A DNA stretch of 63,862 bases, the filler included. It is 5 parts of 5 records of this genome, joined end to end, with 100 filler letters (N's around TTAATTAATTAA, not from the genome) between each part and the next. Parts side by side here need not be neighbours in the genome. Positions count along the whole stretch, not along the records: positions 1 to 11,325 come from SRR22947727_235; 4 more parts are not named here. One strand, written 5' to 3'. Made by a program: the position numbers and the translations under genes. The notes below the pieces were generated by a model. The model saw nothing but the letters and a program-made list of their open reading frames with translations, was not told the origin of the DNA and did not search any database. Shown in pieces: positions 1 through 63,862 of this stretch. The stretch's first letter is position 1. The number at the start of each line of letters is the position of its first letter.

Positions 1-185
1 TTCTTACTAGGTCTTTGATCTCTCATTGTTTTGTGTCTCATGAAACTAAATTCATCAGTATAAGCTTTAATCATCTTATTAACTGGCCCCTCGATTACGC
101 CTAGCATCTTTGGAACTTTGACTCCTTTAACATCTTCAATGACTGTCTTTGTGTAAAACTTCAAACCATATTTTTTATAGTCCAC
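1..185 (-). CDS. hypothetical protein of the mobile element (partial, runs off window edge)
   Basis: Not in the ORF track. AGGAGG RBS at the end of the prim-pol gene, GTG at 185, open frame MDYKKYGLKFYTKTVIEDVKGVKVPKMLGVIEGP... to position 1. Confidence 0.7.
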   Translation of the reverse strand, partial: MDYKKYGLKFYTKTVIEDVKGVKVPKMLGVIEGPVNKMIKAYTDEFSFMRHKTMRDQRPSK

Positions 186-187
186 TT

Positions 188-2287
188 CTAATTACCTCCT
201 CTCTTACTATCATGGTAAAATGGAACATAAGCTCTGCCAAGATCTCCAGCTTCCATTGCCATATATTTATCGTGATCCCTCAAGATCCATACTGTCGCCC
301 GATCTGCAACTGTAGTAATTGGTATTTGCTTTCTGCATCTTGCACCAAGTAACTCTAAAGCATTTGCAACTTCTCTTTCCCTAGTTACACGCAGGCGCTT
401 CTCAATTTTTAAGAATTCAAACAGCTCAACTGTTGTAAGCATATCCCGATCAAATGGGTGCACACCTTGCTCAAACTGCTCTCTAATAAAGTCATTTAAA
501 GGTCTATCTGCCATTCCTGACATTTGATTTCTATACTCTGTGTATGGTGCAACTGCTAAAGGATTGAATTTACTTAGATCTCTATTCAATAAATCAGCCA
601 AAACACCACCAGCAAGATTGTCATTTAATCTCTCATTATGGAACTGTTCCAACATTTTTTGATTTCTTTTTGCAGGACTGAAATATACCCAATACCTCAC
701 TTCATTTTTTGGAAGTGGGAAAGCATCTTTATAGTTTGTATTGATCCAATAATTAGTAATGGTGTCTTGCTCTGAATATTCTTTATACAGTTGTCTAACA
801 CCTATAGATCCCTCACTAATAATCGTTTTTAGAGTATTTATCAGTTGAGCTTTCTCACTCCAACTACCTGAACTCTTTGCTTCATCAATTAGAACTGTTT
901 GGTAATTTAATAAATAATTTTTACCTTTATCTAATGCTTCTGCTAACTCAATCTTTCTAGTGTTGTGATTACCCAACATATCTCTATGCAGGTCAAACAA
1001 ACTTCCTTTACCTAGCTGAAATTCATCTGATTGCATAATGATTGCATGTCTAATTTTAACACCAGGATTTTGTATTGGGTATGAATACCAATCTAAAAAA
1101 TGTTCTCTACATTCCTCATGTGGTATTACATGTTTTAACAAAGCCCAGAATATATCTGTATCTACTTTTGGATCTGGTTGTAGGTCATTCTTCTCATATA
1201 CATTTATCATGAGCTTTTTGTCTACATGCACAAATCTATTTGGATCATTTGGCTTATAAGTAAAATCTACACAAACCTTACTATCAGGGTGCATCTTCCA
1301 ATATTTTAATGGAGTATATTTGCTATTGAAGTGTTTAGCATATTTAACATCAATACTCTCTCCGTCGTACATCTCCTTATCCTCAAGATCATAGTATTTT
1401 TTTTGTTTCATCATGTAAGCAATTCTATTTACAAAATCATGAGTAAAAGTTGGTAAAGCACTTCGACCTGTTACAGCATATAAAGCATCTTTTAGATTAC
1501 TTATTTGCTTCTCAGTCCATTTTAAAGCTGTTGCAAGAGTTGGGAGTCCTACAATTTCTTTTTGTGGAGTATCAGATTTATAAACATGTTTAGCTTTTGC
1601 TAATCTACTATTTACTTCCTCATCATTTGCAGCATTACAAACTACTTCAATAATTTTTAATGCATCATCTTCATCAACTTTGTGGTGCCATAAAGTACCA
1701 GCAACTTGCCAGATATAAACATTCCTATCTCCAGTTGGATAGTTACGAAGTATAATTGAAGCTACTGCTAACATTGCAACAGATTTATACAGAGCATCAT
1801 AAGTAGTTTCTTTTATGGAACTGTAGTCAGTCCACTGTACATATTCTTCTTCTGCATATTTACCAGCACACATAGAGTAATGATCATGAGCTCTAAGCTC
1901 TACCAGTGTTTCTTTATCAATGTTTGGATCTTCAAAACTAAAAAATTTACGAGTATGCTTCTTAGTTAGATCTATAACTTTAAACAACCAATGTGATTGT
2001 GGATTACTTTGCCTACCATATTTCATATTAGTTGCAGGCAAGAAGTATGGAGCTAATTTAATGGCTTCAATACAGTCTAAATCAATATCAACAATGTTAT
2101 TGTCTCCAGTGATGATGTGATAATTTTTATATTCATCAACATCATCTACTGAATTAATTATTTGCTTACGTCTTTTTAACCAACTGGCTTTGACAGTTTT
2201 AGTTCCATAGTCATATGCAAATACAGTTACATTTGCAGTGATAAGAGCTGATAATGCTTCTTTATTTAACTTCAAAGGCTCCTGCAT
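188..2287 (-). CDS. bifunctional AEP primase-polymerase / PriCT-like domain / SF3 (NrS-1/DUF5906-type) helicase
   Basis: N-terminal AEP motifs DIDLD, SHWLF and ELR; helical PriCT-like segment (GDRNVYIWQVAGTLW...); C-terminal Walker A-like QLGKGS, Walker B VLIDE and motif C INTN. Confidence 0.85.
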   Translation of the reverse strand: MQEPLKLNKEALSALITANVTVFAYDYGTKTVKASWLKRRKQIINSVDDVDEYKNYHIITGDNNIVDIDLDCIEAIKLAPYFLPATNMKYGRQSNPQSHWLFKVIDLTKKHTRKFFSFEDPNIDKETLVELRAHDHYSMCAGKYAEEEYVQWTDYSSIKETTYDALYKSVAMLAVASIILRNYPTGDRNVYIWQVAGTLWHHKVDEDDALKIIEVVCNAANDEEVNSRLAKAKHVYKSDTPQKEIVGLPTLATALKWTEKQISNLKDALYAVTGRSALPTFTHDFVNRIAYMMKQKKYYDLEDKEMYDGESIDVKYAKHFNSKYTPLKYWKMHPDSKVCVDFTYKPNDPNRFVHVDKKLMINVYEKNDLQPDPKVDTDIFWALLKHVIPHEECREHFLDWYSYPIQNPGVKIRHAIIMQSDEFQLGKGSLFDLHRDMLGNHNTRKIELAEALDKGKNYLLNYQTVLIDEAKSSGSWSEKAQLINTLKTIISEGSIGVRQLYKEYSEQDTITNYWINTNYKDAFPLPKNEVRYWVYFSPAKRNQKMLEQFHNERLNDNLAGGVLADLLNRDLSKFNPLAVAPYTEYRNQMSGMADRPLNDFIREQFEQGVHPFDRDMLTTVELFEFLKIEKRLRVTREREVANALELLGARCRKQIPITTVADRATVWILRDHDKYMAMEAGDLGRAYVPFYHDSKRGGN

Positions 2288-2685
2288 TACTTCTCCCCCT
2301 TACCAAGTGACATCCGTAATAGTCGATTAACTAAAGCTCTTTCATCAGAGCTCAAACTATCAATAGTTATATCTTTATCAAATGATCCGCTTAGATTTTT
2401 TTCTTTAGGTTTGATGTCTTTATACTTCGTAAGATCTATCGGGAACTGGATAATCTTTCCACCTCCTGCATAACTTAAACGTTTGAAGTAATCATCATCT
2501 TTAGAATTTAACCAAGCATCAAATGACATATCTGGTGCTTCTTCTAAATGTATCAACTTCAAAGTGTTTAATATATCTTCATCATTATCAAATTTTAAGT
2601 CTACGACATCTTTCTTTGCTAGTTTATCTAACTCAGTTTTTGTTAATGTATTATTAGTGCTTTCAACATTGTTTTTAGTTTGCAT
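2287..2685 (-). CDS. hypothetical protein (phage/satellite-like)
   Basis: 132 aa; GGAGG RBS; overlaps both neighbours in operon fashion; no recognisable motif. Confidence 0.7.
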   Translation of the reverse strand: MQTKNNVESTNNTLTKTELDKLAKKDVVDLKFDNDEDILNTLKLIHLEEAPDMSFDAWLNSKDDDYFKRLSYAGGGKIIQFPIDLTKYKDIKPKEKNLSGSFDKDITIDSLSSDERALVNRLLRMSLGKGEK

Positions 2686-3109
2686 TATTGTTTACCTCCT
2701 CTCTTGCCAATAAAATGCTTTCTTTTAGCTCAGCAACTTCATCAATTTTTTGAGAGATAACATCTTCTGCAGTCTCCAACTCATGCTCTAATTTCATGAT
2801 TGTTGCTTTCTGATTATTAAGACGTTCAACTGCATCTTTTTTAACATGGTCAAGCTCTAGCTTTTCTTTTGTTCTATTATTTTCACTTGCCAGAATTGCA
2901 TTACCAAGATCTTGAATAACGTTAGCTTGTTTTACTACTAACCCTTTCAGAGCTTTATAATCTACTCGGCCATGTTCACATGTTGTATTTGCGTCTCTTT
3001 TACTTTGAGGTCTTATCCAAAACCACTTCTCCATAATCTTTCTTATTGTTGGACTATGGCTAAATGACTCCCAATAACTTTGTTTAACTTTCAGCTTTGA
3101 TTTACTCAT
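2675..3109 (-). CDS. hypothetical coiled-coil protein (phage/satellite-like)
   Basis: 144 aa; heptad-rich C-terminal half; GGAGG RBS; TAATG stop/start coupling with the upstream gene. Confidence 0.7.
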   Translation of the reverse strand: MSKSKLKVKQSYWESFSHSPTIRKIMEKWFWIRPQSKRDANTTCEHGRVDYKALKGLVVKQANVIQDLGNAILASENNRTKEKLELDHVKKDAVERLNNQKATIMKLEHELETAEDVISQKIDEVAELKESILLAREEVNNNAN

Positions 3110-3333
3110 TATTTACCCTCCAACAATTTAGTCAGCTCAGGTGGTAACGAGATATCAATATTCATTGGCTCACTCTTAGCTTTAAAATCAAACTCTAATT
3201 GTTTCGGTTTGGTTTTTTTAACTATTGCTGGTTTCAAATAATTCTCCAGCTCTTGTCTTTCCTTATGGGTGTGATCATCATATTTTAATGATGCTGCAAC
3301 TATCTGTCTGTTCATATCAAAAGGTCTACTCAT
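3109..3333 (-). CDS. hypothetical protein; start revised to MSRPFDMN
   Basis: GGAGG (3340-3344) lies 6 nt upstream of ATG 3333, which overlaps the end of the upstream gene. Confidence 0.65.
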   Translation of the reverse strand: MSRPFDMNRQIVAASLKYDDHTHKERQELENYLKPAIVKKTKPKQLEFDFKAKSEPMNIDISLPPELTKLLEGK

Positions 3334-3682
3334 CATCAGCCTCCGTATTTTGGAATGGAACTTCAATGCCATTTTCTTTTGCAATTTCTTCTAACTTGCA
3401 AATTTTTCCCCATGCAACTTCATCAACTTTATCTGCAATCTTTTTGCCACGAGCACGAGACTCATGAATTTCAAAGTCTTTCAACTTTCTATTATTGCTG
3501 TTGCTGTTTGGGTATTTAGTAAAAGCTTCGTCAAGGTTTCTAACTGCTCTACGTAACTCTTGTCTTACCACTCTCATCATGTGGTGGTAACCCTTTACTA
3601 CTTTTGCATATTGTTCTTGTGATATAGATCTATCGCTATTGTGACCAAGTCTCACAATATTATCTTTTCTTTTTGGTTCCAT
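3326..3682 (-). CDS. hypothetical protein, first large gene of the element operon
   Basis: 118 aa; AGGAG RBS at 3691-3695. Confidence 0.7.
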   Translation of the reverse strand: MEPKRKDNIVRLGHNSDRSISQEQYAKVVKGYHHMMRVVRQELRRAVRNLDEAFTKYPNSNSNNRKLKDFEIHESRARGKKIADKVDEVAWGKICKLEEIAKENGIEVPFQNTEADDE

Positions 3683-3697
3683 GGTTAGGACTCCTGT

Positions 3698-4187
3698 AAA
3701 TTATGCAACATCCTACCGGGTGGTTAGTCCGGTAGTTGTTACGTTATAATTTCATCAGGCTAAAAATGGATCGATGAAAGCTGTAATAGTTTGAACTTGA
3801 GGGAAGATTAGGATTATGGTGGCCACCGTTAATCCCATGAATTCTGTTGTGATATTCAAAGTCTAATCCTCTTTCTATAAATATACTCATCATATTAACC
3901 TTTTTTAAGCCTGTTATTTTAAAACCGTGGAATTGTTTTCTGAGCTAAATTCTCAAACGCTCATTCTATTACTAAATGGCTTTCGGGCATCAATCATGAG
4001 CAACTTACGTATGTTAAGCTAGACCGAATAAGGTTAGATCCCTTGTCAGCATAAGTTTCAATCAAAACCCTATTAGAAAACTAATGCTCTAGTTACTTAT
4101 GCCTAAGCAACATGTACATATATAACATTTATATTTTATGTTTCAAGATTGGGAGAATATAGGAGACATAATTGAGTCACATTCTCC
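3698..4187 (-). ncRNA. candidate structured leader / ncRNA upstream of the replication operon
   Basis: Many inverted-repeat stems, e.g. CTACCGG 3713-3719/CCGGTAG 3729-3735, GATTAG 3806-3811/CTAATC 3863-3868, GCTCAT 3959-3964/ATGAGC 3996-4001, GCATAAGT 4049-4056/ACTTATGC 4095-4102, GGAGAAT 4152-4158/ATTCTCC 4181-4187. Confidence 0.45.
3755..3859 (-). CDS. candidate 34-aa hydrophobic peptide
   Basis: GAGGA SD 7 nt before TTG; MNITTEFMGLTVATIILIFPQVQTITAFIDPFLA*. Confidence 0.35.
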   Translation of the reverse strand: MNITTEFMGLTVATIILIFPQVQTITAFIDPFLA

Positions 4188-4306
4188 TTAAATTAGTGAG
4201 TCGTTTAGCCACTTATTTTAGATGTTTGTGAAATTAATAATTATTAAAAATTATGATTAAAAAAGCCTGAGGCGTGACTAGTGATGCTCAATCAATACCG
4301 TTTTGT

Positions 4307-4465
4307 CTATTTTCTATTTCTAGTTTTGTTATTTAAACGTTCACCATATTCTCTTATTTTTTGGTGTTCTTTTTGCTGAATTTGTTTTTTTTTCCTAATC
4401 TTTAAAACAAAAAGAATAATGAGGATTAGTAATAAAATACCAATACTTAATAATATTATATTCAC
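4307..4465 (-). CDS. candidate 52-aa single-pass membrane protein
   Basis: GTG start; MNIILLSIGILLLILIILFVLKIRKKKQIQQKEHQKIREYGERLNNKTRNRK*: a TM helix followed by a basic tail. Confidence 0.5.
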   Translation of the reverse strand: MNIILLSIGILLLILIILFVLKIRKKKQIQQKEHQKIREYGERLNNKTRNRK

Positions 4466-4741
4466 TGATTTGAAAGATATAAAGCTATTGCTAATAAAAT
4501 ATCTATAATAATTAATACTTCCACATTTAATCTTTCTTATTAATTTCTTCCTCAGTCAAAAAAAAACTAAGTGAGTCAACTCGATCTATCTCATCATAAT
4601 TTTTTATAAAATTTTTTTGCCTTTCAATAAAGTAATTTAATATTTTTTAGGGGAATGTTTTCAGGACAACATCACAACTATGTTCGAGACACTGTGTCGC
4701 TAACCAAGGGCAGAAACACACTTTTACAATCGACAACTAAC

Positions 4742-5926
4742 TCAAGCGATTTCAAACAACGCTGCGGCCCCCATGCCTCCGCCAACACACATGGAGGTCA
4801 CCACATATTTTACGCCACGACGCCTCCCCTCAAGCAGAACGTGCCCAACTTGTCTCGCGCCCGTCATGCCGTAGGGGTGGCCAATCGAAATGGCGCCGCC
4901 ATTCACGTTGTAGATTTCGGGATCGATCCCAAGATGGTCGCGGCAATACAGAACCTGGCAAGCAAAGGCTTCGTTAAGCTCCCAAAGGCCGATGTCTTCG
5001 ATCCGGAGACCTGCATTCTTCAGCAGCTTTGGAATTGCAAAGATCGGGCCGACCCCCATCTCTTCCGGTGCGTTTCCTGCAACTGCCATACCGCGATAGA
5101 TACCTAGCGGTCTGAGGCCCTGCTGCTCAGCCATCTTGCCTTCCATGAGCACACAAGCCGAGGCCCCGTCAGAAAGTTGGCTTGCGTTTCCGGCCGTGAT
5201 CACGCCGCCTTCGACAACCGGATTCAACTGGCCAAGTGTTTCGGCCGTCGAACCCGGCCGATTGCCTTCGTCTTTTGACAAGGTCACCTCTTCCTGGGTT
5301 TCCTCTTCGGTTTCACGGTTCTTGACCCGCTTTATCGCATTGATCGGGACGATCTCGTCTTCAAAGACGCCAGCTGCCTTTGCATGTGCAGTTCGTTCCT
5401 GCGACAGTGCTGCGTATTCATCCTGGGCGTCACGGCTTATCCCATAGGTCCGAGCCACATTTTCTGCCGTCATCAGCATCGGCATATAGGCATGCTCAGA
5501 TTGGGCGATAACGTTTGGATCTTTCTCATCGCCCGCCCATTTCAGATAGGCATTCTGCAGGGCGGAAATATTCTCCTGCCCGCCAGCCACGGCAACGTTC
5601 TGACCATCCACGATGATCTGCTTTGCAGCCGTCGCAATGGCCATCAACCCAGAGGAGCATTGTCTATCGATCGTCTGTCCTGCCACCGTATTGGGAAGGC
5701 CCGCAGCCAGCGCCGACAAACGAGCGACATTCATGCCTGCTGTTCCCGCAGTCAGGACCGATCCGATGACAACATCTTCGATCAAACCGGGGTCCACGCC
5801 TGCACGTTCAACCGCGTGCTGAATGGCGTGCCCCATCATGGTAGGGGACTTGATGTTGTTCAGCGCACCTTTGAAGGCAACCCCAATGGGGGTTCGTGCG
5901 GTTGAGACGATAACGGCTTTTCTCAT
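4742..5926 (-). CDS. acetyl-CoA C-acyltransferase (thiolase)
   Basis: RQCSSG catalytic Cys, NEAF, GHPYG and MCVGGGMG motifs. Confidence 0.97.
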   Translation of the reverse strand: MRKAVIVSTARTPIGVAFKGALNNIKSPTMMGHAIQHAVERAGVDPGLIEDVVIGSVLTAGTAGMNVARLSALAAGLPNTVAGQTIDRQCSSGLMAIATAAKQIIVDGQNVAVAGGQENISALQNAYLKWAGDEKDPNVIAQSEHAYMPMLMTAENVARTYGISRDAQDEYAALSQERTAHAKAAGVFEDEIVPINAIKRVKNRETEEETQEEVTLSKDEGNRPGSTAETLGQLNPVVEGGVITAGNASQLSDGASACVLMEGKMAEQQGLRPLGIYRGMAVAGNAPEEMGVGPIFAIPKLLKNAGLRIEDIGLWELNEAFACQVLYCRDHLGIDPEIYNVNGGAISIGHPYGMTGARQVGHVLLEGRRRGVKYVVTSMCVGGGMGAAALFEIA

Positions 5927-8043
5927 GATTTTTCCTTTTTGGCATCAAAATGTGCGTCAAGTGTCACGCCCGAGGTTGCAAGTTGTTCCAGCAAAGGCGC
6001 AGGCGTGAACCACATCTCACCATAGGCACCTAGCGACTGCCGATAGTGGGTCATGCGTTCCAAAATCTGACTTAATCCAATCTCGTCAGCATAGTGCATT
6101 GGGCCGCCGCGCCAGTTTGGGAAGCCATAGCCATTGACCCAGATCAGGTCGCAATCACCCGGGCGCGTTGCAATTTCCTCTTCAAGGATCAAGAAGCCCT
6201 CGTTGATCAGGGGGAAAAGACAACGCTCAAGGATTTCCTGATCGTCGATTTCCCTGCGCTTCACGCCATGAAAGTCCGCCAAATGGGCACTGATTTGAAC
6301 AATCTCTGGGTCTTCGACCCGTGTCCGCCCCTCGTAGACATAGCTTCCTCGCCCGGTTTTCTGACCCAGTCGGCCTAGTTCAAACAACCTGTCCTGCACA
6401 GCCTGGTATGTCGGGTCATGCGCGATTTCACTACGCCGTTCCTGGCGCACGCGTGCGCCCACATCGACTCCGGCCAGATCTGCCATCGCATGAATACCCA
6501 TGGCCATGCCGAAGCCTTCAAGGACGTCATCCACCTGTTTCGGCGTCGCCCCCTCTAGAAGCAGACGGGATCCTTCGCGGAAGTATGGTTCCAGCATCCG
6601 GTTTCCAACAAAGCCGTAGCACACGCCAACCGTGACAGGGAGCTTTCGGATCTTCTTTGCGACCGTGATTGCCGTTGCAATGACATCGGGAGCGGTCTTG
6701 GCGCCGCGCACCACCTCCAGCAAGCGCATGACATTGGCCGGGCTGAAGAAATGGAGACCAATCACATCCTCCGGACGGGATGTGACTGCGGCGATTTCAT
6801 CAAGATCCAATGTCGATGTGTTTGAGGCCAGTATCGCGCCAGGTTTTGCGTGTCGGTCTAGGGCTTCAAAAATCTGGCGTTTGACATCCATGCTTTCAAA
6901 CGCCGCTTCAATGATGAGGTCGGCCTCTGCAAGGTCGCCGTAGCTGAGCGTCCCGGTGGCGTTGGCGGCAATTGCCTCTGCCCGATCGGCACTGAGCCGA
7001 CCTTTTTGGCTCGCGCGCTGGAAATGCTCTCGGACCTTTTCCAGTCCCAGTTCCAGCGCGCCTTGCGCAGTTTCCAGAAGAATGACCGGATACCCAGCCT
7101 GAAGAAAAGCGATGGCAATGCCACGACCCATTGTTCCGGCACCAATCACGGCGACCGATGTAATGTCACGTGGCTGATCCGCACGGGTAACACCCGGAAT
7201 CTTTGTGCATTCACGCTCTGCAAAGAACAGGTGACGCCCCGCGCGCGATTGAGGTGTGTCGAGCAGTTCGGCGAAACCTGCCTTCTCTTGTGCCAACCCC
7301 TCGGCCAGCGGCATTTCGCACGCGGCCTCGATCGACACCAAACATCGTTCAGGGGCGACAAGGTTTTTGGACGTGTGCGCTATCTGGTCTCGGAAACTCG
7401 TCAGATATCCCTTCGGATCAGAGTGTGTGACGGTCATATCCATGCAATTGCGCCTCAGACCGCCCTCTTGGATTACACGGGTGGCGAAGCCCAAAACATG
7501 CGCGCGAAAATCCTGGTCGTTCTCAAGCAGCGCGTCGACCAGCCCACAAGACAGGGCATATTCGCCTTTCACGGGATCACCGGAAAGGATCATTTGCGTC
7601 GCCGCTTCCAGCCCGGCAATCCGTGGCAGCCTTTGGGTCCCCCCGGCGCCTGGCAACAGCCCCAGCTTGATCTCTGGCAGCCCCATCACTGCGTCCGGCG
7701 TGGCGACACGGTAATCACAGGCAAGCGCGATCTCCAGCGCACCACCCATCGCAGGGCCTGCAATTGCCGCGATAACAGGAGTCCGGCAGGTTTCAATCGT
7801 GACACACAGCTCTGGAAGGTCCGGCTTGTCCCATAGTGCGCCTGTGCTAAACTCGACAATATCAGCGCCGCCGCAAAAGAGCGGCAGGGCCGAGCATAGA
7901 ACGATCGCTTTGACCTGTTCATCGGCATCCAACTCGTGAATGGCGCTCAATAACGCCTGCCGCATCTTCAGGCTAAGAGCATTCACTGGCGGGGCATTCA
8001 GCTCAATGAAAGCGAAGCCCTCGGTGTGTTTAATGGAAATCAT
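5923..8043 (-). CDS. enoyl-CoA hydratase / 3-hydroxyacyl-CoA dehydrogenase (FadB/FadJ-like multifunctional enzyme)
   Basis: Crotonase motifs (GGALEIALACDYR, PEIKLGLLPGAGGTQRLPR), Rossmann GAGTMG, SNTS, HFFSPA. Start moved to ATG 8043 (GAGG SD, directly after the upstream stop). Confidence 0.95.
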   Translation of the reverse strand: MISIKHTEGFAFIELNAPPVNALSLKMRQALLSAIHELDADEQVKAIVLCSALPLFCGGADIVEFSTGALWDKPDLPELCVTIETCRTPVIAAIAGPAMGGALEIALACDYRVATPDAVMGLPEIKLGLLPGAGGTQRLPRIAGLEAATQMILSGDPVKGEYALSCGLVDALLENDQDFRAHVLGFATRVIQEGGLRRNCMDMTVTHSDPKGYLTSFRDQIAHTSKNLVAPERCLVSIEAACEMPLAEGLAQEKAGFAELLDTPQSRAGRHLFFAERECTKIPGVTRADQPRDITSVAVIGAGTMGRGIAIAFLQAGYPVILLETAQGALELGLEKVREHFQRASQKGRLSADRAEAIAANATGTLSYGDLAEADLIIEAAFESMDVKRQIFEALDRHAKPGAILASNTSTLDLDEIAAVTSRPEDVIGLHFFSPANVMRLLEVVRGAKTAPDVIATAITVAKKIRKLPVTVGVCYGFVGNRMLEPYFREGSRLLLEGATPKQVDDVLEGFGMAMGIHAMADLAGVDVGARVRQERRSEIAHDPTYQAVQDRLFELGRLGQKTGRGSYVYEGRTRVEDPEIVQISAHLADFHGVKRREIDDQEILERCLFPLINEGFLILEEEIATRPGDCDLIWVNGYGFPNWRGGPMHYADEIGLSQILERMTHYRQSLGAYGEMWFTPAPLLEQLATSGVTLDAHFDAKKEKS

Positions 8044-8044
8044 G

Positions 8045-8740
8045 TCAGGAAACCTCAATAGGTTGTTTGGCAAGATCCTGTTCGATCTCTGCCCAGTCGT
8101 CGAAATGGATTACATTGCAGGGTGAATTCACGTTTTCGAGCCATACAAAAACGGAGATGAATGGCGGGTCATATACTCGAGTGGCGTGGGGGGCGCCCGG
8201 CTCGTTCCAGATTAGAGATCCAGCCGGATAATCCTTCCATTCATGAGTGCCAAACCGCCAACCAGATTTCTCTGACAAGTTCACATATAACTCTGGCGCA
8301 TCGTGGTTGTGGTCGCGATATAGCGTCCTTGGGCCCAGCATGAAAATGCCAAGACTGAAATCGGGATGGTGATGACCGCATGCATCTGGTCCGATGAGTA
8401 GGGTATGCAAGTTACATTTTGTGTATCCCTCTCCTAGATCGGCACCGGGGGGGTAGAATTGTGCGTTGTCCTCTCGCCAGACCAGATCGTTCTGGGCGGC
8501 TTTCAGGCAGTCTGAGATTTCCTGCAATTCGGGAGCGACAATCCCCTCGATAGCATTCTTTAGAACCGCATCATGTCGGGTTCCCTGTGGAGGTAAGTCA
8601 ATGAGCCTCTCGTTTGATAGATCCATGGCTGCCAGCTTGTTTAACGCCAGTTCAACGCCCTGCACGGTCGCTTTACGAGCTTCCAAATAGTGGACAATGG
8701 ACCGAATAAGCGCCTGAATGCGACGTTGTTTGTTTGTCAT
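8045..8740 (-). CDS. DMSP-lyase-family cupin (DddQ/DddL-like)
   Basis: Cupin motifs YRDHNHDAPELY and PAGSLIWNEPGAPHATRV...PFISVFVW match the pattern of DddQ/DddL-type lyases; substrate not proven. Confidence 0.8.
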   Translation of the reverse strand: MTNKQRRIQALIRSIVHYLEARKATVQGVELALNKLAAMDLSNERLIDLPPQGTRHDAVLKNAIEGIVAPELQEISDCLKAAQNDLVWREDNAQFYPPGADLGEGYTKCNLHTLLIGPDACGHHHPDFSLGIFMLGPRTLYRDHNHDAPELYVNLSEKSGWRFGTHEWKDYPAGSLIWNEPGAPHATRVYDPPFISVFVWLENVNSPCNVIHFDDWAEIEQDLAKQPIEVS

Positions 8741-10341
8741 GATTTTAAATCCAGGCGAGTTAAAACGTCTTGACGCACGAGTTTCTTATCCAGCTTGCCG
8801 ACACTTGTTTTAGGAAGGTGGTCGACAAAGATTATTTCGTCTGGAATTGCCCATTTTGAGATCTCGCCTACGTCGACACGCATCTGAATTTCTTCCACTA
8901 TATTCAAGCGCACGAGATCCCGGTCTGTATTATTTTTGATTTGAACAGCCAAAACTGGCCTTTCGCCCCATTTCGCGTTTGGGCATCCAATAGCTGCCAC
9001 CTCCTCAACACCGTAGCAAGACGATGCTATGTTTTCCAATATCAATGAAGATATCCATTCGCCGCCAGTCTTAATCACGTCCTTGAGTCGGTCAGTAATC
9101 TGCAAAGATCCATTCTCGCGGATATACCCAACATCCCCAGTATGCAGATACCCACCGTCCCAAAGGTCATTCGAGGCTTGCGGATTATCCAGATAGCCTT
9201 GTGTCAACCAGGGAGCCCGCGCAACAACTTCGCCCGTTGTTTCACCGTCATGCGGAACGTCTTTCATATCCGGTGTCACAACGCGGATGTCGACAAGAGG
9301 ACCGGAAAACCCCGTTTGCGACTGCACCTCCGGATCATTACTGGACAAATCAGCCACTGTCAGAAACGGACAGGTTTCAGACATCCCATATGCTGCATGC
9401 ACCGAAATACCTGCCGCCGCAGCGCGATCCTGCAGATCGCGCGGCAAAGCAGCCCCGCCAATGATCACTTTCCATCTGTGCAGGTCAATTTGTGGGCAAT
9501 CCGGATGGTCGAGCACCATTGATAGAACCGTGGGCACGCAGTGGGAAAAAGTGACATTTTCGTCTACAATCAACCGCAAGATTGTGTCAGGGTCATATCG
9601 ACCGGGATAGACCTGACGTAGCCCCAGCATCGTTGCGGCATAAGGAAACCCCCAACCGTGGACATGAAACAAGGGAGTCAGCGGCATGTATACGTCGCCG
9701 CGATGAAATCCGGCATTCCCGGGCCACGCGCCAAAACCAGCAATCAGGCCCAACGTGTGAAGGACCAACTGCCGATGTGAATAGCTCACCCCCTTGGGAT
9801 TGCCGGTGGTCCCGGTTGTGTAAAACAAGGTTGCGGCATGGTTTTCATCGAAGTCCGGGAAGTCAAACCTTTCCGGTGACTCGCCTATCCACTCTTCATA
9901 ACCTTCACCTTCTCCAATCGGCATAATGATGATATTCCGCTCAAAACCCGATTTGATATCATCAATGAGTGGCATGAAATCGCTGTGTACGATAATCAGA
10001 TCCGGTTTGCCGTGGTTGATAGTATAAAGAACTTGGGCAGGAGATAGACGGATGTTGATCGTAAAAAGGGTTGCACCCATCATAGGGACCGCGAAAAAAC
10101 ATTCAAGATATCGGCTTGTATCCCAATCTATGACACCGATGCGCATGCCCTCAAATATCCCACTGGCCTTCAGAGAATGAGCAAGTTGGTGCACACGTTT
10201 CTCAAACGCCTCATAGCTCAATCGAATACCTGCGCCGTTGACAATCTCCTGACGAGCGCAAGCCCTATTTGAGCTGGTCAACAGGTGCTTGATTAGCAAC
10301 GGATGGTCATATGCATCTGATGCAGGCGACAATATCGGCAT
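8737..10341 (-). CDS. medium-chain acyl-CoA ligase (AlkK/DmdB-like ANL enzyme)
   Basis: YTTGTTGNPKG, YGMSET, YLHTGD and PKTSVGKLDK motifs; AAGGA SD. Confidence 0.93.
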   Translation of the reverse strand: MPILSPASDAYDHPLLIKHLLTSSNRACARQEIVNGAGIRLSYEAFEKRVHQLAHSLKASGIFEGMRIGVIDWDTSRYLECFFAVPMMGATLFTINIRLSPAQVLYTINHGKPDLIIVHSDFMPLIDDIKSGFERNIIIMPIGEGEGYEEWIGESPERFDFPDFDENHAATLFYTTGTTGNPKGVSYSHRQLVLHTLGLIAGFGAWPGNAGFHRGDVYMPLTPLFHVHGWGFPYAATMLGLRQVYPGRYDPDTILRLIVDENVTFSHCVPTVLSMVLDHPDCPQIDLHRWKVIIGGAALPRDLQDRAAAAGISVHAAYGMSETCPFLTVADLSSNDPEVQSQTGFSGPLVDIRVVTPDMKDVPHDGETTGEVVARAPWLTQGYLDNPQASNDLWDGGYLHTGDVGYIRENGSLQITDRLKDVIKTGGEWISSLILENIASSCYGVEEVAAIGCPNAKWGERPVLAVQIKNNTDRDLVRLNIVEEIQMRVDVGEISKWAIPDEIIFVDHLPKTSVGKLDKKLVRQDVLTRLDLKS

Positions 10342-10494
10342 CTAGGTCAAATCCTTACAATTTTATGTCTCAACTCTGGCATTTCATAGATTTTTTACAA
10401 GTGAAAAAATTTTACAATCATTAAAAAAAATTCAAGGGATTTATTGAACTGAATGTGTTGTGATTAATTATTATAAACTATTAAGAGGAAAATA

Positions 10495-11325
10495 ATGAAA
10501 ATAATTAAAAAAATAGTAATTTCTTCATTAGCTGTCTTAAGTTTCACTTTATTTACTGGTGTTGCTAATGCTGCATGTGGAAAGATTACAATAGCTAACA
10601 TGAACTGGGCATCAGCAAATTTCATGGCTGAAGTTGACAAAATAATTTTAGAAAAAGGTTATGGATGTGAAGTTGAGCTAGTTCCAGGTGCAACTATGCC
10701 TACATTTACATCAATGCAAGAAAAAGGTGAGCCAGATGTAGCTCCTGAGTTTTGGGCAAATGTTGCAATCGTTGCTTTGAACAAAGCAGTAGATGAAGGC
10801 AAAATGCACTCTGTCAACAAAGCTCCAATTACTGGATTGGGTGAAGGTTGGTTTATATTACCTGCAACTTTAGAAAAACATCCAGAGCTTACAACTGCAG
10901 ATGCAGTTTTAAAAAGACCTGATCTATTTCCACATCCAGAAGATCCTTCAAAAGGTGGATTTCATATCTGTCCTCCAGGATGGAACTGTGAACTAAGTAA
11001 CAGAAACCATTTTAGAGCTTGGGGTATGGAAGAAAAAGGATGGATGATTGTAGAAACAGGTTCGGCTGCTGGATTAGATGGTTCAGTAGCTAAAGCTGCT
11101 GAAAGAGGTGAAAACTGGTTTGGATATTACTGGTCACCAACTGCTCTAATCGGTAAATATAATTTGCAAGCTGTAGATATGGGTGAATTTGCTGGAAAAG
11201 ATAACTGGGATAAATGTATAGTTTTACCAGAACAAGAATGTGCTGATCCAAAAAAATCTTCATGGGTAAAATCTGAAGTTTTCACAATTACAACTGATAA
11301 CTTTATGAAAACAGCTGGTAAAGAT
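10495..11325 (+). CDS. glycine betaine/onium-compound ABC transporter substrate-binding protein (ProX/OpuAC family), 3'-truncated by linker
   Basis: Signal peptide; MNWASA, YGCEVELVPG, PEFWAN, CPPGWNC and GYYWSP motifs; GAGGA SD. Confidence 0.9.
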
Positions 11326-11425
11326 NNNNNNNNNNNNNNNNNNNNNNNNNNNNNNNNNNNNNNNNNNNNTTAATTAATTAANNNNNNNNNNNNNNNNNNN
11401 NNNNNNNNNNNNNNNNNNNNNNNNN
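11326..11425. other. artificial assembly linker
   Basis: N44-TTAATTAATTAA-N44, with stops in all six frames. Confidence 0.99.
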
Positions 11426-11446
11426 CGAGTCTGGCCGAGGGCACCA
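11426..11446 (+). tRNA. 3' fragment of a tRNA (T-loop/T-stem, acceptor strand and CCA; probably Leu)
   Basis: CGAGTCTGGC-CGAGGGC-A-CCA right after the gap; resembles tRNA-Leu 3' ends; anticodon not visible. Confidence 0.75.
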
Positions 11447-11450
11447 CTAA

Positions 11451-12221
11451 ATGAATCTACCTCAAATTAAATATGATAAAAATAAAAAATCTTTTAAGAT
11501 TAAAAATCTATTATTAAAGAAAATAACAGCACATCGATTTGAAAAAAAAAATCTCATGATTGTAATTGGAGGTGATGGCTTCATGCTGGAAACTTTAAAA
11601 AAAAATAAAGATTCAAAAAAAAATTTTTATGGAATTAACTCTGGTAATTATGGATTTTTAATGAATAAATTTTCATATAAAAATATTATTAATAATTTAT
11701 CTAAAGCTAAAATGATTTCTATTTCACCTTTAGAAATGACAGTTAGAAATAAAAAAAATCAAGTTAAAAAATCTTTGGCAATTAATGAGGTGTCCGTTTT
11801 AAGACAAAGTAGACAAGCTGCATCTTTGTCAATTAAACAAGGGTCAAAAACTATTATTAAAAAACTTGTTTCAGATGGAGTTCTTGTTTCAACACCTGCT
11901 GGAAGTACTGCTTACAATCTTTCTGTGCATGGACCAATACTTAGTTTAAATTCAAAAAAGATATCAATTGCACCTATAAGTCCATTTAGACCCAGAAGAT
12001 GGAAAGGAAAAGTAGTCAACGATAAATTAAAAATTGCAATCACAAACTTAAATTCAAAAAAAAGACCAGTAAGTGCTGTTGCCGATAATTTGGAATTTAG
12101 AAATGCCAAATCAATAATTGTGAAAACAAATAATAAAATTAAGTTTAATCTCCTTTATGACAAAAATAGAAGTTTGCAAAAAAAGATTAAGATTGAACAA
12201 TTAAGAAAAGAAATTAAATAA
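11451..12221 (+). CDS. nadK: NAD kinase
   Basis: GGDGFML, INEV and DGVLVSTPAGSTAY motifs. Confidence 0.95.
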   Translation: MNLPQIKYDKNKKSFKIKNLLLKKITAHRFEKKNLMIVIGGDGFMLETLKKNKDSKKNFYGINSGNYGFLMNKFSYKNIINNLSKAKMISISPLEMTVRNKKNQVKKSLAINEVSVLRQSRQAASLSIKQGSKTIIKKLVSDGVLVSTPAGSTAYNLSVHGPILSLNSKKISIAPISPFRPRRWKGKVVNDKLKIAITNLNSKKRPVSAVADNLEFRNAKSIIVKTNNKIKFNLLYDKNRSLQKKIKIEQLRKEIK

Positions 12222-12247
12222 GTGTAACAAATCAGTTGATATTTTTT

Positions 12248-12835
12248 TTATAAAGATTCCCAAATTTTTGAATATTTTAATTCTGTCATTATTGCAGAGG
12301 GTTTAAAGTTATTTTTTCTAAAAAAATTAATATACTTTTTAATATCTTTTTCTCTATTCCATCTTTCTGGGCTTACTAAACAAGATTTAAATTTTTTAAT
12401 AATCTGAATATTATTTTTATTTAAGGGTAATTTATTTATTGTATCTATCCAAATCCATGAAATAAAAGATTTAAAATGTATACTTAAATCCAAGGGTTCA
12501 TATTCTGAAAACCTAGAAGATAGATACTTTTTATTCTTTTTTTTTGAGGTTATTATAAAAGGGTGTTCAACATCTAATAAAAAAAAACTTTTAACTTTAT
12601 ATTTTTTTGCTAAAAAAATTATTTCTTTTTCAATTCCTGCTTCTTTAATGTTAAAAATTATTGTTCCATGATTATATATTTTCAAAAAATCAACTAATCT
12701 ATCACCTTTTTTTTTTGGCTCATGATTTATAATTATTTTTGAAGCAAGTGATCTAACATCAATTTCAACACCAAATTTTGTTGGTATTTGTTTAAGTTTT
12801 TTAATTGAATTAACTCTATGAATAATTATTTCCAT
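12248..12835 (-). CDS. GDPD/PI-PLC-like phosphodiesterase
   Basis: IHR, GVEIDVR, INHEP, FNIKE, WIWID and LVSPE pattern. Confidence 0.75.
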   Translation of the reverse strand: MEIIIHRVNSIKKLKQIPTKFGVEIDVRSLASKIIINHEPKKKGDRLVDFLKIYNHGTIIFNIKEAGIEKEIIFLAKKYKVKSFFLLDVEHPFIITSKKKNKKYLSSRFSEYEPLDLSIHFKSFISWIWIDTINKLPLNKNNIQIIKKFKSCLVSPERWNREKDIKKYINFFRKNNFKPSAIMTELKYSKIWESL

Positions 12836-13536
12836 TTTTTTTTTAATTCTTTAATAAATAATAGAGATCTAATAGTTAATTTTATTTTACCAACTAGATT
12901 TCCACCTCCTTTTGCTTCACCAGAATATCTTTCCCCCCAGTAAATTGGATAGTTAACTATTTTATAATTATTATAACATGCAATTAATAAAATATATAGA
13001 TCAAGTGAAAAGTCCTTAGGTGGATTTTTAAAATTATTTAAAATTTTTTTATTAAATATCTTTGGTTGAGCATTGATGTCACTTATTGATGTTTTAAAAA
13101 TTAAATTAACTATTTTTGACATACAAAACGTAAAAAAATAATCAAATATATTTCTATTTTTTCTAACACCTTTAACAAGAATATTCTGTTTTAAAAGTTT
13201 CATTTTGTGTAATTTTATAGCTTTTAAAACTTGATTAGGATTAATCTGTAAATCTGCATGAAACCACGCTAAAATTTTTCCTTTAGAACTATTTACACCA
13301 GTTAAAATACCATGACCATATCCAATATTTCTTTTAATATTCTTAATTATAAAATTATTTCTGTTATAAATTTTATGAGTTTTTAAAATTTTTATAGTTT
13401 CATCAGTTGAACCGTTATTGACTAAAATTACCTCAATAGTTTTATCTTTTTTTAATATTGAATCTAATTTGTTACATAGTTTAAATAAATTTTTTGACTC
13501 ATTGTAACTAGGAATTATAAGACTTATTAATGTCAT
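12826..13536 (-). CDS. glycosyltransferase family 2 (DPM1/GtrB-like)
   Basis: IIPSYNE, NNGSTD, GYGHGI and HADLQ motifs. Confidence 0.9.
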   Translation of the reverse strand: MTLISLIIPSYNESKNLFKLCNKLDSILKKDKTIEVILVNNGSTDETIKILKTHKIYNRNNFIIKNIKRNIGYGHGILTGVNSSKGKILAWFHADLQINPNQVLKAIKLHKMKLLKQNILVKGVRKNRNIFDYFFTFCMSKIVNLIFKTSISDINAQPKIFNKKILNNFKNPPKDFSLDLYILLIACYNNYKIVNYPIYWGERYSGEAKGGGNLVGKIKLTIRSLLFIKELKKKWK

Positions 13537-13539
13537 TTT

Positions 13540-14274
13540 TTAATTTTGAGAATTTATAAGTTCCACAGGTGTGCCCCAGCTTATATAATTTGTTACTTTA
13601 ATAAACGAAACATTTAAACCAAGTTTTAATGCTACATTAACACATGAATCAAGATAAAATTCATTGTTAACACGGATATTTAATTTAAATAATTCTTTTA
13701 ATATTTTATTAAAAACAATCTTATTCTTAAAAACAAATGAGCCAATAATAATCCAATCGTTTTCAGGATTGTTACTAACTTTTTTTTTACAATTAGATTT
13801 TACTATTTTATGATTATTGATTTTTAACCAACCAAAATCATTAACTTTTTTTAATTGATTTTTTTTTGGTTTAGATACAAAAACTATCAGATCATTAGAT
13901 TTAAGCTTCTCATTTAATTCCTTTTTTTTATATCTAAAAAATAAGTCACATGAAGTAATATAAATTTCAGATAATCTATCAATATATTTTTGCGCTTTAA
14001 AGATTGTATCAGCTTGACCCTTAGTTTTTTTTTTAAGAAAAATAATTTTATATTTTTGAATTCTATTCTTAATTATCTTAATATAATTTTTCTTAAATTC
14101 ATTTATTTTGATTAAAAATAACCAATTATTATTATGACCAAATGTTTTTGACGCTTTTAAAAACATTTCAATATTTTTAATCTTAATTAATGGTTTAGAA
14201 ATTTTAAAACCTTTCTTTTTGAATCGAATGCCGTCACCAGCCATTGGCATTATAAAAATTTTTTTATTTTTCAT
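13540..14274 (-). CDS. sugar-phosphate nucleotidyltransferase (NTP transferase family)
   Basis: PMAGDGIRF...SKPL, KGQADT, SCD, NEFY and WGTP motifs. Confidence 0.85.
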   Translation of the reverse strand: MKNKKIFIMPMAGDGIRFKKKGFKISKPLIKIKNIEMFLKASKTFGHNNNWLFLIKINEFKKNYIKIIKNRIQKYKIIFLKKKTKGQADTIFKAQKYIDRLSEIYITSCDLFFRYKKKELNEKLKSNDLIVFVSKPKKNQLKKVNDFGWLKINNHKIVKSNCKKKVSNNPENDWIIIGSFVFKNKIVFNKILKELFKLNIRVNNEFYLDSCVNVALKLGLNVSFIKVTNYISWGTPVELINSQN

Positions 14275-14872
14275 AAGTTATATTTGATTTCCATAAAAAA
14301 TTATGTCTACTATTTTTATACTCATAAAAATAAATATATTTAAAGTTTTCATTTACTTTTTTTTTGTTATTTAAAAAATTATAAAAAATTTCATCTTTAA
14401 TTTTTTTTTTATGAATTGACACAATAGTAAAGTGTGGTTTCCATTGATTATTAACAAAGTGATAACCATAATTCTTATAGTTATTGTTAAAAATATTATT
14501 TTTTAATTTTTTTTTATCTTTAATTAATATTTTATTAAATTTTTGTAAAATTTTTTTTTGAATATTACTTAGCAATTTATTTTTTTTAATAAATATTGCA
14601 AATGTTGTTTTTTTTGTGATGGGATCATTTAAAAAAAAATGTCTTTTTTGTAAATTTAACTTAAATTGAATATTCTTTATTTTTTTGATTGATAAATTGG
14701 AGTCTTTTATTTGTTTTAGTAAATTTTTTTTAATATTTAGAACACAGATTGTTAAATGAGGAGGGTGATCAAGGTACGTTTGACTACCATATTTGTTAAA
14801 AATTATTTTTTTGAGATATTTAATCTCTTTTAGAAATTTTTTTTCAGGTTTAATTAGAGCGACTAGCTTCAT
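14264..14872 (-). CDS. 2H phosphoesterase (2'-5' RNA ligase superfamily)
   Basis: Two HxT motifs: PPHLTI and KPHFTI. Confidence 0.8.
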   Translation of the reverse strand: MKLVALIKPEKKFLKEIKYLKKIIFNKYGSQTYLDHPPHLTICVLNIKKNLLKQIKDSNLSIKKIKNIQFKLNLQKRHFFLNDPITKKTTFAIFIKKNKLLSNIQKKILQKFNKILIKDKKKLKNNIFNNNYKNYGYHFVNNQWKPHFTIVSIHKKKIKDEIFYNFLNNKKKVNENFKYIYFYEYKNSRHNFLWKSNITYEK

Positions 14873-16265
14873 TTATTTTATATTTCATTATTTTCTTTAA
14901 CTTGTTTCTGTTAATATTGGGCATAAGTTTATTATTGATCATTACAAAATTTATTTGGTCTAAGTGATCAATTTTTAATTTAAACCATTCATCTTTTTTT
15001 ATGTTAAAAAAAATACCAATCAGGCACCTTAAAAATACATTATGTGTAACAACTAAATATTTTTTTTGTTTTTTTTTGCTTAATTTTTTTTTTAAAAATT
15101 TAATAAAATTGAATATACGTATTTTTAAATCATTTAAATTTTCCCCATTAGGGAACCTGGGATCTTTTTTTTGTTTCCATTGTTTTATAATATCGGGGTA
15201 TCTCACTTTCAAATCATTAAATTTTAAATTATCGACATCACCATAATTAATTTCATTCAATTCTTTTTTAATTTCTATCTTTTTGTATCTAAATTTTTTT
15301 GCTGTTTTGATAGATCTTTTTAATGGACTGCTAAAGATTTCATCATAGAGAGATTGATCTTTATTTATAAAATTTATTATTTTAATATCATTTTTTCTTC
15401 CTAAAAAAATATTCTTTTTATTTAGTTTTGTTTTTCCGTGACGAATGAATGTTATTTCATTTGAATTGGATTTAATTTCTTTTAATATTTTATAAAAATT
15501 TCTTAAAAATAAACTTGTTGTTAATAAATTTTTTGTATTATTTTCACCTATTGATAAATCAAAATTTCCAAAGTTGTATTTTTTTAATATTTTAGTTCGT
15601 TGTATTTTGTTAATTTTATTGTTTTGTTGATTTAAAAATTTATTAAAATTACTTAAATTATTATTGATAATGTGTTTGCAATAAGTTTTTTTATTTAATT
15701 CATTAAGTTTAATTTGATTATTTATAAATGAATATTTATTCTTTTTAAAAAAATAACTGTATGTAGATATAGTTTCATTTTGTATATCTTTATAATGTTT
15801 ATTAATTGCTCTTCTCGATTTAAAAAAATCGACTAATTGTAATTTTCTTACAGAATATATATCTTCTAAACTTTTACCTGCATTGATATTTTTTCTTTCC
15901 CAATCATAACACGTAAAAGGACTTTTTATAACATGGTTTATATGACCATTTATATCATAAACCATTAAATGTATTACAAAGAATTTTTTTTTATCATATT
16001 TTATTGGCCCAAAAGTATCGTTTATTTTTAATTTTTTAAAAATTGGAAAATTGTGCTTATTGATAATCTTTTTACATTTATTGATAAAATTTTTTGAAAT
16101 TTTTTTTGATATTATAACTAAATCTAAATCACCTATTTCTTTTAATTCTTTATTTTCTGTAAAAGATCCAACTACATTTGCTGAAACACAATCATTTATA
16201 GAATTAATTTTTTCAATTAACACTTTTATATTTCTTTTTTGAATTGAAATTTTTTTATATTTCAT
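14850..16265 (-). CDS. Pol-beta-type nucleotidyltransferase domain fused to a histidine phosphatase
   Basis: N-terminal VGSF...GDLDLV; C-terminal FIRHGKT, SSPLKR, LNEINYG and VVTHN. Confidence 0.8.
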   Translation of the reverse strand: MKYKKISIQKRNIKVLIEKINSINDCVSANVVGSFTENKELKEIGDLDLVIISKKISKNFINKCKKIINKHNFPIFKKLKINDTFGPIKYDKKKFFVIHLMVYDINGHINHVIKSPFTCYDWERKNINAGKSLEDIYSVRKLQLVDFFKSRRAINKHYKDIQNETISTYSYFFKKNKYSFINNQIKLNELNKKTYCKHIINNNLSNFNKFLNQQNNKINKIQRTKILKKYNFGNFDLSIGENNTKNLLTTSLFLRNFYKILKEIKSNSNEITFIRHGKTKLNKKNIFLGRKNDIKIINFINKDQSLYDEIFSSPLKRSIKTAKKFRYKKIEIKKELNEINYGDVDNLKFNDLKVRYPDIIKQWKQKKDPRFPNGENLNDLKIRIFNFIKFLKKKLSKKKQKKYLVVTHNVFLRCLIGIFFNIKKDEWFKLKIDHLDQINFVMINNKLMPNINRNKLKKIMKYKINEASRSN

Positions 16266-17319
16266 ATCTTGATACGGTTTGAAGTTTCATTATCTCAATT
16301 ATTGGATTATCACTTTTTAAAACTGCTGCACCGGATACAATTTTTTCACAATTAATTTTTTTTATTATTTTTGAATTAACACCTCCATCCACAAGTAAAT
16401 TAATCTTATTTCTATTTTTTAATAGATCTAGTCGCTTTATAAGATTAAACGTTTTTTTGTTGAATTTTTGACCTGAATACCCTGGATTATTAATAGATAA
16501 AATCATTACCTCTTTAAAATCGTTTAACGTTTTGTTTAAATTTGGATAATTCAATTTAGAATGTAAAACAATTCCTGGTTCTACATCTTTTTTGATTATA
16601 TATTTTTTTAAATTATTTAAATTTTCATTTATTTCATTGTGGATATATATTATTTTTGAAAATTTGATTACTTTCTTGATTATATAAAGTGGTTTTTTTG
16701 ACATAATATGTGTGTGTATTTCTTTATTAGGCCAGATTTTTTTTATTTCTTTTAGTTTAGAAAAATCAATTTTTTCAGTTTTTTTTTTAACTGTATTATC
16801 TACTATATCGACATGAATAAAATCAGGGAATTCACCAATTTTTTTTTTAATCTTTTTTAGTTCTTCATATCCATTTGCATAAATAGCTACTCCGACTTTA
16901 ATTTTTTTTTTAAATGTTAATGAAATATGCAGAACATACCCTGCAAGAAAAAAAATTCCTGAAGAAAATATTCGCTTAATATTGTAATCATAATTTTCTA
17001 TTATTGATAAATTCTGAAAATTTTTTTGCACTAAAAAAGATAATATTGAAATCAAAGTAAAATATATTAACGATCTTTTTAAATATATTTTTGGAACAGA
17101 AAAATTAAATCTTATATTTAAGTAAAAAGCATAAATTATCCCAATTAAAAGGGCTAAAAAATTATAAAAAAAAGTATTAAAGTTTAAATAATTAAACATA
17201 TTTTTAATACCTAACTCTAATAAAATTGAGGTAAATCCGATTAAAATATAGAGAATTAAAAATTTTTTTTTATAAAAAAAAAAAATTATTTCTTTATTAA
17301 TAATATTAATTCTGTCCAT
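16255..17319 (-). CDS. GtrA-like membrane domain fused to a ribulose-phosphate 3-epimerase-like domain
   Basis: About four hydrophobic helices with LNIRFNF, then HVDIVD, HTHIM, PGYSGQKF, VDGGVN and VSGA. Start revised to MDRINII (17319). Confidence 0.8.
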   Translation of the reverse strand: MDRINIINKEIIFFFYKKKFLILYILIGFTSILLELGIKNMFNYLNFNTFFYNFLALLIGIIYAFYLNIRFNFSVPKIYLKRSLIYFTLISILSFLVQKNFQNLSIIENYDYNIKRIFSSGIFFLAGYVLHISLTFKKKIKVGVAIYANGYEELKKIKKKIGEFPDFIHVDIVDNTVKKKTEKIDFSKLKEIKKIWPNKEIHTHIMSKKPLYIIKKVIKFSKIIYIHNEINENLNNLKKYIIKKDVEPGIVLHSKLNYPNLNKTLNDFKEVMILSINNPGYSGQKFNKKTFNLIKRLDLLKNRNKINLLVDGGVNSKIIKKINCEKIVSGAAVLKSDNPIIEIMKLQTVSRYEI

Positions 17320-17998
17320 AGTATTTTTTCTTACTATGTTTACGATCAAAGTGAAATTTTGATATATAACTGGGTAATTTCTTTTTAACTCCAATTGATA
17401 GAGTAATAAAAGCAGTTTCAGCAAGAAATTCAATTAACTTTGAATTAGCTACAGCCTTTTTATAATCATTACCCCAAGAAAATTGTCCATGTCCTGCTAC
17501 AATTAACCCTGGGCATATTTCAGGATCTATTTTTTCAACTTTAATTTTTTTACATATAAGATTACCAGTGTTATTTTCGTAGTTATTAAGTTGATTTTTA
17601 TTCAGATGTTTTACAAGTGGTATTTCATTTTTTAAAAAATCAGCTTGAGTAGTTCCAAGTAATGGTATTGGTTTTGATGCCTGGGCCCATGCTGTCGCAA
17701 ATTTTGAATGACAATGTGATACACTTTTAATTTTTTTAAATTTTCGATAAATTTCTAGGTGTGTTGGTGAATCTACAGAAGGTTTTAATTTTCTATTTCC
17801 AACAATTTTTCCATCAACTATAGATATAATTGGGCAATCACCTATTTTAAGTGCTAAAACATTTATACCACTAGGTTTTATAAAAAACAATTTATCATTA
17901 ATTCTAACACTTACATTTCCAAAAGAATGGTCTTGTAGACCCAATTTTGATAATTTTATGTTCTCTCGAATACAATGTTTTTCAATTTTTTCAAACAT
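17306..17998 (-). CDS. araD: L-ribulose-5-phosphate 4-epimerase (class II aldolase/AraD family)
   Basis: FGNVS, IKPSG, PSVDSPTH, HCHS..ATAWAQA, GTTQAD, GHG and C-terminal RKH...YYGQ. Confidence 0.88.
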   Translation of the reverse strand: MFEKIEKHCIRENIKLSKLGLQDHSFGNVSVRINDKLFFIKPSGINVLALKIGDCPIISIVDGKIVGNRKLKPSVDSPTHLEIYRKFKKIKSVSHCHSKFATAWAQASKPIPLLGTTQADFLKNEIPLVKHLNKNQLNNYENNTGNLICKKIKVEKIDPEICPGLIVAGHGQFSWGNDYKKAVANSKLIEFLAETAFITLSIGVKKKLPSYISKFHFDRKHSKKKYYGQN

Positions 17999-18053
17999 GG
18001 ATATATATAACTAATATTTAATTAATATGTAAGAAATTATTAAGTTAGAAGAG

Positions 18054-20084
18054 TTAATTTTTTTCCAAAAGAATTAATGTAGTTCTATAATGTTTTTCAA
18101 CAAATTTCTTTTTTATTTTCCAATTATTTGAAATTAAAAGTTTAACAAAGTCTTTTCTACTACCTTGATGATTATAATTTCCAAGTAATATATATTCTAA
18201 ATTTTCAATACTATTAATATTTTTGATAAATTCTTTTGAATTCTGTTTTTTTTTATTTTTATTTTTAGTATTATTGTATTTAACAATCTTATCATTTGTT
18301 ATCTCTGAGTAATTCTTGTAATCTTGATACAGATTATCACTTGACAATATTTTGCTAAATTTACTTGAGCTATTTTTTTTATTCTTTGTCTTTAATTCAT
18401 ATTCACTTCTAAGATTTATCAATGCAGCTAATTGATTAAAATTATAATTTTCTATGATTTGTGGTAAAAAACCATAGTGTGTAGCAAGTAACAAAGTTTT
18501 TTCTCTTTTGTTTATAGTAGAAATATAATCAAAGGCCTCAGTATATTTATAGGGTATATTGGTTACATATTTTGTGTTTTTATTATAATCATTATTTACT
18601 GATTTAAAAAAACCATTTTCGTTTATTGTGTCGTAAGAAATATTTGTTTTAGGAAAATTATACAAATTATGCACATTTAAAATTATTATCAAAATATTTA
18701 TAGAATTTATTAATAAGAATTTACTTTTACTGATTAAATATTTCGTAAATAAAAAATGACCAATCAATACAAAAGGTATTGCATACTCTAATGTATATTT
18801 TGCAAGGCCCCATAGATCTTTCATAACTGAAAAGTAGATAAAAAGATTGAATATAAAAAAAACGAAAATTTCAAATTTTCTTAGTGATAATATGACGCAA
18901 AAAATAAAAAAATAATACCATGGTGGTACTTGTTTTATAAATGCATATAAAATAATTTTTGAATTTATTGCCTCATAAAAATTTTCTATTATATTATTTT
19001 GACCCAAACCAATAGTTGCAGGCGTTCCACCTAAACTTACAAAAAGTAAGGGTAGACTGACTAATATTATAAATTGTATTTTTTCTTTTATTATTAGTTG
19101 TTTTATTTTATCAAAAAAATAAAATTTTTTATTAAAAATATCAAATATAAAACAAGCAGCAATTAATACAAATGCAGTAAAGACCGATATTCTAAATAAT
19201 ACACCAATTGAAATCATGATTAAAATCAATTCATAATTAATTTTTTCATATATAGAAATATAAAACAAAATATAAATAAAGATTAAACTCCCCCAAAATG
19301 AATGATCGGGAATTACACTTGACAATAATAAAAGAGGAAATGTTGAAAGACTTACTATAAAAATTATTGATGGTTTTTTATCAATGATTTTATTAATCAA
19401 TTTATATAAGAAAAATAAAAAAAATATAAATGGTACAAAATAAGACAATCTAAAAACTATATGATTCAATCCAAATATCGAAATAAATGAAGTTGAGAAT
19501 AAGTGGTTTAATGGAGGATGGTGGATTGCATCTTTTAGAAGGTATCGTAATAAAAAATTAATAATTAAAATTAACGATAAATAAAAATAACTTTTTTTTT
19601 TTCCAATAATATAAAAGATAAAAAAAATAGTGAATAATTGTAAAAAATTTAGCAAATGAATGACGTGCTTTATTGGAATTAATTTTAAACTTTCAATATC
19701 AAGGTACTTTAAAATTAATACAGAAGTAAAAAGTGCAGTTCTGGTGGATCTTCTTGAAAATGCAATTTCATCAATAAATATAGGAAGATTTAATTCATTA
19801 TATATTAAAAGGATAAGAATAAATGCTAGACATGTAAAAAATATGAGTTCAAGGTAGTTAATAGATATATAAAAAATCTTTTTGTTATTATAATTTTTAT
19901 ATAAATAGTAAAAAATTATAAAATTAAGATTAATAATTATTTCAATTAAAAAAATATTATATCTAGATAGAACTGCGTAAACTGAATAAGCTAGAAAATT
20001 TATTATAAAAAGTAAAAAATAAATATTACAGTTTAAAGTGAAATTGAAATTTTTTTTACTTACTTTTTTAAGAAATAAGAGCAT
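18054..20084 (-). CDS. polytopic membrane protein, GT-C-like glycosyltransferase candidate
   Basis: More than 10 hydrophobic segments; early IDE and HHPPL motifs reminiscent of the GT-C DE/HPP loops; soluble C-terminal domain. Confidence 0.55.
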   Translation of the reverse strand: MLLFLKKVSKKNFNFTLNCNIYFLLFIINFLAYSVYAVLSRYNIFLIEIIINLNFIIFYYLYKNYNNKKIFYISINYLELIFFTCLAFILILLIYNELNLPIFIDEIAFSRRSTRTALFTSVLILKYLDIESLKLIPIKHVIHLLNFLQLFTIFFIFYIIGKKKSYFYLSLILIINFLLRYLLKDAIHHPPLNHLFSTSFISIFGLNHIVFRLSYFVPFIFFLFFLYKLINKIIDKKPSIIFIVSLSTFPLLLLSSVIPDHSFWGSLIFIYILFYISIYEKINYELILIMISIGVLFRISVFTAFVLIAACFIFDIFNKKFYFFDKIKQLIIKEKIQFIILVSLPLLFVSLGGTPATIGLGQNNIIENFYEAINSKIILYAFIKQVPPWYYFFIFCVILSLRKFEIFVFFIFNLFIYFSVMKDLWGLAKYTLEYAIPFVLIGHFLFTKYLISKSKFLLINSINILIIILNVHNLYNFPKTNISYDTINENGFFKSVNNDYNKNTKYVTNIPYKYTEAFDYISTINKREKTLLLATHYGFLPQIIENYNFNQLAALINLRSEYELKTKNKKNSSSKFSKILSSDNLYQDYKNYSEITNDKIVKYNNTKNKNKKKQNSKEFIKNINSIENLEYILLGNYNHQGSRKDFVKLLISNNWKIKKKFVEKHYRTTLILLEKN

Positions 20085-20182
20085 TATTATATTTAATCTT
20101 TATCTATTAGTATTAAAAGATTTTAAAACAAATCATTCTAAATAAATTCAATGTTTATCAGTTTAACTTGGATTTTTCAAAA

Positions 20183-20980
20183 CTACTTCTTTTCCAATAC
20201 AACACTAATTTGCATTGGAAATATGTTGTAAAAATATGAAAAAATTTTGTCTATATTTTTTACAAAGTTATTTAAAAATTTATTTAATGGTAAATAATAA
20301 GTTTTTGCTATAACACCACCTGAGTTTAAAAATAGTAAAAATTCTGAATACTTTTTGTATTTCATTTCAAAATTAACTTTTAATTCTTGATTAAATTTTT
20401 TAAAATCATCAAATATCAAGTTTGGAACAGCAATATTAGCTGACCATGGATTTTTAGGGTCATTCACAGGTAAATTTCGATCATATATATTTTTTGTAAA
20501 ATCAAAACCCTCATGTTTCATTAGTATTATTGCTAACTTTGTCATTACTGAGCAATGTATATCTTGGATTATATAGGTCCCTCCTTTTTTCAGTATTCTA
20601 TTAACTTCTTCGAAATGTTTTAATGGATAAGCAATATGATGTATTAAATTAGAGCTAATTATTCTGTCAAAACTGTTATCATCAAAACCAGTTTCACAAG
20701 CATCAATATTTTTAAAGTCTAGAAACTCATTGTTATTAAAATCACTAGTTTTTATATTATGATTTATAAAGTTTTTAAGAAGACTTGCTCCAGAACCCAA
20801 TTCCAAAACATTTTCACCTTCAGAAATAAATTTATTCATCCAACTGTATCTATTTTCTAAAAGTGTAAATAAATTTTTATTTTTTTTTTTAAAAAAATAA
20901 TCTCTGGCTTTAATTATATCACCTTCATTTTTCATTCTATTTTGATGATGATTGAAATTAGCTTTTTCTATAAATATCAT
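20183..20980 (-). CDS. class I SAM-dependent methyltransferase
   Basis: VLELGSG, IDA, FDRII...LIHH and RILKKGG motifs. Confidence 0.85.
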   Translation of the reverse strand: MIFIEKANFNHHQNRMKNEGDIIKARDYFFKKKNKNLFTLLENRYSWMNKFISEGENVLELGSGASLLKNFINHNIKTSDFNNNEFLDFKNIDACETGFDDNSFDRIISSNLIHHIAYPLKHFEEVNRILKKGGTYIIQDIHCSVMTKLAIILMKHEGFDFTKNIYDRNLPVNDPKNPWSANIAVPNLIFDDFKKFNQELKVNFEMKYKKYSEFLLFLNSGGVIAKTYYLPLNKFLNNFVKNIDKIFSYFYNIFPMQISVVLEKK

Positions 20981-20985
20981 TTTTA

Positions 20986-21870
20986 TTATTTAAAATTATT
21001 TAAGAATTTTTTTCTTTCACTTTTTATTGGTCGTAACCCATCTTTTGGATCTGATCTCCACATACGTTCATTTTTTTCAGATTTTTGATAATGAAGTTTT
21101 CCAGTCCCATCAACATTATTTGGTAGTTTAGTTAGCTCAATAACTTTTTTCATTTCCAATGGAAGCCAACAATGGCCACCTTTAAATTCTGGGCCATTAC
21201 CATCTAAATCTAAATGAAATTCTATTATTTTAGCATTATATTTATATACAGATCTTAATATTACTCCTTGATTTTTTGAATGATCAGACCAGCCAATATC
21301 AATTTTCTTTTTATTAATTTTTTTTTTAATTAGCTTTCTCAACGTTTCAATTGAATTTAAATTAGTATTTTTTAAATCTGTTGGGTAGTTGCTTATACAT
21401 CTTAGAACTGAAAAATTATAAAATTTTTTTTTTTTAAATAGGTTTAAAATTTTTTCTATTTCTTTACTAGTAGACATCCCAGTAGAAAATATAATTTTTT
21501 TTTTATATTTAAGACATCTTTCAAATATATCCATTCTTAATAATTCATACGAACCAATTTTATAAAAATCTACATAGTTTTTTAAATCATCAACAGCATC
21601 TGTATCAAATGGGGTGCAACCAAATTGTAAACCTTTTTTTTTTGTATAATTGTATAATTTTGGGATTAATCTTTTTGATAGCTCTAGTGATTTAATATTT
21701 CTGTGAGATTTACTTTTTTTTAATATTTCTGGAGCAAATAATTTATCAGATTTAAATAATTGAAATTTAATCGCATCACAACCTATATTCTTAGCTTCAT
21801 CAATCATCTTTTTGCATCTTTTTAAGTCATTGAGATGGTTTGAACATATTTCAGCAATAAAATAAGTCAT
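20986..21870 (-). CDS. nonulosonic acid synthase (NeuB/PseI family), short form
   Basis: IAEICSNH, AIKFQ, TPFD, KIGS, STGM, GWSDH and IEFH motifs. Confidence 0.88.
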   Translation of the reverse strand: MTYFIAEICSNHLNDLKRCKKMIDEAKNIGCDAIKFQLFKSDKLFAPEILKKSKSHRNIKSLELSKRLIPKLYNYTKKKGLQFGCTPFDTDAVDDLKNYVDFYKIGSYELLRMDIFERCLKYKKKIIFSTGMSTSKEIEKILNLFKKKKFYNFSVLRCISNYPTDLKNTNLNSIETLRKLIKKKINKKKIDIGWSDHSKNQGVILRSVYKYNAKIIEFHLDLDGNGPEFKGGHCWLPLEMKKVIELTKLPNNVDGTGKLHYQKSEKNERMWRSDPKDGLRPIKSERKKFLNNFK

Positions 21871-23009
21871 TTTTTTGAAACAAATTCTTTTAATAGTTTG
21901 TTAACTTTATAAATCGTTTGGTCTTTAAGTCCATAGAATATTGGGATAGAAAATGCTTCATCATAATATTTGAGTGTATTATTGAAATTATTAAGATTTA
22001 TTTTATAATTTTTTTTAAAAAAAGGTTGAAAAAAAATTGGAATATAGTGAACTTGTAATTGTATTCCATTTTTCATAAAAAAGCTGAATAATTGAGATTT
22101 ACTTTTTTTAATTTTCTTAAAGTCTAGTCTTAATACATATAAATGATATGCATGTGTTCTATCTTTTTTTAAATATGGTGTTTTCACTTCATCAAAATTA
22201 GAAAAAATATCATTATATTTCTTAGCTATTTTCTTTCGATAATTTATAAATTTATCTAATTTATCAAGTTGAGAAATTCCAAGAGCTGCATTTATATCAC
22301 TCATTCTATAGTTAAAACCTAATTGGTTGATTTTATAAAGCCAAGGTTTTTTGGGATTTTTGGATCTAATAATTCCGTGTGATTTTAATAAATTAAGCTT
22401 TGATAAAATTTTTTTATTATTACTTAATATTGCGCCACCTTCACCAGTTGTTATATGTTTTACTGGATGAAAACTTAGACACGAAATATCTGAGTACTTA
22501 GTGGCATATCCAATATTGTTTTTATATTTTGCACCTAATGCGTGGCAATTATCATTAATTAACTTAATGTTATATTTATTTTTTAAAAAATATAAATCTT
22601 CCCAATCAGATGGCTGACCAGCAAAATCTGTAATTATTGCAGCTTTAATTGCTTTATTTTTTTTTAAAGCATTTTCAAGTTTATTTGGATCTATATTGAA
22701 AGTATCTTTATCAATATCTATAAATTGTGGTTTTGCACCGGAATGAATTGCACTAGCAATGCCAGCCACAAATGTAATAGGAGACGATATAATTACATCG
22801 CCTTTCTTCCAATCTAAGGTTTTAGATATTATGTTTAAAGCAGCAGTACCAGAAGAAACACAAGAAACTATTTTAGAATTTAGTTTTTTGGAAAGTTTTT
22901 TTTCAAATAATTTTGAAATTGGGCCTTGTGTTAAAAATTTACTTTTTAATATCTTTGTAACATTTTTGATATCTTTATTATCAATAAATTGATTACCATA
23001 TGAAATCAT
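21867..23009 (-). CDS. pseC: UDP-4-amino-4,6-dideoxy-N-acetyl-beta-L-altrosamine transaminase (PLP-dependent)
   Basis: ISYGNQ, LTQGP, SFHPVKHITTGEGG and LGFNYR motifs; adjacent to pseB. Confidence 0.88.
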   Translation of the reverse strand: MISYGNQFIDNKDIKNVTKILKSKFLTQGPISKLFEKKLSKKLNSKIVSCVSSGTAALNIISKTLDWKKGDVIISSPITFVAGIASAIHSGAKPQFIDIDKDTFNIDPNKLENALKKNKAIKAAIITDFAGQPSDWEDLYFLKNKYNIKLINDNCHALGAKYKNNIGYATKYSDISCLSFHPVKHITTGEGGAILSNNKKILSKLNLLKSHGIIRSKNPKKPWLYKINQLGFNYRMSDINAALGISQLDKLDKFINYRKKIAKKYNDIFSNFDEVKTPYLKKDRTHAYHLYVLRLDFKKIKKSKSQLFSFFMKNGIQLQVHYIPIFFQPFFKKNYKINLNNFNNTLKYYDEAFSIPIFYGLKDQTIYKVNKLLKEFVSKK

Positions 23010-23989
23010 TATTTTTCTAATTCGAAAGAATAAAAATTATTTTTAATTAATCTTTTAATTTGATAAGTTGTAAGAAAATTCTTATTAGTTTTACTTGAAT
23101 AATTGGTAATTTTTTTTGTTTGTTTAATTTTTTTGTGGGATGGATAGATTATATAATAATTTTTAAATTCCGCACAGTTAATAGCATCTGTTTCTGAAAT
23201 CATTTCTTCATGTATTTTCTCACCAGGTCTTAAACCAATATATTTAATTTTTTTTTTATTATTAATTGCTTTTACAAGATCTAAAATTTTATAGGAAGGA
23301 ATTTTAGGAACAAAAATTTCACCACCCTTCATAATATTTACACAATTAATCACAAATTTTACCGCTTCAGCTAATGTTATATTAAATCTTGTCATATTGT
23401 TATCTGTTATTGTAAATGGACTGTTAGTTTTATTTTGTTTCAAAAAAACAGGGACTACAGAACCTCTGCTACCTAAAACATTTCCATATCTTACAACAGA
23501 AAAATTGATTTTTTTTCCACCTTTAAATAAATTGGCCGCAGTAAAAAGTTTATCAGAAGCTAATTTTGTAGCACCATATAGGTTTATTGGTGAGCAAGCC
23601 TTATCCGTACTTAATGCAATAACTTTTTTGATATTATTTTCAAGGCAAGATTCTATAATGTTTTGTGCACCCAAAATATTGGTCTTAATAGTTTCAAATG
23701 GGTTATATTCTGTAGTGTGAACTTGCTTAAGAGCAGCTGCATGAATAACAATATCGATATTATTTTCACGCATCGCTTGATTAAGCCTATTTTTATCCCT
23801 AACATCTCCGATAAAATATCTGAGTATCTGTTTATTTTTTTCAAATAAAGAGATTTTTTTCATTTGTTCCTGTTTAAATTCATCTCTACTAAAAATTATA
23901 ATCTTTTTTGCTAATTTTTTTTTGATAAGTGTAGAGGTTAATTCTTTACCAAATGACCCAGTTCCGCCTGAAATAAAATAATTTTTCAT
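23009..23989 (-). CDS. pseB: UDP-GlcNAc 4,6-dehydratase (inverting)
   Basis: GGTGSFG, SRDEFKQ, LSTDKA, YGATK, RYGNVLGSRGSV and RPGEKIHE motifs. Confidence 0.92.
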   Translation of the reverse strand: MKNYFISGGTGSFGKELTSTLIKKKLAKKIIIFSRDEFKQEQMKKISLFEKNKQILRYFIGDVRDKNRLNQAMRENNIDIVIHAAALKQVHTTEYNPFETIKTNILGAQNIIESCLENNIKKVIALSTDKACSPINLYGATKLASDKLFTAANLFKGGKKINFSVVRYGNVLGSRGSVVPVFLKQNKTNSPFTITDNNMTRFNITLAEAVKFVINCVNIMKGGEIFVPKIPSYKILDLVKAINNKKKIKYIGLRPGEKIHEEMISETDAINCAEFKNYYIIYPSHKKIKQTKKITNYSSKTNKNFLTTYQIKRLIKNNFYSFELEK

Positions 23990-25029
23990 ATATTCTTATA
24001 TAGTTTATTTATTTGATTAAAAAAATAACTTTTAGATAAAATCTTTTTTTTATTTAAGAAACCAATAAAATTTATGTGTTTATTAACAAATTTAATTTTT
24101 GATTTTAATAGGGACAAGTTAATTTCAATTTCATAGAGTGATTTTGTTTTAAATAAATGTGGAAAAATTTGATCTGCAAATCGATCTCCGGATAGACCAA
24201 TATTTACTTCATAAGGCAAAATTTGATCATTTATTCTTGTAATTTTTGAAGTAATTGAAATTAAACCATAGTATCCATCAAATTTCTTTATTATCTGTTT
24301 GTCTATCATAAGTTTTTTGAAAATAATATTTTTCTTATCATAAATGGGAGGGGAGCTAATTCCAATATTTTTTAATTTGTTGTTTATGAAATAATTATAT
24401 TCTTGAGTATGTGCGATTAAATTAATTATGTTTCTTTTATTATCTACCAAATAAAAAGATGAAATATCTACACCATCATAATAATTTGAAATATTAACTT
24501 TTTTGTTATGACTTTCTTTCTTACATAACTGAAACTTTGTTTTAAAGTTTTGATCTTTAGAAACTTTATATATATTTTTTTTTCCCACAATAGGAGCATC
24601 CGGTTTTATTATGCTTATATTGTATTGAGGTTTTATAGACGTTATTAAATTTTTTGATTTTAAAGTAATAATCCTATTTTTTTTTAAAAAATTAGAAAAA
24701 AAACTTTTTGAATAAATACTTTTTTGTAAGTAATAACTAATTCTTTTTATATGAAATTTTTTTTCAAGATAATATGCCGAAATAATAGTAGGCCCTGAAG
24801 ATCTATAAATTATTGCCTCTATTGCTATTTTCTTATTTTTAATATTTTTTGAGATTAATCTAATTTTATTAATATCATAAATGCTAGATTTATAATAAAT
24901 TGATATAATTTTTTTTGCCTCAGAAGATAATTTTCTATCAATACCAATAATTTTATATTTTTTATTTATTTTTTTTAAAAGTTTAATTTGATTATTTCCC
25001 AAGCCAAGACTAATAAAATATCTATTCAT
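23986..25029 (-). CDS. degenerate ATP-grasp-like protein
   Basis: LGLGNNQ N-terminus, IIKPD..GKK and YEVN motifs. Confidence 0.5.
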   Translation of the reverse strand: MNRYFISLGLGNNQIKLLKKINKKYKIIGIDRKLSSEAKKIISIYYKSSIYDINKIRLISKNIKNKKIAIEAIIYRSSGPTIISAYYLEKKFHIKRISYYLQKSIYSKSFFSNFLKKNRIITLKSKNLITSIKPQYNISIIKPDAPIVGKKNIYKVSKDQNFKTKFQLCKKESHNKKVNISNYYDGVDISSFYLVDNKRNIINLIAHTQEYNYFINNKLKNIGISSPPIYDKKNIIFKKLMIDKQIIKKFDGYYGLISITSKITRINDQILPYEVNIGLSGDRFADQIFPHLFKTKSLYEIEINLSLLKSKIKFVNKHINFIGFLNKKKILSKSYFFNQINKLYKNI

Positions 25030-26619
25030 TTATTTAATTATATTAATCAAATTATTTAAACAATTATTAATATCTAATTTATTTTTTTTTGGTTTAGTTA
25101 AAATTTTATTATTTTTAAATAATTTAACCATTCCAATCTTATACAAATAATCTATATCCTTTAATCTTTCTCCGCTCTCATTTTCAACAATAATTATTGG
25201 TTTTTTTCCAATTGCAATTAATTCATAAGTAGATACACCAAATTTTGTGTAAATCTCATTAGAATTTTTAATAGTTTTTAAAAAATCTTTTTGATTAAAA
25301 ATATAATTTATTTTCATTTTTTGTAAAAATTTTTTTTCTTGGTTTGATAATAATGGTCCAGCAATTAAATTTAATTTTCTTAATTTTAAAATATCGATTA
25401 TTTGTTTATTTAGTATACTGCTCCCACTTAACAAAAGAAATTTACCATTATTCTCTTTTTTCTTCTTTTGTAAAAGTAGGGCTTTTCTAGGTAAAATTAA
25501 ATAATCTTTACCTGAATAGAGATTCTTTTTATGTTTAATTTTTCTAATAGAAGGAATTAAAAATTTTGGGTTTTCTAAATTTAAGTCATTATCAATAATG
25601 GTAATATTTTTCTTATCTAATTTATTTTGATTAATCTTACTAATTTCCTTGATTGGTAAATCAATGATAAATTGATGTTTTTCGTCAAATATAGAATTAT
25701 TAATTTTTTTTATAAAGTATATTCTTTCATTATATAAAAAATTTTTATCATCAAATTTTTTTCCAATACAAAATATCTTTATATTAGATGTAATTACCTC
25801 ATTAATTTCTCTAAATATTATTTTTGAACGAGCAAGGTGGCCCAATCCAATATTTTTTGAATATGCTGTCAGAATAATATATTTTTTTTCCTTTTCTTTT
25901 ATAGCTTTTTTTTGTGATACATGGTTGTTGAGATAATTAAAGTTTTTTGATTTTAGAACATTTTTTAAATTAAATTTAAGATTTTTATTTTTTAAATATT
26001 CGTAATGTGAATTAAAAAAATCTAAGTCTGATTCTGTGTCTACAGAAAGTCTAAATTTTTTATTTATTTCATAATTTTTTGGTTTGAAAAAACCAATTTT
26101 AAATAGTTCAGGAAATTCATTAACGACATATCCCGGGTGTTCTTTTTGATAGTTTTTGTGTGAATTTTCGGTCACTTTTTTCCACGTAGTATTTCTAAAT
26201 AAAGAAACTCCTTCATGTATTAATCTTTTTTTACATTTCAAAAAATCGTATTCTGTGTTTTTAAGTTGTTTATAAAGTCTACTTATAAAATCATTATCAA
26301 CTAAACAGCAGTCACCAGATATTAAAATGGTATATTTTGTTTTTATTTTTTTAGTAATTTCATAAATTCTCCCTGTTACATCATCTTCGTTTTTATGAAA
26401 ATAAACTTCACATTTTTTTTTATTTTCTTTATTAATTTCGTTTTTAAATAAAAAATTATTTTTTTTTGTTCCTGTTCCAATATATATCTTAGTAATTAGT
26501 TTATTTTTGTGTAGATTATTTATAATTAAGTTTATTATTTTAGTTGAACCAATTTTATAAAAATGTTTTCTTGGTAATCTTGATGAATTGCATCTTGCTA
26601 ATATTATGGCTGTTATCAT
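25030..26619 (-). CDS. cytidylyltransferase (SpsF/PseF-like) fused to an SpsG/PseG-like domain
   Basis: ILARCNSSRLPRK, ISGDC and RLSVDT..D, then IGLGHLARS and FGVSTYEL. Confidence 0.8.
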   Translation of the reverse strand: MITAIILARCNSSRLPRKHFYKIGSTKIINLIINNLHKNKLITKIYIGTGTKKNNFLFKNEINKENKKKCEVYFHKNEDDVTGRIYEITKKIKTKYTILISGDCCLVDNDFISRLYKQLKNTEYDFLKCKKRLIHEGVSLFRNTTWKKVTENSHKNYQKEHPGYVVNEFPELFKIGFFKPKNYEINKKFRLSVDTESDLDFFNSHYEYLKNKNLKFNLKNVLKSKNFNYLNNHVSQKKAIKEKEKKYIILTAYSKNIGLGHLARSKIIFREINEVITSNIKIFCIGKKFDDKNFLYNERIYFIKKINNSIFDEKHQFIIDLPIKEISKINQNKLDKKNITIIDNDLNLENPKFLIPSIRKIKHKKNLYSGKDYLILPRKALLLQKKKKENNGKFLLLSGSSILNKQIIDILKLRKLNLIAGPLLSNQEKKFLQKMKINYIFNQKDFLKTIKNSNEIYTKFGVSTYELIAIGKKPIIIVENESGERLKDIDYLYKIGMVKLFKNNKILTKPKKNKLDINNCLNNLINIIK

Positions 26620-26622
26620 TTT

Positions 26623-28551
26623 TTATTTTGATGAAATTTTTAATTTAAATACATAGTTAGACTTAGTTTTGTGTGAAGTTTCATCTAGTTCTAAATTACT
26701 GAAAAATAGTCTAAGTATTTTTTGATTATTGACCTTTTTAAAGAGTAAACTAGGCATTACATAGTTTTCACTATTATCCCAAGAAAATAAAATATTTTTA
26801 CCTTCAATATTAAATTTAATTTTAGAGTCAGTACAACCTAAACCATTATTCATTGATATAAATTTTGAAGGTTGAAATGTATGGTCAAAATATTCTTTTA
26901 ACAAATATTTTCTAATCTTTTTTCCTCCATTTGTGCAATGGTAATAAATTTTTTTATCATTGATATTTAAGAATGTAATATTATTAATTTTAATTGATCC
27001 TTTATTTTTTTTATTTACTTTGTAATTTGTTTGATATGTTAATTCTTCTTTATTTTTAGCAATACTTATAATTTTCTCTAAATTTCCAAAAGGTAGAGTT
27101 TGCCTACAAAAAATTTTAATATAGTTATTAGTTTCCAAATATTTAGGTATTATATTATTCAAATCTGTAGATTTTTTATAATTTGAAAAATTTTCATGTG
27201 TTGTGTTTCCTGTATAGTAATCTGGTCCCTCATATATAGATTTAATTTTTTCTCTATTAAGAGTTCCAATTATTTTTTTGAAATTATGAGATTTAAAACT
27301 TAGAGCTTGAACCGCTAAACCTCTTCTTACATTAAGAATTATCTTTATTTTATTTGTATTAATCTTTAATAAATTTTTTTCATTATTAAATTTTATAATT
27401 TTATTTTTATTAATATTATTCCATTCATTTTTTTTTATATAGTGATTCTCCTTGTGAATAATATTTCTATTAATTTTATTTAAATTTTTTAAATAATTTT
27501 TCCATCTTTTTTCTGTAATATGTGTTCTAAAATCGCTGGCCCATAAATTTAATAAACATTCATAAAAATTTTTATTACCAAATTTTTTAATTAAATTTTT
27601 TTTATCCTTTAAAAATTTAAAACAATAAGTATTAATTATTTGATCAGATCTTCCAGTTATTGCCCATCTACTTACATTATATTTTGGTTGTTTTTTAACA
27701 ATTATTGGACTGGTTGAGTCTGTAATTTCTAAAGGTTTGTGTTTGGTATAATTCTTTATTTTGTTAATTAAAATAAAATTTAATTTCAATTTATCTTTAC
27801 ATAAATTTAAAATTTCATAAATTCTATTCCATTCATCATATAGTCTGTATCTTTCTTCTTTAAATCTACCAACTCTAAAGTTAAAAATTTCTCCATCACC
27901 ACTATATACAGGCAAATTAACTAAAACATTTCTTTTATAATTGCTGATTATTTTCAAATATTTATCAATAGAAATATCTCCGTAAACACAGTTCTGAAAT
28001 TGTTGAAATAAAAAGGAGCTTGCATAAATAATATTTAGTTTTTTATTTTTATTAATTTTCAGATAAGGATTAATATTGTCTTCAATATTTTTTTTTGCAG
28101 ATTTAGTGTTGTCGTAATCTATTATTATTGATCTATATCCTTCATCAAAATAAATTTCTGAAATATCTTCAGAGTAAGCCATTTCGTTAATAAGTGCTAT
28201 TTTTGGTTTATAACCTAAAATTTTTTTATAATAGTTGTTTCCAATAGAAAGATTTTTTTTAGTTATTTCATAAGGTACCAAAGGTGAAATTATTTGATTA
28301 AAGCCACTACCAATAAAATATATTTTTTTTTCATTAATTAATTTTTTTAATAAAAATATAAATTGTTTATCTATTTTTTTTATTTCAAGCAGTGTTCTTG
28401 CTGTAGCTTCTATATTAATTGGTATATTTTGTATTTTAGCTATATTTAATAATGGGTAATAGCATTTATTTATTATATTTTTTCTATCTTTTTCTTCAAC
28501 AGAGGAGAAAAAAAGATTTAGATGGAATATTAGATAAGATTGTCTTTTCAC
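26623..28551 (-). CDS. glycoside hydrolase family 57-like protein
   Basis: FHLNL..SS, CYYPLL, GSGFNQIISPL, NEMAYS and SGDGEIF motifs. Confidence 0.75.
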   Translation of the reverse strand: MKRQSYLIFHLNLFFSSVEEKDRKNIINKCYYPLLNIAKIQNIPINIEATARTLLEIKKIDKQFIFLLKKLINEKKIYFIGSGFNQIISPLVPYEITKKNLSIGNNYYKKILGYKPKIALINEMAYSEDISEIYFDEGYRSIIIDYDNTKSAKKNIEDNINPYLKINKNKKLNIIYASSFLFQQFQNCVYGDISIDKYLKIISNYKRNVLVNLPVYSGDGEIFNFRVGRFKEERYRLYDEWNRIYEILNLCKDKLKLNFILINKIKNYTKHKPLEITDSTSPIIVKKQPKYNVSRWAITGRSDQIINTYCFKFLKDKKNLIKKFGNKNFYECLLNLWASDFRTHITEKRWKNYLKNLNKINRNIIHKENHYIKKNEWNNINKNKIIKFNNEKNLLKINTNKIKIILNVRRGLAVQALSFKSHNFKKIIGTLNREKIKSIYEGPDYYTGNTTHENFSNYKKSTDLNNIIPKYLETNNYIKIFCRQTLPFGNLEKIISIAKNKEELTYQTNYKVNKKNKGSIKINNITFLNINDKKIYYHCTNGGKKIRKYLLKEYFDHTFQPSKFISMNNGLGCTDSKIKFNIEGKNILFSWDNSENYVMPSLLFKKVNNQKILRLFFSNLELDETSHKTKSNYVFKLKISSK

Positions 28552-28629
28552 CGTAACTCTACAGAATATATTTGTTTAATTTTTTTGATAAAATGTTCAA
28601 TATCATAAATATTTAGTTTTAGATATTAT

Positions 28630-29035
28630 TTATGATTTAAGGATATATTTTGGAGTTGTAATGTACTGTTTTTTAATAAGTTTTGCTTTTTCCAATATTT
28701 TTATTATCTCATAGATAGATCTAAAGGAGTTAGGGTTTTCACCCGAAATATCTTTCATTTTAGAATATAAGCCGTTTACCTTATCAGATATTTTTTTTTT
28801 TGTTGATCTATGACTAAATTTGTTTCTGGCTTTAGGTCTATCTAAAATTCTACCAGTACCATGACATATAGAGTTGTTATATTTATTAATATTATTATTA
28901 ATTGTTGCAATTAAGCTTTCTCCACCTGGCCTAGATGGGATAACTATTGTTTTGTAATTCTTATTGTTATTAAAATGTTTTTTAATATAAGTGTCTCCAT
29001 AAACTGGTGACGCACCATGACGATGAACAATTTTC
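28630..29035 (-). CDS. RtcB-family protein, C-terminal part (5'-truncated by linker; absent from the ORF track)
   Basis: Own translation KIVHRHGASP...IVIPSRPG...NSICHGTGRILDRPKAR...GENPNSFRSIYEII...PKYILKS* parallels the RtcB motifs VHRKGA, IPGSMG, SHGAGR, EAP.AYK and the terminal K. Confidence 0.75.
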
Positions 29036-29135
29036 NNNNNNNNNNNNNNNNNNNNNNNNNNNNNNNNNNNNNNNNNNNNTTAATTAATTAANNNNNNNNN
29101 NNNNNNNNNNNNNNNNNNNNNNNNNNNNNNNNNNN
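29036..29135. other. artificial assembly linker
   Basis: N44-TTAATTAATTAA-N44. Confidence 0.99.
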
Positions 29136-29136
29136 T

Positions 29137-30195
29137 GAAAAAGGGATGCCATTTTTAGAAATTGATGCAATAAAGCATATAGAAAAAAAGCTATTAGAGT
29201 CGACTGGCGATACAGAAATTATTGATAAAAAACAATCTATTAAGCCACTTAAAAATAAGTCACCTTTATATACAAATGTAAGTCAGGGCATAGGTTTATC
29301 TAAACATGCAGGTCCAGCAACTAGAAAGCTTGCTAGGGAATTTGGTATAGATCTTTCAAAGATAGTGGGTTCAGGCCCTAAAAATAGAATTCTTAAAGAA
29401 GACTTACATCTATTTGTTAGCAACGCCTTAAACTCACCATCACAAACGACAGGTGAATTTGTTTTCAATCAACCAAATATTGATTATTCAAAATGGGGTG
29501 AAATTGAAGAAAAGCCCCTTTCAAAATTCCAAAAAACAGCTTTAAAAAATTTACATACCTCATGGATTAATATCCCTCATGTAACTCAGCATGATGAGGC
29601 AGACATAACTGAACTATTAATACTTAGAAAAAATCTTAACAAAGAACATAAATTAAAAATATCACCTCTTGCTTATATAGCGAAAGCAATTTCAGCTGTG
29701 CTTATAGATTTTCCAGAATTTAATACTTCGCTTACATCAGATCTAAAAAATATTGTTTATAAAGACTATATAAATATTGGTGTCGCAGTAGATACACCAG
29801 ACGGACTAATAGTGCCAAATATAAAGAATTCTAATAAAAAATCAGTTAAAAAAATATCAGATGAAATATTTGAGCTTGCAAGCCTTGCCAAACAAAGAAA
29901 ACTAAAGGTTGATCAGTTAAAGGGCGCCACATTTACAATCTCATCTTTGAGTGGAATAGGTGGGAAGTTCTTCACACCAATTATAAATCCACCAGAGGTA
30001 GGAATTATGGGCTTATCCAAAACATTTAAATCATTAAGAATGGAAAATGGAAAAGTTACAGAAAGAGATACTTTGCCCATGTCGCTATCTTATGATCATA
30101 GAGTGATTAATGGCGCTTATGCTGCAAAGTTTATAACTGCATTGACTGCAAAACTTGAAGATATTGAATTTTTAAATTCATCATTTGGAGACTAA
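29137..30195 (+). CDS. aceF: pyruvate dehydrogenase E2 dihydrolipoamide acetyltransferase (5'-truncated)
   Basis: E3-binding HAGPATRKLAREFG...GSGPKNRI; catalytic SYDHRVING; lipoyl domain lost at the contig edge. Confidence 0.93.
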   Translation, partial: EKGMPFLEIDAIKHIEKKLLESTGDTEIIDKKQSIKPLKNKSPLYTNVSQGIGLSKHAGPATRKLAREFGIDLSKIVGSGPKNRILKEDLHLFVSNALNSPSQTTGEFVFNQPNIDYSKWGEIEEKPLSKFQKTALKNLHTSWINIPHVTQHDEADITELLILRKNLNKEHKLKISPLAYIAKAISAVLIDFPEFNTSLTSDLKNIVYKDYINIGVAVDTPDGLIVPNIKNSNKKSVKKISDEIFELASLAKQRKLKVDQLKGATFTISSLSGIGGKFFTPIINPPEVGIMGLSKTFKSLRMENGKVTERDTLPMSLSYDHRVINGAYAAKFITALTAKLEDIEFLNSSFGD

Positions 30196-30199
30196 TTTC

Positions 30200-31654
30200 A
30201 TGTTAAATACATTTGATTTAATTTTATTTGGAGGAACGGGAGATCTATCAACAAGAAAATTATTACCTGCATTATTCAGACAAGAAACGGTCTCTTCTAT
30301 AGATCCTGAAAGCAATATAATTTGTGTTGGAACAAAAGATTTATCTCAAGCTGATTATATCGAAATAGCTAAAGCCTCTTTGATTAAACATTTTCCAGCC
30401 TTTGAAGAAAATAAAGAGTCATGGTCTAGGTTTAAAAATAGGATCTCTTATAAAAGACTTGATATAAAATCAGATGAAGATTGGCGCGCGTTTAATTCCA
30501 CCGATAATGAAAGAGTTACCGTCTTTTATCTAGCAATACCGCCAAATTTATATGAAGATATTTCAAAGAAGCTTAAAGATCATAATTTAATAACCCCTAA
30601 TTCACGAATTGTTGTTGAAAAGCCTATTGGAACAGATAAGAATTCAGCTGCTGAAATTAATAAACATCTATCATCAGGCTTTAAAGAAAATCAGATTTAT
30701 AGAATAGATCATTATCTAGGTAAAGAGGCTGTCCAAAACCTCTTAGCGCTGAGATTTGCTAATACTATCTTTGAACAAAGCTGGTCAAGTTCAGCAATTG
30801 ATCATATACAAATCAGTGTGGCTGAAGACCTTGGTGTAGAAGGTAGAGGGGGCTATTATGATAAAACAGGTGCTCTCAGAGATATGGTTCAGAATCATCT
30901 TCTTCAAATCCTATGCCTTATAGCAATGGAACCTCCAGTTTCTATTAGCAGTGAGTCTGTAAGGGATGAAAAACTTAAAGTTTTAAAGTCTTTAGCATTT
31001 TTTAATGAAGATACCATTAAATCTGATTCTGTTCGTGCGAGGTATTCACAAGGTTTATCAAAAGGTGAGGCCGCATGCTCATACATAGATGAAGATGGTG
31101 TTGATACTGAAAATAAAACAGAGACATTTGTGGCACTCAAAGTTCTTATAAATAATTGGAGATGGTCGGGCGTTCCTTTTTATCTTAGAACAGGAAAGAG
31201 AATGGAGTCAAAGACATCAGAAATAACAGTAAGATACAAAAGAATACCCCATAATATTTTTTCTAAAAAAAATGAAGCTAAGACCAATCAACTTGTATTA
31301 AGAATACATCCTGATGAAGGGATTGATTTAAAGCTCAACACTAAAGAGCCAGGTGTCGCAGGTTTTAATCTTGAAGAACTTCCCTTGGATTTAAATCTAG
31401 ATGATTATTATGAATCGGGACATCAGGACTGTTACGAAAGACTTCTTCTTGATGTAATTAAAGGTAACCCTGCTCTATTTGTAAGAAAAGATGAGGTCGA
31501 AGCCTCTTGGAAATGGATTGATAACATTATTGATCTTTGGAAAAAAGAAGACACTCCGATTGAAGAATACAACTCTGGTTCATGGGGACCAGCTGACTCA
31601 GATTTATTACTTAAGCGAGATTTTAGATCATGGAAAAACGGGAGCGGTAAGTAA
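30200..31654 (+). CDS. zwf: glucose-6-phosphate 1-dehydrogenase
   Basis: GGTGDL, VEKP, RIDHYLGKE and RWSGVPFYLRTGK motifs; start ATG 30200 after GGAG. Confidence 0.97.
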   Translation: MLNTFDLILFGGTGDLSTRKLLPALFRQETVSSIDPESNIICVGTKDLSQADYIEIAKASLIKHFPAFEENKESWSRFKNRISYKRLDIKSDEDWRAFNSTDNERVTVFYLAIPPNLYEDISKKLKDHNLITPNSRIVVEKPIGTDKNSAAEINKHLSSGFKENQIYRIDHYLGKEAVQNLLALRFANTIFEQSWSSSAIDHIQISVAEDLGVEGRGGYYDKTGALRDMVQNHLLQILCLIAMEPPVSISSESVRDEKLKVLKSLAFFNEDTIKSDSVRARYSQGLSKGEAACSYIDEDGVDTENKTETFVALKVLINNWRWSGVPFYLRTGKRMESKTSEITVRYKRIPHNIFSKKNEAKTNQLVLRIHPDEGIDLKLNTKEPGVAGFNLEELPLDLNLDDYYESGHQDCYERLLLDVIKGNPALFVRKDEVEASWKWIDNIIDLWKKEDTPIEEYNSGSWGPADSDLLLKRDFRSWKNGSGK

Positions 31655-31660
31655 TACATT

Positions 31661-33463
31661 ATGGCAATTCATCCAAAAATTCTTGAAATTGAAGAGTCTA
31701 TAAGAGTTAGAAGCAAGGAGAGTAGAGAAAGATATTTGCTTAAGTTAGATAGTTCATCTAAACAATCATCTTCAGCAAGAAATAATATGGGCTGCAGCAA
31801 TCTAGCCCATGCTTTTGCATCTTGTGATAAATCTCAACAGGTTGATGCTGTTAACGGATCAAAGGTGGTAGGTATTATAACTGCTTATAATGACATGCTT
31901 TCTGCTCATGAACCTCTCAAAGATTACCCCGATATTATTAAAAAAGCTGCTTTAAATCAGAACGCTATTGCAAGAGTTGCTGGAGGTGTTCCTGCTATGT
32001 GTGATGGAATTACACAGGGAGAGCCAGGAATGGAGCTATCGTTATTTAGCAGAGATGTTATTGCTTTATCCTCAGCAGTTGGTTTTTCTCATAATGTATT
32101 TGATGCAGGGTTATGTCTCGGTGTTTGTGACAAAATTGTTCCTGGTTTAATGATTGGAGCATTGTCATTTGGCCATATGCCGATAGCTTTTATTCCAGCT
32201 GGACCAATGCATACAGGAATATCTAATGATGAAAAAGCTGACACAAGAAAGAAATTTGCTGCAGGAGAGGTTGACAGATCAGACCTTATAGCTTCAGAAC
32301 AAGCTGCATATCACTCATCTGGTACTTGCACATTTTACGGAACTGCAAATACCAATCAGCTTATTCTCGAAATAATGGGAGTCCAATTGCCTAGCGCATC
32401 TTTTACCCCACCTGACTCACCACTAAGAAAAAAACTCACTGAAAAAACACTAGAATGCGTACTCAATCTATCAGAAAAAAATTTAAAGTTAGGCGAAATG
32501 CTGGATTCAAGAAGTTGGGTTAATGCAATGGTTGGATTGTTATCTAGTGGAGGATCAACCAATCTCACAATACACCTAATAGCAATGGCACAAGCTGGAG
32601 GTTATAAAATTACTTTGGATGATATGAATGATTTGTCTAAGATAGTTCCTACTCTTACAAGTGTATATCCAAGTGGTAAAGCTGATGTTAATGAATTTCA
32701 TAATGCAGGAGGCGTTGCAGCTCTGATTGGATCACTTTTGGATGGAGGTTTTCTATTCAGTGAAGTTAATACTCTCATCGGTAACAGTCTTAATGATTAT
32801 AGGAATATTGCCGAGTTAGAAAATGATAATATTGTTTGGAAACAACCTTCTAAAATCTTAGATCAATCTATTATTAGAGATCATCAAAATCCTTTTCACT
32901 CATCTGGAGGGCTTAAGTTGATGAATGGCAATGTTGGCCAAGGCATAATTAAAGTATCCGCTTTAAAAAATCAAAATGAAAATATAACTGCACCTGCTAA
33001 AGTTTTCAATAATCAAGAAGAGGTTGAGTTTGCTTTTGCAAATGGAGATCTTAATAAAGATTGTATTATTGTAGTCAAAGGGCAAGGTCCATCAGCAAAT
33101 GGGATGCCAGAATTACATAAACTAACAGCTCCTCTTGGAGTTCTTCAGTCAAGAGGTCACACGGTTGCTATTTTGACTGATGGAAGGATGTCAGGGGCAT
33201 CTGGAAAAGTTCCCGCAGTTATTCACGTTACCCCTGAAGCAAAAGCTTTGGGACCAATAAGCAAGATTGAGAATGGCGATATTATTGAAATTGATTTAAT
33301 TAATAATTCTTTTAATAACTTAGCAAGTAATGAAGTGCTTAATTCAAGAGAAGCTATTTATATTGAAGGAAGCAGCTCTGGAATTGGTCGAGAGCTATTT
33401 AGTGTTTTTAGAGAAAATGTTGGAGATGTCAAGAAGGGGGCTTCAATTTTTAATGAAAATTAA
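31661..33463 (+). CDS. edd: phosphogluconate dehydratase
   Basis: YNDMLSAH, CDGITQG, CTFYGTAN and TDGRMSGASG motifs. Confidence 0.97.
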   Translation: MAIHPKILEIEESIRVRSKESRERYLLKLDSSSKQSSSARNNMGCSNLAHAFASCDKSQQVDAVNGSKVVGIITAYNDMLSAHEPLKDYPDIIKKAALNQNAIARVAGGVPAMCDGITQGEPGMELSLFSRDVIALSSAVGFSHNVFDAGLCLGVCDKIVPGLMIGALSFGHMPIAFIPAGPMHTGISNDEKADTRKKFAAGEVDRSDLIASEQAAYHSSGTCTFYGTANTNQLILEIMGVQLPSASFTPPDSPLRKKLTEKTLECVLNLSEKNLKLGEMLDSRSWVNAMVGLLSSGGSTNLTIHLIAMAQAGGYKITLDDMNDLSKIVPTLTSVYPSGKADVNEFHNAGGVAALIGSLLDGGFLFSEVNTLIGNSLNDYRNIAELENDNIVWKQPSKILDQSIIRDHQNPFHSSGGLKLMNGNVGQGIIKVSALKNQNENITAPAKVFNNQEEVEFAFANGDLNKDCIIVVKGQGPSANGMPELHKLTAPLGVLQSRGHTVAILTDGRMSGASGKVPAVIHVTPEAKALGPISKIENGDIIEIDLINNSFNNLASNEVLNSREAIYIEGSSSGIGRELFSVFRENVGDVKKGASIFNEN

Positions 33464-34073
33464 AGAACTACTTTTAAAGAATAAAATACTTCCCTTAGCA
33501 ACTATATTTGAAAATGAAGACGTTGGTGGAATAAGTAATGCTCTTTTAGATGCAGATTGTTCAGTATTAGAAGTAACACTAAGAGATGCACGAGTTCGAG
33601 ACACACTCCATCTTTTTCAAAATCATCCAAATCTAGTTATTGGTTTGGGCACTATTAGATCTAAAGAAGATATAGATTTAGCCTTATCTTCAAAAGTGGC
33701 TTTTGGTATTACTCCAGGTTTGTCAGTAGCATTGTGTGAGTATGCAAAAAATAATAATTTTAATTTGATACCAGGTGTTCAATCTGCATCTGAGATCATG
33801 CTTGCTTCTGAGTTAGGCTATAGTCTCTTAAAATTTTTTCCTGCCGAGATTTCAGGGGGCGCAAAAAAGTTAAAGGCTATGCAGTCAGTTTTCCCTGATA
33901 TTTCATTTATACCTACTGGTGGTGTAAATGAGTCTAACTTCGACTCATATCTAAGCCTTGAAAATGTAATTTGTGTTGGCTCAAGTGATCTAATTAGTAG
34001 CAAGCTTTTAGGTGAGAAAAACTGGGAAGGAATTTCTTTAAATATAAATAGAATAAAACACAATCTTGAATAA
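33453..34073 (+). CDS. eda: KDPG aldolase
   Basis: LEVTLR, GLGT, KFFPA and PTGGV motifs; start revised to MKIKELL (33453). Confidence 0.93.
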   Translation: MKIKELLLKNKILPLATIFENEDVGGISNALLDADCSVLEVTLRDARVRDTLHLFQNHPNLVIGLGTIRSKEDIDLALSSKVAFGITPGLSVALCEYAKNNNFNLIPGVQSASEIMLASELGYSLLKFFPAEISGGAKKLKAMQSVFPDISFIPTGGVNESNFDSYLSLENVICVGSSDLISSKLLGEKNWEGISLNINRIKHNLE

Positions 34074-34100
34074 ATAATAGAATTTTAAGGGGAGATAAAG

Positions 34101-35669
34101 ATGTACTTTAATAATTTAGATTGGCTTATTATTGGTGGATATGCAATAGGATTAATTTCTTTGGCCTATTATTTATCTAGAAAACCTAAAGGAGAAGAGA
34201 GAAGTGCTGAAGATTATTTTTTAGCAGGAAGATCTCTTCCATGGTGGGCTATTGGAGCTTCTTTAATTGCTGCTAATATTTCTGCTGAACAAATCATTGG
34301 TATGTCCGGTGAAGGCTTTGTAGTTGGAATGGCTATAGCTGTATGGGAATTAACAGCTGCAATTGCATTAATTATTATGGCCAAATACTTTCTACCATTA
34401 TTCTTAGAAAAACAAATCTATACAATGCCTCAATTTCTTGAGCAAAGATTTGATAGGAGGGTGAGCTTGGTTTTATCTTTTTTTTGGATAATAGTTTATA
34501 TATTTATTAATCTCACAAGTGTTTTGTGGCTTGGATCTCTTTCTATAAATGCTTTAACAGATATTAGCATTGAAAATGCCTTAGTTTTTTTGGCCTTATT
34601 TTCTCTTGCTTATTCGTTATCAGGCGGTCTAAAAGCTGTAGCTATGACTGACATAATTCAAGTTGTATTACTTATATTTGGTGGTCTATCAGTTTCATAT
34701 ATAGCATTGAACTTAATTTCTGATTCAACTGGTATTATTAATGGTTTAAAAATAGTCTATCAAGATATGCCAGAAAAATTTGATATGATTCTTTCTAAAG
34801 ACAATCCATCATATTCTAGCCTTCCAGGTATCTGGATACTTATAGGTGCAGGGGTCTGGATAGGCCACTTTGCATACTGGGGCTTTAATCAATACATCAC
34901 ACAAAGAGCTTTAGGGGCAAAGTCACTAAAAGAGGCTCAAAAGGGTGTAATGTTTGCTGCATATTTAAAATTATTAATGCCTTTTGTGATTGTGCTTCCA
35001 GGTATTTGCGCGGCAATATTATTTCCGTTATTAGAAAAATCAGACCAAGCATACCCAAGCATGATGACACTTCTTCCAAATGGGCTGCTTGGATTAACTT
35101 TTGCTGCACTAATTGCTGCAATTGTATCCTCATTAGCCTCTATGACTAACAGTGTAAGCACCATTTTTACTATGGACGTATTTAAGAACTTCTCTAAAAA
35201 TGAACCATCACAAGCCAGCTTGATAAAAGTAGGAAGATTTACTGCAGTTGCTTCGATTTTTATAGCGGCATTAGTTGCAAAGCCTCTTTTAGGAAGTTTT
35301 GAACGAGTTTTTCAATACATTCAAGAGTTTACTGGATTATTTACTCCTGGAATTTTAGTTATATTTTTAGTTGCATTGTTTTGGAAAAAAGCTACTACAC
35401 TATCTGTATTGATTGCAGCGATTGCTTCAGTTATTTTGTCCCTAGCAATAAAATTCATCATGCCAGAACTAGCATATATTCACAGAATGGGAATAGTTTT
35501 CTTTATCTCGGGGTTTGCCTGTTTTCTGACTGCTTATTTACAAGGGTATCAGGATCAGATAAAAGCAATTAATTTATCTGATATTAATTTTTCTACATCA
35601 AAAGCTTTCAATATTAACTGGATCATTGTCACAGTAATTCTAGCTATAACTTATCTTACATTTGGATAA
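34101..35669 (+). CDS. sodium:sugar symporter (SSS/vSGLT-like)
   Basis: DYFLAGR, ASLIAANISAEQ and YWGFNQYITQR motifs; multiple TM segments. Confidence 0.93.
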   Translation: MYFNNLDWLIIGGYAIGLISLAYYLSRKPKGEERSAEDYFLAGRSLPWWAIGASLIAANISAEQIIGMSGEGFVVGMAIAVWELTAAIALIIMAKYFLPLFLEKQIYTMPQFLEQRFDRRVSLVLSFFWIIVYIFINLTSVLWLGSLSINALTDISIENALVFLALFSLAYSLSGGLKAVAMTDIIQVVLLIFGGLSVSYIALNLISDSTGIINGLKIVYQDMPEKFDMILSKDNPSYSSLPGIWILIGAGVWIGHFAYWGFNQYITQRALGAKSLKEAQKGVMFAAYLKLLMPFVIVLPGICAAILFPLLEKSDQAYPSMMTLLPNGLLGLTFAALIAAIVSSLASMTNSVSTIFTMDVFKNFSKNEPSQASLIKVGRFTAVASIFIAALVAKPLLGSFERVFQYIQEFTGLFTPGILVIFLVALFWKKATTLSVLIAAIASVILSLAIKFIMPELAYIHRMGIVFFISGFACFLTAYLQGYQDQIKAINLSDINFSTSKAFNINWIIVTVILAITYLTFG

Positions 35670-35674
35670 AAGAA

Positions 35675-38176
35675 ATGAAAAAATTATTATTAATCCTTTT
35701 GTCTTTTAACCTTTCAGCAAATATTGACTGGTCTCATAACTCATCTTGCTCAATACCAAATAATGAAATAGTAGAAGTAGAAAGACTTCTTGAGAAAATG
35801 ACATTAGAGCAAAAAGTTGGGCAAATAATAATGCCTGATTTAGATGCTGTTACTCCACTTGAAGCAAAAGAATTCCAACTCGGCACCATCTTAAATGGCG
35901 GAGGTAAATTTCCAAACAAAGAAAAATATAGCTCTGTTTCAGATTGGAAAGAAGTAAGTAAAAATTTTTATGAGGCATCTCCTCAAATAGATGGAGAAAT
36001 TATTCCAATACTATGGGGAACAGATGCTGTTCATGGTCATAATAACGTAATTGGAGCTACAATATTCCCGCACAATATTGGGTTAGGATCAACAAGAAAC
36101 TTCAATCTCATAAAAAAAATTGGAGATGTTGTTGCTAAAGAGCTTTTGTCTACTGGGATAATATGGACTTTTGCTCCTACAATTGCTGTTCCTCAAAATG
36201 ATACATGGGGACGAACATATGAAGGATATTCTGAAGATCCTGAGCTAGTTTCACTGCTTGGTGAGGCAATGATACTGGGTCTTCAAGGTAGCTCAGATCA
36301 ATTTCTTGATCAAAATCATGTATTAGCAACAGCAAAGCATTTTTTAGGAGATGGTGGAACGCAGGATGGTGTTGACCAAGGCAACACAATACTTTCAGAG
36401 CAAGCTCTAAGAGATGTCCATGGACTGCCTTACTTTAGAGCAATGGATGCTTGTGTCCAGTCTGTAATGGCAAGTTTCAACTCATGGAATGGCGAAAAGA
36501 TGCATGGAAATAAAAACTTATTAGAAAATGTACTAAGAGACCAGATGGGTTTTAATGGATTAGTGGTAGGTGACTGGAATGGTCATGGTCAAGTTCCAGG
36601 ATGCACAAAAAGTGACTGCCCTCAATCTTTAAATGCAGGCGTTGATATATTTATGGTTCCCGATGAATGGAAAGAGTTGTATATAAATACTCTCAATTCA
36701 GTTAAAGAAGGCGAAATTAATATCAGTAGACTTGATGATGCTGTAAGGAGAGTTCTAACAGTTAAATATAGACTTGGGCTTCTTAACGGAAGGATTCCTC
36801 ATAACTATAAATATAATTTTATAGGTAATGAGGAGCATAAAGAGATTGCAAGACAAGCAGTTAGAGAGTCAATTGTCCTTCTAAAAAATAACAATCAAAC
36901 ACTTCCAATTAAATCAAATAAACATATTTTAGTGGTAGGTAGTGCCTCACAAAATATATCTAACCAAATGGGTGGCTGGACTATTACTTGGCAGGGTAGA
37001 GGTAATGCTAATAGCGATTTTCCTAATACACTAAGTATTTATGAGGCAATAGAAGAAAAAGCCAAATCAATGAATAGTTCTATTGAATATTCAGAAGATG
37101 GAACATATAAAAGAAAACCTGATGTTGTAATATTTGTTTATGGAGAAGAACCTTACGCTGAAGGTGATGGTGATAGAAAGAATATCTTCTTTATGAATAA
37201 CAATAAAAATCTCATCAATTCTATGACAAATATTAATAACCAAGGCATTCCAAGTGTCTCTCTATTTATATCTGGTAGGCCTTTGGTTATTAATCAAGAA
37301 TTAAATTTGTCTAATGCATTTGTTCAACTATGGCTTCCTGGGACTGCTGTTGAGGGTATTGGTGATGTTATTTTTACCAACATAGATAACAAAGTAGAGC
37401 ATGATTTTGTTGGAAAGTTATCATATTCATGGCCAAGACTTTCCTCTCAGGCCGAGTTAAATTTTAAAGATGATGACTATGATCCTCTTTTTAAATATGG
37501 CTATGGCCTTAGTTATTCAGACAATATATACCTAACAAAGGTTTCTGAAGAGGATAAATCATTTAGGCCTGATGAAATTACTGTATTTATGGGTTCAGCA
37601 TATCCCTCATATGGCGAAACAGTTTCCTATTTCAGCCCTGAAAAAAATGAACGAGTTTATGACGGCATAAACAGTGATATTTATATTGATAAAAACTCTG
37701 GTTTTAACATAACTAAATTTGATTACAAAAAACAGGATGATGCAAAGCTCATTAAATTTGGCCCTAAAAGTATTTATAAAACCTGGTTTATAGGCAGTGG
37801 ATCCAGCGAAGATATTTCTCATATGGAAAATGGATCTGTTCAATTAATATTAAGGCCAAAAAAACTATCATCCGAAAAATTAACCTTAGATTTTGGTTGT
37901 TATAAAACCCAAGAACAAATAAAAAATTCTGAGTCCTCTGTCTGTTATAAATCCATTGATTTAACAAAAATTCTTAAAGATAATTTTGATAATAATTGGA
38001 AGGAAATAAATATTCCTATCAAATGTTTATTTAATCCAGATTTTGAACCTTCTAATTTAACATTGCGCTCTCAGTTTGGTTCTTCAGGCAATTGGGAAAT
38101 AGAACTACATTCTATTAAATTCATTAATAACACTGGATATAATTCTTGCTCACTAAACATCAGCGATTATGAGTAA
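35675..38176 (+). CDS. GH3 beta-glucosidase / exo-1,3-beta-glucosidase with signal peptide and C-terminal accessory domain
   Basis: GTDAVHGH, WGRTYEGYSE, AKHFLGDGG, VGDW nucleophile and GEEPYAEG. Confidence 0.92.
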   Translation: MKKLLLILLSFNLSANIDWSHNSSCSIPNNEIVEVERLLEKMTLEQKVGQIIMPDLDAVTPLEAKEFQLGTILNGGGKFPNKEKYSSVSDWKEVSKNFYEASPQIDGEIIPILWGTDAVHGHNNVIGATIFPHNIGLGSTRNFNLIKKIGDVVAKELLSTGIIWTFAPTIAVPQNDTWGRTYEGYSEDPELVSLLGEAMILGLQGSSDQFLDQNHVLATAKHFLGDGGTQDGVDQGNTILSEQALRDVHGLPYFRAMDACVQSVMASFNSWNGEKMHGNKNLLENVLRDQMGFNGLVVGDWNGHGQVPGCTKSDCPQSLNAGVDIFMVPDEWKELYINTLNSVKEGEINISRLDDAVRRVLTVKYRLGLLNGRIPHNYKYNFIGNEEHKEIARQAVRESIVLLKNNNQTLPIKSNKHILVVGSASQNISNQMGGWTITWQGRGNANSDFPNTLSIYEAIEEKAKSMNSSIEYSEDGTYKRKPDVVIFVYGEEPYAEGDGDRKNIFFMNNNKNLINSMTNINNQGIPSVSLFISGRPLVINQELNLSNAFVQLWLPGTAVEGIGDVIFTNIDNKVEHDFVGKLSYSWPRLSSQAELNFKDDDYDPLFKYGYGLSYSDNIYLTKVSEEDKSFRPDEITVFMGSAYPSYGETVSYFSPEKNERVYDGINSDIYIDKNSGFNITKFDYKKQDDAKLIKFGPKSIYKTWFIGSGSSEDISHMENGSVQLILRPKKLSSEKLTLDFGCYKTQEQIKNSESSVCYKSIDLTKILKDNFDNNWKEINIPIKCLFNPDFEPSNLTLRSQFGSSGNWEIELHSIKFINNTGYNSCSLNISDYE

Positions 38177-39080
38177 AATTTTATTAATTGATATTGGCGG
38201 AACTAATATAAGGTATGCTCTTGCAGAAGATGGTTCTAATTATCTTGATAGTACAAAAAAAATACCTTTGGATACTATCGATAACTTTCATGCTTTTATT
38301 TCAAATATAGTAAGTTCAAAAAATATAGATAACTTAGTTATCTCTGCAGCAGGCCCAAAAATAAATGGAAATATTACTATGACCAATAGAGATTTATCTG
38401 TTAATGAGCAAGAGCTTAAAGATAAGCTAGGTCTCAAAAGCTGCAGCTTGCTTAACGATTGGGAATCAATTGGGTATAGCCTATCTGACATTAAAGAGAC
38501 TGAAATAGGGCTGATTAAAAATGGAAATCCATTCAATGGAAATACTTTTTTTATTGGTCCAGGTACTGGATTGGGTGCAGCTTTTAAGATGGAGGGAGGC
38601 GTCGTAGTACCGACTGAAATTGGAAATACGACAGGGCTCACCAACTCTTTACTTCTTAACTATGGAATTGAAAAACCCACAACAAACTTTGTTACTCTGG
38701 AGGATGTTGTTTCTGGGTCTGCTATATCAAAAATTTACGAATATAAAACTAGTGAAAAAATTTCATCTGAAAATGTAGTCAAGCTTTTTAGAGAGGGTGA
38801 TAAAACAGCAAAGCTCGTTATAGATGGTTTTACAAAATCACTTGCTGAGGTTATCTCTGATATGGCTCTAAACTTTATTTCTGGTAATGGGGTCTATATA
38901 GCCGGAAGCTTAATGCGAACTATTGTTGAGCTTATGGATAAAGACCTTTTCGTTAGAAACTTTATGAGTAACAAGAAAGGGATACATAAAGACTTATTAG
39001 AAATGATACCTATTGGAATGATCAATCGAGAACACGCCTGTCTTCTTGGAAATTTAAATTACTACAATCTACACAAATAA
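38169..39080 (+). CDS. glk: glucokinase
   Basis: DIGGTNIR, LNDW, GPGTGLG and TEIG motifs. Confidence 0.9.
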   Translation: MSKILLIDIGGTNIRYALAEDGSNYLDSTKKIPLDTIDNFHAFISNIVSSKNIDNLVISAAGPKINGNITMTNRDLSVNEQELKDKLGLKSCSLLNDWESIGYSLSDIKETEIGLIKNGNPFNGNTFFIGPGTGLGAAFKMEGGVVVPTEIGNTTGLTNSLLLNYGIEKPTTNFVTLEDVVSGSAISKIYEYKTSEKISSENVVKLFREGDKTAKLVIDGFTKSLAEVISDMALNFISGNGVYIAGSLMRTIVELMDKDLFVRNFMSNKKGIHKDLLEMIPIGMINREHACLLGNLNYYNLHK

Positions 39081-42000
39081 ATGAAAGACTTAAAAAATAT
39101 CTTTATGGGTAAAACCCCTATCAATTTTAATCATGATGACATCATTGGTTCTGAGGTTGTTATTAATGGAGAGAATTTTTATAAAATTTCAAATGTAGAA
39201 TCAATGCGACCATTTTTTATGAGTATAGTAAGTCCCTATAATCATTGGTTGTTTATATCAAGCAATGGGGCCTTGTCTGCTGGAAGAAAAGATAATGATA
39301 ATGCATTATTTCCCTACTATACTGACGATAAAATCACTGAATCTCATGATATAACAGGAAGCAAATCTATCTTCCATATTACAAATGGTGATTCGTCTAG
39401 CTTGTGGGAACCCTTTAAGGTTGAAGCTTCAAGCGCATATAAAATAACAAGGAATTTATATAAAAACCTTAGAGGAACAAAAATTCTTTTTGAGGAAATA
39501 AATTATGATTTAGGACTTGAGTACTCTTACCAATGGAATATTAGTGACAAATTTGGGTTTGTAAGGAAATCACTTCTTAAGAATAATACTAACTCTAATA
39601 TAGATATTAGAATTTTAGATGGAATTCATAATATTCTTCCATGGGGTGTAGAATTCTATACTCAAAACTCAACAAGTAACCTTGTTGATGCATATAAAAG
39701 AAGTGAGCTTGTAAAAGATAGTGGTATTGGTATGTTTGCAATGAGCGCTATCTTGGTCGATAAAGCTGAGCCTAGTGAAGCTCTAAAAACAAATATTGCA
39801 TGGAGTTTAGGGTTAGATTCTTCAAAGAAACTCTTATCTTCTTCTCAAATTTATAGATTTATAAGAACAGGTAATGTTGAAGAAGAGTTTGATATTAAGG
39901 CTGAGAAGGGTGCTTATCTGCTCAATTCAAATATTTCATTAGATTCAAATAGCACTCAATCATGGATGATAGTTGCAGACGTAAATAAAGACGCATCTGC
40001 TGTCATGAATATTGATAAAGAGATTCTTAATAATTCCAGTCTTTGGAATGAAATTGAAAACGATGTCCAGTTATCATCTGATGAGCTTTATAAATTAACC
40101 GGATCATCTGATGGACTTCAGACCACCTCTGATAAAAGAAGAAATATTCGCCATTTTTCAAATACAATATTTAACATAATGAGAGGCGGAATTTTTGATA
40201 ATGACTATTTAATTGAAAAGAATGACTTTTTTTCTTATTTAGAAAATGCAAATATTAAAATATTTAATAATGTTAAAAATGAACTGAATTCTCTTGAAAA
40301 TACATTCACACTTTTCGATCTAAGAGGCCTTATTAAATCTTCAGAAGATTTAGACTTCAAACGTCTTGCAGGTGAATATTTACCTTTAAAATTTAGTAGA
40401 AGACATGGCGATCCTAGCAGACCATGGAATCAATTTTCGATAAATACCACAAATGAGGATGGTTCAAAAATTTTAGACTATGAGGGTAATTGGAGGGATA
40501 TTTTTCAAAATTGGGAAGCCCTGGCTTATTCATACCCTCAATTTATTGACAATATGATCTTAAAATTTTTGAATGCATCTACATTTGATGGCTATAACCC
40601 ATATCGTGTAACAAAAGATGGGTTTGATTGGGAGACAATTGAACCTGATAATCCCTGGTCTTATATTGGTTATTGGGGTGATCATCAAATTATCTATTTA
40701 CTTAAGTTTCTAGAGTTTGCTGAGGATTACTATCCAGAAAAAATTGAGCAATATTTCGTAAAAAATATATTTGTATATGCAAATGTTCCCTACGAAATAA
40801 AGCCATACGATGAAATGGTTGTAGACCCAAAAAATACAATTATTTTTAATCATGAAAACGAAGACAGCATCATTAGCGCAAGATCAAGCATTGGATCTGA
40901 TGGTGCATTATTGCTAGATTCTAATAAAGATATTGTAAGAGTAAATTTTATTGAAAAAATACTCGCAACTGTTCTAGCTAAGATTTCTAATTTTATTCCT
41001 GGTGCTGGAATATGGATGAATACGCAAAGACCAGAATGGAATGATGCAAACAATGCTCTTGTCGGAAATGGCGTATCAATGGTAACCCTATATTACCTAA
41101 GAAGATTTTTACAATTTTTTAATAATTTACTGAAAAAATCAAATCTTGAGAAAGTTCATATTTCTGAAGAGCTTAATAAGATTTTTCAATCTATTAATAA
41201 CATATTTGTCTTGAATCAGTCTATTTTAGCTAACCAAGGCATAAATGATGTTGATAGAAAGTTGATAATGGACTCTCTAGGAGAGGCAGCTAGCAGCTAT
41301 AGGTCAAAAGTTTATAAATATAATTTTTCTGGAAATAAAGAGCCTGTTTCTATTAATGATATTAAAGATTTTATCGACCTTGCAACTAAGTTCCTAGAGC
41401 ACACCATCGATTTCAATAAAAGAGAAGATGGTCTATATCATGCCTACAACTTAATTAATATTGAATCAGACAAGGTTTCTGTTTCATACCTTTCTGAAAT
41501 GCTTGAAGGCCAAGTTGGAATTCTAAGCTCAAAGTATCTATCAACCAATGAGAGCTTGGACGTTCTTAATTCATTGAAAAAAAGCGCATTATTTAGAGAA
41601 AATCAATATAGTTATTTACTTTATCCAAATAAAGAACTTCCAGGATTTCTAAAGAAAAATGTAATATCTAAAAATCTTGTAAAAGGATCTAAGCTTTTAG
41701 AGGTTTTAATTAAAGACGGTAACACTCAACTTATAAAAGAAGATTGCAATGGAGTCTTTCATTTTAATGGCAATTTTAATAATTCCAACTCTCTGAAAGA
41801 TGAGTTTGCTAATTTGCCTAGCAAGTACTCAGAGCTAGTGAAAGAAGAAGAGCAGTTAATATTAGATATTTTTGAGCAAGTTTTTGACCATAAATCTTTT
41901 ACCGGTAGATCTGGAACTTTTTATGGTTATGAAGGCCTTGGCTCTATTTATTGGCACATGGTATCTAAATTATTGCTAGCTGTATTTGAGGTAACAAGGG

Positions 42001-42548
42001 ATTCAATAAAAGATGGAAGTACAAAAGATACGGTTGGAAGTTTATTTGATCATTATTTTGAAATAAATGAAGGTATTGGTGTAAACAAGTCTCCTAGCCT
42101 TTATGGTGCTTTTCCTACAGACCCCTACTCCCATACTCCATTCGGAAAGGGTGTTCAGCAACCTGGCATGACCGGTCAAGTTAAAGAAGATATCCTTAGT
42201 AGATTTGGAGAGATGGGTGTTCTTATCAAGAATGGAAAAATTAAATTCCATCCCACAATAATGAAAAAAGAAGAGTTCTTAAAAGAGCCTAGAACATTTA
42301 AATATATTGATCTTGATAGAAATATTATCTCCTTGGAACTTGATAGCGGCATGCTTGGTCTAACTATCTGTCAGGTGCCTGTTATTTATCACGAAAGCGA
42401 CAAAGAGTTGATAGAAGTTTTGTTTGCTGATGGTTCATCTAAGGAAATAGAAGGAGATGAGATTGATGAATCTTTGAGTCAAAGCATTTTCAATCGTGAT
42501 AAAAAAATAGAAAAGTTAAAGGTATATGTTAAAACAAATAATGGATAA
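39081..42548 (+). CDS. beta-1,3-glucan phosphorylase (GH149-like)
   Basis: 1155 aa; FSRRHGDPSRPWN, EGNWRDIFQNWE, RPEWNDANNAL, YEGLGSIYWHM and GMTGQVKED; sits among GH17 genes. Confidence 0.82.
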   Translation: MKDLKNIFMGKTPINFNHDDIIGSEVVINGENFYKISNVESMRPFFMSIVSPYNHWLFISSNGALSAGRKDNDNALFPYYTDDKITESHDITGSKSIFHITNGDSSSLWEPFKVEASSAYKITRNLYKNLRGTKILFEEINYDLGLEYSYQWNISDKFGFVRKSLLKNNTNSNIDIRILDGIHNILPWGVEFYTQNSTSNLVDAYKRSELVKDSGIGMFAMSAILVDKAEPSEALKTNIAWSLGLDSSKKLLSSSQIYRFIRTGNVEEEFDIKAEKGAYLLNSNISLDSNSTQSWMIVADVNKDASAVMNIDKEILNNSSLWNEIENDVQLSSDELYKLTGSSDGLQTTSDKRRNIRHFSNTIFNIMRGGIFDNDYLIEKNDFFSYLENANIKIFNNVKNELNSLENTFTLFDLRGLIKSSEDLDFKRLAGEYLPLKFSRRHGDPSRPWNQFSINTTNEDGSKILDYEGNWRDIFQNWEALAYSYPQFIDNMILKFLNASTFDGYNPYRVTKDGFDWETIEPDNPWSYIGYWGDHQIIYLLKFLEFAEDYYPEKIEQYFVKNIFVYANVPYEIKPYDEMVVDPKNTIIFNHENEDSIISARSSIGSDGALLLDSNKDIVRVNFIEKILATVLAKISNFIPGAGIWMNTQRPEWNDANNALVGNGVSMVTLYYLRRFLQFFNNLLKKSNLEKVHISEELNKIFQSINNIFVLNQSILANQGINDVDRKLIMDSLGEAASSYRSKVYKYNFSGNKEPVSINDIKDFIDLATKFLEHTIDFNKREDGLYHAYNLINIESDKVSVSYLSEMLEGQVGILSSKYLSTNESLDVLNSLKKSALFRENQYSYLLYPNKELPGFLKKNVISKNLVKGSKLLEVLIKDGNTQLIKEDCNGVFHFNGNFNNSNSLKDEFANLPSKYSELVKEEEQLILDIFEQVFDHKSFTGRSGTFYGYEGLGSIYWHMVSKLLLAVFEVTRDSIKDGSTKDTVGSLFDHYFEINEGIGVNKSPSLYGAFPTDPYSHTPFGKGVQQPGMTGQVKEDILSRFGEMGVLIKNGKIKFHPTIMKKEEFLKEPRTFKYIDLDRNIISLELDSGMLGLTICQVPVIYHESDKELIEVLFADGSSKEIEGDEIDESLSQSIFNRDKKIEKLKVYVKTNNG

Positions 42549-42617
42549 TTAGTTCTGAAAATTTTTACAATAAGAAAAACGTTAATCATCACGGCACTTT
42601 TAATCCTGTTTACAAGT

Positions 42618-43826
42618 TTGGTTAATTTAAGTGGTAATAATAAAAATATGAATAAATCTGCAAAAGAATTTCTTGGCAATTCAAACTATCAGGCTATCTC
42701 ATATGGAGGCTTTCGAGGCCAAACAAGACAAGATGAGCCTTCAATAGCTCAAATTAAAGAGGACTTGATGCTCATGAGTGCTCAAGGATTTAAAGTAATA
42801 AGAACATATGATGTCCATCATGAATTTGCAGAAAATACTCTTGAGTCAATAAAGCAGTTAAAAATGGATGATGATAGTTTTGAGATGTATGTAATGCTTG
42901 GGGCATGGATTGACTGCGAGAATTCATTCACAGATTCACCAAATCACAATCAAGAAGATTTAGAGGGCAATACAAAAGAAATTCAAGAGGTCGTTAGGCT
43001 TGCAAAAAAATATCCTGAAATAGTTAAAATTATAGCTGTAGGAAATGAATCAATGGTTCATTGGGCAACTAGCTATTTTGTCGCACCTAATATTATTTTA
43101 AATTGGGTTAACTATTTGCAGGATCTAAAGTTGTCTGGAGATTTACCAAAGAGCCTTTGGATTACAAGCTCAGATAATTTTGCATCATGGGGCGGGGGAG
43201 GTTCAGAGTATCATAATGAAGATTTAGAAAGCCTTATGAAAGCTGTTGATTATATTTCAGTTCATACATATCCATTTCATGATACCCACTACAACCCAGT
43301 CTTTTGGAAACTAGAGGATGTAAATTTATTTGATAACAAGTTAGATGCTATAGATCATGCAATGAAGAAAGCTGTTGATTATCAGTACGCGCAATTTCTA
43401 AGTGTTAAAAATTATATGCAAAGCATTGGTATTCAGAAAGATATCCATATTGGTGAGACTGGATGGGCATCAATTGCTACTGATTTATATGGGGATGAGG
43501 GCACGCACGCAGCCGATGAATACAAACAGTCAATCTATTTTGATTTGACAACTAAATTATGCAATTCTTTAAAAATATCATGTTTTTATTTTTCAGCATT
43601 TGATGAACCCTGGAAGGATTCATCAAATCAATCTGGATCAGAAAATCATTTTGGATTATTTACGGTTGAAGGCAAAGCTAAATATGCTTTATGGTCAAGT
43701 GTTGATAGTGGTCTTTTTAAAGGCCTGGGTCGTAACGGTATAGATGTTCAAAAAACATACTATGGCAATAAGGAAGATTTAATTAAAATGGTTCAGCCTC
43801 CTTTAAGCTATATTTCGGAGCAATAA
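42618..43826 (+). CDS. GH17 beta-1,3-glucanase (true start probably upstream, see findings)
   Basis: IRTY, AVGNE acid/base, IGETGW nucleophile and FDEPWK...ENHFG. Confidence 0.88.
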   Translation: MVNLSGNNKNMNKSAKEFLGNSNYQAISYGGFRGQTRQDEPSIAQIKEDLMLMSAQGFKVIRTYDVHHEFAENTLESIKQLKMDDDSFEMYVMLGAWIDCENSFTDSPNHNQEDLEGNTKEIQEVVRLAKKYPEIVKIIAVGNESMVHWATSYFVAPNIILNWVNYLQDLKLSGDLPKSLWITSSDNFASWGGGGSEYHNEDLESLMKAVDYISVHTYPFHDTHYNPVFWKLEDVNLFDNKLDAIDHAMKKAVDYQYAQFLSVKNYMQSIGIQKDIHIGETGWASIATDLYGDEGTHAADEYKQSIYFDLTTKLCNSLKISCFYFSAFDEPWKDSSNQSGSENHFGLFTVEGKAKYALWSSVDSGLFKGLGRNGIDVQKTYYGNKEDLIKMVQPPLSYISEQ

Positions 43827-43831
43827 TTATT

Positions 43832-44839
43832 ATGAAAAAACTTACTTTAAAAATCTCAGCATTTGTTTTATTTGTATCCATTTCCTCATTTGCTAATGAT
43901 GTTCAAGTTTCGCAAAAGAAACTGACACTAAATGGAGATATATTTTATATCAAAGGGGTATGCTATCACCCTGTTCCTCTAGGCTCAAAACATAGAAGCT
44001 TCGACACAATTGACCAAGACCTTGCTTTAATGAAAGAAGCGGGCATTAATACTTTGAGGGTATATAAACCTATAGATGATATTAAAATTTTAGATAAAAT
44101 TGCTTCATATGGCATAAAAGTAATCATTAGCTTTGGTTATAACCAGAATGGCTTCTTTGATATTTTATCTGGAACTTATATAGACTATGTAAAAAAATAT
44201 AAAGACCATGATGCAATTTTATTATGGGAGCTCGGAAATGAATATAACTATCATCCTGAATGGTTTGGTGGAGATATAGCAAACTGGTATAACGCTCTCA
44301 ACAATGCATCAATAAAAATCCATACCATAGACAAGAATCATCCTGTTTCGACTGCTCACGGTGATTTGCCTGATGAGCAAGCTAGAAGCCTGGTTAGTGA
44401 TATAGATATGTGGGGTGTTAATGTTTACAGATGGGACCAGCCAGTTTCTATTTTAGAAGAGTGGTCAGATGTAAGCGATAAGCCTATATATTTTGCTGAG
44501 CTTGGTAGCGATAGCTACATGACAATTACCAGAGATATATATGAAGAAGGTGTAAGCGAATCAGCTCAAGCAGACGCTAATATGATAATGCTAAATGCAG
44601 TTATAGATAATATTGAACTAAGTGCAGGTATTGTTATTTTTCAATTTGTTGATGGTCTTTGGAAGGCTGGAAATCCATCTAAGCAAGATGTGGGTGGCTG
44701 GGCTCCCAATAGCAGCGGAGTTCCTTATGATGGGACTGCTAACGAAGAATTTTTTGGACTAGTTGATATTGATAGAAGTAAGAAAAAATCTTATGAAGTT
44801 GTTAAAGATATATTTAATAAGCCAATTATAAACAGATGA
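43832..44839 (+). CDS. clan GH-A TIM-barrel glycoside hydrolase (GH2-TIM/GH158-like), secreted
   Basis: Signal peptide; IKGVCY, GINTLRVY, WELGNE and FAELG motifs. Confidence 0.75.
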   Translation: MKKLTLKISAFVLFVSISSFANDVQVSQKKLTLNGDIFYIKGVCYHPVPLGSKHRSFDTIDQDLALMKEAGINTLRVYKPIDDIKILDKIASYGIKVIISFGYNQNGFFDILSGTYIDYVKKYKDHDAILLWELGNEYNYHPEWFGGDIANWYNALNNASIKIHTIDKNHPVSTAHGDLPDEQARSLVSDIDMWGVNVYRWDQPVSILEEWSDVSDKPIYFAELGSDSYMTITRDIYEEGVSESAQADANMIMLNAVIDNIELSAGIVIFQFVDGLWKAGNPSKQDVGGWAPNSSGVPYDGTANEEFFGLVDIDRSKKKSYEVVKDIFNKPIINR

Positions 44840-44883
44840 GATTATGCTCAAATATAGATCTATAAAAAATATATAATATAAGC

Positions 44884-46311
44884 ATGAATACTCAAGAAGC
44901 TGCCCATATAAAAAAGGTACCACTTTCTCATAAAATTGCCTTTGGTGTTGGAATGCTGGGAAATCAAATGTTTCCAGCTGCGCTAGGTATCTTCATGGTT
45001 GTATTAATACAAAACTTAGGCTTTAACCCATTGTTATACGGTGTTATTGCTTTTGTGCCAAGACTTGTTGACGCAATAACAGATCCTTTGATGGGATTTA
45101 TATCAGATAATACACAATCAAAATGGGGGAAGAGAAGGCAGTATGTTTTCATCGGAGCCATTTTGACTGGCCTTTCATTTATAGCTATGTGGCAGCTATA
45201 TTCACAAAATGGAATAGTATTTAACTTTTGGTATTTTTTAGTTTTATCATTAGCTTTTTATCTAGGCATTACAATTTTTAGTATCCCTTTTGTGGCAATG
45301 GGTTACGAGATGAGCAGTGATTTCCATGAAAGAACTAGAATTATGGCTATTTCTCAATTTATAGGTCAGTTTGCATGGGTTGTGGCCCCATGGATTTGGG
45401 TGATTATCTACAATCCAGATTTATTTGAAAGTCCTGAAAGTGCAACAAGACAATTGGCTGTAATTATTGGTATAGCCTGTACAATCTTTGCCCTTACTCC
45501 AGCCTTATTCATAAATTCAAAATCAACTCTTGATGATAATAACTTAATACCTCTTACAACCGAGAATATAGGCAAGAGCTTCAAAAATATATTTGTTATT
45601 TTTGGCGATGCTTTTAAAAATATCCCATTCAGAAAGCTATGCATTGCAACATTTTTAATTTTTAATTCTTTTCAAACTATCGCTGCTTTTTCTTTTTTTA
45701 TTATTGTTTACTATTTATTTAATGGGGATGCTGGTGCGGCTGGTGTTTGGCCAACACTGCACGGCTCAGTCGGCGCTATATGCACTAGTTTTTTAGTAAT
45801 ACCAATACTGTCTTCAATGGCTCAAAGGATAGGTAAGAAAGATACTTTTCTTATATCTCAAGCAGTTTCTGTTGTTGGTTATATCTTATTCTGGTTTTTA
45901 TTTATTCCTGGAAAGCCATATATGTTCTTATTTGCCTTACCATTCTTTTCATTTGGCATAGGAGGTCTTTTTACTCTGATGATGAGTATGACGGCAGATG
46001 TATGTGATTTAGATGAATTAGAAAATGGCCTACCAAGAAAAGAAGGCTCTTTTGGTGCTATATATTGGTGGATGGTTAAATTAGGAACAGCTATTGCCGG
46101 CCTTTTTTCTGGATTAATATTATATTTCGTAGGTTTTGAAGCGGGAATAGGAACTCAACCAGCTGGAACCATGGATGGTCTTCGTTTCTTTTACTCAGCA
46201 ATACCAATTGCTGGAACCTTGGCAGCAATTTATGTAATGAAAGATTACGATATAGATGAGGAAAGAGCTAAAAAGATAAAACAAGAGCTTCAAATTAGGA
46301 ATTCAAAATAA
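44884..46311 (+). CDS. MFS glycoside transporter (GPH/MelB family)
   Basis: DAITDPLMGFISD..WGKRR, ERT, ADVCD.DE...EG motifs; 12-TM pattern. Confidence 0.9.
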   Translation: MNTQEAAHIKKVPLSHKIAFGVGMLGNQMFPAALGIFMVVLIQNLGFNPLLYGVIAFVPRLVDAITDPLMGFISDNTQSKWGKRRQYVFIGAILTGLSFIAMWQLYSQNGIVFNFWYFLVLSLAFYLGITIFSIPFVAMGYEMSSDFHERTRIMAISQFIGQFAWVVAPWIWVIIYNPDLFESPESATRQLAVIIGIACTIFALTPALFINSKSTLDDNNLIPLTTENIGKSFKNIFVIFGDAFKNIPFRKLCIATFLIFNSFQTIAAFSFFIIVYYLFNGDAGAAGVWPTLHGSVGAICTSFLVIPILSSMAQRIGKKDTFLISQAVSVVGYILFWFLFIPGKPYMFLFALPFFSFGIGGLFTLMMSMTADVCDLDELENGLPRKEGSFGAIYWWMVKLGTAIAGLFSGLILYFVGFEAGIGTQPAGTMDGLRFFYSAIPIAGTLAAIYVMKDYDIDEERAKKIKQELQIRNSK

Positions 46312-46313
46312 GA

Positions 46314-47195
46314 ATGTCATATAGAAGTGAAAAATTTTTATCATTACTAGGAAAAAATTTAGATGATCTTAATGAAAATGAATTAAAAGAAATTTCAAGA
46401 AATATTCTTGATGATGGTCTTCATGGAATATGCTTTAGTTTATACGAAGATGGTCAAGAGCCTGGAAATGATATAACTGATGAGCAAATCATTAGACGAC
46501 TTGAGATACTTAAGCCTCATACAAAATGGATAAGAACATTTTCTTCTTTAGAAGAGCATGGAAGAATTGCTAAGTTTGCAAAAGGCTTGGGTTTTAAGAC
46601 GCTGGTTGGGGCTTGGTTAAGTAGTGATCTTAATAAAAATGAAGAAGAGCTTTCAGGTTTAGTTGATCTTTCTAATGCAGGGTTTGTTGATGTTGCAGCA
46701 GTTGGGAACGAAGTCATTTATAGAAAAGAATTAGAGGAAGAGCAACTTATAGACTACATAGAAAACGTAAAGAATAAAGTTGATATTCCTGTTGGGTATG
46801 TTGATGCATATTATGAATTTAGAGATAGACCAAATATAACTGAAGCATGTGATATCATCCTCGCAAATTGCTACCCATTCTGGGAGGGATGTTCTGCTGA
46901 ATATGCACTGATATATATGAAAGATATGTTCCAAGAAGCATCAAAGGCGGCTAAAGGCAAAAAAGTCATAATTACAGAGACGGGATGGCCGAGCGAAGGG
47001 AGTAGTCTTGGTGGCGCAAACCCATCATATTTAAATTATTTAAAATATTTTATTAACTCCCAGTTATGGTCAAAAAATGAAGATATAGAAATGTTTTACT
47101 TTTCATCTTTTGATGAATCATGGAAAGTTGATGCTGAAGGAGATGTTGGTGCTTTTTGGGGCCTATGGGATAGGCTGGAAAAACTTAAATTCTAG
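46314..47195 (+). CDS. GH17 beta-1,3-glucanase, cytoplasmic (no signal peptide)
   Basis: WIRTF, AVGNE, YPFWEG, TETGWPS and FDESWK motifs. Confidence 0.9.
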   Translation: MSYRSEKFLSLLGKNLDDLNENELKEISRNILDDGLHGICFSLYEDGQEPGNDITDEQIIRRLEILKPHTKWIRTFSSLEEHGRIAKFAKGLGFKTLVGAWLSSDLNKNEEELSGLVDLSNAGFVDVAAVGNEVIYRKELEEEQLIDYIENVKNKVDIPVGYVDAYYEFRDRPNITEACDIILANCYPFWEGCSAEYALIYMKDMFQEASKAAKGKKVIITETGWPSEGSSLGGANPSYLNYLKYFINSQLWSKNEDIEMFYFSSFDESWKVDAEGDVGAFWGLWDRLEKLKF

Positions 47196-47257
47196 TTACA
47201 AAACTTATTTTATATTTATTTTCATTTAAAATATTTTGTGTATAATTCACAACTATT

Positions 47258-47401
47258 ATGGCAGATAAAAAACAAGTAAAAGTATATTTAATCCCAGAAG
47301 GTGAAACGCGTGATCATCACACATATCACTATACTGCTATTAAAACTAGAAAATTCACTCTTGAAAATAAAAAGATGAGAATGAAGAAATTCAATCCAGC
47401 T
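47258..47401 (+). CDS. rpmG: 50S ribosomal protein L33 (divergent, 3'-truncated)
   Basis: Short basic protein with ...YHYT..K...KMRMKKFNP; TATAAT at 47241-47246 upstream. Confidence 0.75.
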
Positions 47402-47501
47402 NNNNNNNNNNNNNNNNNNNNNNNNNNNNNNNNNNNNNNNNNNNNTTAATTAATTAANNNNNNNNNNNNNNNNNNNNNNNNNNNNNNNNNNNNNNNNNNN
47501 N
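47402..47501. other. artificial assembly linker
   Basis: N44-TTAATTAATTAA-N44. Confidence 0.99.
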
Positions 47502-47798
47502 GTTTCTAAATCTGGCTTTTTCAACACCCATCAAAAATACTAATTTATTTTCGTAAGTACTTTTTTCTAGACCATGAGCTGTTAGAGCAGCAGCAGCTTG
47601 ACCAAACGACTCAACAATTAAAACACCAGGCATTACAGGGTTATCAGGAAAATGACCGTTAACAAAAAAACTATCTTTTTTGACATTAACAATTGCAGTA
47701 GCAGAAGACAACTTTTTTATATCATAAAGTTCATCAATTAATAACATTGGGTCTCGATGTGGAAGCAATTTCTTTATTTCATCTTTATTTAATTTCAT
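47502..47798 (-). CDS. fabZ: 3-hydroxyacyl-ACP dehydratase (3'-truncated)
   Basis: LPHRDPMLLID and GHFP.NPVMPGVLIVE motifs. Confidence 0.95.
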
Positions 47799-47803
47799 TT
47801 TAT

Positions 47804-48310
47804 TTAATTAATCTTATCGTTAACAAGTGACAAAATTTCATTAGTGATACTTAAATTATCTTTACCTATTAAAATATTTTTTTTTTCTAAAATCAAAGAA
47901 ATAGAATTTTCAGTCATATAATCACTAAGAATTACACCAATTTTGTCAAAAAATATAGCCAATTCTTTTTTTCTCAAATCATTAAACTCAAGAGAAACTG
48001 TTTTTTTTTTATTATTAAATAAATCAATTTTTTTATTTAATTCTTTAACTTTAACTTCAAGCTCTTCTTCTGAAACAATATTTTTGATTTTCTTAATATT
48101 TTCATTTATTTTTTTTATTTCACTTTCCTCTTTTTTAAAAATTTTAATATTTGTATCATTTATTTTTTTTAGTTTTTCTTGAACTTTTTTTCCATAATTA
48201 GATTGATTAAAAACTAGTTGTAAATCTATAAAAACTACCTCGTTTTTACTGAAAGCAAAATTATTAAAAAAAAAAAATATTAAAAAAATTATTATATAAT
48301 TTTTCATCAA
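47804..48310 (-). CDS. skp: periplasmic chaperone Skp/OmpH
   Basis: Signal peptide, VFID...S..GK, coiled coil, IT.EIL; adjacent to bamA. Confidence 0.85.
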   Translation of the reverse strand: MMKNYIIIFLIFFFFNNFAFSKNEVVFIDLQLVFNQSNYGKKVQEKLKKINDTNIKIFKKEESEIKKINENIKKIKNIVSEEELEVKVKELNKKIDLFNNKKKTVSLEFNDLRKKELAIFFDKIGVILSDYMTENSISLILEKKNILIGKDNLSITNEILSLVNDKIN

Positions 48311-48313
48311 ATT

Positions 48314-50560
48314 TTAAAATGTAGTACCCAAGTTAAATCTAAATGTTTCAGTCACATCAGTATCTTTTTTTGTCAATGGAGATGATAGTGAGAAATTCAA
48401 AGGACCAATTGCTGTAAACCAATCAAGACCGATACCTACAGCACTTCTAATCTTACTAGAATCTCCTAATGTAGCGTCGTAATCTACGCCCCAAATATTT
48501 GCAAAATCCATAAAAATTAAAAAATCTGTATTTTGTGAGTTTTCTAAAATTTGAGGTAGTGTTGTTGATAAATTTATTGTGGAAACATAATTTCCACCGA
48601 CAAAGTCAGTGCCATCTTTTGGACCAACTCTTCCCCTTTCAAAGCCTCTTAATCTTGATTGAGGAACTTGTAACCTCTCTGATAATTTTATATTTTTTCC
48701 ATTTATGGAACTTGAAGCGCTCCCATAAAATGAAAATCTTGTAACATTGTTGCTATAGAGCTCCGTATAATAATCGTAATTAAAAGAATTATTTAATGTA
48801 GACGTTTCGCTAATTAACGGTAAATCTATGATATATAAACTTCTAAAACCTTTGCTTGTTTGAAATTTTTGATTTCGTTTATCATAGTCAAAATTTAATT
48901 TTAAAAAAGAATCCCAGTAATCTCCATCCTGTGACTTTTGACTTTTTGATGCTGATGAATTGGTTTCGATATTTTCATAGTAAGAAGATGTACCAACACC
49001 TAGATTAAAATCATCTAAGTATTCAAAGTCAGTCCCTATTATAAAACCAGATTTATTGGTTTTATAACCTGATGTTTTTAAATTATCAGTTTCAGATGAT
49101 TCAATTCTGTAATTGATAGATTTGTCAGTATTTAAAAAATTTGGATTATACACAGAAAAAATACCTTTTATTGCATTTTCATCGATTGTTAAGTTGGTAT
49201 TTAAAGTCACCCCTTTTCCGAGGTAATTATTTTCTCTAACACCAAATGTAACGGTTCCACCCGATGTTCCAACACCAGCACCAGCCATGATTTCACCAGT
49301 TGGTTTTTCTTCAACTCTAATATTTATTGTTTTTAAATTATCTTCCTCGTCAATTACATCTGACTTAACACTTCTAAAAAAATTCAAATTTTTTAAATTA
49401 TTAATTGACTTGTTTTGCAAGATTAAATTATATGGATCTCCTTCATCTATTTCTAGTTGATTTCGTATTACATTTTCTTGAGTAACATTGTTACCATAAA
49501 TATTAATTCTATTTACATAAAATGTTTCAGTTTCTTCAATTTCAAAAATTAAATTAATCTTATCAGCAACCATGTCTTCTATAACTGTAGCATTTATAGA
49601 TTTGTATTCTTCACTTACAGTTATTTTATCAATTTCATCTAAAATCAATTTTATTGTATCTACAGAATATTTATCTCCTTTAATTTTTGAAAATAGATTA
49701 TTTAATTGAACAAAGTTCTTTTCATCAAAATCTTTTGGTAAAACCAAAGACAAATTATTAAAAAATATTTTTTTATTAGCATTTATATTAAATATTAATT
49801 CAAATTCATTATCATTTATAAGTTTTGCAAAAGACGATTTAATTTCCACATTATAGTATCCATTATTCAAATAAAAATTTTTAAGTAATCTATTGTCAAA
49901 TTCTATTAAATTTTCATTAAGATATTTTTTTCCAGAAAGGATCTTCCAAAATTTATATTCTTCACTTATAATTAAACGTTTTAATTTAGAGTCTTTAAAT
50001 ACTTTGTCACCAATAAATTTTATCTTGGAAATTTTAGCTTTATTACCTAATTCAATTTCATAAGTTAAGTCAATTTTGTTATCTAATTTGTCTTCAATGG
50101 TAATTTCTGTTTTTGAAAAATAATATCCTTTATCTTTAAGAATTTTCTCAATAGCAATTTTATCTTGTTCTAAAAGAAATTCATTAAAAGAAGATCTGTT
50201 TTTTAATTTTAAAGCATTATATAGGGGATCCTTAATTTTATCTGCCTTAATTCCTTTGATATTAACATTTTCAATAATAGGTTGTTCTTTAACAAAAACT
50301 GAAAAAACATTATTTTTAAAAGTAACAGAAACATCACTAAAAAAATTAGTTTCATATAAATTTTTTGTTATTGAATTAACTTGATTCTGATCAATATCGT
50401 CATTTATAGATACTGAAGCAAACATTAGAATAGTCTCATTCGAAACACGATCATTACCAGAAATTTTAATATCTTTAATTATTTCCGCTAGACTAATCGT
50501 GGTAGATAGTAAATAAAAACAAATAAAGATTAATATTTTTTTAAGAAAAAATTTATACAT
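48314..50560 (-). CDS. bamA: outer membrane protein assembly factor
   Basis: POTRA repeats (GNDRV, GNNVT), LRGF motif and C-terminal FNLGTTF. Confidence 0.95.
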   Translation of the reverse strand: MYKFFLKKILIFICFYLLSTTISLAEIIKDIKISGNDRVSNETILMFASVSINDDIDQNQVNSITKNLYETNFFSDVSVTFKNNVFSVFVKEQPIIENVNIKGIKADKIKDPLYNALKLKNRSSFNEFLLEQDKIAIEKILKDKGYYFSKTEITIEDKLDNKIDLTYEIELGNKAKISKIKFIGDKVFKDSKLKRLIISEEYKFWKILSGKKYLNENLIEFDNRLLKNFYLNNGYYNVEIKSSFAKLINDNEFELIFNINANKKIFFNNLSLVLPKDFDEKNFVQLNNLFSKIKGDKYSVDTIKLILDEIDKITVSEEYKSINATVIEDMVADKINLIFEIEETETFYVNRINIYGNNVTQENVIRNQLEIDEGDPYNLILQNKSINNLKNLNFFRSVKSDVIDEEDNLKTINIRVEEKPTGEIMAGAGVGTSGGTVTFGVRENNYLGKGVTLNTNLTIDENAIKGIFSVYNPNFLNTDKSINYRIESSETDNLKTSGYKTNKSGFIIGTDFEYLDDFNLGVGTSSYYENIETNSSASKSQKSQDGDYWDSFLKLNFDYDKRNQKFQTSKGFRSLYIIDLPLISETSTLNNSFNYDYYTELYSNNVTRFSFYGSASSSINGKNIKLSERLQVPQSRLRGFERGRVGPKDGTDFVGGNYVSTINLSTTLPQILENSQNTDFLIFMDFANIWGVDYDATLGDSSKIRSAVGIGLDWFTAIGPLNFSLSSPLTKKDTDVTETFRFNLGTTF

Positions 50561-50570
50561 ATTTAATCAA

Positions 50571-51728
50571 TTAAAAAAAATTAATATTAGATTTAACATA
50601 TTTATTAATGTCAATGATGTCTTTAATTTTATCAGCATCTTTCATTTTAAGTTTACTAATTCTTTTTAATTTTAGAATATTACGCATCTTTCTATTAATA
50701 TCAGTAAATTTTATCTTTTTCCTTAAAAATAAGTCAACTAATTCATCGTTTATTGATATTAATGCAGTTTCAAATAAGGATGTTTTTTGTGGTAATTGAT
50801 TTAAAAATTTTAATGTAGGAAATCTTTTTGTGTCAGGATTTTGAAATTCTAAATTATTAAGTGAGTCAAAATTTATCTCTTTGGATTGAATAAATTTATT
50901 CTTATTATTATGGTATAAAGAGTTGAAAATTGGAATTTTCATATCTGTATCGTGAATGATAATTTTTGTTAAACCATTTTTGAATTTTATTATTGCATGA
51001 ACATAAGAAGCAGGATGAATTATAATTGATAATTTTTTATAAGGTATATCAAATATTTTCTTTGCTTCAATAATTTCAAAAACTTTGTTCATTAGAGTTG
51101 CTGAGTCAATTGAAATTTTATTTCCCATATTCCAATTGGGATGGTTTAGAGCTGATTTAACTTTAATAGTATTTAATTTACTAATTGGTGTTTTTAAAAA
51201 AGGGCCACCTGATGCTGTAAGATAAATTTTTTCAATAAAGTTTTTAGGAATTTGATTAATTGCATACCAAATTGAAAAATGTTCTGAATCAACTGGTATA
51301 AAATTTGTTTTATTTCTTTTTAATGATTTTGAAATAATATTCCAACCACAAATGATCGATTCTTTATTTGCGATAGCAATTGTTTTTGAATATTTAATCA
51401 TTTGTAAAGTTGGATACAACCCTTCCAAACCAGACATTGAACTCATGCAATAAGAAATCTTATTTTTAAATATTTTATTTAAATCATTAAAATTGTTATA
51501 AATATTTATTTTGCTAATTTTTTTTTTTAATAAAATTTGATAACTTTTTTTATCTGTAATAATTAGATTTTTAACTTTGAAAAATCTAGCTTGTTTCAAT
51601 ATTTCTTTATAATTTTTTTTAGCTACTAATAAAACGATATTAAAATTTTTTTTATCCTTTTTTAGAATATTGATTAAGTTTTTTCCTATTGAACCTGTTG
51701 AGCCAAGAATTGCAATATTTTGTCTCAT
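50571..51728 (-). CDS. dxr: 1-deoxy-D-xylulose-5-phosphate reductoisomerase
   Basis: LGSTGSIG, ANKES, PVDSEH, TASGGPF and HPNWNMGNKISIDSAT motifs. Confidence 0.96.
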   Translation of the reverse strand: MRQNIAILGSTGSIGKNLINILKKDKKNFNIVLLVAKKNYKEILKQARFFKVKNLIITDKKSYQILLKKKISKINIYNNFNDLNKIFKNKISYCMSSMSGLEGLYPTLQMIKYSKTIAIANKESIICGWNIISKSLKRNKTNFIPVDSEHFSIWYAINQIPKNFIEKIYLTASGGPFLKTPISKLNTIKVKSALNHPNWNMGNKISIDSATLMNKVFEIIEAKKIFDIPYKKLSIIIHPASYVHAIIKFKNGLTKIIIHDTDMKIPIFNSLYHNNKNKFIQSKEINFDSLNNLEFQNPDTKRFPTLKFLNQLPQKTSLFETALISINDELVDLFLRKKIKFTDINRKMRNILKLKRISKLKMKDADKIKDIIDINKYVKSNINFF

Positions 51729-52375
51729 TAATTTATAATTATTGGTAATATAATTAATGAAAAAGGATATGAAAATATCATACCATCAATTCTATCTAAT
51801 ATACCACCATGACCTGGTATGATGGTTCCTGTATCTTTTATGCTAGCTACTCTTTTAAAATATGAAATAGTTAAATCCCCTATCTGACTTATAGTTGAAA
51901 TTAGAATTACAAATAAAAATAGATTAAATGATAAAATCTCTTCAATATTAAATTTATGTTGAAATTTATCTATAAAAATTATGGATAAAATTATTGAAAG
52001 CAGATAACTTCCTAAAACACCAGAATATGTTTTATTTGGGCTTATTTTTGTTAATTTAGGTCCTTTTAAAATATTGCCAAAAATAAAACCTCCAATATCA
52101 GTTGATATACAAATCAATGTTATTAATAAAAAAATAAAAAGTCCATTGTCTAAATTTCTTAAAATAAAAATTGTTAAAAATGAAATGATTAAAAATAAAA
52201 TACCTGATAATTTTTGGTAAGCGTTTACACTCATTTTTTGCCATTCATAAATTGAAATCATTAAACAACAAATTAATAAAACGTTAAATAAATAAGAACC
52301 TTTTATAATGAAAAGAGTTAAAATTGGTAATAAAATTATCGAACTTAATAATCTTTTGTTAAAATTTGACTTCAT
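51728..52375 (-). CDS. cdsA: phosphatidate cytidylyltransferase
   Basis: ISPNKT, GDL.IS.FKR and PGHGGILDRIDG motifs. Confidence 0.95.
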   Translation of the reverse strand: MKSNFNKRLLSSIILLPILTLFIIKGSYLFNVLLICCLMISIYEWQKMSVNAYQKLSGILFLIISFLTIFILRNLDNGLFIFLLITLICISTDIGGFIFGNILKGPKLTKISPNKTYSGVLGSYLLSIILSIIFIDKFQHKFNIEEILSFNLFLFVILISTISQIGDLTISYFKRVASIKDTGTIIPGHGGILDRIDGMIFSYPFSLIILPIIIN

Positions 52376-52518
52376 TAGATTGTACCAAAATTTCTTTTTA
52401 GCTTTTTATATTTATTAATTATTCTAAAAAAATCTTTTTCATTAAAATCAGGCCACAACTTTTTTTCAAAAAAAATTTCTGAATACGATAATTGCCATAA
52501 TAAAAAATTACTTAATCT
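52375..52518 (-). CDS. uppS: undecaprenyl diphosphate synthase, C-terminal fragment (absent from the ORF track)
   Basis: Own translation RLSNFLLWQLSYSEIFFEKKLWPDF...RNFGTI*. Confidence 0.92.
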   Translation of the reverse strand, partial: RLSNFLLWQLSYSEIFFEKKLWPDFNEKDFFRIINKYKKLKRNFGTI

Positions 52519-52618
52519 NNNNNNNNNNNNNNNNNNNNNNNNNNNNNNNNNNNNNNNNNNNNTTAATTAATTAANNNNNNNNNNNNNNNNNNNNNNNNNN
52601 NNNNNNNNNNNNNNNNNN
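52519..52618. other. artificial assembly linker
   Basis: N44-TTAATTAATTAA-N44. Confidence 0.99.
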
Positions 52619-54780
52619 AGAGAATCTTTTCCAGTAGGAATATTTATTCCTAATCCAATTGCAAAATCTGAGCAAGATTCAACAGCTTCATATAATCTAG
52701 CATCTTCACCAGGATTATTACATGGCCACATCCAGTTTGCAGATAATGTAACAGATTCTAAAGCTTTTTCAAGCGGAGCCCATATAATGTTAGTTAGTGC
52801 TTTCCCAATCGCTAACCTAGACCCAGCTCTTGGATTAATTAATGCTGGTAATGGTGCGTGTCCAATTGAAGTTGCTACACCGTTTTTTCCGCAATAGTCC
52901 AATGCCATAACTCCACAATTATTTAGTGGAAGTTGTAAAGATCCCACACATTGCTGTTTGGCAACTTTCCCGGTAACACACCTGTCAACTTTGTTTGTTA
53001 ACCAGTCTTTACATGCAACTGATTCTAGACTTAATACATTTTGCAAGTAATTTTCAAAAAAATCTACGCTATACGTCTTATCAGAAAATTTGGTGGTTAT
53101 AGTTTTATCAGTCATTATAGTTTTTGGTGAACTTCCAAAAAAGTCTGATAATGACAAGTTTATTGGGGATGAGTTGTTTTTTTTAGACTTAATTTGAAAT
53201 TTTTCGTCGTTTGTAATTTTACCAACCTTATAACATGGAGCTTTTTCTCTGTCAGCTATTGTTTTAAGTTTTTCATACTTATTTTCTGGTATAATTAATC
53301 CCATTCTTTCCTGTGATTCGTTTCCAATAATTTCTTTTGCAGAAAGTGTTTTGTCGCCAACTGGAAGTTGATCTAAATTGATAATACCGCCAGTTTCTTC
53401 AACAAGTTCTGAAAGACAATTCAAATGTCCTCCAGCTCCATGATCATGAATTGAAACTATAGAGTTTTCTTCAGATTCTACAAAAGCTCTAATAGCATTA
53501 GCTACTCTTTTTTGCATTTCAGGATTAGATCTTTGTACTGCATTAAGCTCTATTCCAGAGTTGTACTTTCCGGTTTCTGTTGATGAAACAGCTGCTCCGC
53601 CCATACCAATCCTATAATTATCTCCACCTAAAACAACAATAACATTATTTTCACTAGGCTTATCTTTTAAGCTCTGATTTTCTTTAGCAAAACCAATTCC
53701 TCCCGCTAGCATTATGACCTTATCAAAGCCAAGCGTTTTATTGTTCTCAATGTGTTCGAAAGTTAATACTGATCCAGAAATTAAGGGTTGACCAAATTTA
53801 TTTCCAAAGTCTGAAGCTCCATTAGAAGCTTTTATTAAAATATCAATTGGAGTTTGGTATAACCAAGGTCTTTCTTCTTTTATCCATTTTCTTTTTTCGT
53901 CATATCTTGGGTATGATGTCATGTAAACAGCAGTACCTGCAAGAGGAAGTGATCCCTTACCACCTGCAAGTCTATCTCTAATTTCTCCACCAGATCCAGT
54001 AGCAGCTCCGTTAAACGGTTCTACAGTAGTTGGAAAATTATGTGTTTCAGCTTTTAGTGAAACAACTGAACTGAATTTAGATGTTTGAAAATAAGAAGGT
54101 TTGTCTCCATGTTTAGGTGCAAATTGCTCGACTACAGGTCCTTTTACAAAAGCTACATTGTCTTTGTATGCAGAAACAATTTCATTAGGGTTTTTCTTAG
54201 ATGTATTTTTTATGAGTTTAAATAACGAGCTTTCTTTTTCAATACCATCAATTATAAATTTTCCATTAAAAATTTTATGTCGACAATGTTCAGAATTTAC
54301 CTGTGAAAATCCAAAAACTTCACTATCGGTTAGTTTTCTTCCTAATTTATTTGATAATTCATTTAAATAATTTACTTCTTCATTATTTAACGCAAGACCT
54401 TCTTTAAGATTATAATCTGAAATGTTTTCGATTTCAATAATTGGCTTTGGACTTGCAGAAATTTTGAATAAATTTTGGTCAAGTATTGGATAATTTTGAG
54501 AAAGCATTGGGTCAAAGTCATCACTAGATTTTTTAGGAACAAATTTTTCAATTCTTAAAATTCCTGTTATTGCCATATTTTCTGAAATTTCCACTGCATT
54601 GGTACTCCATGGAGAAATCATGGTTTTTTTTGGACCTATAAAGTTTGAATCAATAGAAGCTTGATCAATATGTTTTGCTACAAATAACCATTCTAATTTT
54701 TTTAAATCAATTTCATTTAATTTAGTTGATGAATCTACGGCGAAAATTGTTTCAAATTTATCTTGAAAATAGAGAATCAT
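52619..54780 (-). CDS. purL: phosphoribosylformylglycinamidine synthase (large type, 3'-truncated)
   Basis: NSEHCRHKIF, KAETHNFPT, GEIRD, HDHGAGG and ESQERM motifs. Confidence 0.96.
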
Positions 54781-54806
54781 TGAAGAACTTATTTAAATTA
54801 TAAGCT

Positions 54807-54814
54807 CAAAAATA
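54807..54814 (-). promoter_or_regulatory. Bacteroidetes sigma-A -7 element upstream of purL
   Basis: TATTTTTG matches TAnnTTTG, 26 nt before the ATG. Confidence 0.55.
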
Positions 54815-54886
54815 TAAGAAATAAAGCAGAAAACTTCTCTTAAATTTAAATTTTAAATAACGATTTTGAATTACTTATTAACAACA

Positions 54887-56098
54887 TTATTTATAGCTTA
54901 ATCTAGCCATGTAAAACCCATCGAAACCAGTTTGATTTGGACTTATTTTTTTTTCATCTTCTTTCTTAAAAGCTTTGCCAATATCAGATTTTAAAAATTC
55001 ATCAATTTGTTGTTCGTTTTCAGACGGAAGAATCGAGCAGGTTGCATAAACCAGTTTTCCATCTTTTTTAATCATTGGAGCATATTTTTTTAGAATTTCT
55101 TGTTGAGTGGATCTAATTTTTTCTAAAAAATCTAAGGAAAGATTCCATTTAGAACCTGGATTTCTTTTTAATACACCTAAGCCTGAACATGGAGAATCAA
55201 TTAATAACCTATCTATTTTACCGTACAATCTTTTGATAGGTTTATTGTTTTCGATTGCCCTAGTTTCAATATTAAATGCACTATTTCTTTTTGCTCTTCT
55301 TTTAAGTTCATGTAATTTATTTTTATAAATATCCATGGCAATTATTTGACCTTTATTTCTAGATAGAGCTGATAAATGAAGAGTTTTACCACCAGCTCCG
55401 GCACATACGTCACATATTTTCATACCATCCTCTATTTGAAGAAATGGTGCCACTAATTGTGATGAGGCATCTTGGATTTCAAACAACCCGTTTTTAAAAG
55501 CTTCCGTTAAAAACAAATTTTTTCTTATGATTAACTTAAGAGCATCTGGAAATCCCTTTATTTTTTCAGTTTGAATATCTTCATCATTAAGAATTGCTTG
55601 AAGTTTGTCAATTGTAGTATTTAAAGTGTTAGTCCTAATTATAACAGATGCTTTCTGATTCAAAGCATTTAATTCCTTTTCCCAATTTTTTTCACCAAGC
55701 TCATCAAGTCCGATTTTGTCTAACCAGTCAGGTACTGACTCTCTAAATTTTCTTATTTTAATCAGTTCATCAAACTTGCCTTTTATTCTTCTGTTGGGCG
55801 TTTCATTAAGTTCCGGCCAATTTGGAAGTTGAATTCCTTTTAACACGGCCCATACTGCAAATATTTTCCATAGTTCTTTATACTTAAAAGGACTCTTTGC
55901 CCCAGCAATTTCTGAGTATAATCTTTTCCATCTAATTATCTCGTAGCTGGTTTCAGCTATAAACCCTCTATCTCTACTTCCCCATCTTTTGTCATATTTA
56001 AGAACTTTTTCAATAGTTTTATCAGCATATAATTTCTGATTAAAGACACCATCAAGTACTTTAATAACAGCAACAACTAAATTTTTGTGAAGACGCAT
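54887..56098 (-). CDS. RsmB/NOP-family rRNA m5C methyltransferase
   Basis: QDASSQ, DVCAGAGGKT, DSPCSG and YATCS motifs. Confidence 0.92.
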   Translation of the reverse strand: MRLHKNLVVAVIKVLDGVFNQKLYADKTIEKVLKYDKRWGSRDRGFIAETSYEIIRWKRLYSEIAGAKSPFKYKELWKIFAVWAVLKGIQLPNWPELNETPNRRIKGKFDELIKIRKFRESVPDWLDKIGLDELGEKNWEKELNALNQKASVIIRTNTLNTTIDKLQAILNDEDIQTEKIKGFPDALKLIIRKNLFLTEAFKNGLFEIQDASSQLVAPFLQIEDGMKICDVCAGAGGKTLHLSALSRNKGQIIAMDIYKNKLHELKRRAKRNSAFNIETRAIENNKPIKRLYGKIDRLLIDSPCSGLGVLKRNPGSKWNLSLDFLEKIRSTQQEILKKYAPMIKKDGKLVYATCSILPSENEQQIDEFLKSDIGKAFKKEDEKKISPNQTGFDGFYMARLSYK

Positions 56099-56112
56099 TT
56101 TACAGTTTTGCG

Positions 56113-56120
56113 CAAATATA
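56113..56120 (-). promoter_or_regulatory. Bacteroidetes sigma-A -7 element
   Basis: TATATTTG, 14 nt upstream of the RsmB-family ATG. Confidence 0.6.
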
Positions 56121-56166
56121 GGTTTTAAACTTAATCTTTCTAATCTGAGTAATAATTAGATAGGAT

Positions 56167-56616
56167 TTATTTTTTATTTTTGGATCTAAGTTTTTTCATC
56201 ATCTCTTTCGTAAAATCATCTTCAATTCTAAATAGCGATACAGTTTTTTTTAAGGTCATGAATTCCTTTAAATCAACTATTAATTTAGCTCTTAAGTCGA
56301 TTTTCTTTTTCTCATAGTCTAAAAAATCGTCAATAAATTGTTTGTATTCTGTTTCTGAAAGATTACTACTATCCAAATTCATTTTCCTGTACTTGAGTCT
56401 TTTGGCTCTGTAAACTATTCTTAAGTTATCTTGATAGTCATTGTAAGCAATCCAAAACTTAGATTCATTTTCTGGGTTAAGATTCAACTTATCAGTTAGA
56501 TATATTTTTTTATAAGCGTCTATTTTTTCAGGACTTACTTTTGTTTTCTGCGCACTTAACAAATTAGTTAAAAAAAGTAGTAAAAAAAGAATTTTTAAAT
56601 TTTTCATATTATTCAT
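56167..56616 (-). CDS. exported helical protein (ECF-associated sensor / Spy-like)
   Basis: Signal peptide; LTDKLNL.PE...FW.AY motif; third gene of the ECF operon. Confidence 0.7.
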   Translation of the reverse strand: MNNMKNLKILFLLLFLTNLLSAQKTKVSPEKIDAYKKIYLTDKLNLNPENESKFWIAYNDYQDNLRIVYRAKRLKYRKMNLDSSNLSETEYKQFIDDFLDYEKKKIDLRAKLIVDLKEFMTLKKTVSLFRIEDDFTKEMMKKLRSKNKK

Positions 56617-57070
56617 TATTTAAATTTTGATCATCTGAAAAACTTGTTTCCAAGTAGTATTCAAAATCATTGTCATTTAATTGATTGAAATTGATTTCAA
56701 ATTCGTTAACATCAAAAAGTTCTATATAGTCATAACTAGAGTAGCCAACTAGTTCATAGTTCATGTAATCTAATATTTCAGCCTCTTTAAAAGAATTTGA
56801 ATCACTAAAAAATCCGTTAATAAATAACCCTAGAACAAGAACTGCAGCTATTCCGCTTAAAACAAGTTCTCTGTATTTGAAATTAATTATTTTACTCAAA
56901 TAATTTGTGTTATTAATTAAATCAATATTAATTGTTTCAAAATAATTTTGAGGAACTTTAAATCCTTTTCTTTCAATTTTTTTGATGTTATCAATAGTAA
57001 TGTCCTCAAAATATCCTTTAGGTGTTTTGAATCGGTTAGTATTTAAATTTATATTGTTTTTTGATACCAT
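56609..57070 (-). CDS. putative anti-sigma factor
   Basis: Repeated FK.P.GYF/FKVP.NYF motif, one TM helix, acidic C-terminus; follows the ECF sigma. Confidence 0.65.
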   Translation of the reverse strand: MVSKNNINLNTNRFKTPKGYFEDITIDNIKKIERKGFKVPQNYFETINIDLINNTNYLSKIINFKYRELVLSGIAAVLVLGLFINGFFSDSNSFKEAEILDYMNYELVGYSSYDYIELFDVNEFEINFNQLNDNDFEYYLETSFSDDQNLNNE

Positions 57071-57081
57071 TATATTTATTT

Positions 57082-57105
57082 GACAACCAAACTCTTAAAA
57101 GGTTT
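57082..57105 (-). promoter_or_regulatory. putative ECF-sigma promoter (copy 2)
   Basis: AAAC-N15-TTGTC, same spacing as copy 1. Confidence 0.55.
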
Positions 57106-57646
57106 GAATTTTAACTATTTCTTTTTTTATTTTTTTAACCGCAATGTGATATGATGCCTTTAATGCACCCTCAGAAGTTCCTAGTATTTCAGAAATATCT
57201 TTAAATTTCATTTCTTGTTCATATTTCATTTGAAAAACTAATTTTTGCTTTACAGGAAGTGTATTAATAGCTTCTTGAAATTTTAATTGTAATTCATCTC
57301 CATCAAAATAGGGATCCTCTCTTAATTTATTGGTTTGAGCAATCATAATTTCCTCAGATGTCTTAAAATGTTTTTTAGCTTTTGATTTTATGAAATTTAA
57401 AGATTCGTTAGTTGCTATTCTATAAATCCAAGTATATAGTTTGCTTTGTTCTTTGAAATTATTAATTGCCTTAAAAACTTTTATAAACGTGTTTTGTAAA
57501 ACATCATGTGCGTCGTCGTGATCTAAAACTATTTTTCTAATATGCCAATATATTGGTTCTTTATATTTATCAAGCAAAATCTCAAAAGATTTGTTTTGAG
57601 ATCCTTTATCTTTTAGTTTGGCGATAAATTTAGATTCATTTTCCAA
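57095..57646 (-). CDS. ECF RNA polymerase sigma factor
   Basis: DAHDVLQNTFIK and TWIYRIATN (region 2); region 4 ISEILGTSEGALKASYH. Confidence 0.93.
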   Translation of the reverse strand: MENESKFIAKLKDKGSQNKSFEILLDKYKEPIYWHIRKIVLDHDDAHDVLQNTFIKVFKAINNFKEQSKLYTWIYRIATNESLNFIKSKAKKHFKTSEEIMIAQTNKLREDPYFDGDELQLKFQEAINTLPVKQKLVFQMKYEQEMKFKDISEILGTSEGALKASYHIAVKKIKKEIVKIQTF

Positions 57647-57667
57647 CTAAGTTGAATTTATATATAA

Positions 57668-57691
57668 GACAATAGAATTTCTAAAAAGTTT
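57668..57691 (-). promoter_or_regulatory. putative ECF-sigma autoregulatory promoter (copy 1)
   Basis: AAAC-N15-TTGTC upstream of the sigma gene. Confidence 0.55.
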
Positions 57692-59513
57692 AAGAAAATG
57701 ATTGAAGTTTAATCAATTTTGAATAGACTCCATTTTTAGAAATTAATTCTTCGTGTTTACCTTCTTCTATAATTTCTCCGTCCTTAACAACTAAAATAAC
57801 ATCTGCTTTTTGAATTGTTGATAACCTGTGTGCGATTATTAAAGACGTTCTGTTTTTCATCAGTTTTTCTAGAGCCTGTTGAACTAATTTTTCTGATTCT
57901 GAATCCAACGATGAAGTAGCTTCGTCTAAAATCATTATTGGAGGATTTCTTAAAACTGCTCTTGCAATTGAAACTCTTTGTTTTTGACCGCCAGATAACT
58001 TACCGCCTCCGTCTCCTACATTCGAATGGTATTTATTTTCTAATTTCTCTATAAAGTCATTTGCATTGGCAATTATGGCAGAATTTTTTATTTCTTCTTC
58101 ATTATTATTAGAACTAGAAAGTTGAATATTATTGGTTATTGAATCATTAAAAAGTATGGAGTCCTGAGATACTAAACCGATTAAATTTCTTAAGTCTTTT
58201 TTAAATAAATCCTTAATATTAGTTCCATCAATTAATATTTTACCAGAATTCACATCATAAAATCTAGGAATTAGATTAGCTATAGTTGATTTTCCACTTC
58301 CAGATTGACCAACAATAGCAACTGTTTGACCTTTTTTGATTTTAAAATTAATATTCTTTAAAACAATTGAGTTTTCATATCTGAAACTAACATTTTCAAA
58401 GCTAATTTCTGAATCAAAAGATTGTTTATTTAAAGGTTTTGAAATTTCATTAATTGAAGATTTTGAATCTAAAATTTCAAGTACTCTTTCTGCAGCTGCG
58501 TTACCTTTTTTTATTGAATAAGATGCCTTACTAATTGCTTTGGCAGGGGTTAGAACTCCATATGCAAGCCCCATATAAGTGATAAATGCAGCGGGATTTA
58601 GTTCTTGATCTATTAAAACTAGTTGACCTCCGTACCAAAGTAATACTCCAATCACTGAAATACCTAAAAATTCACTTACTGGACTAGCTAAGTTTTGTCT
58701 GTTGATTAATTTATTGGAGTAATTGTAAAATTTATTATTAGACTTATTGAATTTCTCTATAAAAAAAAGTTCTGAAACAAAACCTTTAATAATTTTTAAA
58801 CCATGCAGTGTTTCCTCAGTAATTGATAAAAACTCAGCCTGTTCATTTTGAACTAAAGTTGAAGTAGCTTTAAGAGATCTTCCAATTAAAGAAATTAAAA
58901 ATCCAGAAATTGGTATAAAGATTAAAACAAATGCAGTAAGCTTGAAACTTATTAAAAACATTGCTGAAATTGTAAAAAATATCGTTAGAGGCTCTCTGAC
59001 TATTAATTCAAGAATTGACAAAAATGAATGTTGAATTTCTAACACATCAGCAGTAATCCTCGAAATCACATCTCCCTTTTTCTTTTCTGTAAAGAAAGCT
59101 ATAGGCATACTAACAATTTTTTTATAAACATCTCCTCTTAAATGAGTTAAAATTCCATTTCTCAAAAAAGTTATAAAATACATTGCTAGATAGTTGAAAA
59201 AATTTTTAAGAAAAAACAAGATGATTATTGCTGCAATTACAAAAATTAAAGCTTTTTGTGGATCTTCACCTGAGAAGCTACTAACTTGATAATTAAGCCA
59301 CCCTTCTAAATTATTGCCAAATCCGTAAATTCCATCAAATTCTGGTTTGGTATAGGTTTTTTTATTTTCTCCAAATAAAACCTCTAGCATCGGCATCAAT
59401 GATAAAAAAGATAAAGCACTAAATAAAGCATAAAGAATATTAAAAAAAATATTTAAAAAAATATATTTTTTAAAGGGCCTTGAATACTTGAATATTTTTT
59501 TAAAATACTCCAA
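57690..59513 (-). CDS. ABC transporter ATP-binding/permease (MsbA-like exporter)
   Basis: TM domain plus GQSGSGKS, LSGGQ, ILDEATS and AHRLST. Confidence 0.93.
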   Translation of the reverse strand: MEYFKKIFKYSRPFKKYIFLNIFFNILYALFSALSFLSLMPMLEVLFGENKKTYTKPEFDGIYGFGNNLEGWLNYQVSSFSGEDPQKALIFVIAAIIILFFLKNFFNYLAMYFITFLRNGILTHLRGDVYKKIVSMPIAFFTEKKKGDVISRITADVLEIQHSFLSILELIVREPLTIFFTISAMFLISFKLTAFVLIFIPISGFLISLIGRSLKATSTLVQNEQAEFLSITEETLHGLKIIKGFVSELFFIEKFNKSNNKFYNYSNKLINRQNLASPVSEFLGISVIGVLLWYGGQLVLIDQELNPAAFITYMGLAYGVLTPAKAISKASYSIKKGNAAAERVLEILDSKSSINEISKPLNKQSFDSEISFENVSFRYENSIVLKNINFKIKKGQTVAIVGQSGSGKSTIANLIPRFYDVNSGKILIDGTNIKDLFKKDLRNLIGLVSQDSILFNDSITNNIQLSSSNNNEEEIKNSAIIANANDFIEKLENKYHSNVGDGGGKLSGGQKQRVSIARAVLRNPPIMILDEATSSLDSESEKLVQQALEKLMKNRTSLIIAHRLSTIQKADVILVVKDGEIIEEGKHEELISKNGVYSKLIKLQSFS

Positions 59514-59516
59514 TGA

Positions 59517-61223
59517 TTAAAAATTAAATTCTTTAGTTAAATTAACTATTTTATCATTCAAAATTTGATTTACTCTATTATAATCGTCTTTTGACTTAAG
59601 AACAGTATTTACACTAATGTAAAACTTTATTTTTGGTTCAGTTCCACTTGGTCTAGCTGCAACAGTTGTTCCGTCTTCAGATTCAAAAATCAAAACATTA
59701 GATTTAGGAAAATTTAAAATATTGATTTCACCACTTATTTGATTAATTTCTTGTGAAGATTGGAAATCTTTAAAAGAGATTAATTTACTACCGTCCAAAG
59801 ATTTTATTTTATAATTTCTTAGTTTATTCATGATTGAACTAATTTCTTTTAAGCCTTTAGCTCCTTTTTTCTCAATTGATATTAGTTTCTCCTTAAAAAA
59901 TCCATATTTGATATAACAATCTATTAAATAATCAATCATGTTAATACCCTTTGATTTGCATTCCGACCCAACTTCACATGCAACTAGGGCAGAGGTTATA
60001 GCATCTTTATCTCTTACAAAATCACCTACCATAAATCCGTAGCTTTCTTCTCCTCCTGAAATAAAGTTCTGGCTTGGAAAATCATGTATCATCTTTCCTA
60101 TCCATTTAAACCCTGTTAATCCTACTTTAAAATCAACATTATAACTTTCAGCTATATTTTTAATCAATGCAGTTGAAACAACAGTTGATCCAATGAAAAA
60201 TGATTTATTTAATTTTTTTCTTTTACTTAAAATAAATTCTGTTAAAATGATCATCATTTGATTTCCGTTCAAAAGATAATATTCATTACTATTGTTTTTA
60301 ACAGCTAAACCGACTCTATCTGCATCCGGATCCGTTCCAATCACAATATCGGCATCAACTGCTTTTGCCAAATCTATTGCCATGCTTAAAGCTTCTGGCT
60401 CTTCTGGATTAGGTGATTTTACAGTACTAAAATTACCATCAGGAATAGCTTGTTCTTTAACGATATGTAAATCATTAAAACCAGCTCCTTTTAACACCTC
60501 TGGCAGTATTTTATAAGATGTACCGTGAATTGGAGTAAAAACAATTTTATAATTTGCTCTGTTGGACACTCCAATCTTTCCATTTAAAATTGAATCGTTA
60601 ATAAAATCAGTATCTATTTCTTTATCTATTAAATTAACAAGAGAATTATTTCTTTTAAATTTAATTTCTTTGAATTTTACTGAATTAATTTCGTCAATCA
60701 GTTTTTTATCAATTGGAGGAACAATTTGACCACCATCTTTCCAATATACTTTATATCCATTGTATTCAGGTGGATTATGAGATGCTGTTAAAACAATACC
60801 ACAAATACATTTTAATTTTATTAAAGCATAAGAAAGTTCTGGAGTAGGTCTAATTGAGCTAAAAAGGAATACATTAATACCATTTGAACTAAAAACATCA
60901 GCTACTTGATTTGCCAATTCTTTACTTTGATTTCTACAATCGTAAGCAATAACAATGGATTCTTTTTTTGAAGAAGTATTGTTTATAAAGTTTGAAATTC
61001 CCTGTGTGTTTTTGCCAAAAGTATATTTATTAACTCGGTTTGGTCCTAAACCTACAATCCCTCTCATTCCACCAGTTCCAAAAGACAAATTTTTATAAAA
61101 TGATTCTTTGAACTCAATTGGATTATTGTTTTTTAAATTTTTAACATCTTGAATTGTAGATGTATCGAATGGAGATTGAGTCCAATTATTATAATTTTCT
61201 TCAATAACTAAGTTATCATTCAT
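59517..61223 (-). CDS. phosphoglucomutase/phosphomannomutase
   Basis: FGTGG, TASHNP, DPDADR, GEES and RPSGTEPK motifs. Confidence 0.95.
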   Translation of the reverse strand: MNDNLVIEENYNNWTQSPFDTSTIQDVKNLKNNNPIEFKESFYKNLSFGTGGMRGIVGLGPNRVNKYTFGKNTQGISNFINNTSSKKESIVIAYDCRNQSKELANQVADVFSSNGINVFLFSSIRPTPELSYALIKLKCICGIVLTASHNPPEYNGYKVYWKDGGQIVPPIDKKLIDEINSVKFKEIKFKRNNSLVNLIDKEIDTDFINDSILNGKIGVSNRANYKIVFTPIHGTSYKILPEVLKGAGFNDLHIVKEQAIPDGNFSTVKSPNPEEPEALSMAIDLAKAVDADIVIGTDPDADRVGLAVKNNSNEYYLLNGNQMMIILTEFILSKRKKLNKSFFIGSTVVSTALIKNIAESYNVDFKVGLTGFKWIGKMIHDFPSQNFISGGEESYGFMVGDFVRDKDAITSALVACEVGSECKSKGINMIDYLIDCYIKYGFFKEKLISIEKKGAKGLKEISSIMNKLRNYKIKSLDGSKLISFKDFQSSQEINQISGEINILNFPKSNVLIFESEDGTTVAARPSGTEPKIKFYISVNTVLKSKDDYNRVNQILNDKIVNLTKEFNF

Positions 61224-62169
61224 TTATTTTTTCTGTAATTATATATTGTTTTTTAATTTTTCTATTTCGAAGTATGATTTCCCCTAAAAATCCGGCAAGA
61301 AAGAACTGAGAGCCCATTATCATTGTAGCCAATGAAATGTAAAATTCAGGTCTTTCTGTGATTAATCTACCAGATGTTTGAAGAAATAATTTATCGATAC
61401 CCAAATATGCTGAAAAAAAGAATCCAACTAATAACATAATAGTCCCTATTAGCCCAAAGAAATGCATTGGTCTTTTTCCAAATTTATGAATAAACCATAA
61501 TGTTATTAAGTCTAAAAAACCTTTAATAAATCTATCTATTCCATATTTTGTTTCTCCATGCTTTCTGGGATGGTGTATTACAATTTTTTCAGTGATTCTA
61601 TTGTATCCTGCGTTTTTAGCAAGTACAGGAATGTATCTGTGCATTCCACCAGTTAATTTAACTTGTTTTATTACTTCTTTCTTGTATGCCTTTATTCCAC
61701 AGTTAAAATCATTAAGTTTTATTCCTGAAGTTGTTCTTGCAGCCCAGTTGAAAATTTTTGACGGAAAATTCTTAAAAATTATAGAATCGTATCTAACTTT
61801 TTTCCATCCAGAAACTAAATCAAAATCTTCTTCACTAATTTTTTTGTAAAGCTGTGGAATTTCATTTGGATCATCTTGTAAATCGGCATCCATTGTTATA
61901 ACTACATCGCCATTACAGGCTTTGAAGCCCGCAGAAAGTGCTTGAGATTTACCAAAGTTTTTTAAGAATCTTATTGCCTTTATATTTTTATTACTTGAGC
62001 AAATTTTTGAAATAATTTTCCATGAATTATCTGTACTACCGTCATCTATTAAAATAATTTCAAATTCAAGTTTTAAATTATTAATAATAAAGGATACAGA
62101 GCTTGTTAATTCCTCAAGAGAATTTTGCTCATTTAAAAGCGGTATAACTACAGAAATATTCATTTTCAA
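61216..62169 (-). CDS. GT2 polyprenyl-phosphate glycosyltransferase (ArnC/GtrB-like)
   Basis: PLLNE, DDGSTD, NFGKS and MDADLQD motifs; two C-terminal TM helices. Confidence 0.9.
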   Translation of the reverse strand: MKMNISVVIPLLNEQNSLEELTSSVSFIINNLKLEFEIILIDDGSTDNSWKIISKICSSNKNIKAIRFLKNFGKSQALSAGFKACNGDVVITMDADLQDDPNEIPQLYKKISEEDFDLVSGWKKVRYDSIIFKNFPSKIFNWAARTTSGIKLNDFNCGIKAYKKEVIKQVKLTGGMHRYIPVLAKNAGYNRITEKIVIHHPRKHGETKYGIDRFIKGFLDLITLWFIHKFGKRPMHFFGLIGTIMLLVGFFFSAYLGIDKLFLQTSGRLITERPEFYISLATMIMGSQFFLAGFLGEIILRNRKIKKQYIITEKINE

Positions 62170-62173
62170 CTAG

Positions 62174-62689
62174 TTAAAGCTGTTTTTTTGTTTTAATGAA
62201 AAGCCCCAAAACAACACTGTACAAAAAACCAAATAGTAAAGTGAAAATTAAAATCATTGGATATGTTAAGAAAGTAAAAGGTTTAGAGTTTTCTATAAAT
62301 GTATTTAAATCCATACCGTTAAGAGCTTCAGGATAATCCTGCATGGTTTGATTGTATGAAATTTCTAATACTTTATCCATAAAATCAGGTTCCATAACGT
62401 TGGTTAAAAACAATGTGTAAAATATAGATACTAGTGCTATTATTAAAGACATTCCTGTTCCCATTTTTCTAACTGTACTGGCTTGAATATTATTATCATT
62501 AGCTTTTTTATAGGCTAAACATCCAAGAGTAATTCCAGCAAATGTAATTACAGTGTTTGTTATTTGTACAACAGTATCTTGTTCGTAATGAGCATCTAAA
62601 AAAAACAACATTAAACTAAAAGTTAGTAATACAACACTAGTCATTAAACCATAATTAATCATATATTGTTTTGTACTGATTTGTTCCAT
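62174..62689 (-). CDS. Bacteroidetes membrane protein (DUF4199-like); start revised to MEQIST
   Basis: Four hydrophobic helices; the longer ORF-track start would overlap the divergent L31 promoter. Confidence 0.65.
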   Translation of the reverse strand: MEQISTKQYMINYGLMTSVVLLTFSLMLFFLDAHYEQDTVVQITNTVITFAGITLGCLAYKKANDNNIQASTVRKMGTGMSLIIALVSIFYTLFLTNVMEPDFMDKVLEISYNQTMQDYPEALNGMDLNTFIENSKPFTFLTYPMILIFTLLFGFLYSVVLGLFIKTKKQL

Positions 62690-62776
62690 AATATTTATTT
62701 TGATGTAAAAATAGCTAATATTTGAATACTTGATTAGTAATAAATTAGATAAAGTTGCAAATTGATAAAAAAGAAT

Positions 62777-62784
62777 TAAATTTG
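62777..62784 (+). promoter_or_regulatory. Bacteroidetes sigma-A -7 element for the L31 gene
   Basis: TAAATTTG, 18 nt before ATG 62803, with TTG elements upstream. Confidence 0.6.
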
Positions 62785-62802
62785 CATCCAATTATTATAA
62801 AA

Positions 62803-63054
62803 ATGAAACAAGGTATACACCCAGAAAATTACAGATTAGTTGCTTTCAAAGATATGTCTAATGACGATGTTTTTATTACTAAATCAACAGTTGAAAGTAA
62901 AGATTCAATTGAACATGAAGGTGTTACTTATCCTCTTGTAAAATTAGAAATATCTAGGACTTCTCATCCGTTTTACACTGGTAAAACAAAACTTATTGAT
63001 ACTGCTGGAAGAATTGATAAGTTCAAAAATAGATATGCTAAAGCCAAAAAGTAA
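62803..63054 (+). CDS. rpmE2: 50S ribosomal protein L31 type B
   Basis: [11 protein letters not shown]...SHPFYTG...DTAGRIDKF; no Zn-binding cysteines. Confidence 0.95.
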
Positions 63055-63055
63055 T

Positions 63056-63838
63056 TTACTTTTTATAAACCCTTTTTAAATTCAATTGATTTACTGGATT
63101 AGTTGTCAATCCTTCAATATTTTTTTGACTAAACCTCATAACTTTGTCATAGTAAAGGGGAATAATAGGTGAATTTTCCAAAACTAAACTGTCTAGTTCT
63201 TTATATATATTTTTTCTAATTAAACTGTTTTGCTCCTGATATGTACTTTCAAATAGTCTATCGAATTCAATGCTTTTGAAGTGTGTATAATTTGGACCAT
63301 TTGGAGCTAAATTTTTTGAGTAAAATAAACTCAAATAATTCTCGCTATCTGGATAATCAGCTATCCAACTAGCTCTAAACATTTCAAATTTACCGTTTGA
63401 CTTACCTTGTCTTAAGGTAGAGGCAGGAACAATATTAATTGATAAGTCAATGTCAATTTTCTGAAGTTCTCTTTGTATAAATTCAACTATGTCTAAATAA
63501 TTTGCATCACTAGTGAGTATCAGTTCTATTTTTTCTTTATTATTTTCTACTTTATATTCTTGAATTAATGTTTTTGCTTTTTTTAAATTATAATTAAATC
63601 CATTTACAGAATTTTCCATATTTAATCCTAATGGAACAAAACCATTATTAGCTGGGTATCCAATATTGTTTCTTAAATATTTCATCATTTTTTTTCTGTC
63701 AATTGCATAGTTTATTGCTAATCTTAGTTTTTTTGAACGAATTTGACTTTTTTTATCAGCAAGATAGAATCCTATATACTCCGTATTTAAATATGGTCCT
63801 GAGATAAGTTTTATTTTATTGGAATGTTCTTTTTTTAG
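63056..63838 (-). CDS. ABC transporter substrate-binding protein family 5 (5'-truncated)
   Basis: The frame is open upstream of the track start (GPYLNTEYIGF...RLAINYAIDRKKM); WIADYPD and IIPLYY motifs. Confidence 0.88.
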   Translation of the reverse strand, partial: LKKEHSNKIKLISGPYLNTEYIGFYLADKKSQIRSKKLRLAINYAIDRKKMMKYLRNNIGYPANNGFVPLGLNMENSVNGFNYNLKKAKTLIQEYKVENNKEKIELILTSDANYLDIVEFIQRELQKIDIDLSINIVPASTLRQGKSNGKFEMFRASWIADYPDSENYLSLFYSKNLAPNGPNYTHFKSIEFDRLFESTYQEQNSLIRKNIYKELDSLVLENSPIIPLYYDKVMRFSQKNIEGLTTNPVNQLNLKRVYKK

Positions 63839-63862
63839 TCAAACATTAGATTTCATAGGATC

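Follow-up and report, generated by a model that had tools for sequence, protein, structure and literature searches.

A conserved pseudoknotted leader upstream of a replication operon in a marine integrative element and its probable translational coupling to an upstream reading frame

The window analysed here is the whole stretch of 63,862 nt, which begins with a low-G+C island carrying a replication operon. Comparison of homologous sequences indicates that the structured leader of this operon is genuine, conserved and strongly covarying, and it has no Rfam family. The minus-strand region from 3683 to ~4112 probably serves as a cis-regulatory mRNA leader by which translation of the operon's replication genes is coupled to an upstream ORF. 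The probability of this reading, taken jointly with the promoter type and the element type described below, is put at about 0.6, both the coupling and the input signal being deduced from sequence. In the proposed mechanism, ribosomes moving along the upstream ORF would melt its internal helices together with the final hairpin of the leader, and the hairpin, once open, would let ribosomes initiate on the first gene of the operon (translational coupling). The 5' pseudoknot domain, together with a long-range loop pairing, would set the availability of the ORF start and of the downstream site. The 5' domain would act as an element-specific input module binding RNA, protein or a small molecule. The first-pass annotation had proposed a structured RNA leader at this place upstream of the replication operon; this is borne out by the covariation of the stems, by the strand asymmetry of folding and by the conservation of the promoter. 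The stems it listed can all be read directly from the sequence at the given positions. Its fold was mostly replaced after comparison with 12 related leaders, and 150 nt of the proposed leader turned out to be a conserved upstream ORF that had been overlooked.

The island (window 1 to ~4700) has a G+C content of 30-39% versus 51-63% in the flanking host genes, which begin with a thiolase (4742-5926) followed by a FadB-like protein, a DMSP-lyase-family protein and an acyl-CoA ligase. All island genes lie on the minus strand. The leader is located directly upstream of the replication operon (188-3682, minus strand), which encodes ORFs of 118, 91, 144 and 132 aa and then a primase-helicase of 699 aa (188-2287, minus strand; DUF5906 with E 5e-07, PHROG DNA primase with E 4.6e-26); this synteny is kept in the relatives. 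The gene immediately following the leader is not the primase. It encodes the 118-aa helical protein of no assigned function (3326-3682, minus strand), with the SD AGGAG at 3691-3695 and the ATG at 3680-3682, as read from the sequence. A search for the function of this protein gave one sub-cut-off Pfam match and helical-hairpin look-alikes, which were not accepted. Window 3301-5200, the thiolase junction included, recurs with 100% identity in two metagenome contigs. In an organism-labelled run, a single contig of 13,369 nt spans window 1-6000 with one difference, so the junction between island and host is real. Every sampled word of 3300-5000 was present in 13 DNA-type runs from 10 studies, the source sample possibly being among them.

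Primase relatives were found in 14 genome contigs, nearly all of them single-cell or isolate genomes of Pelagibacteraceae, and in 334 metagenome stretches, the best 80 of which (79 loci) were used for the metagenome comparison. A sample of Pelagibacteraceae-family genomes contained primase relatives in 5 of 401 genomes and added nothing new. The primase search of IMG/VR gave no relative; a 15-mer pattern scan of the same collection yielded 116 loci that were dropped as chance, none of them matching the leader HMM. Distant blastn of 3683-4740 against a phage record collection also gave no match. In the relatives, the usual order is a tyrosine integrase, a gap of 250-550 nt and a small ORF, after which come the small genes of the operon and then the primase; tRNA genes are neighbours. 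The copy in the window has the primase and lacks the integrase, of which tblastn detected no remnant in 4150-4800 (all E > 0.2). Candidate terminal inverted repeats of the island were just 14-mers at chance level and were discarded. Some relatives are arranged in repeats, tandem or circular (L062 with a period of 6344, L078 with a period of 6966). The element probably belongs to a type of low-G+C integrative element of 5-7 kb that is found mostly in SAR11 (Pelagibacteraceae) genomes, the present copy being in a host of 55% G+C. The leader of the window and those of 12 further loci with a homologous leader form class A. When 86 sources were searched with the covariance model of the 5' domain, its 14 matches all fell in class A loci. 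The R1 covariance model matched 0 of 151 Pelagibacteraceae-family genomes, a sample without a positive control.

Transcription of the leader is predicted to start from a promoter at 4119-4146 (minus strand), probably of the sigma-70 type. It consists of the -35 element TTGAAA (4141-4146), a 16-nt spacer and the extended -10 element TGTTATATA (4119-4127). The position and sequence of this promoter are kept in all aligned leaders of every class. The proposed -35 element is thus conserved, and the -10 element, earlier called weak, proved to be a conserved extended TGnTATAT(A/G). A simple consensus scan misses this promoter. From these elements the start is placed near 4112 (predicted range ~4110-4113), giving an expected leader length of ~430 nt. 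The leader is structured, as had been proposed; the GGAGAAT/ATTCTCC part (4152-4187) lies upstream of the promoter and outside the RNA. This inverted repeat cannot be kept as a leader stem, being also missing from L005, L006, L017, L031, L065 and L003. The DNA outside the RNA has a conservation of its own. A block at 4153-4285 (minus strand) is 85-89% identical in loci with otherwise unrelated leaders and also gave nhmmer matches. It contains direct repeats of TCTCC and an imperfect inverted repeat (GACTCAC 4196-4202 / GTGACTC 4174-4180). The outer edge of the block (~4265-4287) is the terminus common to integrase-less copies, and in other loci the block directly adjoins unrelated host genes. 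A crude consensus scan detected no antisense promoter within the leader; the sole promoter-like site on the plus strand lies outside it, at 4228-4257.

The leader is covered by contigs from three RNA libraries of two studies. Contigs of X14 cover 3288-4195 and those of X15 cover 3552-3732 and 3837-4184; X16 contains 3775-4017 at a depth of 17.9 and no other part of the island. These contigs are a weak hint of leader expression, as they come without strand, ends or level, carry-over of DNA is possible, and two of them reach 4184-4195, past the predicted start. The gap at 4196-4299 in X14 and X15 carries no evidential weight.

Folding of window 3683-4190 with RNAfold showed a clear strand asymmetry. 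The minus strand reached an MFE of -116.3 (z -2.99, with 1 of 100 shuffles as good), whereas the plus strand had a z of -0.21 with 40 of 100 shuffles as good; the expectation that the region folds better than shuffled controls therefore holds for the minus strand and fails for the plus strand. In 8 homologous leaders, with 40 shuffles each, z ranged from -1.5 to -4.3 for the sense strand and from +0.2 to -3.0 for the antisense strand, the sense strand being the better folder in 8/8 relatives. Covariation was assessed on a sample of ~10 distinct full-length class A sequences with permutation tests that ignore phylogeny. On alignment A2, 25 pairs were 96.9% paired versus 77.8% after shuffling (0/500), both partners had changed in 17 of them, and pairing in slid controls was 31-42%. 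RNAalifold reported 22 pairs, 15 of which were compensatory. The wobbles were asymmetric, with 14 G.U cells versus 1 A.C cell. Covariation, wobble bias and sense-strand folding together point to RNA, or at least to a single strand of sense polarity. MAFFT shifts the register of several helices, and realignment with a covariance model (R1/A4) was hardly better. An alignment-free duplex comparison was therefore used, in which the duplex energy of the two strands of one sequence is compared with that of strands taken from other sequences in 5000 permutations. This check of homologous leaders for covariation came out positive, P2, PK1, S2, the final hairpin and the long-range pair each giving 0/5000. 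The supposed novelty with respect to Rfam also stands, a covariance-model search of the whole window against Rfam 15 giving 0 matches at gathering thresholds. At E up to 10 over 3600-4400, none was found in the leader and two junk matches were found outside it.

The 5' domain begins with the small hairpin H1 (4092-4108, minus strand; GCTTA/TAAGT with the loop GGCA), which folds at this place in 11/11 leaders; its pair counts were left out of the statistics because the alignment register is unstable there. The helix P2 pairs AGCATTAGTTT (4078-4088) with AAACTTATGCT (4048-4058) on the minus strand and is stronger between cognate than between non-cognate strands (-7.7 vs -2.4 kcal/mol, 0/5000). 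Its flanks, AACTAGA (4088-4094) and GACAAGG (4041-4047), are invariant. The loop of P2, AATAGGGTT (4066-4074), pairs with AACCTTATT (4027-4035) on the same strand to form the pseudoknot PK1 (cognate -8.0 vs non-cognate -3.3 kcal/mol, 0/5000). On A4, the 9 pairs of P2 and PK1 were 95.3% paired versus 77.5% after shuffling (0/500). Conserved motifs CGGT (4023-4026) and ACGTAAG (4004-4010) come after PK1, and the conserved leader motifs have one occurrence each in the island. A variable A-rich linker separates the PK1 domain from a second pseudoknot-like arrangement of two interleaved helices on the minus strand. The first, S1, joins GAGC (3959-3962) with GCTC (3942-3945); it is weaker (86/5000 permutations) and fails to pair in L037, L032 and L030. 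The second, S2, joins GAATT (3948-3952) with AATTC (3930-3934); it shows compensatory changes in 5/5 pairs, is 94.7% paired, and has cognate and non-cognate energies of -4.0 and -0.45 kcal/mol (0/5000). A pairing of the H1 loop with a GCC/ATCAA segment past PK1 was tried and rejected (cognate -5.5 vs -4.7 kcal/mol, 70/5000), the partner positions being inconsistent. Several stems of the earlier fold in this region, namely AAAAC/GTTTT, GCTCAT/ATGAGC and GCATAAGT/ACTTATGC with its inner ATTAG/CTAAT, are not conserved in the relatives on A2. These unconserved stems compete with the covarying strands of P2, PK1 and S1/S2 or overlap the long-range pair.

The 5' domain is followed by the upstream ORF of 49 codons (3744-3893, minus strand), with the SD AAGG at 3899-3902, the ATG at 3891-3893 and the TAA at 3744-3746. 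An ATG-started ORF of 38-79 codons, with a helix of the TTCATC type, occurs in 19/19 leaders of all classes. Gaps in the alignment of the ORF come in multiples of three. Three helices on the minus strand are located within it. The hairpin hp1 (TGAAT 3854-3858 with ATTCA 3838-3842) never varies. The palindrome GGTGGCCACC (3818-3827, flanked by GGATTA/TAATCC) has compensatory changes in 4/4 pairs. The third helix, TTTCATC (3773-3779) with GATGAAA (3750-3756), had already been listed in the first-pass annotation and is supported on A2. The three-way junction proposed for this part survived in its palindrome; its closing stem GATTAG/CTAATC is not conserved, and TGAAT/ATTCA, being invariant, is uninformative.

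An ORF of this kind could be a functional small protein, the conservation being that of coding sequence and the stems mere by-products. A frame kept open behind an SD and an ATG in 19/19 leaders agrees with such a view, as does the motif E-Y-x-N-R-I-H-G-I common to class A products. However, single-base codon differences comprise 64 synonymous versus 382 non-synonymous cases, and the third codon position is no more variable than the others (variable sites at positions 1/2/3 are 21/14/15 of 26). The product has no Pfam or PHROG match. The palindrome codons vary in the amino acids encoded (GGH, GGR, AGQ, RGH, GSY) and the dyad symmetry stays constant, i.e., amino acids change so that the base pairs stay. 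A small-protein function is therefore highly improbable as the explanation of the leader. Selection seems to act on an open, translated frame and on RNA structure and not on the peptide, and the ORF is presumably translated.

The leader ends with a long hairpin (3698-3752, minus strand) with compensatory changes in 7/8 counted pairs and 97.8% pairing. It consists of an outer stem (AAATTAT 3746-3752 with ATAATTT 3698-3704), a middle stem (GTAACA 3737-3742 with TGTTGC 3705-3710), an inner stem (CTACCGG 3729-3735 with CCGGTAG 3713-3719) and the conserved loop ACTAACCAC (3720-3728), all on the minus strand. The cognate energy is -12.6 versus a non-cognate -3.8 kcal/mol (0/5000). The hairpin at 3713-3735 and its outer extensions, both present in the earlier fold, are thus retained, with support on A2. 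An identity of 10 nt between the hairpin loop and the 5' end of the neighbouring tRNA-Val was judged to be chance.

The loop of this hairpin pairs with CGGTT at 3923-3927 (minus strand). Three co-varying versions of the pair occur, GGTT/AACC, TTGATTA/TAATCAA and GACT/AGTC. The cognate energy is -4.2 versus -2.2 kcal/mol (0/5000, or 2/5000 with class B added), a result that goes back to some three independent changes, which track the clades. U.G pairs may close the loop pairing in class B. The 5' partner is located ~25 nt upstream of the ORF start, and the pairing closes a loop around the ORF. The stop codon of the ORF sits in the 5' arm of the hairpin, the base of which is 2 nt from the SD of the 118-aa gene. 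In 10 leaders the ORF ends 36-79 nt ahead of the following ATG, and in 8 it runs 26-40 nt into the following gene; for 1 of the 19 leaders the script found no next gene. Since the ORF stops just before or inside the hairpin or reads through it, ribosomes that translate it have to open this hairpin next to the SD downstream. The modelled accessibility of SD and AUG with and without a ribosome at the ORF end changed in an inconsistent direction among 9 leaders.

A role at the level of DNA would make the region a replication origin, a single-strand initiation site of the primase or a set of protein-binding dyads, with incidental RNA folding. An RNA hairpin needs no perfect symmetry through its centre, and the ORF palindrome of 10-12 bp is perfect to the centre in nearly every version, with GGCC, AGCT or TGCA cores. 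This goes beyond what an RNA hairpin explains and could reflect either a dyad in the DNA or a kissing-dimer loop in the RNA. The primase-helicase encoded by the element and the repeat arrangement of L062 and L078 are also in line with an origin. Opposed to this are the strand specificity of the wobbles, the pseudoknots and the long-range loop pairing, and the conserved promoter, SD and open frame around the structure; in addition, 3600-4200 contains no iterons or tandem repeats. A DNA-level role is accordingly quite improbable, and the hairpin-rich origin offered as an option by the first-pass annotation is not favoured.

The coupled leader appears to be built from exchangeable parts. Loci with primases 87-95% identical to that of the window have only 4115-4285 in common with it by blastn. 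They share the same promoter, which is then followed by different 5' domains, and at least three further unrelated 5' domains were found on near-identical elements. The swapping of the 5' domain for unrelated folds in such elements points to specificity, i.e., immunity, incompatibility or induction.

In satellite P4, processing of the primase-operon leader yields the CI RNA, and seqA, seqB and seqC boxes are involved. A similar immunity system could operate here, in which a stable trans-acting RNA derived from the leader pairs with nascent leaders and shuts off the operon. The two systems share a primase operon of a satellite or satellite-like element behind a long structured leader, and in both the leader region acts like a module that sets specificity, the 5' domains here being swapped as modules between elements. 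The restriction of X16 to 3775-4017 would also suit a stable leader-derived RNA, but this fragment lies outside the swapped 5' domain. Unlike P4, the marine leader has the upstream ORF as its central part; no repeated complementary boxes were seen in it apart from the single long-range pairing, and it has no match in Rfam, which includes known phage and satellite regulatory RNAs. A scan blind to Rho-dependent sites detected 0 terminator-like sites in 3300-4800, which weakens the idea of P4-type attenuation; the analogy with CI RNA attenuation drawn in the first-pass annotation is thus not upheld. Immunity as such, also raised there, is still plausible in view of the unrelated 5' domains, and the specific P4-like form of it is rather unlikely.

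The 5' pseudoknot domain may alternatively be a sensor, either a riboswitch-like aptamer or a site for a protein of the element or of a helper phage, with the ORF and the final hairpin as the expression platform. This reading refines the coupling explanation and is compatible with it. Invariant unpaired motifs between covarying helices are the usual signature of a binding pocket, and the single-stranded AACTAGA, GACAAGG, CGGT and ACGTAAG are invariant between strongly covarying helices. The further unrelated 5' domains fit a sensor that is exchanged between elements; equally, interchangeable unrelated domains speak against one common ligand. No Rfam aptamer was matched and no metabolic gene is controlled. 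H-type pseudoknot aptamers such as SAM-II/SAM-V and preQ1-II resemble the domain in the pairing of a hairpin loop with a downstream segment and in the conserved unpaired nucleotides. This is a resemblance only, as the present leader has no Rfam match even at E up to 10 and belongs to a mobile-element replication operon. A sensor of this kind is considered unlikely.

The nearest known logic for the preferred reading, translational coupling to the upstream ORF, would be one resembling the leader-peptide, pseudoknot and antisense control of IncI1 and IncB/O plasmids. In IncI1 (ColIb-P9), the leader peptide is repY and the antisense RNA is Inc RNA. According to the available part of PMC8053102, rep translation in these plasmids is coupled to a leader peptide, a pseudoknot is needed, and an antisense RNA blocks it. 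Common to both systems are a leader ORF upstream of or overlapping the controlled gene, replication genes of a mobile replicon, and a hairpin loop that pairs with a distant complementary segment. Unlike in the plasmids, the hairpin here is beside the downstream SD and its partner is upstream of the leader ORF (the reverse geometry). The ORF has 38-79 codons and is preceded by an extra double-pseudoknot 5' domain of ~200 nt. A crude scan found no antisense RNA gene, the first controlled gene is not an initiator, and there is no sequence or Rfam relationship between the plasmid and marine leaders.

Elements of Pelagibacter with an integrase and a primase/helicase are packaged as concatemers, according to the available parts of PMC9618062 and PMC11876622. 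The present element is like VEIMEs, tycheposon-like and PICI-like elements in its small size (units of ~6-7 kb in L062 and L078), its primase-helicase and the SAR11 hosts of its relatives; the tyrosine integrase and tRNA neighbours of its relatives are another VEIME-like trait. In their available parts, these two papers on marine elements list proteins only (PMC9618062, PMC11876622), and the words 'noncoding' and 'intergenic' are absent from the main text of the former as far as available. The accessible portions of the literature on SAR11 satellites, VEIMEs and tycheposons, and Pelagibacter RNA motifs describe no such leader.

Tentatively, and with a fairly low probability, the leader can be viewed as a modular RNA switch in which swappable pseudoknotted 5' sensors or immunity determinants (at least four classes) are joined to a common platform gating replication. 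The input would be a signal of a helper phage or the host, or the RNA of a sibling element. The platform would combine the long-range loop pairing with a palindromic, self-complementary hairpin and with an ORF that matters for its translation and not for its peptide. If true, bacteria that are among the most abundant in the ocean would harbour a new system of induction or incompatibility based on RNA. Small integrase/primase elements make up a large share of the mobilome of SAR11 and the surface ocean, and the leader offers a concrete handle on the timing of replication of marine elements. It is also a candidate addition to the few leader-peptide/pseudoknot replication controls, known mainly from enterobacterial plasmids, and a clean case of overlapping constraints of RNA structure and reading frame.

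The 5' domains of the other classes have covarying hairpins of their own, e.g., CAGG/CCTG, CAAG/CTTG and GGGTTT/AAACCC. Seven class B loci compared with Rfam gave only tRNAs above threshold. These other 5' domains are followed either by the same type of upstream ORF or by another type, which has a different palindrome (CACTTGCAAGTG or CACTAGCTAGTG).

The outer edge of the conserved DNA block upstream of the leader promoter forms a terminus common to the copies that have no integrase. The integrase is absent from the window's own copy (4153-4741) and from many relatives, for example loci L017, L019, L025, L026, L034 and L006. In these integrase-less loci the conserved block directly abuts unrelated host genes: PhoU/PhoB, an amidase, an aldehyde dehydrogenase, a hydrolase, a nuclease and YgjP, with the thiolase in this position in the window. 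All of them have in common the outer terminus CACTAG.CACGCCTCAGGC (window ~4265-4287) and, in addition, about 15 nt resembling the end of the integrase gene. This pattern suggests that derivatives lacking the integrase nevertheless moved to many sites.

Between the terminus of the element and the stop codon of the thiolase lies a stretch of 456 nt (window 4286-4741) with 21-28% G+C, which contains an ORF for a membrane-like product of 52 aa (4307-4465). Its only relatives among the loci were in L015 and L029, metagenome contigs that are both identical to the window, and tblastn detected no integrase remnant in it. The conserved-block motif GACTCACT (window 4196-4202) recurs in this AT-rich stretch near the thiolase, at ~4565-4578. 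L029 carries copies at 2711, 3086 and 3110 on the plus strand and at 7565 on the minus strand, with an inverted occurrence between the primase and tRNA-Val. The copies may bind proteins or mark the ends of the element, but the length of the match is only at chance level.

L029 extends past the left end of the window (L029 7100-10633), and its island is 100% identical to that of the window. The far side of this contig carries tRNA-Val, tRNA-Asp and nuoA-D, has about 30% G+C and is SAR11-like; the near side is host DNA with 55% G+C. In the organism-labelled run the contig ends within tRNA-Val. Most likely L029 is chimeric, joined at the tRNA, or else one element resides in two very different hosts.

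In two other contigs the leader is present twice, at ~123 and 6468 in L062 (a period of 6344 nt) and at 2871 and 9837 in L078 (6966 nt); in these assemblies, then, the elements form circles or tandem concatemers. Concatemers have likewise been reported for marine phage satellites; here they appear as repeat units in assembled contigs.

At least three further structured 5' domains, mutually unrelated, follow the same promoter in other loci (L019 3200-3310; L025 1350-1510; L049; L026; L031 3100-3290; L005 3940-4070). Covarying hairpins were found in some of them, none matched Rfam, and any of these domains may represent a new RNA motif. The upstream ORF contains a palindrome, at 3818-3827 in the window and at the corresponding position in relatives. 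Nearly every version of it stays perfect right through the centre: GGTGGCCACC, GGCGGCCGCC, GCTGGCCAGC, CGTGGCCACG and GGTAGCTACC in the first ORF type, CACTTGCAAGTG and CACTAGCTAGTG in the second. L007 departs from it by one base (GGTGGCCACT), a G.U pair still being possible, and L026 is the exception to the perfect centre. An RNA hairpin does not require a self-complementary centre.

Element sequences also occur in other contexts. A 225-nt fragment with 35% G+C from the middle part of this primase gene was found at the end of a contig labelled Sulfitobacter, whose G+C content is about 60% (L014 6001-6225); the fragment is a remnant or else reflects chimeric assembly. Two runs labelled 'aquatic viral metagenome' (X10 and X11) contain the entire region 3300-5000, including the junction with the host thiolase, and island-carrying host DNA therefore gets into the virus-size fraction.
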